From NCBI GenBank assembly GCA_010093995.1, contig ML992504.1, positions 992,001-1,056,000 on the forward strand: DNA of 64,000 bases, in the 5' to 3' direction. The position numbers were made by a program, and so were the translations under genes. This document shows, piece after piece, positions 1 to 64,000 of this stretch. Source of the stretch: Elsinoe ampelina (lineage: Eukaryota). How positions within the stretch are numbered: position 1 is the first letter of the stretch; each line of letters starts with the position of its first letter. The notes beneath the pieces were generated by a model, which worked only from the letters and a program-made list of their open reading frames with translations, made no database searches and was not told where the DNA came from.

Positions 1-82
1 TATGGCCACCCCTGGTGACGCCTTTACCAGCTCCTGTACTTCTGGAAGCTCCTCGTCGAGAGCTGGAACCTTCTCACTGTCG

Positions 83-544
83 TCATGTATCTCCTGGGCG
101 AAAATGGGAGGAGTATCTGGATAGGACGGCTCGGGATCTGAGACGGCCGCCTCTGGTGAGGACGAAAGAAGCCGCTCTTCGCGGAAAGGTGGAGGGGCTC
201 TGCACAGAGTTAGACAAAGACCAGCTGTCATGATACGACCGCGCGGGGCGAGTAGATTCACGCAGAAATTCGAATCTTGTGGGCAGTCTGCCGTGCTCAA
301 CCACTGATGTACAAGGCGGAATGTCGCAAAGGAGAGAGAATACTGACAGTAGATCGATAGGCGGTGTACCCGATTCGACCTCGCTGGTATTGACTTCGTC
401 TGTGGGATCACCCAATAGCTTTGCTGCCGCTGCGGCCTTTTTCGCTTTCTTCTTTTGCTTCTTGCTTGTTGGCTGTCTAAGACTATCCTTGCGCTGCAAT
501 ACCTCCTGCTCTTGACCTGTAGCTTCGTCGGCGGAGGATGGCAT
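83..544 (-). CDS. Hypothetical protein, possibly partial (may be spliced or continue past the left edge)
   Basis: ATG-started 153-aa ORF with a protein-like basic segment KKQKKKAKKAAAAAK; divergent from PDX1; no recognisable domain. Confidence 0.3.
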   Translation of the reverse strand: MPSSADEATGQEQEVLQRKDSLRQPTSKKQKKKAKKAAAAAKLLGDPTDEVNTSEVESGTPPIDLLSVFSLLCDIPPCTSVVEHGRLPTRFEFLRESTRPARSYHDSWSLSNSVQSPSTFPRRAASFVLTRGGRLRSRAVLSRYSSHFRPGDT

Positions 545-1363
545 GAAAAGACTTGGAGCGCTAGAGTGTCTGGCATGTCAGTTCACAGTCGGACTGAAGT
601 GCAAGAAAGGAAAACATGTCATTTCCTTCACGCTCATGGTGACTACTTACCGTGTGATCGGTGTCTCAGTCAACAGCAGACGTCACAGGTACTGTGACGC
701 TGTGCGACTTGCCTGACCGTCTCGTAGATTGTGGATAAAGCTATTAAGCAATCTGGTAAGGCTACCAGATTTGTGAGTCAAAAGTATGACCAAATGCTAG
801 GGATAAATGCGGTGATCGAGATGGGCTGTAGCCGCAAACAGCGCGTCGGACAGGAGACGATAGTCCGACCGTGCTTCCTGACAAAGGAGTGATGAGAGCC
901 AGTACAAAGATTTGGCCGCTGACGAGAAGCTGTGATTGTAGACGCGATCCTGAGTGACAACAGGTTTGACTGTGGTGGTGTATACCGGGAAAGGGCGTGG
1001 TGTTTGGAGGGGGAGATTGGGGTAGTCACCTGTATGGATCAAGGATGAGCTGCCCGTGATGGATCCTCGATTGCGGGGCACGCGGCCCAGTGCTGCTGGG
1101 AAGCAAGCACCACCTTCGGGGCCTGCCCTGCTTGTCCAGTGTCCAACTGACAGCGGCACGTTTCGGAAAGGTGATCCTACCAGACAAAAGTCATGTATCG
1201 TGAATGGTCCGGAAGAACTGACTCGAGACGCATGCCCTGAGTGGTTGGGAAGCTCAGACCGTGGGTGAAGCTTCGCCGAAATCATCCCCAGAGCCAACAC
1301 TTTTTGACCGCGTGTTCTGGTCGCATTCCACCCTCTCTTCCATTGACGGTGGACATCACAACA

Positions 1364-2734
1364 ATGGCCGGAGTATTACGAAGGACTTCACGGTTGCTAT
1401 ACGCACCAAGCAAACGATCATTCCGGACGTCAGCAGCCTACAATGCCGCTCAAAATTTCACCATGCCGGCCATGTCGCCTACTATGACCGAGGGAAACAT
1501 TGCTTCATGGCAAGTGAAAGAAGGTAATAAACCAGCTCTACCTGACTTGTCCGTATCTGACCGGGTCACAGGCGACTCATTCTCAGCCGGCGATGTCCTT
1601 CTTGAAATCGAGACCGACAAGGCGCAAATGGATGTAGAAGCACAAGAGGATGGTATACTATTCAAGATTACACAGTCGGACGGCTCAAAAGGAGTCAAGG
1701 TCGGAACACGGATAGCAGTATTAGCTGATCCCGGCGATGATCTGTCTTCTCTTTCAGTGCCAGAAGAGAAATCCTCTTCGACAAGTTCAACACCGAAGCC
1801 AGCGACACCTTCACCACAAGAAGAGACCCAGGGTGGTATCGACGCTGCAAAGTCAAGCGAGTCACAGGCTGAAAGCCCTCCGAGCTCCAAGGCTGGCGCT
1901 GCTGCTCCCTCACCCGATTCATCTTCTGCTTCGACACCATCAGGCAAGTCGACAAAACAAAGATACCCGCTTTATCCTTCGGTCATGTTTGCATTGAAAG
2001 AACATGGCCTGTCGAAAGCAGACGCGGACAAGATACCGGCGACTGGACCGAACGGGAGATTGCTCAAGGGAGACGTTCTGTCATATGTTGGATCAATCGC
2101 AAAGGACTATTCAAGTCAACAGTCAGCCCGCCTGACCAAGCTCGGCCACATGGATCTATCCAAAATTCAAGTAGTACCAGCCGAGACCAAGACCAGAGCA
2201 GCGAAGAAGGAGGAAGCAGTGTCACCCCCACCCCCAGCAGACACCGAGATTGCTTTACCAATCTCGTTGTCAGCCGTCATTGCGACCCAGAAGAGAGTAA
2301 AGGATACATTGGGCATCACCCTGCCACTTGGCGTCTTCATCGGTCGTGCTTCAGAGCTGGCAAATGAAGATCTCCCACTTGCCAAGGGGAAGCCGACTGC
2401 GGACGACCTCTTCAATTCAATCATTGGAGCCGACCAAGTGGAGTCGCGAAGCAGCAGAGGCGCATACTTTCCTTATGTCACAGGTCTATCAGCATCGTCT
2501 CCTGCTACATCAACGAGAGCCAAGAAGGCAGATGTGTTTGACGAAATCCTGGGTACAAAGCCAGCACCACGACGGCAAGCTGCGCTACCACCACTCGTCG
2601 GCGCTGAAGGCGTGGCAACCACGACGAACGTGTTTAGTGTCACGGCGAAGCAGGGAGAGGAACAAAGAGTGCAGACATATCTGGAGCGGATGAAGCTAGT
2701 ATTGGAGGCCGAGCCAGGAAGGCTGGTGCTGTAA
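1364..2734 (+). CDS. PDX1: Pyruvate dehydrogenase complex protein X (E3-binding protein), mitochondrial
   Basis: Arg/Ser-rich presequence from ATG 1364. Lipoyl domain MPAMSPTMTEGNIASW...EIETDKAQMDVEA and E3-binding motif IPATGPNGRLLKGDVL; no acyltransferase catalytic domain. Intron 1524-1571 (GTAATA...CTGAC...CAG). Confidence 0.9.
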   Translation: MAGVLRRTSRLLYAPSKRSFRTSAAYNAAQNFTMPAMSPTMTEGNIASWQVKEGNKPALPDLSVSDRVTGDSFSAGDVLLEIETDKAQMDVEAQEDGILFKITQSDGSKGVKVGTRIAVLADPGDDLSSLSVPEEKSSSTSSTPKPATPSPQEETQGGIDAAKSSESQAESPPSSKAGAAAPSPDSSSASTPSGKSTKQRYPLYPSVMFALKEHGLSKADADKIPATGPNGRLLKGDVLSYVGSIAKDYSSQQSARLTKLGHMDLSKIQVVPAETKTRAAKKEEAVSPPPPADTEIALPISLSAVIATQKRVKDTLGITLPLGVFIGRASELANEDLPLAKGKPTADDLFNSIIGADQVESRSSRGAYFPYVTGLSASSPATSTRAKKADVFDEILGTKPAPRRQAALPPLVGAEGVATTTNVFSVTAKQGEEQRVQTYLERMKLVLEAEPGRLVL

Positions 2735-2852
2735 TCCCACCCTTCCTCAGCAGTGGTGCTGTATATCCCATCCAATCTGTATCTAGCGTTCCGCAGCCAG
2801 CGAACTCTTCTTCCCTCAGTCATCTAATCGTGACAATCATCATATCTTACAC

Positions 2853-4223
2853 TCACTTCCCGCCCTTCTTCCCAAAATACCCCATCAACGTATTCGTCTG
2901 ACCCTTATCAATCACCTTGCCCTTCACCGGACTCACCCCATTCGCCTTATCCTCCTCCCTCTTCTTCTGCGCCTCACTCTTCTCCCCCACCCTCATCAAC
3001 CCCATCAACTCCTCAAACTCCTCGACCTTGACAATTCCCCCAGAAGCCTGCACATGTCCCCTCGCAAAATCGTCCCCCAACCGCTCCAACAACGGCCCCT
3101 TCCCCTCCCCTCCCTCACCCAAGGAAGCATACCCCCTCAACGCCCGGATGATATCCACCTCCTCCCCGCGTCCCCTCGCACACCTCGCCACCCGACACGA
3201 AAAATTCACCTTTCCCTCCAGATACCCCTCGTTCGCAACCATGACGATCTCCAACGCTCTACTGTTCAAATGGCCCGCCCACCGCGTGGCGATCACAGGG
3301 TGGACCTGACACGCGCTCCTGATGCGGAAAACGGCCACCTTGCCGTCGGCGGAGAATTTCGGCGCCGCGTGCGTCGCCCGCTCGACTTCGGCGTTGACTT
3401 CAGCGCGGGCGGCGGCCAGGCGAGGGGAGGTGGAGATGTCCTTGGGATGTGTGGCGGTCAGCAGGGCGGTCCAGGCGGAGAGGACGTCGTAGGTGGCGGT
3501 CCGGCGGGGGGCGTTGAGGAGGGAGACGGCTTCGTTGAGGGCTTTTTTGGTGTAGAGCTTGAGGGGGCCGGACATGTCTGGGAACGGGGGGAGCCATTTT
3601 AGGGTGGTGCCGAGGTCGCCATGGGTGCCGATTATGCAGAGCCAGGAGGTGAGGGGGGAGAGGAGGGGGGAGAGCGGGAGGGTGATGTGGTAGGTGAGGA
3701 GGGAGGTGGTGGCGACGGGTGGGGAGTGGCAGGCTGTCACGTGGGTGGAGTCGGAGGGGAAGTCGGACGGGGTGGAGTGGTGGTGGTCGATGATGAGGGT
3801 GGTGCAGGGGAGGGGGACCAGGGGAGGCGAGGAGCGCGAGCCATGGTCGAGGACGAAGAGGTAGGAGGGGGATAGGGAGGTGAGGCGGGCGCGTTCGTGC
3901 TCGGAGTGGACTGTGGTGCTTTTCTCGAGGAGGTGTACTGAGATGAGGTCTGGTGAGAGGCCGAGCGTGACCAAGGTGCGGTGAAGGATTACGCCGGAGG
4001 AAAGCCCGTCAGCGTCTTTGTCTGGACAGATGATGGTGGGTTTGCCTGCTGCGGCACATTCCTGGATGATTCTCCTAGCGTGATCTATTTGGTCTGCTGG
4101 TGCGGGCCAAATGTCTTGGCCCGATGCGTCCTTGTTGGTGGGGGTGAGGTGGTACTCGGGCACCTCTGGGCGTTTCTTTTTCGAGGGTGATTTGTCCTTG
4201 GTGGGTGCCTCCTTTCGCTTCAT
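2853..4223 (-). CDS. DHH-family phosphoesterase (RecJ-like), intronless
   Basis: DHH motifs in order: DKDADG, LDHG, DHHH and DHHA1-type RGHVQASGG. Likely ATG at 4223 (MKRKEAP..., basic NLS-like). Confidence 0.85.
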   Translation of the reverse strand: MKRKEAPTKDKSPSKKKRPEVPEYHLTPTNKDASGQDIWPAPADQIDHARRIIQECAAAGKPTIICPDKDADGLSSGVILHRTLVTLGLSPDLISVHLLEKSTTVHSEHERARLTSLSPSYLFVLDHGSRSSPPLVPLPCTTLIIDHHHSTPSDFPSDSTHVTACHSPPVATTSLLTYHITLPLSPLLSPLTSWLCIIGTHGDLGTTLKWLPPFPDMSGPLKLYTKKALNEAVSLLNAPRRTATYDVLSAWTALLTATHPKDISTSPRLAAARAEVNAEVERATHAAPKFSADGKVAVFRIRSACQVHPVIATRWAGHLNSRALEIVMVANEGYLEGKVNFSCRVARCARGRGEEVDIIRALRGYASLGEGGEGKGPLLERLGDDFARGHVQASGGIVKVEEFEELMGLMRVGEKSEAQKKREEDKANGVSPVKGKVIDKGQTNTLMGYFGKKGGK

Positions 4224-6975
4224 CTCGACGGCGGCCGTGGATCGGAATGTCCTCCGATTGTTTGTGAACGGGCCAGGTCCAATGCGCCGATAAGGACCAG
4301 GATCTGCAAGCGATGTGAACGGTTTGATGACTTGCCTGTTCGTCGAGGTGAAAGTGCAGCGACGGTGGGTATGCGTATAACTTCGAGACCATGCAGTTCG
4401 TGGTTTGGCTGGGACGGGACTTCTTGTGATGCTAGCGTTGGCGTCCAATAGGGTGCCATGAAAGAGTCGCATCAATGCGCGGTGGAAGAAGCTTTATCGA
4501 CCAGCAGGCACATTGGGCAATCTACCCACTACAAAAGGTAGAAACCCTGCCGATTTCTGCGGAGAAGATGAGAGATTGCGGACAAGGGCGAGGAAAGTCT
4601 GTTCAATGGTGGAAAATCTGCTTACCGCCAGGACGGTCAAATGAAGGATGAATGACCTGAGGTCGACATCTCTGTATCCGTTGAGAAGAGGAACATGTGG
4701 TACTAGCTGCCATTTCTGCCCACAGCTGTCACAGCAGGATCCACGCACCGATCAAATGAGCGCAGGGACAAACGAACAGGTTCCTGATCCAAACAGCATC
4801 CCGCTCGAGCCTCGTCGAAGAGGTGGTGCCACTCCTGGAAAATTTAAGATTATTGTGTGGCTGGTGAAGGCATTGTGGCATCATAAGCTAGCCTGCCTGA
4901 CTCGCGTGAAATGAAAATATTACCAGTGCAGCGTGGTCAGGAGTCAAGACTTGCTCGGCCGGCCGGCAGCGGGGTACTCTATCATCATTTTGCAGACCAT
5001 CTGCGCGTGCTTGTCGTCAACTTGGCTGCTGGTTGCTGTCACGCTACCATACGACTAGAGGCACTATGCTGTGCTTGACCGTCCTTGACTGTCCTTCACC
5101 GCAAACGAAAGAGACCGACTGGAGGGACAGGCTGCATGCATTAATCTATTCTTGTGCCGGACCAAAGCATGACCTATCTCCATCGAGCGCTCATTGGGCC
5201 TCGAATCTGAATTTACCCAGAGATCGGGTGAGCACGACCGAACAAGGCTATTGTCGGGTTGATGAGAGACCGACCCCTCTATCAAAACGAGACAGGGGCG
5301 GAGGCGGCGAGCATCAACATGGGGAAGTAGCGTGCGGATTTGCTGAATGGCATGGATGGCGTGAGAATAGTGGTTCCAGGATACGAGGTGGTTTTGCTAA
5401 AGGGCAAACCATGTACGTCAAAGCTCCGGGGTGGGCGAGCGACTCAGTGACCTCTGGGACTGTGCGACTCGAGCTAAAGAAAGGATGCGGCTCGAGGGGA
5501 GCCCCTAACTAAAACAGACTTTGAGCCTTTGAGGTGAGAGGAAGAGACGGGGGAGCTTAGAAGACTACGACCACCAAACGGTCCACGGTACCTCTGGTCG
5601 GTATCGCGTCAGGTATCTTCGTTGCCAACGGAGCGAAAGAATGGACCGTGGACTAGAGTGGTGGTCGACGGTTTTATTCCACGTCGGCCTATTTGCTTCT
5701 GTTTGGCTCGTGGCATCTGAAAAAAGGATAATAAGCCTCCTAAAGGCATCCTCCCTGCTTTTCCCGTGTGGTTGTGAAGAAGTGTTTCTTCCTCTGACGT
5801 TGCAAGAGCCGGCTGGCGATCCTGAGGCCCCATCCTGATCGCCATCCTGATCATCCCGTTGGCACCTGCTCCCTACCTTTTGCACTGGCGCTGGCACGCG
5901 GCTCTGGCTCTAAATCCATGCCCTGTGAGATCGGCAGGGACGTCTTCAAAGTCAAGCACGAGCTCCACACTCTGGGCTGCTGTCTTTCTTGATCACTCAC
6001 GCGCACACACTTCTTTTCCCCTTCGCTTCAAGCCGCCTGCCGACCCGAGTCATCGATTCACCATTCGTCAGTCCAAAGACGGCCTTCCCCACCGGCCACT
6101 CCTAATCGGGCTCTGATTGGTGTCAGCCTCTTCTGCTGTCCTGCTCTTCGTACTCTTCTCCAGACGCCCAAGCCGAATACACCCTGCGGCGGAACAAACT
6201 CCACCATCTGCACTTTCGCATCTTTCCACGTCCCCAATCCCTCGTCCCTTTCAGCTTTCGCCGCATCGCACAAGCTGACCGGCGCCGTGCCCGCCAGCTG
6301 GTATTCGCCAATCCACTCCCTCGGATTCTTCCGCTGCAGCTTGCCACCACCTGAAGCCTTGTTCACTCCTGCTCACCACAGAGCCGCGGCGCGTCGCTGG
6401 TCTCACCCTACAAAGGCCAATCACAGCCGCCATACTCACAAAACATCATCCACCTTAAGTCGCCTGCCACCACCGCATCCGACCATCACGTCCTCCGTCA
6501 TCCCAGTCTAGCTGTCGCCCGTATCCGTCAAGCGTGCATCTGTGCTGTTGAGGCTGGTGTGGCTGCCGTCGACTGGCGCGGAGTGAGCGACTTGCGGCCA
6601 GCTCCCGGTTGTTCGGTCTCGCGAATGATATTTCCTCTCACCCAACGACATGTCATATCGCCATTGACTGGTATGGATCGACCGCAGGTACTTTAGCCAT
6701 GATCAAATTTCCCGCCGATGTGTGTTGACCAGATTAGAACACGCGTTGACTAGCAAACGATCGATCTCTGGCAAGCTCTTTCTGAAAAGGCAAGAGCCTG
6801 CATGGGACAGTGCTTTCTAGCAGAAATTCCACCTTCATCATCCAAGCAACACTTTACGCAATAGACTCGACTACTTTTCTACTTTCGCCAAAATCTAATT
6901 TCCAAAACCACGGCGTCGACCAGGCAGACTCTGCCTACCACCCTTACTCGGCTGGAGGAAGCTCCGCCAGGTGAG

Positions 6976-8168
6976 ATGACAGAAATCACCACCCCTCCAG
7001 AAGATCTTGGTGCCATCTCTGCTCAAAACTCGGACGTAACACCTCGACCGACTAGACCTGCTCTTGCCCCGCCACTGCGGCTCAAGACCAGTGAACCATC
7101 ACTTGATCAACACGGCACGACAGAACTCGGCCCCAATTCTGATAACCATCCTACCTCAGCCCAACCTCCCGTTGCTACTCAGAACAACTCATCCCCAAAG
7201 ACTGAAAGACTTCCTTCATTCCGTCATATCAGTAAGATAGCTGATTCAGCCGGCGAGGACAGTCGACCATCAAATTATCCACCTCCTCCGCCACCTGTAT
7301 ATCCACCTCCGACAGCAGCGAACCAGTCGCCTGTCTTACCCCACCATCCCCATCCATATCCGCCATCTACACAGATCGGCAGCAACCACTCCTACGGATA
7401 CTCTCTACAACCGTCACCGTCTAGCGCTATCACAGATCCATTCTATCCGACTTCTCCGCCGTCAGCCACGTTCTCGGCGCCAGGCAACATCTACAATCCA
7501 CGTCGTCAGTCGTTCCCAGTCTCTGCTGGTCCTCAGCCTCCTCCACTGAACTCCATGCCGACAGGTTCATCTTCGGGAGAAAGCTACACTCAGACATCTA
7601 GCGTGGGTGAAGGCCAGTCCACGTCCCAGACGACACCAATCGAGCCAGGTCCTCTAGATACCTCGGGTAGACCAAAGTTTCCACTGCCTCCACCAAATAT
7701 GACGGGAGGTGTACCGCCAAACAGCACATCAGCAGGACCTTGGTATTGTGAGCATCCAGGCTGCACCGCATCCCCGTTCCCGACTCAATATCTGCTCAAG
7801 TACGTTACAACTTCTTTCAACACACGTCACTTGCTAACATTCTTAGCTCTCATGCCACGTCGCATTCACAATCTCGACCGCATTACTGCCCAGTACCAGG
7901 ATGCCCTAGGGGCGAAGGTGGCAAGGGCTTCAAGCGCAAGAACGAGATGATTCGTCACGGTCTCACTCATGACACGCCTGGATATGTCTGTCCTTTCTGC
8001 CCTGACAGGGGTCACAAATATCCCCGTCCCGACAACCTTCAACGACACGTGAGAGTACATCACATAGACAAGGATCGCGATGATCCAATGCTACGAGAAG
8101 TCTTGAGTCAGAGAGCGGGAGGAGCTGCTGGCGCAGGGCGTGGAAGGAGGAGAAGGACGGGTCCATGA
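6976..8168 (+). CDS. C2H2 zinc-finger transcription factor (three C-terminal fingers)
   Basis: Pro/Ser-rich N-terminus. Intron 7800-7846 (GTACGT...GCTAAC...TAG) joins CEHPGC..LLNSHATSH to CPVPGC..GFKRKNEMIRHGLTH and CPFCPDRGHKYPRPDNLQRHVRVHH. Confidence 0.88.
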
Positions 8169-10282
8169 GAATTGCAGCCACACACAATATCACCAGACCA
8201 GCATCACGTTTTTGCAACCATCGGTATTCGAAACGTTCGTTCAGCGCCTGCTTTACTTGCGACAAGGAAAGGAAAGATGCTCACAGACGAGACAGCGCAC
8301 CAAAACTGGTCTCCTTTGCTCTCACGGCGGAGATCTCTTGCTATTGCTTTGACGACTTTACTGGATCCGATTGACGACGCCTGAACGATCACGCTTGATT
8401 TGGCCATGTTCGCTCGATCACGCACGTCTGATGCTGTTGTCGATCCGTTTCCTGTTTGGTCATGTTTCCTTTTTCTTCCCTTATCCCGCTCATACCCCCA
8501 AAACTGCTCTGCTTTTTTCCGAGTATTCCTTTACACGAATGGAGGAGGATGACCAACGCCCCAGAAGGACCTTGAACCGGTCGGCACGCTGTATCTAGCT
8601 CAAAAGAGCCAAATGTCTATTTTATCACCCATTTCCCGAACGGTTCTGTACCTCCCTGCATACCTGCACAGACCAACGAATCCTTCATCTGACGCGTCGA
8701 ACACCCCTCTTCGGTATGCGTTGAACCTGCATGGACTCTGCCAAGAAACTGTTTTTTTTGCGCAACGGACCTTTCTCCGACGAGCAGAAATTGCACCCAT
8801 TCCGCGCCTCCAGTGTTCGTTGCAGCCACTTTTCGACGAAGGAGGTCATGATCGACTTCTCCGTGGCTTGTTTGGGATGTACGTCCAGGGGAACTGTACG
8901 TTCAACGCCGGATCATGCCCTGACTACAATCGAAAGTGCCACTTCTTCCACCAATGGGTACCATACCGTTAATGACTGGTACCTGTTCTGCTTACCACCG
9001 CTAGGCTATCAAAGTGCATCTGCCACGCTCAGGAGCTGAGCTATCACTAAGCACAGACTCCCTACTATGTTCAAGCGGTCAGATAGATTGGGAGTCGCTT
9101 GAACAAGCGCCATGTCTCACCTCATTCCCGACCCCAATCGTTCGTCTGGGAGGCGAGAGACACGAGCCGCATCACGATTCAACATCCATGATAGCAACGG
9201 CAGTCGTCAAATGAATTGGCAGCGAGACAATTTACACTCAGACAGAACGTCCGACCTTTCTCGTTTCGACGGTCTCATCTATGGCAGATTGCCTTGGTGT
9301 GCTCCATGCGTACTTCAACTTCTTCTTAGTGATTCGAGGAGAACAAGCAGATCCAGGTTTTAGATTTCCTCGACTCAGATCTCAACGGCCGTCCCAAAGA
9401 GACGGACATGGGGATCTCTGGGAAGCGCACACGATCTACGTATTTGTTTGAGAACGGCACAAAGATTTGACCGGGAGGACTGAGACTGACAGCTGATATG
9501 GCACGTGACAGGACATGACGACTCACGACGTATACCAAAGATGTACTACATTTCTATTCAGGCAGCATTGGCCGAGTCTCACGTGACAATTATTGGCATC
9601 CTCCTGGACAATGACATTACAGCATGGATAAACACTCACGGCTCTCAGCGGACAACGATGCCGCAATCCATCACATGACGATCACTGAACGCTCGCATCT
9701 GGAAATAGCGACGACACACTTTCGGTCATGTAAAACATCGTCCAACGGCCATGAGACCAACCTATCACTCTCCTCTCCTCGAACAGACCACCTATTTGCC
9801 TCTCCACGCCACAAACCTGTACCATCCGCTTCAACAGCTGAGCATCACGTCTCAAAACACCTCGCCACTTCTCCTCCATGACTACCCTGCCATTCCCCCC
9901 TCGCACAACCACCCCACAACCAGTCGGCCCCAATAATAATGAAAGATAAGAACCCCCCCGCCGTTGTCCGTTACCAACCTCTCGCCTACCGTTGCCTACA
10001 GTCCTACCCGCCTCACCCGTCTCCCAACCAGTCAACCCAGCGACAGCTCGTCGGCCTCCCCTCCCCTCGCTCGCGCCCCGTCGCTCTTCCCACCCGACCA
10101 ACCGGCGGCAAAGCGGCTTTCTCCTCCCGCGAGTCGGTGCCTGGTACGTGGCCCGGCGGAGACTCAGCCCTGCGGCCGCTGCGTCGACCGTGGATCTGCG
10201 AAGGAAGGGAGAGAGTGCCGGAGCCGGAGCCGCGGTGGCGATGGAGGCGAGGGAGGGATAGTGGATGGGCTTGGTACCGGGA

Positions 10283-10307
10283 GGGGGGGGGGGGGGGGGG
10301 GGGGGGG
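10283..10307. repeat. Poly-G homopolymer (25 G)
   Basis: Read directly in the sequence. Confidence 0.95.
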
Positions 10308-10841
10308 CGCGGGAATGGGTTAGGGGTCGGGGCCTGGGGGGGTGTTTGGGTTTAGGGGACGAGACATTGCAGACTTCGTGATACAGCAGCAGAAATGGAG
10401 TGAAATACGCGAGACATGCCATTCGCGATGTGCTGTGGTGGAGGATGGTGGGAGGACTGGGATAGACGGATTCTGGTCACCGCATTCCATGGGCACGGGA
10501 TGTGGAGGATAGAGCAGGAAATTCCTCGATTCAGTCTGCAGAGCTCAACTCCACTGCGTCTGCTGCCTAGGGGTATCTAGTCCTCCTCCTTCTGCTGTCG
10601 TCTCGTGCCCGATGTTCCCATGACTCCCTGCTTGAGTTTATGAACGAACAGGTCCCTGATCCTGACTGCCCAAAGGGAATTTCGCTTCGTGATGTTTCCG
10701 CAATCGGTAGTTGACTGCTATGAAAGAAATGGGTCGTGTATCGTTTCTTCGTGATTATGCTGGTGAGATATATGTGTGGTTCATCAATCTGTGATGGGGT
10801 GGTGGAAATTAAGCATATGATTCGGGGAGTGCAAGACTGGC

Positions 10842-12545
10842 TCAGAAGCCCAGCACGATTTGTGGTGGCGAGTCCTCGCGCACGGTCGTGGTGGTGGAAA
10901 GTTGGCTGGGTTCACGCTTGGTGCCTGCCAAAGGACGAAGAGGTCTGTTGCCTGCTTGCAGCATTTTGAGATCAAAGTTCTTAAAGTCGAGATTCAAGGT
11001 ATTGGCTGTCAGGGCTTGGATCTCCATGATGTCTGTTGGGGCGGTGGAGTCGACTCGTTGCATGTCTGCTGAAGAGGCATTGCGGGACCCGCTCTGAGTG
11101 GTTAGGCCGGAGGCGGAGGAGTAGGAGGTTCGGTTGGTGCTTGAGCTAAGAGTGGACTTGAGGGGATCGGGAAAGTTGTGGGCCTCGTATGTGGGTGGCT
11201 GTAAAATCCAGTCTTCGAGAATGTCCATCTTATAATTGGGACGGACGTAGCGGCCGTCTGCGATCATGACGCTGCTGTGGCGAGGAGTGTCACCGAGCAG
11301 AATGGGTTGACAGCGCTTGATGTATCTGTAGGTCTGAGCTGCGGTGCGAGGATGAGGGGGCGCCCATTTGCCGTCGGAACCAAAGTTGAGTGCGTAAAGC
11401 TCAGCAATGGTGGGACGCGTGGACTGTGTCGCCTCGGACGATACGAACGACCTCTCCGCATTTGATGCTCCTGATACCGGGCGCTGCGTAGGTGCTTCTT
11501 CGGCGATTGCAGAGAGATCGATGTCCTCTTGATCCTGCTCGGGCGCTGCCAATGGTGCTGTAGAAGTGGTGACCGAGTCCTCCCTGACAGGCTCGAGATT
11601 TGATCTCGTTCGTTGAAGTGCATTCTCTGCATTGCCCCTCATCGAAGGATAAGCTGCGAGCAGTCTACGCTGTTCCTCAATGAAGCGTGGATCGCTCATG
11701 TCGTTTGCTGTGACCTCGCGTTGTTGGCGTCTCCGACGGCGTGGCATTGTGCATTGCCGGGGTAGTGTCCGCTCATCGAGTGCGGGTGCAATGTCGATAC
11801 CCGCTGAAATGTGGTTGACCCATGACATGATCTGCTCCTCAGCCTGATATGTGAGAACAAACTGGTCGAGCTCGGAACGAAGGCGTAGACCGTAATGTCT
11901 ATCGACGCGAAACAATTCAGGATCCTTCTCGTGTGCCTTCTTCCTAGCCATGGGTGGGATGAGGGTAGCCAATCGACATGTCGGAACAAGCACACAATGT
12001 GTGATGTCCGGTGCCATTCCGACTTCAGCGTGCTGTAATGTGTATTTTCTGAGAACTCTTCCGGGGGTGAATATTTGTTGTTTCCCTACGATTGTCGTCT
12101 TCAACTTGTGGATGATGAGAATGGTGCCTTGCAGTACGACGTATACTGCTCGCCATTCTTGGAATGGTAATATTAAAAACGGTGAGCACGACTCAAGTCG
12201 CATCTGCATTGGACCCTCCTTGAACACCGAGCACGTGTACTTTGGAAGCACCTCGCGTCCACGGTCCCAGTGTCGTGGTGAAGGAGGAAATCGTGCTTGA
12301 TGTACTGCATTCGTGTATGATGGCGGAGCGTCGTTTGAAATGGCACACCTCGAAGAGAACTGGTTGTAGTAACTTGTGACCCTTCGTTCCGTGGTTCCAT
12401 TCCTCCTGCTGCTACTCCGTCCAGGTCTGAGCTCTCTGCAACTTGCTGGTAGGAATCCGGCTTGCTCTAGACCGAGAATGGATAATGCCATGGGCGAGAG
12501 GTGTGAGCTGTGGGCAGCGCTATCTGCCTCTGTGTTGGAAGGCAT
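10842..12545 (-). CDS. Fungal PH-domain protein (YHR131C/YNL144C-like)
   Basis: Long intronless ORF with PPSY and LPKYTCSV motifs, then a PH-like core WRAVYVVLQGT...YTLQHAEVG...LRLRSELDQF...WVNHISAGIDIA. Confidence 0.75.
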   Translation of the reverse strand: MPSNTEADSAAHSSHLSPMALSILGLEQAGFLPASCRELRPGRSSSRRNGTTERRVTSYYNQFSSRCAISNDAPPSYTNAVHQARFPPSPRHWDRGREVLPKYTCSVFKEGPMQMRLESCSPFLILPFQEWRAVYVVLQGTILIIHKLKTTIVGKQQIFTPGRVLRKYTLQHAEVGMAPDITHCVLVPTCRLATLIPPMARKKAHEKDPELFRVDRHYGLRLRSELDQFVLTYQAEEQIMSWVNHISAGIDIAPALDERTLPRQCTMPRRRRRQQREVTANDMSDPRFIEEQRRLLAAYPSMRGNAENALQRTRSNLEPVREDSVTTSTAPLAAPEQDQEDIDLSAIAEEAPTQRPVSGASNAERSFVSSEATQSTRPTIAELYALNFGSDGKWAPPHPRTAAQTYRYIKRCQPILLGDTPRHSSVMIADGRYVRPNYKMDILEDWILQPPTYEAHNFPDPLKSTLSSSTNRTSYSSASGLTTQSGSRNASSADMQRVDSTAPTDIMEIQALTANTLNLDFKNFDLKMLQAGNRPLRPLAGTKREPSQLSTTTTVREDSPPQIVLGF

Positions 12546-14437
12546 GTTTGCGAGGGTCTGTAGATACCAATGCCGTTGTAGTGTCAATCTATCTGCCTCT
12601 TTCAGTCCCAGTTCAAATTAGAACTGACTGTCTCCGAACTTGCTGCGAGAAGTGTATTGAAGGTAAAATAGACAGACGCTGATATGTAGGTTGTCCGGCA
12701 AACAAAGTCGACCCGCGAGATAAGGAGGAAAGGCCAGAGTCGAACAAATGACCGTTGGAAAGGGAGACGTTTGCTGGTGCACGTCAAGAGCGAGTGTATG
12801 TACTTTGAAGGGAGAGTTGAGGTTTCTTGCGGCGGGACGGAGTGGGAGAGGACGTTATCAACGGCGGTAGCGTGTGGGCGTTTTTGGATTCGGCCAGGAG
12901 CGTGTGAAGGCGAGTCGAGGCTGATTTGTTGCTTTGACTGCTGTAGGTGTGCGGCGTGGTTCACCCCTGGCGTGGATTGTAATGCAGCATCTAGGGCCTT
13001 GGGCCTTTTGGATGCAGGAAGCGGATGCGACTAATAGGGTGGAGAAATGGAGAAGCAGGACCACGAGGCAGCGATCCGCTAGCCGAAGCTCTTGTTTTCG
13101 ACAGGACGAGTTTAGTGTCGCAGTCCTTGCAGCAAATGGGCACTCTGGAACTTGTTACCGCCGGGATTGGCTGAACTGGCTGAACTGGCTGACCTTGACT
13201 GGTCCTTGAGTCCTTGACTAGTCTGACTGGGGCCGGGCCCGCGAGTCTGTTGGCAAACCCTGGCACCTGTTCACGCCTTGTTCACGCCTGTTCGCGCGCG
13301 GAATAGCAACACCAAGCCTGTTCAAGCTACGGATCGTCTCTGCGTCGACCAGGAGGACTCGTGGGGATCTGCGGTGCTGTTGATCTACTGTGTTGATGGA
13401 CGTGTGGAGAAGCAAATAAACCGTCTTGATTGATGCTGATTGCTGCCAAAGTGACACCTCTATTGACCAGCACAGTAAATCACCCAATTTCGAATCGTGT
13501 CTCGCTCAAACAAGGGACAATCAAGGGCGGGCGCCGAAAGATTTTCTTCAATCTTTTTTGGTTCGCGCCTCACTCGAGTCCTTGTTCATGTGCGTGTGCC
13601 ACATTTGTCCTTCGCCCAATCCTTCCCTCGCCAATGTCTTCTCAGTCGCTTCTGGCGTGCAGCCACATGCGCTTGAAACACAATCGAAGCTACTCAAAAC
13701 CATTGCTTCCTTTGTCGTCTGACACGCGGCATGTCAAAGTACACTCTCAGGCTATTCTTCAATCTGTATCGATTCTCCTGCGACAAACATCCGACACGCG
13801 TGTCTGCCGCCATACACACAGTATAGGCGTTGACTGCCACCTCTTGCATAGGCCGTTGATTCTCCACCGGTCGGTAATCAAGCTGAATGTCTCACCTCGT
13901 GGTCATCTGTGCCGACCATTCTTTGTCTCTTCGCCACAATTTACGCCACGGCTTGTTTTGTTAGATCTCAGTCGCAAAATTTCTGCAATTGCGTCTCTGA
14001 CGCGAGAGAGTCCCGTGGTACATTCCTTGTCTGCAGTGGAGAATGACCAAAGTCCCATGTGTCAAAGTGTCTCATTTGGACGCGCCTGATCGCGTCTGAC
14101 GAGTAGAATTTCTTTTTCGTTCCAGAAATTTGCCAGAATAAGTCCACTCGACCTACCCTGCTCAGACATTCTTTCCCGATTCGACTGTCATGATCTTATC
14201 AAGGATAGAATGGAGATATAGCTAACACTGCTTCGTTGCAAGTGCCGCCAGGTTCGTGCTCGACTGCAACGGCGTGCTCTGCCCAGGCTGCTGATTGCTG
14301 CTGGCCACGCCCAATGTGCTGCTTATGCAGCTGTAGGCGGGGTCAGACTCAGTCAGGGGTAGGTGCAGTCTGTCGACGCATAAGCGGACAACGAGACGGT
14401 GTGTGATCGCTTGGTGTGCCAATCTCCCGCATGCTCT

Positions 14438-15153
14438 TCAATCAGCTGGTCGCATTTCCACGTCCAGATCCACAGTAGCCTTCGTCAGGGCTTGCATCTC
14501 ATGCGGCGAGAGTATCTCCAAGCTTGCATCGATGTCTTGCACCACTTGCTCCACTGACTCGACGATGTGATTGATCTCCGACCTCTGAGCGGTCAGCTTC
14601 TTGAGAAGTTCGCCATTATTCGATTGCAGGCTCTGAAGCTGATCCCGAAGCTCTGTCTGTCGGGACTGGAGTGTGGGATGGAGGTGTGCCAGATACAGTG
14701 ACCTTGCGGGTAACGTGTGAGGACTATCCAAGGTCAATCCTGCATTCCATCTCCATTCCGCCATATCTGAACTTACGGCAACGGAGCACCGACGTTGTTC
14801 CCTTTTGCGTCCGCCTGCGCCTTTGCTCTTCGCTTGCGGGCCTCGTCTACAAGTCGGTCCAAGTCGTTCAAAGATGACACAACATTTCGCTCCCGCAATA
14901 TGTCCTCAAATTGCTTTCGGCATCGATCGCCCAGTCTGTCCACAAATTGCTTGTGCAAGGCTTCGAGAGCCTCTGGCACGTTCTTCGTCGTCGTTGGGAA
15001 GCAGGCTGAAAAGTTCTCATAGCTGCATGAGTCCATCGTATGTGATATAGCTTCATCGTAGATTTTGGTTAGCATCGCAGCTCGGGGTCCAGGAGTTGCT
15101 AGCACAGGCGGCGCATTCACCGGCGACGGCGAGCGCGAGCCGGAAGCGGCCAT
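14438..15153 (-). CDS. NNF1: Kinetochore MIND/Mis12 complex subunit Nnf1
   Basis: PGPRA...SYENFSACFPT...FEDILRERNVVSSLNDLDRLVDEA. Intron 14724-14776 (GTAAGT...TAG) joins to PHTLPA..LYLAHL and a C-terminal coiled coil. Confidence 0.85.
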
Positions 15154-15361
15154 ATCAGACCTTGGATAGTTCAGCAAGTGTCGCGAAGCGTGTGGCCTTG
15201 GTTGTCGCGTGTCGAAAGGAAGACGGATGTCTGTTTACAGATCAGCGAAGCCCCACGTTCCGACCACGCCTTGGCGTTCCCCGCCGAAATTTGCCGCTCT
15301 TTAGCATTTTGCTTCCTTGCATCTACTCACATCGCTCGATTACATCTCATCGGAACACTGC

Positions 15362-16429
15362 ATGCAGTCATTGCAACATGGATCGAGGGCGACGGCCTTC
15401 CTGGTGACCTGGACCGCAAGGTACTGTTGTCCTGCCAATGCTAGGTCATGGCAAGCGGAGCTCTGGATCGCAAGGCGAAGGCTACATCAGTCGACAGCAT
15501 GGCAAAAGAAGCGGCCTCCAAGTGCTGTAATTTCAGCCACTAGATCCCGCACGTCCGATCCGTCGACAGTGCATAAGCATGCCTCGCCATCAAGTCAGGC
15601 CCATACTCATCCGGTACCAACGCCTCCTCAAAGTGTCAAACCAACACCTATCCAAGCTGGGCCTTCGAAAGTCAAGGGACCCTCACGTGTTGCTGGCACC
15701 GTAGCTTCTTCTGCTCAGCAAGTCTCGCGATGGCAGAAGTACTCCGAAGACTACTGGATCGATCTGGCGAAAGTCGCCGAACCAGTTGTGCTCTACCGAG
15801 CTCCGTCACATACACAACTGAAGCTTATGGGTGCTGGTTCCTTGATCTCATGTGTCTGCATAGCCAAGTTCACCTTCGGACCGTATGCTCAATTCGCTGG
15901 TAGCAACACCGTCATGCTTGCTGGGGGAGGTCTCGTCTCGGCCTTCTGGTTGGCCATGGGAACTTACTTATTCATCGCCCCTCAGAAGATGATCAGATCA
16001 ATCTCGGCCGTTCCTGAGAAGACAGCTTCGATGAACCCAGATACAGGCCCCAGTCTGCAGATTGAGTTTGAGCCCACTCTACCGTTCATGCCGCCAAAAT
16101 CCATCGTGGTGTCAGCTCTGGAACTGTCACGCGATGCTCCAATCGAGCAGGCAGTGCACAGCATGCTGAAAGCGCGTCAGCAAGAAAAGCTTAGGTTCAG
16201 TTGGGGAAAAGCTTTCTTTATCAGGATGCGATCCATCCTCTTCGACTTCATCACACTCTTCACAAGGACATCCTTTGTGTATATTAAGATGCCAGGCAGG
16301 GGAGGAAATGGCAAGGTCGAGCTTCCTGGGGCATTGAATTATGATCGTGGAAAGGCGTTGGAGCAGGTCTTGCGGTACGATGAATCGAAGAAGACTACAT
16401 TTAGGAAGATGTTCTTCACCCGACGTTAG
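15362..16429 (+). CDS. Hypothetical two-TM membrane protein, probably mitochondrial
   Basis: About 355-aa ORF with a basic N-terminus, VVLYRAPSH followed by two hydrophobic helices and PQKMIRSISAVP; divergent from NNF1; start codon uncertain. Confidence 0.6.
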   Translation: MQSLQHGSRATAFLVTWTARYCCPANARSWQAELWIARRRLHQSTAWQKKRPPSAVISATRSRTSDPSTVHKHASPSSQAHTHPVPTPPQSVKPTPIQAGPSKVKGPSRVAGTVASSAQQVSRWQKYSEDYWIDLAKVAEPVVLYRAPSHTQLKLMGAGSLISCVCIAKFTFGPYAQFAGSNTVMLAGGGLVSAFWLAMGTYLFIAPQKMIRSISAVPEKTASMNPDTGPSLQIEFEPTLPFMPPKSIVVSALELSRDAPIEQAVHSMLKARQQEKLRFSWGKAFFIRMRSILFDFITLFTRTSFVYIKMPGRGGNGKVELPGALNYDRGKALEQVLRYDESKKTTFRKMFFTRR

Positions 16430-17206
16430 CCGAAGCTGGAGGTCAAAATCGTACAATATTGTATACACTCGAGACATATAATCGTCTCATAGCGATACCT
16501 GTGCTGCACCTCATTGCATGGATAGCTGTTGGCTCTGAAACGCCAAGAATCCCAGCGTGGTTGAAAGTTGTCCACTCAGCTTTGACGCCACTTCCTTTCC
16601 ACGACAACACGCGCCAGGGCTCCATGAATAGATGAAACTGCCGCACGTCCTCGATCTGTCGGACCACATTTCATCTTCTGACGAGACGGCCTCGACCATG
16701 ACCACTGACGCGCTGTCGAATCGCAGCCACTCACACGCCAAACAAAGATCCCTCTTGAGACCCAGCGCCCGGCCTCACGATCCCCTCGACCTCTTGATGA
16801 CCATCCAGTCGACCTTTGCACGACCTTATGCAGCGCTTCGAGACACTGATATTCCGTCTCGAATTACAAGCGCCTACATGTATGTTGTTATTACCAGTGG
16901 TTGTTGCTTCGTCCTCTGCAGTGACTCGATCTGCTCTCAAGCCAATAAGTACACCCTGGGCTTCCTCAAGGCCTCCTAGATCCCTCCCCTGGTTAGAAGA
17001 ACACAGGATTCCATTCCCTTTCATCCCTCCGACAGTTCCCTCGTTATCCAGGTGTCGTTCTCGTACCCTTTTGTACTGCATCTCTTTCCCTTTTGTAACA
17101 CAGCGTCCCACGCCATACATTCGTTCCCCACTTTCAGCCTTCTCGAGCCAGCCTCGACACTAGCGTTACGATCGCCATCAGCTTTACCGAATATTGACAG
17201 ACAGTC

Positions 17207-18053
17207 ATGCTTTCAGACAATCGACTTCGCAGGACGTCGTCGACAACTAATGCTTCATCGGGAACCGAGACGGTAGAGAGCCGGCACTCTAGAGAAGGGT
17301 CGAGGGGCTCATCGACAGCAGCTTCAGCATGGACAGCTGCGGATGATGATGTACTTGCATCTGCAAGAGCAGCAGGCATGAATTGGCAGCCCATCGCCAT
17401 TCGCTTCTTCCCGACCAAGTCTGCCAATGCATGTAGGAAGCGGCATGAAAGATTAATGGAGAGGAGATATCAAGAGGAGTGGGAGCAGGACAGGCTCGAA
17501 GAGCTTGCTACGGCCTACTTCGACTGTCGAAAGGAGATGTGGGCCATCCTAGGAGAACGACTGGGCGAGAGATGGGGTTTGGTCGAGGGCAAGGTAGGGT
17601 CATCACCCCCGGCCTGACTGATGTATGCTGACAGGTCACCAGTGCATGGAGAAGGGGTTAAAGAATCTACAGACCATCGCCCGAGCATCCCAAAGGAAGC
17701 GAGTTCGGCTCAGCGATGGAGAGGATATCAAGTCCGAACGCGATCATGAAGACGATTCTGGTGTTGGGCTTTCGGATGCAGAAATTGAGATGGGCGCAAG
17801 TCACAGGCCCTCATCAGCGTCGACTGTGGGAACCAAGCGATCGCTATCATCGAGCCCGGTGGAATCACGCCGTCGCCCACCAGAACTACCACTCTACCAG
17901 CCTCCAGCTTCTGTAATGCCTAGAAGCGGGCCGACTACATTCATCACCTCTACTTCGGTTACTTCACGCCCGTTACAAGACGCGAAGACCGCCGCACCTT
18001 TTATCCAGCGAGACATACTCAGCATCCAGTCTATCCTATCTCCGGCAGACTAG
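17207..18053 (+). CDS. Myb/SANT-like DNA-binding protein
   Basis: WTAADDDVL..ARAAGMNWQPIAIRFFPTKSANACRKRHERLM. Intron 17594-17642 (GTAGGG...CTGAC...CAG) joins to CMEKGLKNL; C-terminal SIQSIL. An upstream exon near 16632-16879 is possible. Confidence 0.8.
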
Positions 18054-18748
18054 GACGAAGCGGGACGAATTTAATGAAAATGTGTTACGATTAAACGTAG
18101 ACTGTGCATCATCAATGGTTAGCTTAATATAGAAAGGGTTGGGGCAAAAATCAAGCATCAAAGACGGGCAGTTCAGTACGTGGAACAAGCATCGAGCCAA
18201 GCACGAAAGTGGAGGCCCGCGACGCAAAAGGGGCACGCCGCAACCTCCGAAGACGAATGCCCACTCACAGCGCTGCCAAATGCCGATTTCCTCCCTGCAA
18301 GCCCCGGCCGGATCAAAAGTGAGATCAGTGGATTGCCCGGAGTGCCAAATCTTTTTCCTCAATCATGATACAACTCTCTCATAGCAATTGCTGACGCCTC
18401 ATTTCCTCCCATTGCGCGTCGCCCGGCGTTTCAGCGGGTGTGGCCACGTCGTCGTATTCATCCCTTATGCCCTCCGGTCTGCGTCAGCTCCGGCTGAGTC
18501 GAGGGCAGAGACAGGGCCAACTCCCATTTCGGCGAGCCAACGAGTGTGCATCACCCTTTCATGCCCCGGCCAGGCGTCTAGCCTTTACTTCTTCATTCCA
18601 ATCTTGTCTATTTACACTCGCCGCCCGCAGGGCTCGCTCGACACCTTCTTTTGCCTTTGTCCTGCCTTTAAATTGGTCCCACCTCGCTCATTCGGCACGT
18701 CAGCCTCTCCTTTTCCCCTCCTCGACTCGAGCTACTGGAAAGACAACA

Positions 18749-20047
18749 ATGGGTGCAGACCTCGAGATTAAGCCGGCGCATGTGCGGACACACATGGGAC
18801 ACTCGCATGGCCATGGGCATCATCATCATCACGATACCACATACCTCACCAGCACGAATAAGGATGACCCGGGGGTCAAGATCACAAGAGTCGGGCTGTA
18901 CGTGAATGTTGGAATGGCAATAGGCAAGGGCATTGGTGGCTATGCATTCAACTCGCAAGCGTGAGCCATACTTGGAATTGAAAGACTGAAGGACTCGAGC
19001 TGACTCGAGACCAGATTGACCGCAGATGCCATCCACTCGCTCACAGATCTGATCTCCGACTTCATGACATTGGCCACCATCTCATATTCCCTCCGCTCAC
19101 CAACTTCGAGATTCCCGCAAGGCTACGGCAAGATTGAGTCTTTGGGAGCCTTGGCTGTGTCGGGCATATTGCTCTCGGGAGGTATCATGATTGGTCTATC
19201 AGCGGTCATGGCGCTCACACAACAATTCTTCCCGGACATAGCGCACTTCCTGGCCAATCTGGGTTTACTGGCACACATCCACGACCACGGTCATGGAGCG
19301 GAAGATCTGGGACCAAACATCAATGCCGCCTGGTTGGCCGGCGGGAGCATTCTGATCAAGGAGTGGCTATACCGAGCGACGATGAAGGTTGCCGAGGAGA
19401 AGAAGAGTAGCGTGCTGGCAAGCAATGCATACCACCATCGTGTCGACAGCTTGACTGCTTTCGTTGCGCTTCTCACCATATCCGCCAGCCACTTCATCAC
19501 CAATGCTCAGTGGCTGGACCCAATTGGCGGACTCGTCATCTCCGGTATGATTGTGCAAGCTGGCATACAAAACACCAAAGCTGCACTACTCGAGTTGGCA
19601 GATGTCGGGATCGAGGATGAGATTCGCGTAAGTGTCCAAGAGGCGGCCGAGTCAGCCTTGTCAGGAACCGATGCGAAGATCTCGGAAATCCAAGGTGTGA
19701 AGAGTGGGCAGAACTTCCTTCTTGAGGTTGCTGTTGCAGTGCCAGAGACGTCCACGCTGCGCGATCAACGAGTTCTGGAAGATAGGATCCGAGAGGCAGT
19801 GGCGAAGAAAGTCAAGGGAGCGAAGCGGGTGTCGGTCCACTTTATCGCTACCAAGGATGCGGACAAGGGGTTTTCTCAGGAATTTCTCTCTTTCAACCCC
19901 GATGAGACTCTGGACCATGACCACGGGCATGAGCACGAGCACGAGCATGATCACAAGCATGACCAAATGCGCTTGCATGATTCACCCATGCAGTCCGAGT
20001 TCAGGAAACGGGATCTGGCGAATGGGACGCAAGAGAGGAAGCGTTGA
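18749..20047 (+). CDS. MMT2: Mitochondrial cation diffusion facilitator (Mmt1/Mmt2-like metal transporter)
   Basis: His-rich N-terminus; ADAIHSLTDLISD, YGKIESLG and SNAYHHRVDSLT motifs; intron 18961-19014. An in-frame upstream ATG at 18467 could add a targeting peptide. Confidence 0.85.
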
Positions 20048-21579
20048 GGCTGATACTCTGTCCTATTCTTGTCTTGCCCTATATCAGTACCAGGCTGATG
20101 GTGCGAGGTGATAAGAATCGTCGCTCGCGTGGAGGAAGGGCAGGCCCCGGTTCCCGGCAAGGCGGAGATGGCTTTCCAGGGTTTAGCACCGCCCGAGTCG
20201 TGCTCATTCGCAACCCAAAGTCAGATTCGCTCAGCATTGCAGCCGCGATGCTCACATGGTCGATCGGCGGCGAAAGGCAATCATCGATTACTACTGCAGA
20301 ATTCGGCCACGGCTGAAGCATGGGATGTGTGCCTCGTGCATGGTCACGCACGGGCAGGACTGCCGAGTCCACGAACGACTGCTCATTTATTACGTGAGTT
20401 GCATGACATGGGTCGGCTAGACTCTCGGTGTTGGACTTGCGAAGGAGTCCGAGAGAATGAAGAAAGGGCAGTTCGCAGGATGACAGAGCCTCTCGATCGG
20501 GCCGTTCAGACGGTCCAGGAACAACAGGGCTTCAACGGTAGATCTGGCGCATTTTAACCACGCATGGACAAAGTTTTTGTCGACGATCTGCCTGCAGGGG
20601 TGTGACTTTCAACGAAGAAGGTACAATGTCAGACTAAGAGCATAGTACGTCCAAATACATTTACCAATCTCACAAATTCTGCGATGTTCACTGTCAGGAC
20701 CGTAGACATTCTTCTTTCTAGATGACCATTACCTCGATGAGCCAAAGATCAAAGTCCGTCTTGCCGGAATGCACATGCCAGTCAAAATTCGCGCATACAA
20801 TTTTGAGATTGAGGGTTTGAGGGGGCTGAGGCTGTGTATGTCGCAAAGGGTGATGAGCTGTTGTCAAACCTCTCCACTGTTTTCTGTCTAGCTGCAAACA
20901 GCAACGTCCTGCCTCCAAAATCGCGCATACACAAACCCCTTCAACCTCGCCCGACTGGTGGGAGAAAATCGCGCAATGGCAGATTGAAACCCAGAGCATT
21001 GATGGACAAAGCCATTTGACAATTTTACCTTCTGCAGACCGCTACAGCGACCCTTTCCAGGACCGCCTACGACCCAACTCCGAATGTGGGAGCCAATGCC
21101 GTTATTTGCCTCACGTACTCACACCTGTTTGTATCTCTGCGCATTCACGGCTGCAGCTCCGTCCTGTAGCATCGCAGTGAAGCCTTACTGCGTCTGATCT
21201 CCACCAGCCGTTCGCTCGCTTCAATGCCACGCTGTCAAACGTGCTTCGCGCTGCTTCACCCTGCTTCGCCTGACCCTTTGCCCCGTTCGCCGGGCAGGTT
21301 GTTGCTTGATCCGGACTGGTATCGCCCACCATTGCCTCACGGCATTGGATCAGCATGCTTATCTCACACGTGCGGTTCCGTCGCCGCAGAGCGTTGATGG
21401 AGCTGTGGTAAATTTGAGCGCGCACACGTGAGGACCCTCAGGCTGTGTGTGTATACCCATAAATTCCTGACCATCCCTGCACCCTCTTTTCTTTCTCTAC
21501 CTCTTCCTTCTGCCTCTTTCAATCCTTTGCCCTCTATCTCTTCAATTGGGTGTTTTCTCACTCGCCCAAACCCTTCACA

Positions 21580-24500
21580 ATGGCGGAACCCAAGCTCTCC
21601 AACATTGACATTGAGCGTGCAGACGCCACTGTCACCACCCCTGGCAAGCCTGGCAAAATCACATTCGCCGACGACGATGACCTCGCCCTACGTCGGCGCG
21701 TGTCACGCAGAGACTCGATCGACTCAATGTCAATACACACGATACGACAGCGAAGAAGCATTGATCCCAGCATCGCTCTCCCTCCTCATTTCAGGACACT
21801 GTGCGTTTCGCGCCCTCCATCTCCACCACCATCTCAGCTCACACATCCAGATCCTTCAACATCGAACACAGCAAAAGCAAATTCGACGAGGCGCGGTCAG
21901 AACGAAGCAGCAAGAAGAAAAAGGACAAGAGTGGCGCGGAAATCGGTACGCGTCGATCAACGCCCCCTCCAACGACACCACCACTAACCACCACCAGACT
22001 TCTCCGAAACAGACTTCCACACCGTCTCCGTCGACGCCATCTACAACCGCTTCTCCTCATCCCCCCAACGCGGCCTCTCAGCAGAGCAAGCCGCGCGCAA
22101 GCTGAAAGAGGTCGGACCCAACATGCCTTCCGCGCCACCCTCGCGCTGGTTCCGCAAGGCAATGACGTACCTCTTCGGCGGCTTCGGGTCGATTCTCTTC
22201 ATCGCTGGTATCCTGGTGTTCATCGCGTGGAAACCCCTCGGTAGTCCGCCTGCGATTGCGAATCTCGCGTTGGCGATCGTGCTGGTGCTGGTCTGGGTGA
22301 TCCAGGCCGGGTTTACGTTTTGGCAAGGTGGGTACTTCCTCGACTGACATAGTAGGGAGTGTGCTGACTGGAAGGAAGATTTCTCCAGTGGTCGCGTCAT
22401 GGCGTCCATCACTACCATGTTGCCAGAGCAATGTATCGTTCTTCGCGATGGAGAGCGCAAGAGCGTCGACGGGAAAGACATTGTTCCTGGTGATGTGCTG
22501 CAGATCAACATGGGTAACAAGCTGCCTGCTGATGTCCGGTTCGTGACTGTGTCTTCGGATGCACGTTTCGATCGATCGATTCTTACTGGTGAGACGGTGC
22601 CTCTGCTTGGTTCTGTCAAGTCGACGGATGACAATTACCTCGAGACTGCTTGTATGGGTCTCGCTGGTACTCACTGTGTTGCTGGTACTGCGGTTGGTGT
22701 GGTGGTGAGCACAGGAGACAAGACTGTCTTTGGACGCGTGAGTATGCCAGAGGCGAAGAGGGTATCGTTGGCTGACGAAGAGTAGATTGCAAAGCTCACG
22801 AGTGCACCCAAGGTGGGCTTGACTCCTCTTCAGCGCGAGATCTTGTACTTTGTCACCATCATCGTTGGTACCATGGTGGTCATGGTCCTGACCGTCATTA
22901 TCGTCTGGTGAGCTATTTCCTAAATCATGTCTGACTGCGCTAACGACGACATCAGGGCTGCATGGCTTCGCAAGGATCATCCTGGTTGGCTCTCCGTCTC
23001 GAATTTGATCATCTCATGCGTTTCTGTCGCAGTCGCCTTTATTCCCGAAGGTCTACCAATCGCTGTTACTGCCAGTCTCACCATCTGCGCAAACATCATG
23101 AGGAAGAACAAGATTCTTTGCAAGTCGCTCAAGACGGTTGAGACGCTGGGCGCTGTCAATGTGATTTGTTCGGACAAGACCGGTACACTTACGAAGGTGC
23201 ATCCGAACGCTTGAGATGATAGGATATATGCTGACTTGCATAGAATCAAATGACTGTCACAGACTACATGGTCGGCCAGCAGACACAGGACGCTCTGAAA
23301 GCTCCCGGTCTCCTGTCCGAGTCGAAGAGCCTGCAGCAGCTTGCAGTCATCTCTGGCATGTGCAACGCGGGTGAATTCGATGCCAGCACCGTCAACCTAC
23401 CAGTCTCTGAACGCAAAGTCAACGGCGACGCCACCGATTCCGCCATTCTACGATTCGCCGAAGGCATGAACCCCGTCGAGAATCTTCGCAAATTCTACCG
23501 CATCATCTTCAAGATCGCCTTCAACAGCAAGAGCAAGTACATGATCCACGTCATTCGGTCAGAGTCGGCCCCAGAGCAAGGTCTGCTCCTCACAATCAAG
23601 GGAGCTCCGGACGTTCTCCTCCCCCGATGTACGCATTACTACGCCAATGATGGGTCAGTGCAAGAGATGGCGGATGAATCTCGCAAGATGGTTGAGAATA
23701 TCAAGGACAGGTGGTCGGCGCAAGGCAAGCGTGTCATCCTACTGGCGAAGAAGCCTTTGGATCACGTCATCTTCAACCCACTGGACCAGCCTCGCGAGTA
23801 CGAGGAGGACATGCAGTCTCGATCTCAGTCTGGGTTGATACTCGTCGGTCTGGTCGCCATCGTCGATCCTCCTCGCCCCGAGATTCCCGAAGTCATCCGT
23901 ATCCTCCGCGGTGCCGGTGTCCGCGTCTTCATGGTCACTGGCGACTTCAAGCTCACTGCTCAGGCAATCGCTCAGCAATGCGGGATCCTCACAGTCCATG
24001 GCTCCGACATTGACGACGTCTCCTGCTTGTCTACCGATGATCTCAACTTCCCGGCAGCCGGCATCAAGGAAGAAGTCGGCTCTCTCGAAGAGAACCCCAA
24101 AGCAATCGTTATCAACGGCCCGGACATCCCCACCCTCGACGAATCCCAATGGGACCGCGTCTGCTCCTACCAAGAAATCGTCTTCGCCCGCACCACCCCG
24201 GAACACAAGCTCCGCATCGTCAAAGAGCTCCAATCCCGCGACCTCACGGTCGGCATGACAGGCGACGGCGTCAACGACGCCCCCTCTCTCAAAGCCGCCG
24301 ACGTGGGCATCGCCATGGGCAGCGGCAGCGACATCGCCATCGAAGCCTCGGACATGGTCCTGCTCGACTCGTTCGCGGCCATCATCGAAGCCCTGCGTTA
24401 CGGCCGCGTGGTGTACGACAACCTCAAGAAGACAATCTGCTACCTCCTCCCTGCAGGCTCTTTCTCCGAGTTCTGGCCGGTCATCACCAACGTCGTCTTC

Positions 24501-25148
24501 GGCCTGCCTCAGATCCTCTCTTCCTTCCTCATGATCATCATCTGCTGCTTCACCGACTGCGCCGCGGCGACCGCCATCGCGTACGAGTTGCCGGAAGCAG
24601 ACGTGCTCACTCGCCCGCCGAGGAACGCGAAGAAAGATAGGCTCGTGGACTGGAAACTCATTCTGCAGTCGTATGGCTTCTTCGGGTTGCTGGAGACCGT
24701 CGCGTCCTTTGCGATGGCATACTGGTACTGTCAGCGCCAAGGCCTGCTCTTCTCGGTCCAATGGTTCGGCTTCGGCGCTACGCCTGATGGCATGACGACG
24801 GAGGAACAGACCGCTATCCTCAATCGGGCGAGCAGTATCTACTTTGTCAACCTGGTGGTCATGCAGTGGTTCACGCTACTTGCGATCCGCACGAGGAGAT
24901 TGAGTTTGCTGCAACATCCTGTGTGGAAGAATTTGTACTTGGGCCCGGCGATTGTGTTTGCATTGTTGATCGCGGTTTTCTTTCTCTATGTGCCCAAGTT
25001 TCAGGAGACGTTGGGGACGAGTACCGTGCCGGTTGAGCATTGGTTTTTGCCAATGGCGTTTGGCATGGCGATTTTGTTGGCGGATGAGGCGAGGAAGTAT
25101 TGCGTGAGGAAGTATCCGAAGAGCTGGGTTGGGAGGGCTGCTTGGTAG
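21580..25148 (+). CDS. P-type cation-transporting ATPase, Na+/K+ (H+/K+)-ATPase alpha-like fungal type
   Basis: Multi-exon gene with LTGET, VAFIPEGLP, CSDKTGTLT (phosphorylation site), FNSKSKYM, KGAPD, MVTGD and TGDGVNDAP; last exon ends at TAG 25148. Confidence 0.92.
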
Positions 25149-25957
25149 AGGAGTGTGCAGAGAGATTGCGTGAGGAAACGAAGGATGGGTGATGACTTGA
25201 AACGGTCGAATTCAGAGTATAGACACTACAGTCAAAGAGGACATACAGAATGGTCACTGTGCATACCTTGATGTCGAACAAGCCTGTAACGTATCAACCG
25301 TAAAGATGGTCTTCAAACTTACACTGTCGATTGTGCGAATCAGACAATGACGAGAAGGTTTTCTCATGGTAAAGACATTTGGACGCACGTGACGTCAGAT
25401 CTACCTCGCAAACTCAATTCCCCGATCCCACGCCTCCCGCGTCCTCCCCAACCAATCAGACGCCTGTCTCCACATCGGCCCCTCCGCCCGCCCTGAAGAT
25501 CTCACCTCGAAATCTCACCACAAACGTCACTCCGATCGCATCTGAGATCCTCTCAGATCTCAGAATATCACTGTTGGCAGCCCCAATCACGACCCCGTTG
25601 TAGACGCTAATGCAAGCACTGCCGTGTGGGATCGCCGCTAATGTTTGTCGCGAGCCGTTCGCGACGGGCGGGAAAGTGGTGACGTTGGAGAGCGACAGGA
25701 GGAACCCCAGGGATAATAAGAGGTGAGCACGAGGAGAGGTTGGGGTGATGTAGGTGGTTTCAGTCGTGGGAAACGGTGAGGATATCCTCGAGTGATTTTC
25801 TTTTTTCTGCTGTTGTATACATTCACGATTGGATAGATCTCTTACACGGGCGTGACTTGAATTGTTAGACTGGACGACGTTTTGGTAGATCTGGATACAC
25901 TTCGCTGGCTGGACATAGAATACAACTGTGGAGAAGATTGGATAGACAGCATTGATA

Positions 25958-27657
25958 ATGGCGAGCACTAGAAGTCAGACGAAAGAGGAGACGGCGCCGA
26001 CATGTCACGTTCTCAATTACTTCTACGATCAGGAGGATGGCTTTGCCATGACTGCCCTGGTCCACACTCTGCGATTCCACATTATGGTCGACCCTGAGCA
26101 ATTGGAAGCTGAAGAGGTTCGCGCAGAATACTTGCAACTCCTCAAGGCAGTCCATAGCCCAGAGAGTAATGCTCAAGCGCCGACCACGACCAAGAAGCGC
26201 AAGCGAGACGAGACCGACTCTGGCTACGGATCCAGTCCTCCCGCCGAGGCTTCCACCAAGAGCAGCAACACCAGCGTCACCCTCGCCGAGGACGACCGCG
26301 AGGATAACGAAGCCGTGCGGGCCCTACAAAACTGGTGCCTCGAGCCCTTTGGCGCCATCTTCGCCAAAGAAGCCCCCATCAGCGAAGAGCGTCGCGCCAA
26401 AACCGTACACGACTGGTTCCACGGCCCCGTCTCCTACTACACCCTCACCTGCGACACCAACGGCACCCTCGCACCCTCCCGCGAATCCCCCACCAAACCC
26501 CTCGAATCCCGCATCACCGACCTCATCCCCACCCTCCAACTCCCCAAATACATCACCACCCACTCCATCCCCCTCATCAGCACCTCTTCCCTCTCCATCC
26601 TCGAAACCTCCGACACGCCCTCCCCGCGGCACCCCTCCCTCGTCAAAAACACCTCAACCAACCAAACCCACTTCCTCAAACTCGTCGACCCCTCCCAACC
26701 CGGCCCCGTCAAACGCGAACTCAAAATCCTCCTCGACATCGCCTCGCGCGCCCTCGACTCCAAAATCCGCGTCCCCCTCGTGCAAGGCCTCGTCATCGAC
26801 TCCCCCTGCCCCCTCCCCTCCTCCTCCTCCTCGGTCTCCTCCCCGGACAAGAAATGCCACATCCTCGGCTTCCTCCTCACCCCAATCCCATCCGCCACGC
26901 CCCTGACCACGTACCTCGACAGCGACGCCGCGGAATCCCACCGCGAGAAATGGGCCGGAGAAGTCGAGCGCACGATATCCGTCCTGCATGACAACGGCAT
27001 CGTGTGGGGCGACGCCAAGGCGGATAATTTCATGGTCGACGAGGGGAATCGGTTGTGGATTATTGATTTCGGGGGGAGTTACACGGAGGGGTGGGTCGAT
27101 GAGGGACTCAAGGAGACAGAGGAGGGGGATCTCCAGGGGATGGGGAAGGTGGTGGGGGCGGTGAGGGATCCTGAGGGGATGACGTTTGATCCGGAGGATG
27201 GGCGGGAAGATGAGGAGGAGCAGAAAGGGAATGAGGCGGGTGGGAAGGGAAATCCGAGGAGGACTGAGGAGGAGGTGAGGACGTTGCAGCATGGTGGAGG
27301 CGGGGAGGAGGAAGTAGAGGGTGAGGAGGAGGAAGATGAGGTTGGCGAGGAGGAAGCCGTTGAGGAACAGGAGGAAGAGGGTGATGGGGTGGAAGGCGAT
27401 GTGGAGGCGGACCAGGCGAAGGGCAAAAGTGGAGAAGCAGAGGGAAAGCAGGATCGGTATTGTTACTGCAATGGTCCTGACGAGGGTAAGATGATTGCTT
27501 GTGATGGAGGATGCGACAAGGAATGGTTCCACTTCAAGTGCACTGGGTTGGAGGAGACCCCAGGTAAAGATGGTAACTCATTTCACCTTGTTTGTGTGGC
27601 AGGACATGCATTAACGTGTTCGCAGAGAAGTGGTACTGCGACGATTGTAAACCATAG
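25958..27657 (+). CDS. Fungal protein-kinase-like domain fused to a C-terminal PHD finger
   Basis: Kinase-like motifs HFLKLVD, RELKIL, LHDNGIVWGDAKADN, IIDFGGSYTEGWVD; acidic linker; then RYCYC..MIACD..C..EWFHFKC. Intron 27573-27625 completes EKWYCDDCKP* (C4HC3 PHD). Confidence 0.8.
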
Positions 27658-27882
27658 AGAGCCAGGCATCCCGTTGGTGGAGCATCATTGTATTATAGCA
27701 CGACACGGCGCTGGACAAGAAGTCGGTCGTTGGATGGCCAAAAGCCTCGATCTCATGGGTATCTTATGGAGCTAATCTATCTTTCCATGCAAATGCTTTG
27801 GCCGCACACGCACCATGCACGTTTTTTGCCTGTCCCTGTCGGGCATGAAAGAATCATCCCCCGCAAAGGCTTTCTCGATTCG

Positions 27883-30800
27883 TCAACCTCCTCTTGCTTG
27901 CGCCACAAACTGAGTAAAATGCTTCTTCCATGCTCTCTGATCCGGATCCTTCAGCCGACCAATATACTCGTCAACTGTGTTCCCTTGGAACCCGATCCCA
28001 GGCAACTCCTGGTCGCGTAGGTACGCCTCATATTGCGTCCCACACTTGCGGAGAATGATCCACTGCAAAGCTGCGGCTTCTTGGAGAGAGCTTCGGGCTT
28101 GTGCATCTTTGTGGTTGAATGACGGACTGGATATTAAACCCCATGTCAAGGGCGAGAAGCGGGTCATGGCGAAATTGTCAAAGCCAGGTAAAGCAGGAGC
28201 AGGATCTTGAGATGCTCCATTCGCCCCACTGGCCTGGACAGGAAGGTCAGGCCCACCCCAGACGATTGTCATGCGAGAGAGGACGCCAAAGGCTAATCTT
28301 GCTGTGGCATAGTCGGAGGCGTCTCGGCAGAAATGCTCAAGTGTCTGCAGAATAGGCTCAAAGTTACCTTGATTGGTAGGCGAGACAATGACGGATGCTA
28401 GATCATTGTTGAGGATGACGAGAACGAAGTTGAGGTATTGTGACTTGAGCTCCGCAAGCTGAATCTCATCATCTGTGCCGGTCGTCGGCTCCGAGAGACC
28501 TGAGAAGACGCGTTGCAGTAGTGGCGTCAACAGTGAGTCTAGAATGGAGGATATCTCGGTCTTGAAGCCGAAGACTACCTGATCGAGCAGGCGGAGGAAC
28601 GTGGCCATTTCGTCCTTTGTTGATGTCTGTGACAGAAGTCCCTCAATCCACCTCGGTAATTGGTTCAGGATCCTTGATCCTAGTACGCCTAACATCCTGC
28701 TGAAGGCCGAGCGAGCTGCGGTGCGGATATGCATCGATGACTTCAATGCCTCCAGAGCTCCTAGAATAGCCTCGGATCCAGTGTGAAATTCGGCAGAGAG
28801 CTCATTGGCAGGTGGTGGACCTGATGATGAGACACTAGGCATCCAATCACAGAAACCCTTTGCCAGAGTACCGATCGCCATGATCACATGATGAACCTGT
28901 AATACAGCCCTGTCGTCCCCAGTCGTTGCGGACGGCAGATGCGAGTTGAGATCTGCGATGAGTGGCTCCAGTAAAGAGCGAGCGTAGTAGGTCTGGTCTT
29001 GAATACTGATTGATGGTGTCGATGCTATACATCCAATAGCTTCGAAGAGATATAGCTGGGCATTGAAGACGGCATCTGCGGATTGTTCGTTGACTTCTGA
29101 GCTATCGTCGTCGTCTGCCGAGTCGTCAGGCACTTCAGCCCTGATTTGGAGAAGATCGCCGAAAGATTGCATGACTGTTTGTGCGTCCCCACCGAGGTTG
29201 TTTCGTAATTGCTTGACAAATTTGTAGAAAAGGTACCATGATCTCGTCCGTACCTTGGCGTGGTCGCTGTGGATGAATCTGACAAAGTTCTCAAATGCTC
29301 GTCCTATGAGCGACGTGTTGTGCTCGAAGAATGAGCAGTACCTGACACAGATCTCGAGGTATTGTATCTGAATCGCAGGATGAGGATGCGCCGCAAGGTC
29401 AGATGTCACCAGCTTGGTCATCATCTCGATCAAGTGTCGACCTGCTTCGTTGGCTGGCGCGCCTTTCTGGTACATACCACCGGTCTTCACTGCCAGCTCA
29501 CCAAACAGGTACATCTCGTGCAGCGCAAGATCGAGCTCCCGCCACGTGATGTTCCTGTCGCCAGCATCAATGCCATTGAATGTGGCCGCCACAAGACGGC
29601 TGATCGTGTTCATGAAGAGGCCTTCATCCACTGCCGCGACTGTCTGCTGTAGGACGTGAAGCCGTTTCCGTAGCTCCTGGAACTCAGCTTCATCCGTCTG
29701 GTCGTCCTCAGCACCCCAATCAGCTGTCTCATCAAACTTCATCTTTATAATGATGGTGTCAAGGATAGGTTGTAGCATCTGCACTTCTCCTGATCCGACC
29801 CCAACCCCAACTTTGACTTTTCTTCGGAACATGGTCAGTAGGTCGGTCATGGATGGTATTACTGATGAGCAGATCTCGTCGTACTCGTCGGAAAAGAAGC
29901 GAAGCAGATAGGGTACCGTGAGCTGTAGTAGCTCATCGGCTTTGATACCAGTTGATTCGTCGATCCCGTTCGTTTCCAGTACCTTGATAATGTCGAACAG
30001 TACTGAATTTGTGAGCTTGGCGACGGTCTCTCCCAAGTCCGTATCGTAATTCGAGGTAGATCGGTACTCGGATAGTCCTGGACTTGCGACCAACTGACCT
30101 AGCACATCAGCGAGGTTTAGGAATCGGATGAGTCCAATCTTGTCGTTTGGTGGCATCTTCTTTGCAACAATCTCGTTCAGGGTGTCGATGGCGGCAATGC
30201 GAACCCTACCCTGACCAGATTCGGAAGATGCGACCTGCTGACCGGCGAGATCCCATAGATGGCGCAGCATGTCCGGGTTCACAATGTATGATATGTCGAT
30301 CCAGCTGACCCACCGGCTGATGCATTTGAGACACAGCTCAACGATGTCCAGGTCGACCTCGTGCCATCTCGACAAAATCTCCTGCCATGATGTTGCAATC
30401 TTGGCAGCATCTCTCTGTCTTACAAAGTCCTTCAGCTCTGTGTTGCGCTTATGCTCGTCCTGCGACCTTGGAATAAGAACGTCTGCGATCTCGTCGTGGA
30501 TAGATCGTAAGAGCCGGAGATAGAGTGTGGTTCCAGCGGGATTGGCAGAACCAATGTTGGAAGCATCCCCAGCCAGAGCCTTGAAGTCGTCGAAGAAGGA
30601 TGGCCAGCTTGAAGCATACAGGGACGTGAAGAGATATGTCAGGGTCTGGGTGAGCTTGTTCTGGAGCGCTGTCGCATCTACCCCATTCGTAGATGGTCCA
30701 TATTGTCTCTGCACGTAATCCCAAAGATTGTCCTTTGCAAACTGTAGCCCTTGCTGGTCTAGCTTTTGTGTTTGTACCGCATTGTTCACCACCTCAAGAC

Positions 30801-31025
30801 TGACATGCCGTACTACTTCCGAGGGTGGAGGTGAGCGTACGAACAATGATAGGCAGACTTGCCAGCCGGACGGGTCTGTTCTGAGTTGTTCGAGAAAGGT
30901 GTAGGCCTGAGATTTGAGATTGGGGTCGGTCGAAGGGTTGAAGGCTATTTCAATGGCGCTCTCGACCTGGTCTTGTAAGTCAGGTGGTCTCCCATGGTGA
31001 TGGGAGCAAATACCTGAGCATCCAT
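27883..31025 (-). CDS. LOS1: Exportin-T (tRNA exportin)
   Basis: Micro-exon MDAQ, intron 30967-31013, then VESAIEIAFNP.. and a >1000-aa HEAT-like ORF with YLLRFFSDEYDEICSSV, EAEFQELRKRL and VRTRSWYLF. Confidence 0.9.
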
Positions 31026-31681
31026 TGTTGGCCAGTCGGACCAGCCTGGTGTCTGACGAGGCTATGTAGATCTCACAGATAGTTCGCCGTGCTCGTAGGA
31101 TGGGATGTTATCGCTCCATTGCCGTGGGTGACTCTCGTGAAGAAGCAGTGCGGAAGTGTGTGATTGCCGGAAAGCAGTCGGATATGGTGGGGCGGTGAGC
31201 TGGCTGGGAGTGGTCAAAGGCGTGTGTCTTGTAGCCAGATCAGTGGTCGTTGAAGATTGAGGTGTTCTGCTGGGGTCACTTGTGTAGGCCTGGACGAGAT
31301 GTGTGCCCTGTGGTAAGCAATATACTGTAGGAGCTGTCGTGTGAGGTGTCTCTCAAAATGCTTCCCCCACCTGACGCAAATTATGCGCCAAGGAAATGTC
31401 AACACCGTTGATGCCCATCTTGCCTCACAATGAATTCACCATCAGCTACCTAATCACTATGTGGGGCATGACGAGGCATCTAATATTCCGAACAGCGACT
31501 ATTTACATTGAAAGCGTCTTCACTTTTGCGGTCTCCGACCGATACCCGACGTTTCCGCTCGCACGTAGTGACGGTGGTAGATGGGCACTCTGTCTGGTAG
31601 CCTCATAGTCTCGGCTCATGCTTTCTGTCGCTTCTGGAGATCAGACACTGCTTCCGTGTGCGGTAAGCGTAGGGAGACACA

Positions 31682-32698
31682 CTATGCTTGCAGGTATTTC
31701 GCAGCGTGGTCGACATGATCGTCCGCGAATGAGGCCATGAAGTAGTAGCTGTGGTCGTAGTCTGGCTGCAGCCGCAACTTGACGCTGTCGTCCTTGAAGC
31801 CGGCTTCTGCTGCTGCCTTGACAAAGTTCTCTGGCAGAAGTTGACCTTGCTTCAAGAAGTTGTCACCAGTACCCTAGATCTATCAGCTTGAGATCGATTT
31901 AGGGACCTCACTGATCAACCTACCACATCAATCAGAATGTCCAATTTGTCGCCCTTCCAATTCTTAATGAGCTCGGTTGCATCGTGTTGCTTCCATTTCT
32001 CTTGCTGGTCTTCGCCAAAGTAGCCCTTGAAAGCCTTTTGGCCCCACGGGCAGTTGATTGGATTGGCGATCGGAGCGAATGCAGATACGGACTTGTACTT
32101 GCCGGGATTCTTGAGGAACTGACACTGTTAGCACGACCAGTGATTGCAGCAAGATTTAGGCCCATACCAATGTGAGAGCGCCGTGTCCCCCCATACTGTG
32201 GCCAGTGATACTGACACGGTTGCCGTCAAGCTGTGAGAAGGCAGAGAAAAGTGCCTTTGGTAGTTCATCGGTCAGGTAAGTGTACATCTTGTAGCCCTTG
32301 TCGTAAGGAGCCTTGGTCGCGTCAACATAGAAACCTGCGCCTGAGCCAAAGTCGTATGCATCATCTTCGCCCTGGATGTTGAGCCCTCCTGTCATGCCAG
32401 TTAGCTGCTACCATATGGTACGCGGATGGTGACGGATCATACTCGGACTTGTATCGGGATAGACGACCGCAATGCCTTTTTGGCTCGCCCGATGTTGGAA
32501 GAAGCCTTTTTCGGAGCAATTGTCGCCAGTGCAGGTCAGGCCGGACAGGTAGAATAGTACTGGGACTTTGCTCGAATTTGCTTGTGGAGGCAGGTATAGA
32601 TTGAGCTTCATCTCGCAATTTGTGGAAGCGGCCTTGTGAGCAAGCTTCAGTAGCTTGCCCCCGAAGGACGCAATGGTCGCTGTGGTTTCGAAAGACAT
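31682..32698 (-). CDS. FGH1: S-formylglutathione hydrolase (esterase D)
   Basis: [31 protein letters not shown], nucleophile GHSMGGHG and YDHSYYF; three introns. Confidence 0.93.
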
Positions 32699-33061
32699 AG
32701 TTGCTGATTGTTGAGAAGCCAAATTGACAGTCAATTGCAATGCAGTAGTTGAACAAGAAACGTCAATGTCTTTTGCAAAGAGGTGGACGACTTTCTCAAA
32801 TGCCGACGTCAGAAGCACAACCCCACCTCGCTCGACGCGGGGCAACTCTGCGGATTCGGCGAACATTTCAGGGAAAGATTTCCGCGCATTGGAGCATGTG
32901 GAGAGGCATAGCACTGTACCCTGCTGAAATTGATCGAAACATTCATAAAGCATTCCATCGAGCATGCAAAAAGGCCAGGTGACGATGAGTGGTATCGATT
33001 TACCAGAACGCCCTATCCTGCAACGCTGAAACGCAAATGTCATAAGTACTTTTCTGATCAT

Positions 33062-33702
33062 CTAGAGGAGCTCTTCACATGTCCAATCTTCGTACCTGTT
33101 GTCGCATTAGATGTGTTACATCCTCCCGCCAGGAGTTCGTGCTTACCATCCATCGGGCAGGTATCTTCGAACTACCAGGGGTATCTTCTTCTCACGCAGT
33201 TCCTTCAGTGCTATTTGCAGCGGATCCGTCTCGCCTTCCACGTCAACGAGTACTGGAGCGTTCATGCTGTACTAGATCAGCGGAATCGACAGTAAGATAT
33301 ACAACGGTCGTACCTTATCTGCAATGCTCTTGTTCCCAGCACGCGCGCGCGCTCGTACTTCGTCATGTAGGGTGTGGTCGTCCTTTTCTCATTTGGAATC
33401 TTCTTCTCCTTGAGGCCCTTCACAGTGGTGCCTGAACTTGGTGCCGCGCTTGCGTCGCCGGACGTGACAATGTTGTTTGCCATGTGCTGGTCTGGATCTT
33501 CCGTACCGCCCTCTTGATCCTGATCCTGGCCATCGACGAGGTCTTCGGGTTCGGGCTCGAGCTCTTCGTCTATCATGTTATCGGCGTACTCCCTGTTGGA
33601 TTGTCAGTCGTCTGGTCTGCTTGCTTGCGCATTGAAGAGATCTGATGATACTCACTCTCCATCGCCGTACTCTGCAGCGCCGTCGTCGCCATAGTCCTCC
33701 AT
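33062..33702 (-). CDS. RPB6: RNA polymerase I/II/III shared subunit RPABC2
   Basis: Acidic N-terminus, then [50 protein letters not shown] and [10 protein letters not shown] across introns. Confidence 0.95.
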
Positions 33703-33973
33703 AGCAAGTTTTGGTTGTATATGACCGGTTAATCCAGCTCTGTGATAGCGAATGCAGACAGGGTTGATGCGCCGGCTTGGGGAGTGTGGGATGTATTATG
33801 GGAGCGCCTTTGTTGAAGCTGTCTGGCTGATCGCTTTCGAAAAATCATGTGGGGCTGCTAGCGCCGGACAATCCCGTCTCCACTCGGCAAGACAGAAATA
33901 AGGTTTCAAGATTTCTATATCATTATCTTTCCTGCTTCAACATAGGTCGGTATCATCGATAAGGCGGTGGACC
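33703..33973. promoter_or_regulatory. Bidirectional promoter shared by RPB6 and TFIIIA
   Basis: 271-bp gap between head-to-head start codons. Confidence 0.7.
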
Positions 33974-35548
33974 ATGTCGACCTCAACGTTGAAACGAGGA
34001 CTTGATCTAGAGACAGATCTCCACTTTTCAAAAAGAGCCAAAATCGACAGCAATGCTAGTTTTCTTCCACATCTCGACGTCCTCGAGAATGGGAGCAGTC
34101 CACTAGAGGCAAACACGCCATCTCTTGCAGATTCGACGTTAGACGAAGATGGCGGTTCATCCACGAACGCGACCACTACTCAGCCTGGAACTCCGAATAA
34201 TAAGAAGCCACCTCGCGAAAAGAAGTTCATCTGCGACTATCCGAGTTGTGGCAAAGCCTATGCTCGGCCAGTACGACTAGCTGAACATAAGAGATCGCAC
34301 ACAAACGAGAGACCATTCGTTTGTGACCGCGATGATTGTGGCAAAGCATTTCTGCGAGATTCACACCTCAAAGCGCATGTCAAGTCCCACCACGAAGATC
34401 TTCGGGACTATATCTGCAATTGGCTGGACTGTGGAAAGGGCTTCGCGACCGGACAGAAACTGCGCGAGCATCAAAAGCGGCATGAAAAGAGGGAGGAGCT
34501 CAAATGTGCGGATTGTGGTCAATTCTTCCGGAAACAGGAGACTCTGGATCGACACACGATCGAGAATCATTCCGACTCTGCATTCGTCTGTGAGCATGTG
34601 ATCGACAGCGAGAGTGGTGTAATCTGCGGCGAGAGCTTCAAGAAATATCCTGCCTTGAAGCAGCACCGCGAAAGGACGCACTCTGGGCTAAAGCACTTCT
34701 GCTTCAAATGCTCACCGGAACTAGTGGAAGATGACATGGATGACTCGGCTTCCCAGATGCCAGCAGTTATAGGTTTCACAACCTTCTCGGAGTACCAGAG
34801 GCATCTAAAAGAAGTCCATCCCCCGACTTGCGACACATGCGGACAGACATGCACGACCGAGGCCAAACTTAGAGCGCATATCGATATCGAGCACTTCAGC
34901 AAAGAAGAACGCAAGACGGTTCCATGCAAAGATCCTACCTGCGACCGGATGTTCACTCGAGCTGGTAACATGCTGGTCCACTACAAGAGTGCACATTTGA
35001 ACCAGAAATTTGTCTGCGCACCAACGACAACGGAGACGAGCTTCAACACGATACCGGGGTGGGATGGGAACGGGGCATGTGGTAAGGGTTTCAGCACCAA
35101 AGCTGCTTTGGAGAAACACATCCAGGGCCATCATCTACACATTCCGCTCCAGCCAAGCAAGGGCAAGGAGAAGCGAAAGGCCCGAAAAGCACGAATGGCA
35201 GCACACGAAGAAGACGCCATGGCCATCGACGACACAGAATCACAGCACAGCCGTGCCGCGGATCTTCTGACAGGCAGTCGCCCGGTCCGCGAAAGGCAGA
35301 TCAAGTGCGTCTTGCAATTCTGCCCGCAGAGGTTCCGCAGATGGTACGACATGGAGCTACATCTGCAAACAAGTCATGGCTACAGTGACTTGGCCGCATC
35401 GGATGCGGTGGATGCCATGCGCGAGCAGCAGGCACTGTCAGGTGGGCAATTCTGGGTGGGAGGAGACGTGGACGACGAATTCGAGGATCTTGAGCTCGCT
35501 GCTCATTTGCAGGCAGCATTGGGTGTTCACAGCCCACCGGGATCGTGA
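33974..35548 (+). CDS. PZF1: Transcription factor IIIA (about 10 C2H2 fingers)
   Basis: Tandem fingers starting CDYPSCGKAYARPVRLAEHKRSHTNERPF, some with insertions, and a detached last finger CVLQFCPQRF..HLQTSH. Divergent from RPB6 as in yeast. Confidence 0.82.
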   Translation: MSTSTLKRGLDLETDLHFSKRAKIDSNASFLPHLDVLENGSSPLEANTPSLADSTLDEDGGSSTNATTTQPGTPNNKKPPREKKFICDYPSCGKAYARPVRLAEHKRSHTNERPFVCDRDDCGKAFLRDSHLKAHVKSHHEDLRDYICNWLDCGKGFATGQKLREHQKRHEKREELKCADCGQFFRKQETLDRHTIENHSDSAFVCEHVIDSESGVICGESFKKYPALKQHRERTHSGLKHFCFKCSPELVEDDMDDSASQMPAVIGFTTFSEYQRHLKEVHPPTCDTCGQTCTTEAKLRAHIDIEHFSKEERKTVPCKDPTCDRMFTRAGNMLVHYKSAHLNQKFVCAPTTTETSFNTIPGWDGNGACGKGFSTKAALEKHIQGHHLHIPLQPSKGKEKRKARKARMAAHEEDAMAIDDTESQHSRAADLLTGSRPVRERQIKCVLQFCPQRFRRWYDMELHLQTSHGYSDLAASDAVDAMREQQALSGGQFWVGGDVDDEFEDLELAAHLQAALGVHSPPGS

Positions 35549-37118
35549 TCCGACCATGCGACTATTGTGGTCGTCAGCAGTACATTGTGGAGTTGTTAGC
35601 TGCTATATTGAGGTTGATGATGTGTTATAGCCTGAAGTACTAGCGGGCGATCATTGGAAGTCAAGATCTTGACCACACGAAAGGAGCACGAGAGTTTGCC
35701 TGAGCAAACAATTGATCAAGTCAATCGACGAGTCAGCTTAGAGAGGTCAATGCATGTTATGTCGTGCATCGAGGGTCACGCCGAAGAGCAGAGACTTGCT
35801 AGACACGTTCTGGACGACTATTCGCTGAACAAATTGCAGCGATATGCACGATAGATTAGCCATGAAATGGTACGAGATATTGCCTGTCACACCTGGCTTT
35901 TCTTTTTGCTCGAGCACGTGAACACTGACAAAGTCTATCCGGGTCATTGTCTTGACCGCATCTGCCAGGACTGATCCTATAGTGCTGACCAGCCTGACAT
36001 GTACGGAAGAGTTGGTTGATGGTGGGTGAGGCGTTGGCTGATTTGCGACTAGGCGCCTTGAGGCGCCGCGTGGCGTGAAGCACTATCGACTGCGTATGTA
36101 AAGACGGTTCGAGCACAAAGAGGCTCTACAACGGTCGCCTATACGGAGAAGACCGTGGCCGTTGGTCTTTTCAAGGGGTTGTAATTTCGACAAGACTCTG
36201 CTTGAGACTTTCTTCGTATCTGCTTCCCATTTGGACCTGTCAAACCAATGGTCTCCAAAGACCAAACCACGCGCTGCCCGTCTTTTGCTTGGTGCTGATG
36301 CCGAACAGGGAAAGAGTCCGCCGCTAGTGCATCTCGCCGCGAGGAGAAGAGAAGGGCAAGAAAAGTTTATTGACAAGTCGTGCCGGGCCTCGACACTTCT
36401 GGAAAATCAATCTGTCTGTTTCTCCTCCATCACGACTCTCATCCTTCCGCAGAACGTGCATCCTTCCCCCCTGTGCGGCCCTCCATCGACCGTTATCCGC
36501 TTATGCGCAGGGATGCTGCAGCCACACCGATGCTGGGCTCGTCCTTTTCGGCTCTCGTGAACGCCTTAATCCTGCACGGAGCTCCTTCATCAACCAAAGA
36601 CACTGCGACAGGTTCTTGACTCTTGTAATCCCACACAAACTATGATGCCTCCCGCATCTGTCGCCTCGATCCGTGGCTGAACTATCGTGAGATAGTGTGC
36701 TTGTGGATCTGACTCAGTCTCCCCTCCGACAAGGAACGCCCGACCACGCACAGGTCCTGGCGGGGCGAGGTAATATATACAATCGCCTTGTACTCTACTG
36801 ACTCTGAATGTATTGGGTAAGGCGACAGGGAGAGGCCGTTGTTCTATTAATCTCTGTTTATCACTCTATTCGCTCGACATTTTGTCGAATTCCCATATCA
36901 ATACCCCATACCTCACCGTCTGATCGCCTTTCACTTTCCAACGCTCGTTCGAGCTCAGCACTCTGCTCGACAAGTCCAAGCGAGATGTACATGATATAAC
37001 GACTGCCTCACGTCCGTTTTCTGCAGATCAAAATTTCACCCCGCCGGTAAAGTGGACTGACTGCATAGAGGGCTAATGGTTGATTGGGCCTGTTTGCCGA
37101 AGACGCTGCAGGGAGGAT

Positions 37119-38267
37119 ATGGCAGAGCATACTTTCCTCCGTGAGAGGTCGTGCTCATGCCAGGACTCTTGTTCGGACCAATATACACCTTCTAAACGTA
37201 ATGGACGATATACACGGCGATCGCTTCACATATACCCAATCACGACTGGTGACCAGCCAATATCTTTAATCACTACCCTCTTCCTCCTATTGGCTCTGGC
37301 CCTTCCTCTCGCCTCAGCCTCTATTATCCCAAACTTCCCGCCTACTGGAGAAGTCCTCACCGCTGAGGAAATCGTCTTCGACCACTCCCCGCCTCCCGCC
37401 CGCGACCTCCTTCTCAAACGCTCCACCCCCTCAGATAGTATCATCTCCGACACCTCCGCCCCACCAGACACCTCCCTCCCCACCCCCTTCGACACGACCC
37501 TCGGCAACAACTTCACCTCCGCAGCCTGCCTACCCTTCTTCCAGACCTTCCTCAGCAACGCCACCTTCTCCGCCTGCCTCCCCTTTAGCCTCCTCCTCCA
37601 AACCTCCTCCTCCTTCTTCCAAACCATCCGCCAACCGGCCCGTCTCGCCCGCACTCTAGACGCGACATGCACCGTCAACGTCACCGACTGCTCCCTCCTC
37701 ATGAGCAACCTCAACACCCAACTCCGCTCGCAAGCCGTATGCGGCGCCGACCTCTCCCTAGGCAACCCAGTCGTGATCCAAGCCGCCAACGGCTTCGCGG
37801 CCTACGACGTGCTCTACCGCGCCGCATGCCTCAAGTCCCGCCTCCCCACCCCGTCCTCCTCTTCGCCCACCTCCTCCTCCCCCTCGTCCGTCCCCGCCCC
37901 GACCTCCACCTCATCGGGAGGCCAATACTGCTTCTCCCTCGCGGCGACTAACCTCTCCGCCCCGGACAGCATGTACACCTACTTCCTCCCCCTGGGCCTG
38001 AAACTGCCCCCGGACGCCCGCCCGGCTTGCACGGGGTGTCTGAAGGATACCATGGCGGGTTTCGCGCAGAGTGCGACGATCAAGGGGCAAGGGGTGGCGG
38101 GGACGTACGAGGCTGCGGCTGCGACGGTGGAGAAGTGGTGCGGGGAGGGGTTTGTGAGGAGGGGGGTCGGGGTGGGGAGTGCTAATGCTGGGAGTAGGGG
38201 GAGGGGAGGAGGGGGGTGGTGGGTGGGGTTGATGGGGGTTGGGGTGGCTTGGTGGGTTGTGGGGTGA
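37119..38267 (+). CDS. Cys-rich secreted/GPI-anchored cell-surface protein
   Basis: Hydrophobic signal-like stretch; LPTPFDT.LGNNFT..C..FF..FL, CLPFSLLLQTS, CGADL..GNP.V, YCF and C..CL motifs; hydrophobic GPI-like tail. Start uncertain. Confidence 0.7.
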   Translation: MAEHTFLRERSCSCQDSCSDQYTPSKRNGRYTRRSLHIYPITTGDQPISLITTLFLLLALALPLASASIIPNFPPTGEVLTAEEIVFDHSPPPARDLLLKRSTPSDSIISDTSAPPDTSLPTPFDTTLGNNFTSAACLPFFQTFLSNATFSACLPFSLLLQTSSSFFQTIRQPARLARTLDATCTVNVTDCSLLMSNLNTQLRSQAVCGADLSLGNPVVIQAANGFAAYDVLYRAACLKSRLPTPSSSSPTSSSPSSVPAPTSTSSGGQYCFSLAATNLSAPDSMYTYFLPLGLKLPPDARPACTGCLKDTMAGFAQSATIKGQGVAGTYEAAAATVEKWCGEGFVRRGVGVGSANAGSRGRGGGGWWVGLMGVGVAWWVVG

Positions 38268-38654
38268 GGAGAGGGATTGGGGATCATGGAGAGGGTCATG
38301 AGGGACGATTTGATTTGGCAGGGCGTTTGGAGGGGTGGGGGTTGTGATTCTGTAGCGTACCCTATGGACTAAGGGCCGGTTTTATGAATGACATGTACAC
38401 CTTTTTTTTCCAGCGAAATTTGACTGTCGTGGAAGGAGAGGAAGAAAGTATTGACATTGTGTGACCTTGACTTGATCACGGTCTGATCAACTCAAGAAGA
38501 CCATGATTCTCCCGTTTGACATGTAACTTCGCCGTCCTGCCAAAACACCATTCTCATTCGTACCGAGTATATACAGTCATGACTCTGCGCATTAAAGTCG
38601 TCACTCTTGAACACAAAAGCACTTTGCCGCCAACCCTACTCATTCTTCTCCAAA

Positions 38655-41439
38655 TCACGTCCATTCACCCCTGACCGGCGTTCCCCTCTCACTCCCCTCC
38701 AGCGCTCTCGCCTTGGCCGCCGCTCTCTCCGCCCTTCTCCTCCGCCTATTATCGTCAAATGCGCTCATCTCCGTCCCCGTCCCCGTTGTCGTCCCGCCCA
38801 TACTAGGATTGACCTGCACCGGACTTGGGCCGTAGCTGCTTTGCCCCACCGGACTGCTGTGCATAGGCACGGGCGGCGGTCCGGGTGGGGGACCTGGAAG
38901 GGGTGTCACTTTGGCCGGCGAAATGCGAGGCGGACCTTGGCTGCCAGGTATGGCTGTTGGGACGGGCTGAGTGACTGTCGTAATTCGCTCCGAGCTGATG
39001 CGCGATGTGGCTGGCGGTGGAGGCGGTATGTTACTTATCGGTGCTGTTGCACTAGGTCTGACACGTCGGCGATACCCACCTACTCCACCGTCGCTTTCAA
39101 GGCCGGAGCTGAGACTCTCGGCACGTTGACGTCTTCGTGCGCGGCGCTCCCTGCGACGGGCTTCGCGTTCGGCAGCAGCTTCGGCAGAGTTGAGACGTCG
39201 GAGGGTGACGTGTCGATTGTCATCGTGAATCTTGACTTTGACGCTTACAGGTGGCTCACCGCCAGCATCTGTCGTTGTCGAAGTGTCGTATGTATCTGTT
39301 CTTTGTAAAGAAGACGATCGACGATTTCGACGACCTTTGACTGCTTCTGTCGCGAGTGCTGCGGCTGCACTAGTAGCAGCTGGGGTAACTGTATCGGTGA
39401 AGCGAACTCGAGATGTGTTGGACTCTGGGAAAGCGGCTGTCGATGCTGGTCCGGGACCTGTCGGCATGGGCAGACCTGCGGAATCTACTGGATATCCAGG
39501 TCGTGTGGTCGGCCGACTTGTCGATGAGTAAGTATCAGTGACGATGCTATGAGGAGCTGCAGCTGATGCAGGCAATGGTGGAACATTGGTGTTCGGAAGG
39601 GAATGGCGAGATAGTGCAGGGTTGCTACCTGTCAACCCGAGATCCTCCTGAACAGTCTCGTCAACCACTGATTCTCCAAACCCTGGTCGCCGCCTCTGAG
39701 TCCGATTAACGCGGTCCGCGATCTCTTCATCATAACGTCGAAGCTCTTCAGCCCGACGTTCCTCCTTCCGCTCGCGACGTTGCGTATTCTTCCGTCTAAG
39801 AAATTGAAGTCCTGTCAGACCTGCAAGTGTCGCTGCAAGACCTTGGCGCTTTGTGATCCCGCCCGATGGCCGCTCAGCATTTGGACTGCCATAGGACTCT
39901 ACGCTGGACACTGACGAAAAAGATCCGCTTCTCCTGGGCCGTAACCTCGACGGTCGTGGCGTCCGGATGGGTCGAGTGGGGCTGGAAAGGGGAGTCTCGT
40001 CGTACTCGGTCGTCTCAATCCTGTCTGTTCGCCTTCGATCTGCTGGTGAGAAGGGAGCCTGTCCAGCTTCTACACGGGAAATGTCAGTCCTGCTGACACT
40101 GCCATTACCACCTAGTGGAGGCCTGCTGTAAGTCCCAGATGGTCTGCTGTACACTTCAGAGGTCGGGTCGTATGAACCAAGCTCACTCTCCTCATCCCTT
40201 CGATTCTTGCTCGTGAAGAGGCGTCGGACCCCTTCGATCGCTGCGAAGCCAGCTCCAGCTCCGAGAATACGGTTGCGCCACGTCGTAGCACCGCTTTGCG
40301 GCGGTGGCAACTTCTCATCTTCAACGTAAGAACCTGAAGTATGCCGCGAATGTCGTGATACCCGAGAACGCGATCGCGAGCGAGATCTAGACCTCGACCC
40401 ACGTCTCGATCTTGAGCCTGCCCGGGAATTACGAATTTCTGTCTCGTCCACGTATGTCTCCTCGACCTCCTTCTTCTTTCTGCGGTTCTTCAGGGCCTTC
40501 CACCCCGCAAACGCTCCACCTAGCAAAGCTGTGTTCCTCAAGAAGTGGCCGCCCTTCTTCTCTTCCCGCTCCTCAATGACTTCGGTCGTCCTGCCAGTCC
40601 GCCTACTTCTACCAGATCGTCCAGAGACGTAGCTGCCGTCATATTCGGAACCGATGAAGCGCTCCGATTGGTAGCGGTATGAAAGTACAAACCACACCAG
40701 GACCCATGCAGCGACGGCGAGTGCATAAATGACGAAGAAGGCGATTGGAGCGCCGTAGAGAGCAAGACCGAGAGGCACTTGAGCGAGTCCAAGCAGGGCG
40801 ATGGCGCGTCCGAACCAATGATGTAGCTGATCATGTAAGTAAGTAGACTTGGACAAGGGAGAGATCGACTGACCATAACCTTGACTGAGAGGTAATCTCT
40901 ATCCTTGCGCTTCTCCAGTCTCCGGACAATCGCCCCGCCAATGACTTGCACGAGGACCAGAGTATATAGCGCTACACCGATGCCGTGATGTGGATTTGAC
41001 AGACTCCGTTCCGGCCCTACGGCGAACCATCCCAAGATGAGTACAACCGTGAGAAGGAAGACGACGAGGATCTGGATCCACACATGTATATGAATAGCCC
41101 GCCGTCTGTTTCGTTGAGAGAATCTAACAATTGTGATTGCCAGGGGTATCAGTATTAGGAAGATGACGGATGCTATGGCACCGTGGGCTTGAACAAGAGA
41201 TTGATAACCCGGCAGCTCTCGGAATCGATTGGCCATGCCTGTGGGTGTTAGCATACCCCGAGACTTTTGTATATTACGGAGCGTGGCCCACCATTGTATT
41301 GTGTTGTAGCAAGATTGAAGCCGACTAGGTTCGGTAACAGGAACGAGTTCCGGGTGGCATCCCAAGTACCATCGCCGACGTACAATGTGCCAGAATCATA
41401 TTGACTACTCCCTGGTGTTGACAAGCCATCTGTAGACAT
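38655..41439 (-). CDS. Cytochrome b561-domain membrane protein with long Arg/Ser/Pro-rich cytoplasmic tail
   Basis: Three exons; heme-ligand-type His in AHGAIA, IHVWIQ, NPHHGIG and LHHWFGR within TM helices; long low-complexity C-terminus. Confidence 0.75.
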
Positions 41440-42475
41440 GGCCGTCCACCCACCTCCAAGGGTGGCCTCGTGGGCTGCCCGCCCTTCTCTTTCTGCCCAG
41501 GCCGCTGTCCTGCGAGAGGTGTGTGCCGCAGTAGTGTATCGTTATCGACGGCTCGTCATGCCGGAGTAAACGGCGGTGGGCGTGGAATGTGGGGAAAGCT
41601 CCTCGAGCTTGTTTGACGATTTTGGCGGACTGAATGTTTGTGCTGATCCGTAATTACTGTATCACTGAAGTCCTTGTATGTGTGATGGCGACGCAGAATG
41701 TGCCAGCAATCGTAAGCCTGTGAGTTGTCTAGCTGAAAGGAAAGGGTGGGTTCATGCAAGACCAAGATTTTGTGCCATCATGCATGTCTAGCTCGGTGGC
41801 CCAGGGCAGCTGTCCAACCAGCGTCCATTCAGCGTCTTCAGCCCCCACGAACTCGGTTGCGCGGGACAACAATCGCCAAGGCTTTGTTCGCTCCGGCCCG
41901 CTCGCTTAGGAGATCTAGTGTACAGCTTTTGAGATGAGCAGTCGCAGCAAAGATGCTGCAATAATGAATCAAGTTCATCTTGGAATGCAAAGTTTCGTCG
42001 ATCCGTCATTCGTATGTCAGCAAATGCCTCAGGTCAACCTGGTCAGCCACCACTTGCGATTACGTCTAGCGCCGGGGACGCCGCGAAAACCATTGCTGTA
42101 ACTTGCTGTATGCTGCGCGGCCAAGGTGAAACATTCGCGGGGGCTTTGTCCGGAAAAGTGCCATCAAAGCTTCATCAGCGAATGCGAGCCCGTCTTCTCA
42201 TCTCTAGCCACATCCGTATCACAAACGCAAGATGAGGTGCTGGCAGTCAGGACATGTGGACGTTCAGGGGGCGTCTGCACTGTCGATCCAGTAATCAGCC
42301 TGAAGGCTGAAGACGCGCACAATTTACCCCTGGATGTTCCATGGAGTGCGTCCACCCCACAGTCTCCACCTACATCACCCTGCGCATTTGGTGGAACCTC
42401 ATCTCATGACCTGCACCCCATGACTCTAAACTTTCTGGCCAGCTCGAAGATGTGGGTAACACCCGAGGTCAGATA

Positions 42476-42820
42476 CTGGATCTACTGCATTCAGCCGGTG
42501 AGCAAGCAACATTGTCCTTCGATATTATTGTTTCAAGCTTTCGCGAAGCAGCGTGCCGCCATAATCGTTCCTCTTGGCTCCATCTGGGTGAATAGCCAAG
42601 TAGGACTTGGCTAATGCTTCGTGCGTTCTCTCAAGGTCGGTAATTTGCTCGGCGGTACTGCTTGGAGTGCCTGGAGCTACTGCATTCAGCCGTGAGCAAG
42701 CAACATGTTCCTGGATATCACTGTTCTAAGATTTCGCGAAGCAGCGTGCCGCCATGATCGCCCCTCTTGGCTAACGCTTCGTGCGTTCTCTCAAGTTAAG
42801 CAGATTGCTCGGCTGTAATG
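42476..42820 (+). repeat. Imperfect tandem duplication in the xylanase promoter with GGCTAA (XlnR-type) motifs
   Basis: Block CTACTGCATTCAGCCG..GAGCAAGCAACAT..TTCGCGAAGCAGCGTGCCGCCAT..CTTGGCTAA.GCTTCGTGCGTTCTCTCAAG occurs at about 42482 and 42677; TATA-like TATAAG near 42855. Confidence 0.85.
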
Positions 42821-42949
42821 CTAGGAGGGCCATCCGCAGCAGCCGGACAAGAGGTATAAGTAGACCGCTTCATTCCATATCTCACACACGGGGACCATCC
42901 ACCGCAAGACATCCAAGCCTCTCATCCACATCTCAATCTACCATCCAAC

Positions 42950-43698
42950 ATGAAGTTGTCCACTGTCCTCGCCGTCCTAGCAGGCTCCGCCATCGCCTCC
43001 CCCGTCCCAGCTGAGGAGAGCAAGGCCCTCGTCAAGCGCCAGAGCATCAACTACGTCCAGAACTACAACGGCAAGCTCGCCAACTTCCAGTACAACCAGG
43101 GCACCGGTGGCATCCACGCCGACTGGAACAATCCTAGCGACTTCGTCGTCGGTCTCGGCTGGAGTCAGGGTACCTCCAACAGGGTCATCAACTTCGGCGG
43201 ACAGTACACCTCCTCGTCCTCATCCTACCTGACCGTCTACGGCTGGCTCAACAGCCCCCTTACCGAGTACTACATCGTCGAGAACTACAGCTTTGACCCC
43301 TGCTCAGTCAGTAACACCCAGGTCGTCGGTAGCGTAACCAGCGACGGCTCCACCTACAAGATCTGCAAGCACACTCAGGTCAATCAGCCATCCATCGTCG
43401 GCACTGCCACTTTTGGACAGGTAAGTGCCAAAGACATGCTGTTGATCGACCTAGTCAAGTCCTAATATGTGCACAGTACTTCTCCGTCCGCCAGAACAAG
43501 AGGAGCTCGGGCAGCGTCACTGTCGCCAATCACTTCAATGGTGAGTCTCTTCCAATCATGCTAATCATGGGCACCTGCTGATTAAACTGCGCAGCTTGGA
43601 AGAAGTCTGGCTTCGCCGCCAGCAACTACAACTACCAGGTCTTTGCCGTCGAGGCCTTCGGAGGCTCCGGTAGCGCCAACCTTCAGGTCAGCGGTTAA
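42950..43698 (+). CDS. Endo-1,4-beta-xylanase, GH11
   Basis: Signal peptide and KR propeptide; FVVGLGW, YLTVYGW, EYYIVE (nucleophile), NQPSI.GTATF, and YQVFAVEAFGGSG in the last exon. Introns 43421-43476 and 43541-43594. Confidence 0.95.
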
Positions 43699-44160
43699 AC
43701 GCCAGGCCACCACTCAACCTCGCTTCGTTTCGAAGACTGTGCACCTTTTTGTTATCCCACAAAAGTACGAGCCCTTCAAAAAACCATCATCTTCGTCGAA
43801 CATCATCCTCAGGGGGTCCATTCGGGCGAGCTAAGAGAAAATCACTACTGCTCCTGGTGGAACCAAATTCTTGTATATATCATTCTCCGTTGGCAAGTCA
43901 TCGACATGAATCGATCTTGTTCATCAGGCTGTGCTTATTTGGTATTGTGTGCCGCGAATGTAGAGGATGAATACTACAGCTGCTACAATGCTGACCAGAG
44001 CCTGAATGCTTCTGCTGGTGATGGTAGGATTCCAAATTGACACTCGTCATCCATGAATGTCTTCCTCAATCCGAAAATGGCAGTGACACTCTCCCCACGC
44101 ACAGGAACTAACCTTTCAGGGAACGCCTCTCTTCCTTCGGCCGATTTCCACCGTCATGCA

Positions 44161-44226
44161 TACGGTAGCTTCCGCCAAAACAGTCAAAACAGTCAAAACG
44201 CTCAAAACCATCAAAACGCTCAAACC
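44161..44226 (+). repeat. Left TIR with 9-bp CAAAACnnT subrepeats
   Basis: TACGGTAGCTTCCGC then CAAAACAGT CAAAACAGT CAAAACGCT CAAAACCAT CAAAACGCT CAAAC. Confidence 0.9.
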
Positions 44227-44451
44227 TAGCATTTGCTATTACACCACCTCCCCGCGCACCACCTATACCACTTATTGCAATGATTCTTATTGCAATCGAC
44301 AGCTCTCATGACGCTCTATCGTTTGATGTAAGTATTATTCTCTTATTGTATACCTTCAGTTTTTTGTGGCTTGGCGCCGGTATAAAAGCCAGGTGCGCTG
44401 GTTTTCTGTACCTTCCTTCCTATTACCCCCTAACATACCACACCACTCGAT

Positions 44452-46050
44452 ATGGCTTCACAATCCGCTGCAATCGAGGTGGATAGGCCTCTTATCGAGT
44501 ACTAGTTGCTGCACGAGCGCTGTAATTAGCCTAAAGTACTCTAGAGGCTATTAAGGCGTAGTTACACCCTGTCGCTTAGAACGCTCTAGCGCCTCTTGCA
44601 AGGCTGGCAGCTCTCCACCCACCCTAAGGCACTAGTCGACTCCGAGGCCCTCTGCCGCAGCATTAAGGAGCTATTCCAGCTACGCATCAGCTGGCAAGAG
44701 ACGCTAGAGGTACTAAAAGAGCAAGGCTTCGATATATCGTTAGGGATGCTAAAGCGCCTATGTAAAGAGTTAGGCCTTATCTATCGGATTGATCGAGAAG
44801 AGGACGAGGTTAAGTACAAGCGAACACGGCAGCTACTGCAAAGCAAATACGACGCTAGTAATATTAAGGATTAGGGCCTCGGCCACCTTTACACCTATAT
44901 AAGGCAGAAGCATAGGATTGTCGGGAGGTAATACGTGTTTACAATGCGTTTGCCAGTCGGTTTACTAACTCTAACCTAGTCGGCGCCTTTACCGCGCCGC
45001 AATTGTAATTAATTCCTTAGCGTTCTAGATTTGTAGTGACTAGCGGCCTGCCGGTCACGGCGTACAAGACGTGCTAGGGCTAAACTATACCTGGTCGATG
45101 GACGCCTATTGCAAGCTTAAGGAGTATAGCATCGAGATTTACGCCGCAATTGACGAATTTTCACGCTACATCGTTTGGGCCTATATAGGCTTCTCGGCAA
45201 GGAAGGCTATATCAATTGTAAAGCAGTACACTACTATTGCTACCTTATGTAGCCGGATCCCCCTCGAGATCCGCACGGATAGAGGGGGCAAGACTGCGAT
45301 GGTCTTATAAGCGCATCTCGACGCTCGGCGTTAGCTAAGTAGTCTCCCTTTAGAGGTGGATAAAGCCTTCTTATTCGGCACAAGTAAGCAGAATTAGCGT
45401 ATTAAATTATAGTAGGCCCAGCTTGCAAAGAGCACTACGAACCGCTAGCGAAGATAGTTTGCCGAGCTAAAGAAGTTAAAGCGCTAGAAGCGCAATCTTA
45501 TCGCTTACTAAGTCGCTCTTATAGCTGTGTACACGCCTATCCTTTGCGTAGAGGTGTAGCAATTCGTGCATTAATAGAACTATCACCGCATCTAGAAGCA
45601 GCCGAGACAACCGCACACGATTATAGAGGTGCCGAGGCTCCTATATCATTATCTAGGGATAGTCGGCGTATAGAACTATACCGTTACTATACTACCTAAC
45701 TAATTCGACGATTTAGACTAGTACACTAGCGAATTCGGTAAGGTGCGAGTGCTAATAGATATTTGCAGCTAATTAAGCACTAGATTACAAGTAATATCTA
45801 CCCTCTAACACCCTTAATCTCTATACCTTAATTCTCTCCGCTGCCGGCCTCTAGCCTTATAATAGTTAAGCAACTAATGCTTGTAGTGTTAGACTCCACT
45901 AGAGGGCTTATTTCATGCTTCGTGATGCACTAATCGAGCACGATTAATAGCAGCGCTATTCTCTACTATCGGAGTGCTAAAAACTAGATAATCCTCGAGG
46001 CTATCAATTACGTACAGAAGTTGCCGAGCAAATCGCAAACGCCGAGTAAA
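44452..46050 (+). pseudogene. RIP-degraded Clr5-like + DDE transposase
   Basis: TATAAAA at about 44381, ATG 44452. Two Clr5-like HTH repeats (SLRTL*RLLQGW; ISLGMLKRLCKELG), intron at about 44928-44979, then TWSMDAYCKL..IEIYAAIDEFSRYIVW, PLEIRTDRGGKT and GTSKQN*RIKL** (de-RIP: NQRIE.WW). End approximate. Confidence 0.85.
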
Positions 46051-46176
46051 CACACTACGAATATCTAACTTATGTATATTAAATCCCCCCTCTAATATAC
46101 TAGGGCTTTCCTACTCTATTTTCTCTACGGTTTTTGCTTATTACTGCTGTGTTGTTTATTTGTTACTACTAGCGAG

Positions 46177-47860
46177 ATGCCGCTACCTTCTTAGGCACCT
46201 TTTTATAAATATAAAGGCTCTAATTACGTAGTTAAATATAGACACCTCGCTGAGTGTCCTATTTACTATAAGACTAATCTAAACCATTAATAAGCAAGCA
46301 TAGCATTAACGCTAGAAGAGCCTTAGTGCTAACCTATATAGGCCAGTCTATCTCGCGCACTATCTAGTAGTCTAACTTGCGCGCTATCTTAGGCTAACAT
46401 AGACTAACTCGCGATTACAGCGGCGAATATAAAGCGATCTATAGCGCCGGCGCTAACCGCATATAGTAGTCTCTCGACTAAAGCCGATACAGTAAGGCAT
46501 ACTAGATACTAGAAGGGCAAAAAGGCTAAAGGCGTGGCAGCACAATTGCCACATACAGGATCTTTGCTAGTCTCTTAGCGTTTGTATAAGAACTCGCCGA
46601 ACAATTCGCCTAACGAAGAAACTCCTAAAGAACTAAAGGCTAATAAAGAGCAAAGGATTAGACTTCACCTCTACGGCCTAACAATCGAGATAGAGTATAA
46701 GCTTAAGTATAGCATGCCTTATAAGAAGATTGTCTCTTAGCTAGAGCTAACTAAGTAGACAGACTAGATTACGCCGTTAGAGTTTAATGCCGAATTGCTA
46801 GAGAGTGACTACTAAAGAACGTTCTTCTTGTTAAATTTAGTCTATAGTCACTGCCCTAATCCTGCTATCCGCGATCTAGAAATAGTAATACCACGCTTTA
46901 CGAAGCGCTATTTCGCACTAATAGAGAACGATAAGGCTATGCCTATTACTAATAACGTCTTCTAGTAGCTAAGCATCTAGAAGATGTTAGTTGGCCTCCT
47001 ACGTAAGTCAAAATCGAAGCGTACTACTATCGAGCATCTCCTTTACGTCGTGATTAAACAAGCTAAGGACGACAAGTCGAAGGAATAGTGGAAGCGTATA
47101 GAGTATCTATAGAGAGAGTTAGGATCTCCGAGTTACGCTGCGAACGCTAATGTAAATACAATAATATCCTTAGCTACGAACACCGAAGCGAATATTAAGG
47201 CTAATTCGTAGGATAAAAATCTTTTTATAGAGGACACCGACTTCTTGTTTTTGAATACTTCTAACGACGTTAATATTAAGCCGGAACCCTTGTCGGTTAA
47301 TAATAAGATTAAGGCCTTAATCGAGGAGCGCACATAGCAAGTTTTAGTAGCTAGGGCAAAGGGGAAGGAGAAGTAGCCTAGCTAGCTCGTTAACGGCAAG
47401 GAGACTATCGACCTTATAGAGTCTTCACTAGCCGCACCTGCTGCTGCCGTGCTAGCTCTACCACTAGAGACTCTACGCTTCTAGCTTCGTGCTAGGAGCC
47501 TTCTTGCAAGCATACCGACTAGCATAGTCGGCGGTGTTAAGTCATTAACTACATAGGACAATCTCTTTAACTTAGATAGTACCGCCGAGCCTCTACTACC
47601 TTTTGACACCCCTCGGTAGCCACAGCGTGTAGTGCTAAGTAAGGAGACCCTCGGCAGGCTAATAAACTTGCTATATAGCTCTCCCTTTAAAGCTAAGTCG
47701 TCTATAGGATTAGAGTAAAGGATTAAGACTAAGGTAACCTCTAAGGAGCATTAAGAATAGTACGAGCAAGTTAACGAGCCTAAGCAATTATATCAACCTC
47801 GAACACATAAGCAAACACGAAGCGATCACTCGGTTAAGGCTAGTAAGCGTTAAAAGACTA
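46177..47860 (+). pseudogene. RIP-degraded accessory ORF2 of the transposon, unknown function
   Basis: ATG 46177 and about 1.7 kb of protein-like frame broken mainly by TAG/TAA (e.g. RTFFLLNLVYSHCPNPAIRDLE, ARAKGKEK); no domain recognised. Confidence 0.55.
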
Positions 47861-48222
47861 TAGTTAATCCAACTGACTACACTCTCTGTAGTTACACTAG
47901 CTACAAGGCTAAAAGGCCTTACAAGTCTATGCTAGGGTTATAGGCTTGCCTAAAAGGGTAAGGCGTGGTTTGACACCCTATATATATACTTCTTCTTGCT
48001 AATAATTCTCTTCTAGTAAAAAACCTCTTTACGGAGAGGAGGGAGGAGAGGAAGGAGAGTAAGAGCCCCCTATGCAGCGGAGGGTACAAGCACCCTCTAC
48101 TACATCCCACCGCCTTACTATTAGGGTAGTAGGGTAGAGAGGGGGGATGCGAGGGAGGGTAGGGGTAGGGGTAGCGGTAGGGGTAGGGTCAGGGGCAAAG
48201 GTGTTAGTTAGGGGTGCACGAA

Positions 48223-48415
48223 TTAGACAGTGTAAGTTAGACAGTAGTAGAACAGTTCGCGGTGCAAGCTAGATAGGTGGTAGACCAGTTTGCAGTGCGA
48301 GCTGGACGGCAGTATACGAGTTAGACGGCAGTAACGAGTTAGACGGCAGTACGAGCTAGACGGTAGTAACGAGTTAGACGGCGGTGTACAAGTTAGACAG
48401 TGCAAGGTAGACAGT
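48223..48415. repeat. Degenerate tandem repeat (unit about 16-20 bp, GAGTTAGACGGCAGTA) inside the transposon
   Basis: Repeated GAG(T/C)TAGAC(G/A)G(C/T)(A/G)GT units read directly. Confidence 0.8.
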
Positions 48416-48559
48416 GCGAGTGGAATTGCTAGTAGTTCGCTAAGTAATTCGTAGTATATACAGTTACGATTTAACATCGACTAGAGGAGGCGATACAAAG
48501 GGGGTAAAATTACAGTCTATAAACTCCAGGAGAATGTATAGGTATCATGTTCGCTACTA

Positions 48560-49260
48560 GTTTATAGGCCTATTCGCAAGTTTCGCAATTCTATCCCTTA
48601 GCTACTATAGCTTAGCCTTAGTAGCAAGCGCATTATTCTCTAGCGCCTCTACTCTCTACTTAAGCTCCTTAATGCGGCCCGCAGTCACCGGCTTCTAATC
48701 CTCTAGCTCCTCCTTCGTAAGCTAAGGGGCGTACCCCTAGCGATAGTAGCAGTAGCAGTATATATACGACTTAGACGGCTTATTAAGGAAGCAAGCACAC
48801 AGCTCGTTTGCCTTCATACACTGTTTATAGGCGCGTTCGCTAATGCCGCCTTCGTCTGTCTCTATAATGCAGCCGATGGCGTCGTACATGCGGAGCGTTA
48901 TAAAGTCCTTACTACGCTTGTTACTACTAGTCTCGCAGGTGTTAACGAGCTTAAACTAGTTTAACTCGGAGATAAACTAAAATCTGGCTGGATTCTCGGT
49001 CTTAGGGCGGCGGTACGAGTATGTAATAGGGTAGCTATGCGAATCAGTGGCGAACACTAGCCTAAGGAGCTACGAAGACATATACGGCCTTAGAGTTACT
49101 AGTTATTTCCTTAGAGGTATTAGAGGCATAGGGATCGTTGTTGATCGCAGCGTCTAGCGCTTGCGGATTGTATCTTCTAGAAGGCAAAGTCAGTAGCGAA
49201 CCAGCTGCGAACATGCTGTGATGCATACTTAGTAGAGGTTGCTTTAGTAGTGTTAGCTAT
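48560..49260 (-). pseudogene. RIP-degraded accessory ORF3 with Cys-cluster and coiled-coil signature
   Basis: Minus-strand intron 49177-49228 (GTATGC..CTGAC..TAG). Frame reads LRMYDAIGCII..ERAYKQCMKANELCACFLNKPSKSYIYCYC..RIKELK*RVEALENN. Limits approximate. Confidence 0.5.
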
Positions 49261-49768
49261 AGTAAATATTTAATTAAATTTGACAGGGTCGTAATAGTAT
49301 AGCAGGGTTCTAATCAAACTACATAGTAACTGCAAGCTTATATATATCAAAGCTGCCATCATTGTTGCTAGTTTGAATAGTAACAATAGTGACAATAGTA
49401 ACAATATAAAGACCTAAAAGCGGCAAGGAACAATAAACACCCACCGGATTAAGCCTTACTCTTAGCAGCTTAAATAGAGGACAATAGAGATCTATTCTGA
49501 CAGTATTCGCAGTGCATTCGCCGCCGCAGTCGCATGATGTAGGCAATATCAAGGTGTTAGAGGTAGGAGTACTAGCGGAGTGCCAAGCACCTCGCCGCCT
49601 AGCCGCTGTAACACGCACTAATTACGCCAGCACTAAAATCAGCTCAAAAAAAATGCTTGAAGTTGGAGGATGATAGAATAGATTAATCTGATCAATTTAC
49701 TGTTAATTGTATATCAATATTGACAGAATTGAGGGAGTTAGAGGCCTCCAAACTTTGATGATTTGGGG

Positions 49769-49815
49769 ATTTGAGTGTTTTGATGGTTTTGACGGTTTTG
49801 GCGGAAGCTACCGTA
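49769..49815 (-). repeat. Right TIR with CAAAACnnT subrepeats
   Basis: Reverse complement reads TACGGTAGCTTCCGC CAAAACCGT CAAAACCAT CAAAACACT CAAAT. Confidence 0.9.
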
Positions 49816-50089
49816 TGCACGACCGTCATTTCGGACAAACTCTCCTCTCCAAATGGACGCGACCTCGCCAGAAAAGTCTCACACCTACATCTCCAAAAAG
49901 TTTACCATCCACTACACGCTGAGGGACTCTCAGAACTCTGGCGCTTGGTATTGCACACGTCTTGGTCCCAGTGCGAGGTCAGACCGTGCTGATTATAGGG
50001 GCTCACGGACTACATAAAGCACTCAAGGTATGCCTGCGGGTTTGTAGACCATCTTTAACAACCGTATCTCGATCGTCCTTCTTCTTACC

Positions 50090-51502
50090 ATGCATTTCTT
50101 GCCCCTCCTGACCCTCGCCTCACTGGCGTCAGCGACACCTTTCGTCAAAAGGCAAAGCGGTGCACAGTGCAGCATTGCTGCCTATGACAGCAAGACAAAG
50201 GCATACTTCTACCAGAAGGGCGCCTCCATCGCTACGTCATCTGGCTGTGGCACCAAGTGCAATTCAGATAGCAAGTGCAAGAGCTTTGCTGTCGGGAATG
50301 GCGCATGTCTGCTGTACACTGTGCCTGTGTATGTCTTCTCAAAGACGATTCGATGACATGCACTGATCATTGTCCAGAGCTGGCAATATCGAAAAGAATG
50401 CCAACAGCCCTTATCGTTTCTTCGACAAAGCATGTACGACGACCACTACTACGACTCGGACTACGACCACGACAGCTACCACGCCGACCACCACCACAGC
50501 TGCGTGAGTGTCTTCGCTTCCATGATCTGGTTGAGATGGCGCTAAAATCCATTCAGAACCACGACCATTTCCACGACAGCAACCACGACGGCAGTTTCGA
50601 CTACGGCTACCGCCTCGCCTACGCCGAGCCTTTGTGGGCTAAGAGGCTACGACAAGAATGCACCAAAGGCCTACTCAGCAATTCAGCAGAGCTCGCTGAC
50701 TGCCTGCGCCAACAGTTGCCAAGTGTCGCTGTCGTGCAAGACGTTCGCCTACGGCCAGAGCACTTGCTACCTCTACTCGACAACCCTCCCGGTCAACTAT
50801 CGCGCTGGTAAGAACATTCCTCCGATCTGTCCAGCCCTCGGCGAGATGGTCACTGCTAAATATTCCTAGACGACACATCCATTTTCGCCTTCTACGCCAA
50901 GGGCTGTAGTGTGGTAAGTATATGCGGCCAGGTAGGCCTCAGGTCAGGGAGCTGATCTAATCCGGCGACAGAACCCAGCTACGACGACAACAACCACCAC
51001 TACAGCGACCACGACTACGTCAACCACGACCACACCAAGTACTACTCCTGCCACTACACCGAGCACTACACCTGCGACTACACCTAGCACTACTCCTGCC
51101 ACTACACCGAGCACTACACCTGCGACTACACCTAGCACTACTCCTGCCACTACACCGAGCACTACGCCTGCCACTACACCGAGCACTACGCCTGCCACTA
51201 CACCGAGCACTACCCCTGCCACCACACCGAGCACTACCACCTCTTCCACGGCTGCAGCTTCGCCGACATGCATCTATGCCGGAGTACCAAATGGGCAGCA
51301 AGATGGTCTTGTTACTGCGACAAGTGCGCTAGACTGCAAAGCTCAATGTATAGCGAGACCAGTTCCCTGCTTGGCCTTCGTGTATGTTTCAATCGAAGAG
51401 GACAATTGTTTCACCCTCAACTATCGATTGAATCTTCCGGGCGACCTGACCTACGTCCCTGGTTATTTTACTGGCAATGCCGACTGCGTTGAAGGCGCTT
51501 GA
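50090..51502 (+). CDS. Secreted mucin-like protein with three Cys-rich PAN/Apple-like modules and Thr-rich linkers
   Basis: Signal peptide and KR; modules CSIAAYD..CGTKC..CKSFAV..CLLY, CGLRGYD..CANSC..CKTFAY..CYLY and CIYAG..CKAQC..CLAFVY..CFTL; four short introns (first 50329-50377); TGA ends 51502. Confidence 0.75.
51030..51238 (+). repeat. Coding minisatellite, 24-bp unit (TTPATTPS), about 8 copies
   Basis: ACTAC(T/A/G)CCTGC(C/G)ACTACACC(G/T)AGC repeated in tandem. Confidence 0.9.
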
Positions 51503-51875
51503 GAAACGTGGAAGTACACTGGACAGGGTTGCGTCCGATAGTCCGGGTCGCGACTACATAGATTAGATATTCTCTATACTACTACTAGTAGAGATGAATG
51601 GAGATTTTACGATCACACTCAGCTGTCTTTACGTGATTGTACTATTCTATACTATTTGTGATCATGGATACCATCGATGGTTATTATTATCGTCCCTCAT
51701 TACCAACACCGATGAGATTCCCTCATGGGACCATGCGGGTCGTACCCATGTGGGATAGGCAGGGAAGAAACCCCCCGCCGAAGCCCGGATGAAAACTCCT
51801 TCTTCTACATGAGTGGCCGAAATCCTGCAAACACACATGCCCTAGACAATTTATCCTACGCACCTCATAGACGGG

Positions 51876-53523
51876 ATGGGCCCCAAGTCGAGACTGCCGC
51901 CCAAGAAAAAGTGCAAGCAGAGTCAGAAAAATGTAAGAATCCTGCCGTGGCATCCACTCTCTGATGCTGACTGGTTTTCAGTCGCCGGAGAGCGCAGATG
52001 ATTTTCAAGCAGGTAGAGATGTGACGACGATCATTCTATGGTGAAGCATTCTAATGTTCACTAGCAGCTGATGCTGAAGAAGAGACCGGCGGAAAGTGGC
52101 GAGCGGGTGACAAGGCAAAGTCATGCCGGGCATTTCTGAGAGCGATTGAGATATACGATCGCGGATTAGGACGACACCCTCGAAATTTCGATCTCGCATA
52201 CAACAAGTAGGATATAGATGCCCTCGAGACTAATTGTATTATCTGACATTGCACAGGGCACGCCTAGAGTTTGAAGTATCGCAACAGCCGAATCTGGTGG
52301 CGAAGCTCCCGATACCATTACACGAATTTCTGGAACAAGCTTTCAAGTCACACAGATACGCCTTGAGCTTGAATGAGGAGAACACCGACATACTATTCAA
52401 TACTTCTCAGATACTAGTCGCACGAGCAGAGCTGATAGAGGAAGAATCCGATGGCGAGTCTTTCGACCCATCGTTACCTGCGTCTTGGTTACGGGAAGCC
52501 CTTGAACTGCTGGACGCATGTTATACCCGCCAGGAAATGCTCTTCGAAGAGCAAAACCAAGCATGGAATACTCGCGAGGAAGACGGAGGAGTCTCACTCC
52601 CTTCAATTCCTCGTTCAGCCACACCTTCATCGGCTACGTCAGCCATGTCCGAGCAGTCCGCGATCGTGCAAAATGCTGTGACAGCTCAAGATCTACTGGA
52701 CACAGCATCAGCAAGCCTGTCAGCTCTCACGCAGCTCGTGTCGTTGGATGCAAATGGTGCTCAGACTATCGCTTCGCTGGCCGAGGTGCTCTTGACGACC
52801 AAGATCCCGTTCTGCATATCTCAGCTTCCACCAGAAGATCAAGATGCCTCAAGAGAGGAAGCAGCGCTAGCTCAGGCTTCCTTCACGGCCGCTCTCGCAG
52901 ATGTCGAGTACACCCAGCAACGAATCTCAAAGGATACATACCTCGAACGATTATCCATTTTCGAATCACTCAATCTCCAAACCACGGAGGTCCAGTGCGA
53001 CTACGCCGATGCCATGATCACATTCGCAACATCTATACTACCCAGCGACCCCCAAAAAGCAGAGCCTGAAACACTCGCAGCTCTAGAAAAAGCCACAGCT
53101 CTGTACCAGGCAGCTTCATCAACCCTCCGCAAACCTTCCAGCGGGAAACGAGATGCTGACGGTGCACTGTCACTCAGCCTCACCCCGAAGATCGACCCAG
53201 AACAAGAACAACGGCTCGCTTCTGCCATCGAAGCAAGTGCTGATGCACGAATGCTAGCTAACCGTATCACTGGTTCCGGACACATCATCCAGCAGATCCC
53301 CATGACGTACAAAGACGCCGAAACTTCGTACATCAAAGCAGGAGACGACATCAGCGCAGCAAAAGCCAGCATCAAATGGCTCATCAGCTCCCATCTCAAC
53401 AACGATAAAAGGGTCTTGGGCAACGAGCTGGCCAAACGCGGTCCTCTTGCCGTAAAGGTCCTCCGCTCGATGATCGACGAACAAGTTCTCGGCATGGAGT
53501 GGAAAGAGCTCATAGCGTTATAG
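51876..53523 (+). CDS. Conserved fungal helical-repeat (TPR-like) protein
   Basis: Spliced 5' exons MGPKSRLPPKKK.., EEETGGKWRAGDKAKS.RAF.RAIE.YD.GL..FDLAYN join to ARLEFEVSQ..SHRYALSL...NTDILFNTSQ. Confidence 0.7.
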
Positions 53524-53658
53524 AGATGGTCATTGCGAAAGGGTATATACCTCTCCTCAATCCCAGCCGTTACAAAAGAGCGTATCCATCATGTCATAAT
53601 CTTCATCATCGTCTCCATCCTCATAATCATCGACATCATCTTCTCCATCATGACCCAT

Positions 53659-56510
53659 TCACCGTCTAGGCACATCAACCCAAACCCCCTCCTCATCCCC
53701 CCTATCCATCACCCCCAACTCCTCCTCCCTCCCCTCTAATCTCGAGAAATATCCATCCCCAAGACACTCCCTATAATCCCCCGCCCACCTCGCGCTCCCA
53801 CCCAAACTCACCGTCCCGGGACTCTCCACCACGGGCGTCAACCCCGTATTCGCCGTCGCCTGACTCCCCTCACTCCCCGCGTAAAAATCAGAGTACGCGC
53901 TCGTGACGCTATCACCCGACGAACAACTCATCCGTCCATTCCCTCCCTCGTCCCCATCCCCGTCCCCGCCCCCGTCGCCACCCTCTTCCTCCCCCCCTGA
54001 ACCCGCCAGGGACGCACCACCGTCGTCGTCTCCAGATTGGCTGTACGCCTCGTATATCCCCTCCCAGCACACCTCCACTTCTCCTGCCCCCTTGGAAGAA
54101 GGCGAGCCAAAGTCGAACCCGAGGTCGATCTCGAAGCACATCTTCCCGGCGCCGGACACGTCGTCGGTGGCTTGGCTGGATGCGTCGTCGAGCCAGGCGC
54201 CGCTGCCTGCTTCTGTGGCGTCGAGTTCGAAGGGACCCTTGGGGGCAGCGGGGAACGAGGTGAGGGCGAGCATGTCCTCGAGTTCGAGGGTGGGGGTGCG
54301 AGCGCCGGCGGGGAGTTCGTGCGCTTCGTTCGCGAAGGGGGATTGTTGGTGGTGGGGGAGGTGGAGGTAGAAGGAGTCTGTGGTGGAGGATCCTGAGGGG
54401 GAGAAGGAGGTTTCGTCGACTTCGACGGGGGATTGGAGGTGGCTGTTGCCTTTGGGGGAAGAGTTGGGGAGGCGGGTTCGGAGTGAGAGGGAGGAGCGGC
54501 GGTTGAGGAGGGATGTGGCGCGGGAGAGTGAAGGGGAGGAGATGCGGAGTGGTTGTGGGGTGAGTGAGAGGCCGCTGTCCTGCCGGGCGTGGTTGTTGGT
54601 GCGGGTGGGAGATTTGGAGAAGTAATCGTCACGGGAGCAGTCGGGTTGCAGGTCTGTGGGTGTAGAGGGGAGGGAGCGTTCGGATGGTGTTTGTGAGCGG
54701 AGAGCGGGGTGGACGGAGAGTACAGAGTCTCGGCCGGATGTCCACGGGATAGGAGGGACTGCGCAGCAGGCTTGGTAAGGGACGCTGCCGTTGCCGCCTG
54801 GGACGAACTGGGGCGGAGAGGCGGTGATGGAAGTGAGCATTTGAAGAGTGTAGTAGATCATGATCCAGCGGACTTTGCGGGCATCGGATATGGCAAGGTC
54901 GGGTTCGAGGTGGAGGATGGATTCTTGCTCAAAGATGAGGTAGCTTTGGACCAGGGAGTTGCTTTTCATGTCGGTGGTCACCTTGTTCGTTGCTGCGTCA
55001 AGACCAGATCGTGCACAAGCATACAGCTCTCGCCGTGAGGCTCGCGAGCCCAGGAAAGATCTCAGTCCACGTGAGTTGAAAGCTTTGCCATCGAGAGTAC
55101 CGTATTGCGGCATCAAAGGAAGAGGATGTGGCTGTTCAGTATACGAATGCCACTCGTCAAAGGCGCCGACGTTCTGGAGCACGCAGAGACCTCCGGAGGT
55201 AGCATTTGGTAGATTGGGGAAAGAATCTTTGTCGACCAACAAGGCATACAGCGACGAGAAGTCACGATGCATGGCTGCTAGAAGATCTTTTGTGAATTCG
55301 GGTGGTGGCCAATAGCCAAGCTTGCCCACGTAGAAGCTGTGAATGAAGGATCGGAAGCGATCGAGATGTGCACGTTGGGAGACGGTGAGTCCCAGATGCG
55401 CAGGTGACAGTTCGTCCTCCAAGAAGATGGCGAGTGCTCGAGTGGTCTTTGTGACGGCCAGATCCGTCTTCAGGTAAGCTTTGGTGATTGATGCTTGCGT
55501 CTGCTTTGAGATGGAGTCCAGCTCCGAGCTCTGGTACAATATATCATTCATGCCAGCGCAGTGGACGAAAGCGTTAGTCCAGAGATCACGAATCCTGAAG
55601 TGCTCAGCAAAGCCAAGCATGGCCAGCGCATGATCTGGATGACTATTCATATCGGTGTAACCCATGCGATCCGCATAGGTCAAGCAGTCCTTGACACTGT
55701 CCAGTGTTGCGGGACGGATGGTGAGAAGTCGCTCGAGAAGATCAATCATTGCTTGACCAAGCGAGTAGCCTACGAGAGGCTTGTTCATCATCCATGCAAA
55801 GATGTTGCGAGTAGTGATGTGGTAATTGAGTGACTCCTCTCGGGTCAGATAGTCTGGTGCGGCGATGAACAAGCTCTGCGTGTCCTGCTGAGAGCCAATG
55901 CTCGAGTAGCCGCTATCTGACGAGGGTGATTCACTTCCAGAGGACTCTCTACGACTGCTGAGCGCTGCCAGACAACCGGACTCTGAGACCACAGCAAAGG
56001 GGACCTTCAAGGCAGGACCTCGCTGTGACCTCCCGCGACCATGGAAGTGGACCGCACAAGTGGCTTCCTGATCATACAGCTCCGCGTCCTGGGCGAAAGT
56101 TAGTGGGCTTTGTCGAACATGGTTGCTGTGTCACATACCCGTCGCAAGTTGTCCCACTGGGCTGCTGTGCGAGTTGAGCCATCCCATCGCTTGATGGTAG
56201 CATTCTTCCTTTGAGTCGTCGGGGTCCTTCGCACAGGCTGGATACCGGCCAGCTTGGGCAGGCTGGGCACTGAAGACTTTCTTTGTGACATGACGCGAGA
56301 GAAGTTGGGTACACTTGGACTGCTTGACACCGAGCATGCTCGTGACCTTGTTATAGGTGAGATGGGTGCGGTATCAGTCAGTCTTCCCCGAGTGGCTGGC
56401 TCTAGAGGCGACACTGGAGGCGAAGGATATATTGGGGCTGTGGTCTGGATAAAGTCCTGGAAACCTGGAGCCATGGTTGACGGGCCTGTCGATGTCGGGG
56501 ATTGAGACAT
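53659..56510 (-). CDS. Conserved Pezizomycotina protein of unknown function
   Basis: Exon 1 ..IKRWDGSTRT..WDNLRR, intron, then D.EL....C.VHF..RGRS.RGPALKVPF, HITTRNIFAW, AFVHCAGM, LDRFRSF.HSFYV.KLGYWPP and ARKVRWIMIY. Confidence 0.75.
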
Positions 56511-58195
56511 GGTAGGTTATGACGAGTGGTTCACGAGGATTGACATGATGGAAGGAGAAGCAGTGTAAAGTAGGAGGAACAGGAACCGCCCAGGAGATAT
56601 AGTACTAGGCCATGGTTCAGCCAGAGTTAAACGAGATGGAGCACGCGAAGCACCCACCCTAGATTGAAAAGCGCCAGACGGAACGTGGCGAGCTGTTTCT
56701 TGTGTCATGGACAGGGAGAAACGGAGGTGAGCGAGCGAGCGTGAACCCCTCCAAAGTACCAACGGAATTGATGCATCGAGGCCGTAGCTTCATCATGGGC
56801 CGAGCTGTAAGCCCGCATGGAGGGGAGCCAATCCAGCACGTCCTCTGATGGTCTCAGGGTGGCTGACCACGTTGACGGGACCCGCCCAGAAGGACCTAAA
56901 AGGACCTGCGAAAAATGCGTACCATGGATGGAAGTCATGCCGCCTCTTCTTGGCATGCACTTCCGATTCGGGATCCCTTCTTTCCCATTTGGGATGGCCA
57001 TGGGCCCAGTCGAATGGGCCGAGTCGCGCCCCAAGCGCGATTTTTAATCTATGTATCCCGTTCCCAAGCTATGGGCGAGGTGCTTCGATGGGCAGAAAGC
57101 CACCTTGAAGCCATGGACACTGAGTCGTTCTCGTGAGCAGGATGAAGAGCTGGTCCAACGCCTTTCTGCAATATTCCATCGTCCGACTGGGATGCTGGTC
57201 CAACCGTAGCGGGCTTGCATGGCGCGTTCCGACGCGAAGAAATGCAAGATAGCCGTTGGGCAGCTCCGAAGCCTGTCGTCGTACACGTTCACAGTTCACA
57301 CTACTCGTAACTTACGCGCAGAACCTGGACATACACCCCTGTCTTACCTCGCAGTCGGACGGGGTTCCGAGTGCCGCGTGCAGACGACGATAGGCCGTTT
57401 GAACTGCCATATCGGACGTGGTCATCAGGGGAAGTGTAGATGGATGATGCGATGCTTGCAAAGACAGGCGATCACACTGGCCCGGGGAGTGAGAGGCAGT
57501 CAGAGCCAGTCTTCCGGATCGGTGTGCAGCGTTTTCGTCTTTCGTGCTGAGTGGCGTCGAGGCTTCTTTTACGGCCCAAGTGTGGCTGATCCAGTTCGGT
57601 CTTCTTCTTTATCGCTACCAGTCATGTTCCCTTCAATTGCTGACATTCCATCTATTCTGTGAGCCTGTTTTCTCGTCCTCGTCGCCATGGTCTAGACATG
57701 AAGCTGTCCACCCTTGGAACACACATCACTCGATGATGCTGTCGTTCTCGACCTGCAGCTTCGGATCACCAGGCGTTCGTCCGAGGTTCCCACTCTTACC
57801 CCTTCGTTTCAGATCTTGTCATTCCGGACTTTGCATCATGACCAGATGCCTGGAGTCTTCATCTATTCGATCGACCGCTATCGAGACTGTGCGCAATCAC
57901 GCGAAGGCTTCATATTTTTGCGGTCAGCTCTCCAATGACAACATTTGACGGTAGATGGCTTGCGCCTGGAACGATACACGGTATACGGACGTAGCTGACT
58001 TGCACCCTTCTTTACTCAAATCCTCTACTACCAAGACCAGTGGCGCATCAAGAATTCTCAGTATCGAGCAAGCAATCCTCGGCAGCTCCCCACGGCCAAT
58101 TTGACATGCGTCCCACAGCTGCAGGCCTCTGAAACGACAAACCCTGTCAAGGACATCTCATTCTACAGCCTGTCCCGCTCACCACACCACGGACT

Positions 58196-60240
58196 TTACC
58201 TCTTCATTACCTCGACATCCACAGTCTGCGTCTCTTGTACTATCACCATGTGCGTCGTCATCTCCACCGCCAGTTGCGTGTGAGTCACCATGACATTCTC
58301 GACTACGACGCCCTTCTCACCCCCTGTCCCGCTTTCGACAGGTGCCGCAATCTCAGCAGGTGGAGTAGGATGTGTGTCCACCCCCAGGATCTCTGCCTTT
58401 GCTAGCTCTGCCTCGTACTTTTGCTTCTCGATTGCCGCCAATCTCGCAACTTGTTCTGGGTCAATCGGTGCTGGTGGAACAGAACTCTCCAACGCGGCTC
58501 GGACTTTTCTGACCTCGTCAATGGCCTGAGTCATTTCAAGTCGCGACCAGCTGGCTTGCAGCACAAGAGACTTTAGTCTGCTTGTTCTGTCCTCAAGCTT
58601 TTGAACATCTGTCGCAGACTTGTCCGTCGAAGTCATGATCACTTTTTCAGCAGAAAAGATGGCTTCGTGTGCTTCTTTCAGGAGCTGCTTGTTGGACTCT
58701 TGAGTGACTGCATCCAGTGCTGATCTCGCCTGCATCGTGTCAGAAACAATCACCAAGTATCGACAGTGAATCCCACCTGGTTCAGTGCTTCTATTCCCTC
58801 CTCGATCTTTGCCACATCCACGTTCTGCGTTGCAACAATCCCCTTCAGCTTCTCCACTTTCTCCTTGATCCCGTTCCTCTCCCCCTCTTGCAACCTCATC
58901 TGATACTCCGCCAACTCCACCTCTGTCTTCTCCCACAGCCCCGTCGCCTTCCCTTTGGCCTCGACCAACACCCTCGCCCCCTCACTCCTCCTCCCCCTCT
59001 CCTCCATCCAAAACTCCCTCGCCTCGGTCGGATAACTCGTATGCCTCACCTCAATCTCCCAATCCGGCAAATGCTCCTCGGCCCTCTCAAGCCAATACAA
59101 CATCCTCTTCTCCCTATCCCCGACACCAGCAAAATGCACCAAAAAATCCCCCCTCCTCACCTGAAACGGTGCCAAAGTCTCATTATGCTCCCCCTGATAC
59201 GCATTAAACCACCTCTGCGGCGCCCACACCACATTCCCCCTGAACCTCGCATCCTTCAACAACTCATCCATGGCAGACTGATCCCTAAACACCAACGGCG
59301 CCTCGGGCCTATAAAACCGAAAACTCACAATCGCAGCAAACAACTCGACCGACCACTGACACACCCTGACGGGGAAAACCCCATTATTCAACCCATTCCA
59401 ATCCCTCGTCACGAGCAGATTCACATCGTCAAACTCGGGGCTAGGCGGCAGGAACGTCTCCACCGGCACGTACGGGTTCAGCAGCACCGTGTCGGCGTCC
59501 ACCCACAGCAACCACTGCAACCTCTCCGCTTCGGGCTTGGCGAGTTCCCGGAGGAGCAGGGCGAGGATGAACCCGGGTTTGCTCCATACGTCGTCTAGGA
59601 TCCCGTGACGTAGTACGTGTAAGGGGTACCCGTGCATGCGGTCGTGCGTGATGTGTGTCTTGAGTGCGCGCTCGTAGATGGCTGCTCCGCCGAAGATGAT
59701 GGTTACTTTGCCGACTGAGGGGCGTGCGCCGAGGAGGTCGGAGCCGGATGGGTGGTAGGTTTCGGTGGTGTTGGGTGGGGAAGAGAGGTTGAAGGTGTCG
59801 AGGGTGAAGGTCGCCGGGTAGGTTTTGTTGGGGGACGAGGGGCGGAGCGGGTGTAGGGAGGAGAGGTGTCCCGAGACGGCGTGGCGGAGGTCCGAGAGGG
59901 CGGATTTGATGGAGGGGGACTTTGGGGGTGCGTGGGGTGCGTGGTGGGCGTTGTAAGCAGGGGGAGGGGAGGGATGGGTGGGGTCGTTGTATGCGGTGTG
60001 GGCGTCGAGGGGGGCTTCGAGGATGTCGGCTGAGGGATAGTCGTATTCGGCGCCGTCAACTTGGGGGCTGCTACTCAGACTGGATGTGAGGAAGTAGCCA
60101 AGTAGAATACAGAGACAGGCAATGGCGGCGAGACGAGCGCGGCCTGCACCAAATGTGCCGACAGTGCGCGCGCGCTGTTTGACCCATCGTGGAAGCTCGT
60201 CAACGTTGACGCTAATGAGTGGAGAGGACGGCGACGACAT
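58196..60240 (-). CDS. GT34 glycosyltransferase (Mnn10/Gma12-like) with coiled-coil C-terminus
   Basis: Type II TM anchor; YERALKTH, WSKP, WLLWVDADT (DxD), DWNGLNNGVF, DQSAM, QRWFNAY and GDFLVHFAG; intron 58730-58776. Confidence 0.88.
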
Positions 60241-60315
60241 TTTTTGCGAGTGTACAAAAGAGATGAGAAAAGAGAACCGTGTCAAGAATGCCATTGCTCA
60301 GGGACATTGCTTATC

Positions 60316-61863
60316 TTAAGAGATTATCTCGGCATCCCTTGCGTCGAGCTCTCGAACCCTTCGTTCATGCCAGATGCTCATGGCAACTTTTTTACCGAGC
60401 GCTCGCCGCGAATACAAGGTACTGTCCGTTGATTCTATCAAGCCAACGAAGCTGCCAATCCGCTCGCCGGCCTTTACCAATGTCTCGTACTGTTTGCCCG
60501 GACCACTTGAATACCTCACCAGGTCGGGGTCGAAGACGACTGTATTTTCCGGGAAGATGACCACAACTGTGCTTCCTCCGTACTGGAAGTAGCCCAGTGG
60601 CCGTCCACGGTATACTTCTTCTCCCGTTTGGATACCTTCGATGTACTTGATGCTGCCAACAAGCATGGCTCCGATCGCCACAACAAAGATGTATTTGCCA
60701 GTCGAATGCTCGATGATGCGCATCACACTGCGTCGATTTGCACAGAACACGTCGAGTGTATTTGCCTGAGCCTTACGTAAGAATAGGTTTGGATGATTGC
60801 AGCGGGAAACTTACCTGCCTGACGGCTTGTGGATTGACCGTATAGTATGCTCCTGGTATCTCCTTGATGTCAACAATTGTGCCCTCCACGGGAGAATGCC
60901 AGCGATGATAGTCTTGGGGTGCGAGTCGGTGAATGGCAATGCTGGCAGATCCGAGTTCACGCGCCCAGGCTTCATTTTCAATCAAGGTCTCCAAGCTGAA
61001 GCCGAAGCCTTTGATCCAAAACTGAGTCGCCTGCAGGATAGATCGGTACACAACCGTGCGGCTGTCCGCAGCTGCTGAGATTGCATCTTCCTGCCATCTG
61101 TTAGCTTGTTCCTGTGAGTCCACCGACAAACATCGCCTACATCATCTGGGTCGGTAATTGGCCGGGCTGCTGGTTTGAGTGCCCGGCCAAAAAATTCATT
61201 GAATGATTCGTAGGATTCCAGATGCTCAAACTCCCACTCTGTCTCGGTATCCTCGAGATGATAGTGTTGGATGAAGTACCTGATATAGTCACGACTATCA
61301 GTAGAATCGTACAGTCGGCCAAGCCTCTCCGTTTGCTCTTTCAGTAAATGTTTCGCCGCGTCGGTTTGCAAAAGCCTGATTTGAGGCGAGCCACAGTACA
61401 AGAGGTGCATGCCGAGGCGGACGAAAAGCGGCATCCGTTCCTACTCCTTCATGCCTGACTCTCGAATGATGTAGTAGTTGCCAGCTTGCATGCGATCAAG
61501 CAGTTCATGCATCGTCTCGGGATTGAAAGGCCGCGCGTGACATGCATACATGAAGCGATGCATCCAGTCATCTCCAGCCTCCTGGTGGTACGTGACGCTC
61601 ATGAAGAGAAATCGATCGTGGTGAAACTTATCGTCCTGCTCTGCGACGACTCGCTCTGCAGCAAAGTAATTGGATACGCTGGCTAGATGCTGGTCGGTCT
61701 CCTCGTCGCCGCTGCTACTGCCGTCGCTTGCCTCGCTTGGCCGTGACTCGGACTCACTGTCATTGTCATTGTCATCGCCTGATTCGCTTGCCAGGGTCCG
61801 AGGCTCGGATCCGTTGTCATCATTGGGGATGCTTGCAAGTGTCTGAGGTTCGTGGTCCGTCAT
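60316..61863 (-). CDS. Phosphatidylserine decarboxylase (Psd2-type catalytic domain) with one in-frame TAG at 61441-61443
   Basis: MPLFVRLGMHLLY, YESFNEFFGR.LKP.ARPI, AADSR, RLAPQDYHRWHSP, VAIGAMLVGSI and the self-cleavage motif FQYGGST; two GT-AG introns. Functional status unclear because of the stop. Confidence 0.8.
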
Positions 61864-62842
61864 GGCAGGTGATACGAATTGAATGTATGCTGTAGCGATG
61901 CTTGCCGGAGTGTGGATAGTATAGATTATGTGCTTAGGTCTACCGATCAAGAGCGAACGAATGTCGAGCACTATGTCAGTGGAGGAAACTATGTGTGGAA
62001 AGCGCGACCTGTACAGAGACCTTTGCTTTGGGACTCCCAATGGTACGAATGCAGCACCTACCTACACATCATGCTTGTCGACAAGCTGAATCTCCGCGTA
62101 TCTGAACGACAATATGACTATCAGTAATAGTCATTATGCCCCTCTGCTGAATAGATATCGGCAAACTTTCAGCCACCATACGCCAGATCGTGATCAAAGG
62201 GCCGATTAGATACGCCGGACAGAGGGCGAGCGCGCGGGGTCGTGGGAGTGACATGAGTGACCGGAAGGCTTCATGGGAGTTCGCATCCACGGTCTACAAA
62301 CCGTCCATGCCGCTTCTCAAGCCTGTTTCGCACCTCCGGAAGCTTGACGAGTGTTTGATGACAACCGCGAGAGTGCGATTCGACGATTCACCGCTTGGAC
62401 ATCGCGGGGCCCCAGGCCATCAGAGTTTTTCCTCGTCATTTTGGCCAGAACGCTAAACCCGTTTGAGGAAACCGCTCCTCTGACTCCCGACAACCGGCGA
62501 TTTTGGGGCTTCTGGCATTTGCGGGTGACATCTCCGCCAGCCCATCTCAAGACAAGACTTCAAGCCGTCTCACAACACGCTATTCCCGACCACACGGCAG
62601 ATACTGAACGCCCCTCTCGCCTACAGGATATAGACGAAATCCTGCCACCCCTCCACGAGATCTCATCACCCTCAATATCCTCTCAGCCCATCCCGACCAC
62701 GAAACAGAAACACGAACGCATCCGAAATCCCCCCCCCCCGCGATACGCCATACCACAACTCACCTCCCCTCCTCGATGGTGACAACCCCATAACCCTCAC
62801 CCAAATAGCGCAGCAGGACCCGCGCCTCCTGCCTTCCTCAAT

Positions 62843-63433
62843 ATGACCTCCAACCGCCCCTTCCTCTCTAACTTCCTCGCCGCCTTCCGCGCCCACTCCA
62901 GCACCCTCCCCAAATCCAACCCCTCTCTGTCGAGCACCAGCACCTCCAACCCCGCCGTCTGGACCGCCGCCGCATCGACCTATACGGGCCCAACTCAAAC
63001 CACCCAACCCCAACAAATCCACTCCTCCCCGCGCACCATCGACCCCCGCAAGGTCCCGGCGCAAACGAGCCGCTCCACATCCCCCGGCCCACTCCCCTTC
63101 TCGCCTCCCCTCCAACACAACGTCGGCCCGCTCTCGCACACGACGCGAGGCACTTCACCAGGAGCCAGTAGCGTAGACAAGAGTCCCTTCCCACAAGCCA
63201 GCGAACGACGGACAGGGACGTCAACGGCGGCGATAGGCATTCCTTCGAGCGCGAACAGGCGGCGAGGGAGCGATACTAGTAGCGAGGGCGGGTTTCGGGA
63301 CGTGGCGAGTGGGCAGGAAAAGTGGTATATAGGGGGCAGGACGGCGGGAGGGGAGGAGAGGTATTATAAGCTTTCGGTGGTGAGGAGGGAGAGGAGCGCG
63401 GACAGGCTGAGCGCGGATCGGTTGAGTCTATGA
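62843..63433 (+). CDS. Small conserved fungal protein of unknown function
   Basis: Conserved-looking ends RPFLSNFLAAFRAH and RRRGSD.SSEGGF..EKWYIGGRTAGGEERYYKL..RS.DRLS.DRLSL around a disordered middle. Confidence 0.7.
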   Translation: MTSNRPFLSNFLAAFRAHSSTLPKSNPSLSSTSTSNPAVWTAAASTYTGPTQTTQPQQIHSSPRTIDPRKVPAQTSRSTSPGPLPFSPPLQHNVGPLSHTTRGTSPGASSVDKSPFPQASERRTGTSTAAIGIPSSANRRRGSDTSSEGGFRDVASGQEKWYIGGRTAGGEERYYKLSVVRRERSADRLSADRLSL

Positions 63434-63761
63434 CCGAGCTCGAGAGCAGACGGAAGACGGCCGCAGATCGTTAGGGTATAAGGGCGGGCAGGGAGGATGA
63501 CATGGCGTTTTGGTTTGGGCATTGCATTGCATGGTATGCATTGATCGGGACAGGATCAGATTGATGGGTCGGGCTTCATGGCTCGTTTTATGATTGATGG
63601 GGCTCGCTGCCTAAGTAAGAGTCAAGAGTACATAGGACTTCTTCCTCCTTTCCTCCTTGCCGTGCGTTCCTCTATGACCACACTCCGTGACGCCTGCCGC
63701 TAAATTGAAGTCTGTAGATGGTGACTCGCTGCCATGTCCCGATATCCCCTGCAGTCTGCTC

Positions 63762-63950
63762 TTATGATTCTGAGAATGTCGCTTCGTTGGTCGACGGAGA
63801 TGCCGGGTCGATGTATCGAAGGTGCGAGGCCCGTAGATAATCGAAGAAACGGTTGTCATACAAGTAGTTGAGCACAGCTGTGCATGCGTGCCTGGCGGAT
63901 TGTGTCTGATGCGTTGCCTGTTGCCAAGTCAATGAGTGTCCGTAGTCCTC
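63762..63950 (-). CDS. Possible terminal exon of a gene extending past the right edge
   Basis: GCTAATGTCCAG branch/acceptor followed by an open frame EDYGHSLTW..CTAVLNYLYDNRFFDYL..SES*. Confidence 0.3.
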   Translation of the reverse strand, partial: EDYGHSLTWQQATHQTQSARHACTAVLNYLYDNRFFDYLRASHLRYIDPASPSTNEATFSES

Positions 63951-64000
63951 CTGGACATTAGCAGCAAAGCAGCAGTCGCAGCAGCAGCAGTCGCAAAGAG

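Follow-up and report, generated by a model that had tools for sequence, protein, structure and literature searches.

Analysis of a 64-kb window of DNA from a filamentous ascomycete, the whole stretch considered here, indicated that a block of 5655 bp (44161-49815) is an autonomous DNA transposon of the IS3EU superfamily of eukaryotes, present as one structurally full-length copy inactivated by repeat-induced point mutation (RIP); we put the probability of this reading at about 0.85. The element lies in intergenic DNA between two ordinary genes (Table 1). Low GC and strong RIP signatures were confined to it: GC was 0.400–0.483 in the six 1-kb intervals from 44001 to 50000 and at least 0.503 in the rest of the window, and the RIP indices TpA/ApT and (CpA+TpG)/(ApC+GpT) were 1.77 and 0.73 within the element vs. 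0.66–0.74 and 1.14–1.19 in the 5-kb flanks, respectively. An earlier note on this DNA, which is partly supported as a whole, had described the block as a transposon with terminal inverted repeats (TIRs) and a Clr5-like, IS3/IS481-type DDE transposase; the ends and ORF1 confirmed the TIRs and a Clr5-like, IS3/rve-type DDE enzyme.

Table 1. Coordinates of the element and its parts in the window (TSD, target-site duplication).
Feature	Position	Strand	Remarks
Candidate TSD (5 bp), left copy, ATTTC	44144..44148	.	Applies if element is 44149-49827; read directly
Candidate outer extension, left end	44149..44160	.	9/12 paired with 49816-49827; flank contig stops at 44177 (both runs)
Left TIR	44161..44224	.	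Opens with TACGG; inverted-repeat and tandem-repeat analysis
9-bp subterminal repeats, left	44176-44224		CAAAACNNT, 5.4 copies
ORF1 exon 1	44452..44927	+	Two tandem helix-turn-helix units, Clr5-like in relatives; 5 TAG stops
ORF1 intron 1	44928..44979	+	52 nt, GTAAT...TACTAAC...TAG; exons 1 and 2 colinear with P0007 residues ~29-153 and 164-396
ORF1 exon 2	44980..45737	+	rva_4/rve DDE core; 18 TAG/TAA stops
ORF1 intron 2	45738..45783	+	Donor GTAAGG at 45738, read directly; frame change 2 to 3, no other way to join
ORF1 exon 3	45784..46049	+	Transposase C-terminal part; end approximate (TAA 46047-46049)
ORF2	46177..47970	+	598 codons, one frame, 32 TAG/TAA stops, no frameshift; no known family
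G-rich hexamer repeats	48152-48195
18-bp tandem repeat	48292..48398	.	5.2 copies; between convergent ORF2 and ORF3
ORF3	48556..49081	-	175 codons, 10 stops; Cys/Tyr-rich middle, heptad-like C-terminus; no known family
Right TIR	49767..49815	.	Closes with CCGTA; inverted-repeat and tandem-repeat analysis
9-bp subterminal repeats, right	49777-49804		3.1 copies
Candidate outer extension, right end	49816..49827	.	Flank contig begins at 49798 (run X1)
Candidate TSD (5 bp), right copy, ATTTC	49828..49832	.	Read directly

The inverted-repeat arms (44150-44209 and 49767-49826, 60 nt each) were 88% complementary and included a perfect 25-nt match between both ends, made up of TGCA and the first 21 nt from TACGG, whereas none of 100 shuffled sequences gave any match. 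Other copies in the genome, whose absence the earlier note had named as grounds for refuting it, were found in contigs from two runs (X1 and X2) of the source sample. Summed contig depth was 1395–4093 over the element vs. 156–205 in the flanks (7–26 times, a ratio that is not a copy number), and 761 and 848 contig pieces matched the element at 80% likeness or more in the two runs. The differences between copies in run X1 comprised 329 C>T, 307 G>A, 79 A>G and 61 T>C changes, and 32 transversions in all. The element, present once in the window, is thus multi-copy: the genome contains several to many diverged copies, and nearly all differences among them are C>T or G>A.

ORF1, split into three exons, encodes a DDE transposase of the rve fold (Pfam rva_4) whose N-terminus carries a paired helix-turn-helix. 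Both introns have GT..AG ends and branch sites of the CTAAC/CTAAT type and join the frames; for intron 2, acceptors at 45768, 45777 and 45783 are all in frame, the last of which gives an intron of typical length (46 nt). When the frames were read with X at stops, a Pfam scan gave rva_4 at E 3.8e-12 (46.8 bits, cut-off 26), and in all six frames no further family was matched at E ≤ 1 apart from a weak rve hit (E 0.036). The integrase-like core motifs pointed out in the earlier note were recovered as WSMDAYCKL, IYAAIDEFSR, RTDRGGKT and SKQNxRIKLxx. Exon 1 had no match to Clr5 (PF14420) at E ≤ 10 and aligned colinearly with the N-termini of relatives (E 3e-11, 4e-14 and 3e-7); exon 3 matched the C-termini of the transposases of two related loci (L005/L006) with a tblastn E of 0.006, and its pattern Y..LR.....H fits the A1 consensus. 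The window copy is dead and unable to move itself: ORF1 carries 32 premature stops, all TAG or TAA, and although the two Asp residues of the catalytic site in exon 2 (WSMDAY and RTDRG) are retained, the catalytic Glu has become Lys (NxRIKL).

A phmmer search of 1.84 billion representative proteins returned 737 matches at E ≤ 1e-3 and 22 at E ≤ 1e-30, with a top match of 41% identity. The named relatives came from Venturia, Annulohypoxylon and Aspergillus, and the three with NCBI names were all labelled hypothetical or uncharacterised, in agreement with the earlier remark that fungal proteins combining Clr5 and integrase parts are usually annotated as ordinary genes. Thirty relatives were scanned for domains; all 30 had rva_4, and Clr5 was found at E ≤ 0.01 in 14 and above the Pfam gathering cut-off (22.3 bits) in nine, while in P0061 it reached 50.8 bits in two stretches. 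No integrase zinc-binding (H2C2/HHCC) domain was detected in the window frames or in these 30 relatives. An AlphaFold model of the relative P0007 (pLDDT 82.3) matched TnsB, the MMTV/HIV/PFV/RSV integrases, IstA and Mu transposase in Foldseek (E 1.5e-5 to 4e-3).

Eighty metagenome loci encoding relatives were examined for ends and neighbouring ORFs. Inverted repeats of the form TAYGG..CCRTA surrounded the transposase in L036, L047, L055 and L065, probably in L067, and, with one end changed, in L008. The transposase of L047 (35% identity to P0007, E 2e-51) belongs to an element of 6552 bp with TAYGG..CCRTA ends, a perfect 6-bp TSD (TCCCTG) and a Tet_JBP-like ORF (E 8.4e-6, below the Pfam cut-off). 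Of the four relatives whose sharp TAYGG ends have flanking sequence on both sides, three had no TSD; their metagenome assemblies may join flanks of different copies. In a quick tree, the branch of the window sequence was very long (1.63) and grouped with L001 and L005/L006, whose ends lie off their contigs; the window sequence therefore had no relative with verified ends in its own subclade. A second same-strand ORF and a small convergent ORF were common beside the transposases of relatives; in L008, L009 and L038, the small convergent ORF adjoining a transposase of the window element's clade encoded DUF3716. In L034 and L069, the H2C2/HHCC domain occurred in retroelement ORFs that are unrelated.

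IS3EU elements are described as having TA..TA ends and, in most cases, a TSD of 6 bp (PMC10045372), and fungal members as having TIRs of more than 30 bp with ends TAYGG..CCRTA (PMC12730594), so that the motif given in the earlier note, TAY..RTA, is correct. The TACGG..CCGTA of the window falls within this motif and opens the perfect part of a TIR of about 60 nt, a repeat that may run 12 nt further out; the transposase is of the rve-type DDE kind, with a helix-turn-helix N-terminus and no HHCC zinc finger, and there are extra genes, one of them convergent with it. The link to Repbase proteins is indirect, through L047 and IS3EU-1_TuIn, a family of Tuber indicum; compared by eye, the initial 20 nt of L047 and of the consensus for that family (Table S1, PMC12730594) are the same but for a single position. 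Since TACGG..CCGTA fits the published ends, and the relative L047 has such ends together with the TSD and a TET/JBP-like gene, the element is probably a new member of a known superfamily. The window copy departs from IS3EU as described in lacking a 6-bp TSD and in its heavily RIPed, dead state, and its unit may extend 12 nt further on either side; scans of the window element revealed neither a TET/JBP nor an alpha-kinase gene, and none of the accessory ORFs seen beside relatives is related to its ORF2 or ORF3. The suggestion in the earlier note of a possibly undescribed fungal family has to be narrowed, since this kind of element has already been described: IS3EU has been in Repbase since 2013 (PMC10045372) and is annotated routinely in filamentous ascomycetes (PMC11645255), and published multi-gene fungal members include the four-gene REP9/Styx of Zymoseptoria (PMC8232023, PMC10853768) and elements with transposase, TET/JBP and alpha-kinase genes (PMC12730594, which also treats the IS3EU of the Pucciniales). 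What may be new is the particular gene set, that is, a family within IS3EU.

Two other identities were weighed. A cluster of host genes in an AT-rich isochore, with an inverted repeat arisen by chance, might account for the single copy in the window and the absence of a TSD of the expected length, but is highly improbable, as the multi-copy state with RIP-type differences between copies already contradicts it, RIP acts on repeated DNA, and both the transposase homology and the perfect inverted repeat, unmatched in shuffles, speak for a mobile element. It is also improbable, if to a lesser degree, that the fungal clade with Clr5 and rva_4 forms a superfamily of rve-type DNA transposons in its own right, as yet unnamed, and only resembles Repbase IS3EU. 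The likeness to Repbase IS3EU comes from ends and cargo rather than from comparison with Repbase proteins, and a Clr5 domain in IS3EU transposases is not mentioned in PMC8232023 and PMC12730594 (0 occurrences), nor did literature searches return a relevant paper; against this, L047, a member of the clade, has the ends, TSD and TET/JBP cargo of published IS3EU, and its TIR begins almost identically to that of IS3EU-1_TuIn.

Within this identity, the extent of the mobile unit and its gene number allow for other readings. The chances are roughly even that the unit is 44149-49827 (5679 bp), with TACGG and CCGTA as subterminal motifs 12 nt inside imperfect outer ends and a TSD of either 5 bp (ATTTC) or 6 bp with one mismatch. 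The inverted repeat goes on beyond TACGG at 9 of 11 positions (44150-44160 vs. 49816-49826; 9 of 12 with one more base per side), ATTTC stands immediately outside on both sides, and TAYGG is also found within longer TIRs of L048 and L055. The single-copy flank contigs break just inside both ends (Table 1), and if contigs are paths of a 31-mer graph, as assumed here, the shared 30-mers extend to 44148 and 49827, at most 1 nt from the proposed ends; flank symmetry and break points together suggest that the repeat unit may reach 12 nt past TACGG on each side. However, the right flank contig of run X2 begins at about 49870, so that breaks can have other causes, and the TIRs of four relatives start sharply at TAYGG. 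The published consensus sequences in Table S1 of PMC12730594 likewise open exactly at TAYGG, and IS3EU ends are described as always TA..TA (PMC10045372). The same letters also fit TGCATACGG..CCGTATGCA ends with a 9-bp TSD matching at 8 of 9 positions, or a 4-bp TSD in a near-palindromic target, formed by the TGCA directly outside both ends (last 4 nt of the left and first 4 of the right extension). For the TACGG..CCGTA unit, the six outer bases (CATGCA and TGCACG) have only TGCA in common. Ends 12 nt outside the canonical TAYGG with a 5-bp duplication may be a smaller novelty of this family.

We infer that ORF2 and ORF3 are coding solely from their codon-position composition, which is non-uniform (chi2 55.2, p 4e-10 and chi2 37.1, p 2e-6, respectively) and shares with the ORF1 exons (p about 1e-4) an excess of A and a shortage of G at position 2, whereas three non-coding parts of the element show no departure (p 0.13–0.28). 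Neither ORF matched Pfam, the 80 related loci (tblastn, E ≤ 0.1) or HMMs of the 40 largest clusters of recurrent ORFs beside relatives (E ≥ 0.039 for every accessory cluster), and ORF2 had no match in a search of 5.8 billion proteins. This lack of homologues would suit a single-gene element, in which the 3.7 kb after ORF1 are non-coding filler and both ORFs open by chance once stops are read through; stop density cannot separate frames in RIPed DNA, the known coding frame of ORF1 having up to 11 stops per 100 codons. We consider this rather unlikely given the codon-position bias, the single frame of ORF2 across all its codons and the frequency of a second same-strand and a small convergent ORF in relatives. 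Most likely, ORF2 and the convergent ORF3 are passenger or accessory genes specific to this family, such genes being common in fungal IS3EU. Of the earlier proposal that intact ends mobilise a defined three-gene element, the clean TIRs and the multi-copy state were borne out, but the two additional ORFs have no detectable relatives and the copy has no 6-bp TSD.

Bacterial IS3/IS481 elements have the same catalytic fold and motif layout (W..D, a ..D..SR.. strand, DRG and N..E) but are prokaryotic and intronless, with TG..CA ends and a different N-terminal domain; they usually use a frameshifted OrfAB, and their TSDs are short. Ginger1/Ginger2 and IS481EU are, like the window element, eukaryotic DNA transposons with rve-type integrases, but the integrase of Ginger1/Ginger2 has the HHCC (H2C2) zinc finger not found in the window clade, and IS481EU is described from parabasalids, with TSDs of about 4, 15 or 25 bp (PMC10045372). 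REP9/Styx, compared by description, likewise has several genes between TIRs, an IS3EU-like integrase and a RIP-competent ascomycete as host, and is multi-copy (nine REP9 copies in one strain, 16 in another), and the DUF3716 reported for REP9-1 and REP9-2 recurs beside clade transposases in the three loci named above. REP9 differs in its 7.9 kb, four genes, 43-bp TIRs and 6-bp TSDs in 33 of 36 copies (PMC8232023, PMC10853768), compared to 5.66 kb and three ORFs in the window, where ORF3 gave no DUF3716 signal at E ≤ 10 and an hhalign probability of 0.05 against the DUF3716 ORFs of those loci.

By analogy with the family, the transposase of an active member would bind the 9-bp subterminal repeats at both ends through its paired N-terminal helix-turn-helix units, the part that scores as Pfam Clr5 in intact relatives. 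Its RNase-H-fold DDE core (rve clan, compare IS3/IS481 transposases, TnsB and retroviral integrases) would cut the ends, and the 3'-OH groups would be joined to a staggered target, normally leaving a 6-bp duplication in IS3EU. In the host genome, the family multiplied first and was subsequently struck by RIP. The Pfam Clr5 domain takes its name from a silencing factor of fission yeast and occurs widely among fungal proteins that carry ordinary gene annotations. As a tentative and still doubtful extension, the Clr5 domain might be the end-binding double helix-turn-helix of IS3EU transposases, in which case many host proteins with a Clr5 domain might represent IS3EU transposases or domesticated fragments of such enzymes.

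The element at 44161-49815 of the window is a real, structurally complete copy of a DNA transposon, very probably of the IS3EU superfamily, that has been killed by repeat-induced point mutation (RIP); with the ends drawn in the earlier note it measures 5655 bp. GC content was 0.400-0.483 in the six 1-kb windows between 44001 and 50000 and at least 0.503 in all other 1-kb windows of the 64 kb. The RIP indices TpA/ApT and (CpA+TpG)/(ApC+GpT) were 1.77 and 0.73 in the element vs. 0.66-0.74 and 1.14-1.19 in the 5-kb flanks. Besides the paired arms and subterminal repeats (see table), 25 nt, consisting of TGCA and the first 21 nt from TACGG, were the same at both ends, absent elsewhere in the window and matched in 0 of 100 shuffles.

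Contigs of two public sequencing runs from one sample (X1 and X2), possibly the source of the window, were compared with the window at a likeness of at least 80%; a search for runs of other strains gave none. Summed contig depth was 1395-4093 across the element vs. 156-205 in the flanks, a quantity that does not equal copy number and is taken to show no more than the presence of diverged copies or fragments, several to many of them, in the same genome; 761 and 848 contig pieces matched in the two runs. Other copies, whose absence the earlier note had regarded as counting against its proposal, are therefore present. The differences between run X1 and the window comprised 329 C>T, 307 G>A, 79 A>G and 61 T>C changes and 32 transversions in total, and this excess of C>T and G>A among copies is the signature of RIP. 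G-rich hexamer repeats (48152-48195) and an 18-bp tandem repeat of 5.2 copies (48292-48398) were located between the convergent ORF2 and ORF3. Since one contig from another copy skipped 48031-48425, this stretch differs in length among copies.

Features of the element and its surroundings (window coordinates), with convergent ORFs from metagenome loci coding for transposase relatives (contig coordinates)
Feature	Position	Strand	Remarks
GH11 xylanase gene	42860-43465	+	Pfam E 5.5e-38; upstream of element
Inverted repeat arms	44150-44209 vs 49767-49826		60 nt, 88% complementary
9-bp subterminal direct repeats, left	44176-44224		5.4 copies
ORF1 exon 1	44452-44927	+	frame 1, stops read as X
ORF1 intron 1	44928-44979	+	52 nt, GTAAT...TACTAAC...TAG
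ORF1 exon 2	44980-45737	+	frame 2, stops read as X
ORF1 intron 2	donor GTAAGG at 45738	+	frame-keeping acceptors 45768, 45777, 45783
ORF1 exon 3	end ~46049	+	
ORF2	46177-47970	+	598 codons, one frame, 32 TAG/TAA stops
ORF3	49081-48556	-	175 codons, 10 stops; middle Cys/Tyr-rich, tail heptad-like
9-bp subterminal direct repeats, right	49777-49804		3.1 copies
Secreted protein gene, PAN domains, long Thr/Pro-rich repeats	50091-51502	+	downstream of element
DUF3716 convergent ORFs of L008, L009, L038	3953-4456, 3585-4106, 4565-5116	-	168-184 aa; E 3e-14, 1e-12, 8e-7

A six-frame Pfam search of the element returned rva_4 (PF24764, "Integrase core domain"; E 3.8e-12, 46.8 bits vs. a cut-off of 26); the sole other match, to rve, was weak (E 0.036). 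Exon 2 of ORF1 gave no match in a word-based search of longer proteins only. An HMMER search with the same exon brought up 737 proteins with E≤1e-3; 265 of these had E≤1e-10, 22 had E≤1e-30, and identity was 41% for the top match. Three members carrying NCBI names, from Venturia inaequalis, Annulohypoxylon maeteangense and Aspergillus spectabilis, were labelled "hypothetical" or "uncharacterized". Thirty of the 150 listed HMMER matches, picked mainly by length, were scanned with Pfam: rva_4 was present in all 30 and an N-terminal Clr5 domain (PF14420) in 14 at E≤0.01, nine of them above the Pfam cut-off. The relative P0061 reached 50.8 bits over two stretches. ORF1 of the window copy is dead. 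Its three exons contain 5, 18 and 9 stops, every one TAG or TAA; both catalytic Asp residues are kept (WSMDAY, RTDRG), and the Glu of NQRIE has become Lys (NxRIKL vs. NQRIES in the relative P0007).

Pfam did not find Clr5 in exon 1 of the window copy (best match Arg_repressor, E 0.023). Exon 1 was colinear with the N-termini of the relatives P0012, P0007 and P0004 (E 3e-11, 4e-14 and 3e-7), and the two tandem N-terminal units described in the earlier note can be seen in it. A profile search against Protein Data Bank sequences yielded nothing beyond weak matches to the RpoN helix-turn-helix (E 0.004-0.047). P0007 was modelled with AlphaFold from an alignment of 18 sequences (pLDDT 82.3), and the model showed two three-helix units and further helices followed by an alpha/beta core. 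Foldseek matched this model to TnsB of Tn7/CAST, the integrases of MMTV, HIV, PFV and RSV, IstA and Mu transposase (E 1.5e-5 to 4e-3).

Repbase has listed IS3EU as a superfamily since 2013 according to PMC10045372, which describes its ends as always TA..TA and its target-site duplications (TSDs) as usually 6 bp, and groups it with GingerRoot. Fungal members are described, in PMC12730594, as having terminal inverted repeats (TIRs) of more than 30 bp ending in TAYGG..CCRTA, 6-bp TSDs, and a transposase with a convergent alpha-kinase, between which some carry a TET/JBP gene. The TACGG..CCGTA termini of the window element agree with this description. A scan of metagenome contigs yielded 273 relatives, and 80 loci were retained. 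The transposase was flanked on both sides by TAYGG..CCRTA inverted repeats in L036, L047, L055 and L065 and probably also in L067 (at a contig end); L008 had them too, one end being altered. The element of L047 (4555-11106, 6552 bp) had TACGG ends, a perfect 6-bp TSD (TCCCTG), a Tet_JBP-like ORF (E 8.4e-6, under the Pfam cut-off) and a 350-aa convergent ORF. Compared by eye only, its end and the start of the IS3EU-1_TuIn consensus of Tuber indicum (Table S1 of PMC12730594) had a single difference in the first 20 nt. Together, the ends, TSD and Tet_JBP-like ORF of L047 and its likeness to IS3EU-1_TuIn would link the Clr5 + rva_4 clade with the IS3EU elements already published.

The ends of the window element showed no nucleotide likeness to any of the 80 loci. 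A quick tree was built from the 66 rows in which a single HSP spanned at least 170 aa, so that other loci, L055 and L067 among them, were left out; in it the window sequence had a long branch and fell into no starred clade. In L048 (57-4462) and L055 (18-7896) the TIRs were very long, at 172 and 196 nt, and held additional internal TAYGG motifs. In L055, the inverted repeat extends 2 nt past TACGG, so that the outermost bases are TG..CA, as with TGCA in the window copy. Adjoining some relatives were a piggyBac-type DDE_Tnp_1_7 transposase (L036, 3281-5245), an NDC10_II-domain protein (L043, 3159-4247), a retroelement integrase (L034, 9353-10204) and a reverse transcriptase (L052, 4484-5794), which suggests TE-rich neighbourhoods. 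Multi-gene fungal relatives have been published, among them REP9/Styx of Zymoseptoria with 7.9 kb, four genes, 43-bp TIRs and 6-bp TSDs in 33 of 36 copies (PMC8232023 and PMC10853768), and PMC11645255 reports that, of the DNA transposon classes in Colletotrichum lupini, IS3EU is the most abundant. The kind of element is therefore already known, and the proposal of a possibly undescribed fungal family holds at most for the family itself. Literature searches found no paper linking the Clr5 domain to transposases, and neither PMC8232023 nor PMC12730594 contains the word Clr5.

The six bases outside TACGG/CCGTA were CATGCA on the left and TGCACG on the right, leaving this copy without the 6-bp TSD that was expected. 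Scrambling of such a TSD by RIP was rejected because it needs changes at five of six positions in flanks that are otherwise un-RIPed. Among four relatives with both flanks, only L047 had a TSD; since metagenome repeat contigs may join the flanks of different copies, its absence in the other three was not counted against the family. Two placements of the ends fit the letters in the window: termination at TACGG/CCGTA with a 4-bp duplication of TGCA, and termination at TGCATACGG..CCGTATGCA (TG..CA) with a 9-bp TSD, CCACCGTCA vs. CGACCGTCA, matching at 8 of 9 positions. A third placement, to which we assign a probability of about 0.5, puts the ends at 44149 and 49827, where the outer 12 nt pair at 9 of 12 positions and ATTTC lies immediately outside on both sides.

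The contigs favour the third placement. The single-copy left contig stopped at 44177 in X1 and X2, and the right contig began at 49798 in X1. If the contigs are paths through a 31-mer graph, as we presume, each ends where a 30-mer is common to another locus, which places shared sequence at 44148 and 49827, within 1 nt of the third placement. Under the same assumption, the TGCA duplication predicts breaks at or beyond 44190/49786 and the 9-bp TSD at or beyond 44186/49790, unlike those observed. However, the right contig of X2 began ~55 nt outside the element, so contig breaks may have other causes, and a sharp start at TAYGG, rather than further out, is seen both in the published consensuses and in four relatives.

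ORF2 and ORF3 had no Pfam match and no tblastn match against the 80 loci at E≤0.1, and ORF2 had none at E≤0.01 in a large protein search. Profile HMMs of the 40 largest clusters of recurrent neighbour ORFs were run against the six frames; all matches came from the transposase itself, in alternative frames, and the accessory clusters all gave E≥0.039. Stop-codon density is uninformative as a coding test in RIPed DNA. Base composition by codon position was non-uniform in ORF2 (chi2 55.2, p 4e-10) and ORF3 (chi2 37.1, p 2e-6), with the same pattern in the ORF1 exons (p ~1e-4), and three non-coding parts of the element showed no departure (p 0.13-0.28). Relatives often resemble the window element in layout, with a small convergent ORF and, on the same strand as the transposase, a second ORF. 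In the close relative L005 the second ORF encodes 609 aa; neither it nor the convergent ORF of L005 was similar to ORF2 or ORF3, respectively. Both ORFs are probably family-specific accessory genes.

Pfam was run on 90 of 132 candidate neighbour ORFs, those dropped being duplicates (L053) and, in long contigs, ORFs distant from the transposase. In L008, L009 and L038 the ORFs with DUF3716 adjoin Clr5 + rva_4 transposases, and the Zymoseptoria proteins REP9-1 and REP9-2 are also reported to have DUF3716 (PMC8232023 and PMC10853768), which suggests that it is a recurrent IS3EU accessory gene. ORF3 resembles these three ORFs in position, strand and size, but its identification as a RIPed DUF3716 protein was not supported, given 17% identity with MAFFT, an hhalign probability of 0.05 and no Pfam signal.

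The insertion is intergenic, between the GH11 xylanase and PAN-domain genes, which rules out the splitting of a host exon. The ATG of the PAN-domain gene lies ~275 bp from the element, and RIP or heterochromatin spreading from the element could alter the expression of both neighbours. Apart from this setting and its annotation value, the element is an ordinary dead transposon copy. Gene callers would miss this block or break it into pseudogenes, and identifying the element gives it a clean annotation. Judging from sequence comparison, fungal genes that bear the name "Clr5 domain / integrase core domain-containing protein" would be IS3EU transposases, and recognising them as such would help to mask TEs and to count genes in the genomes of ascomycetes.
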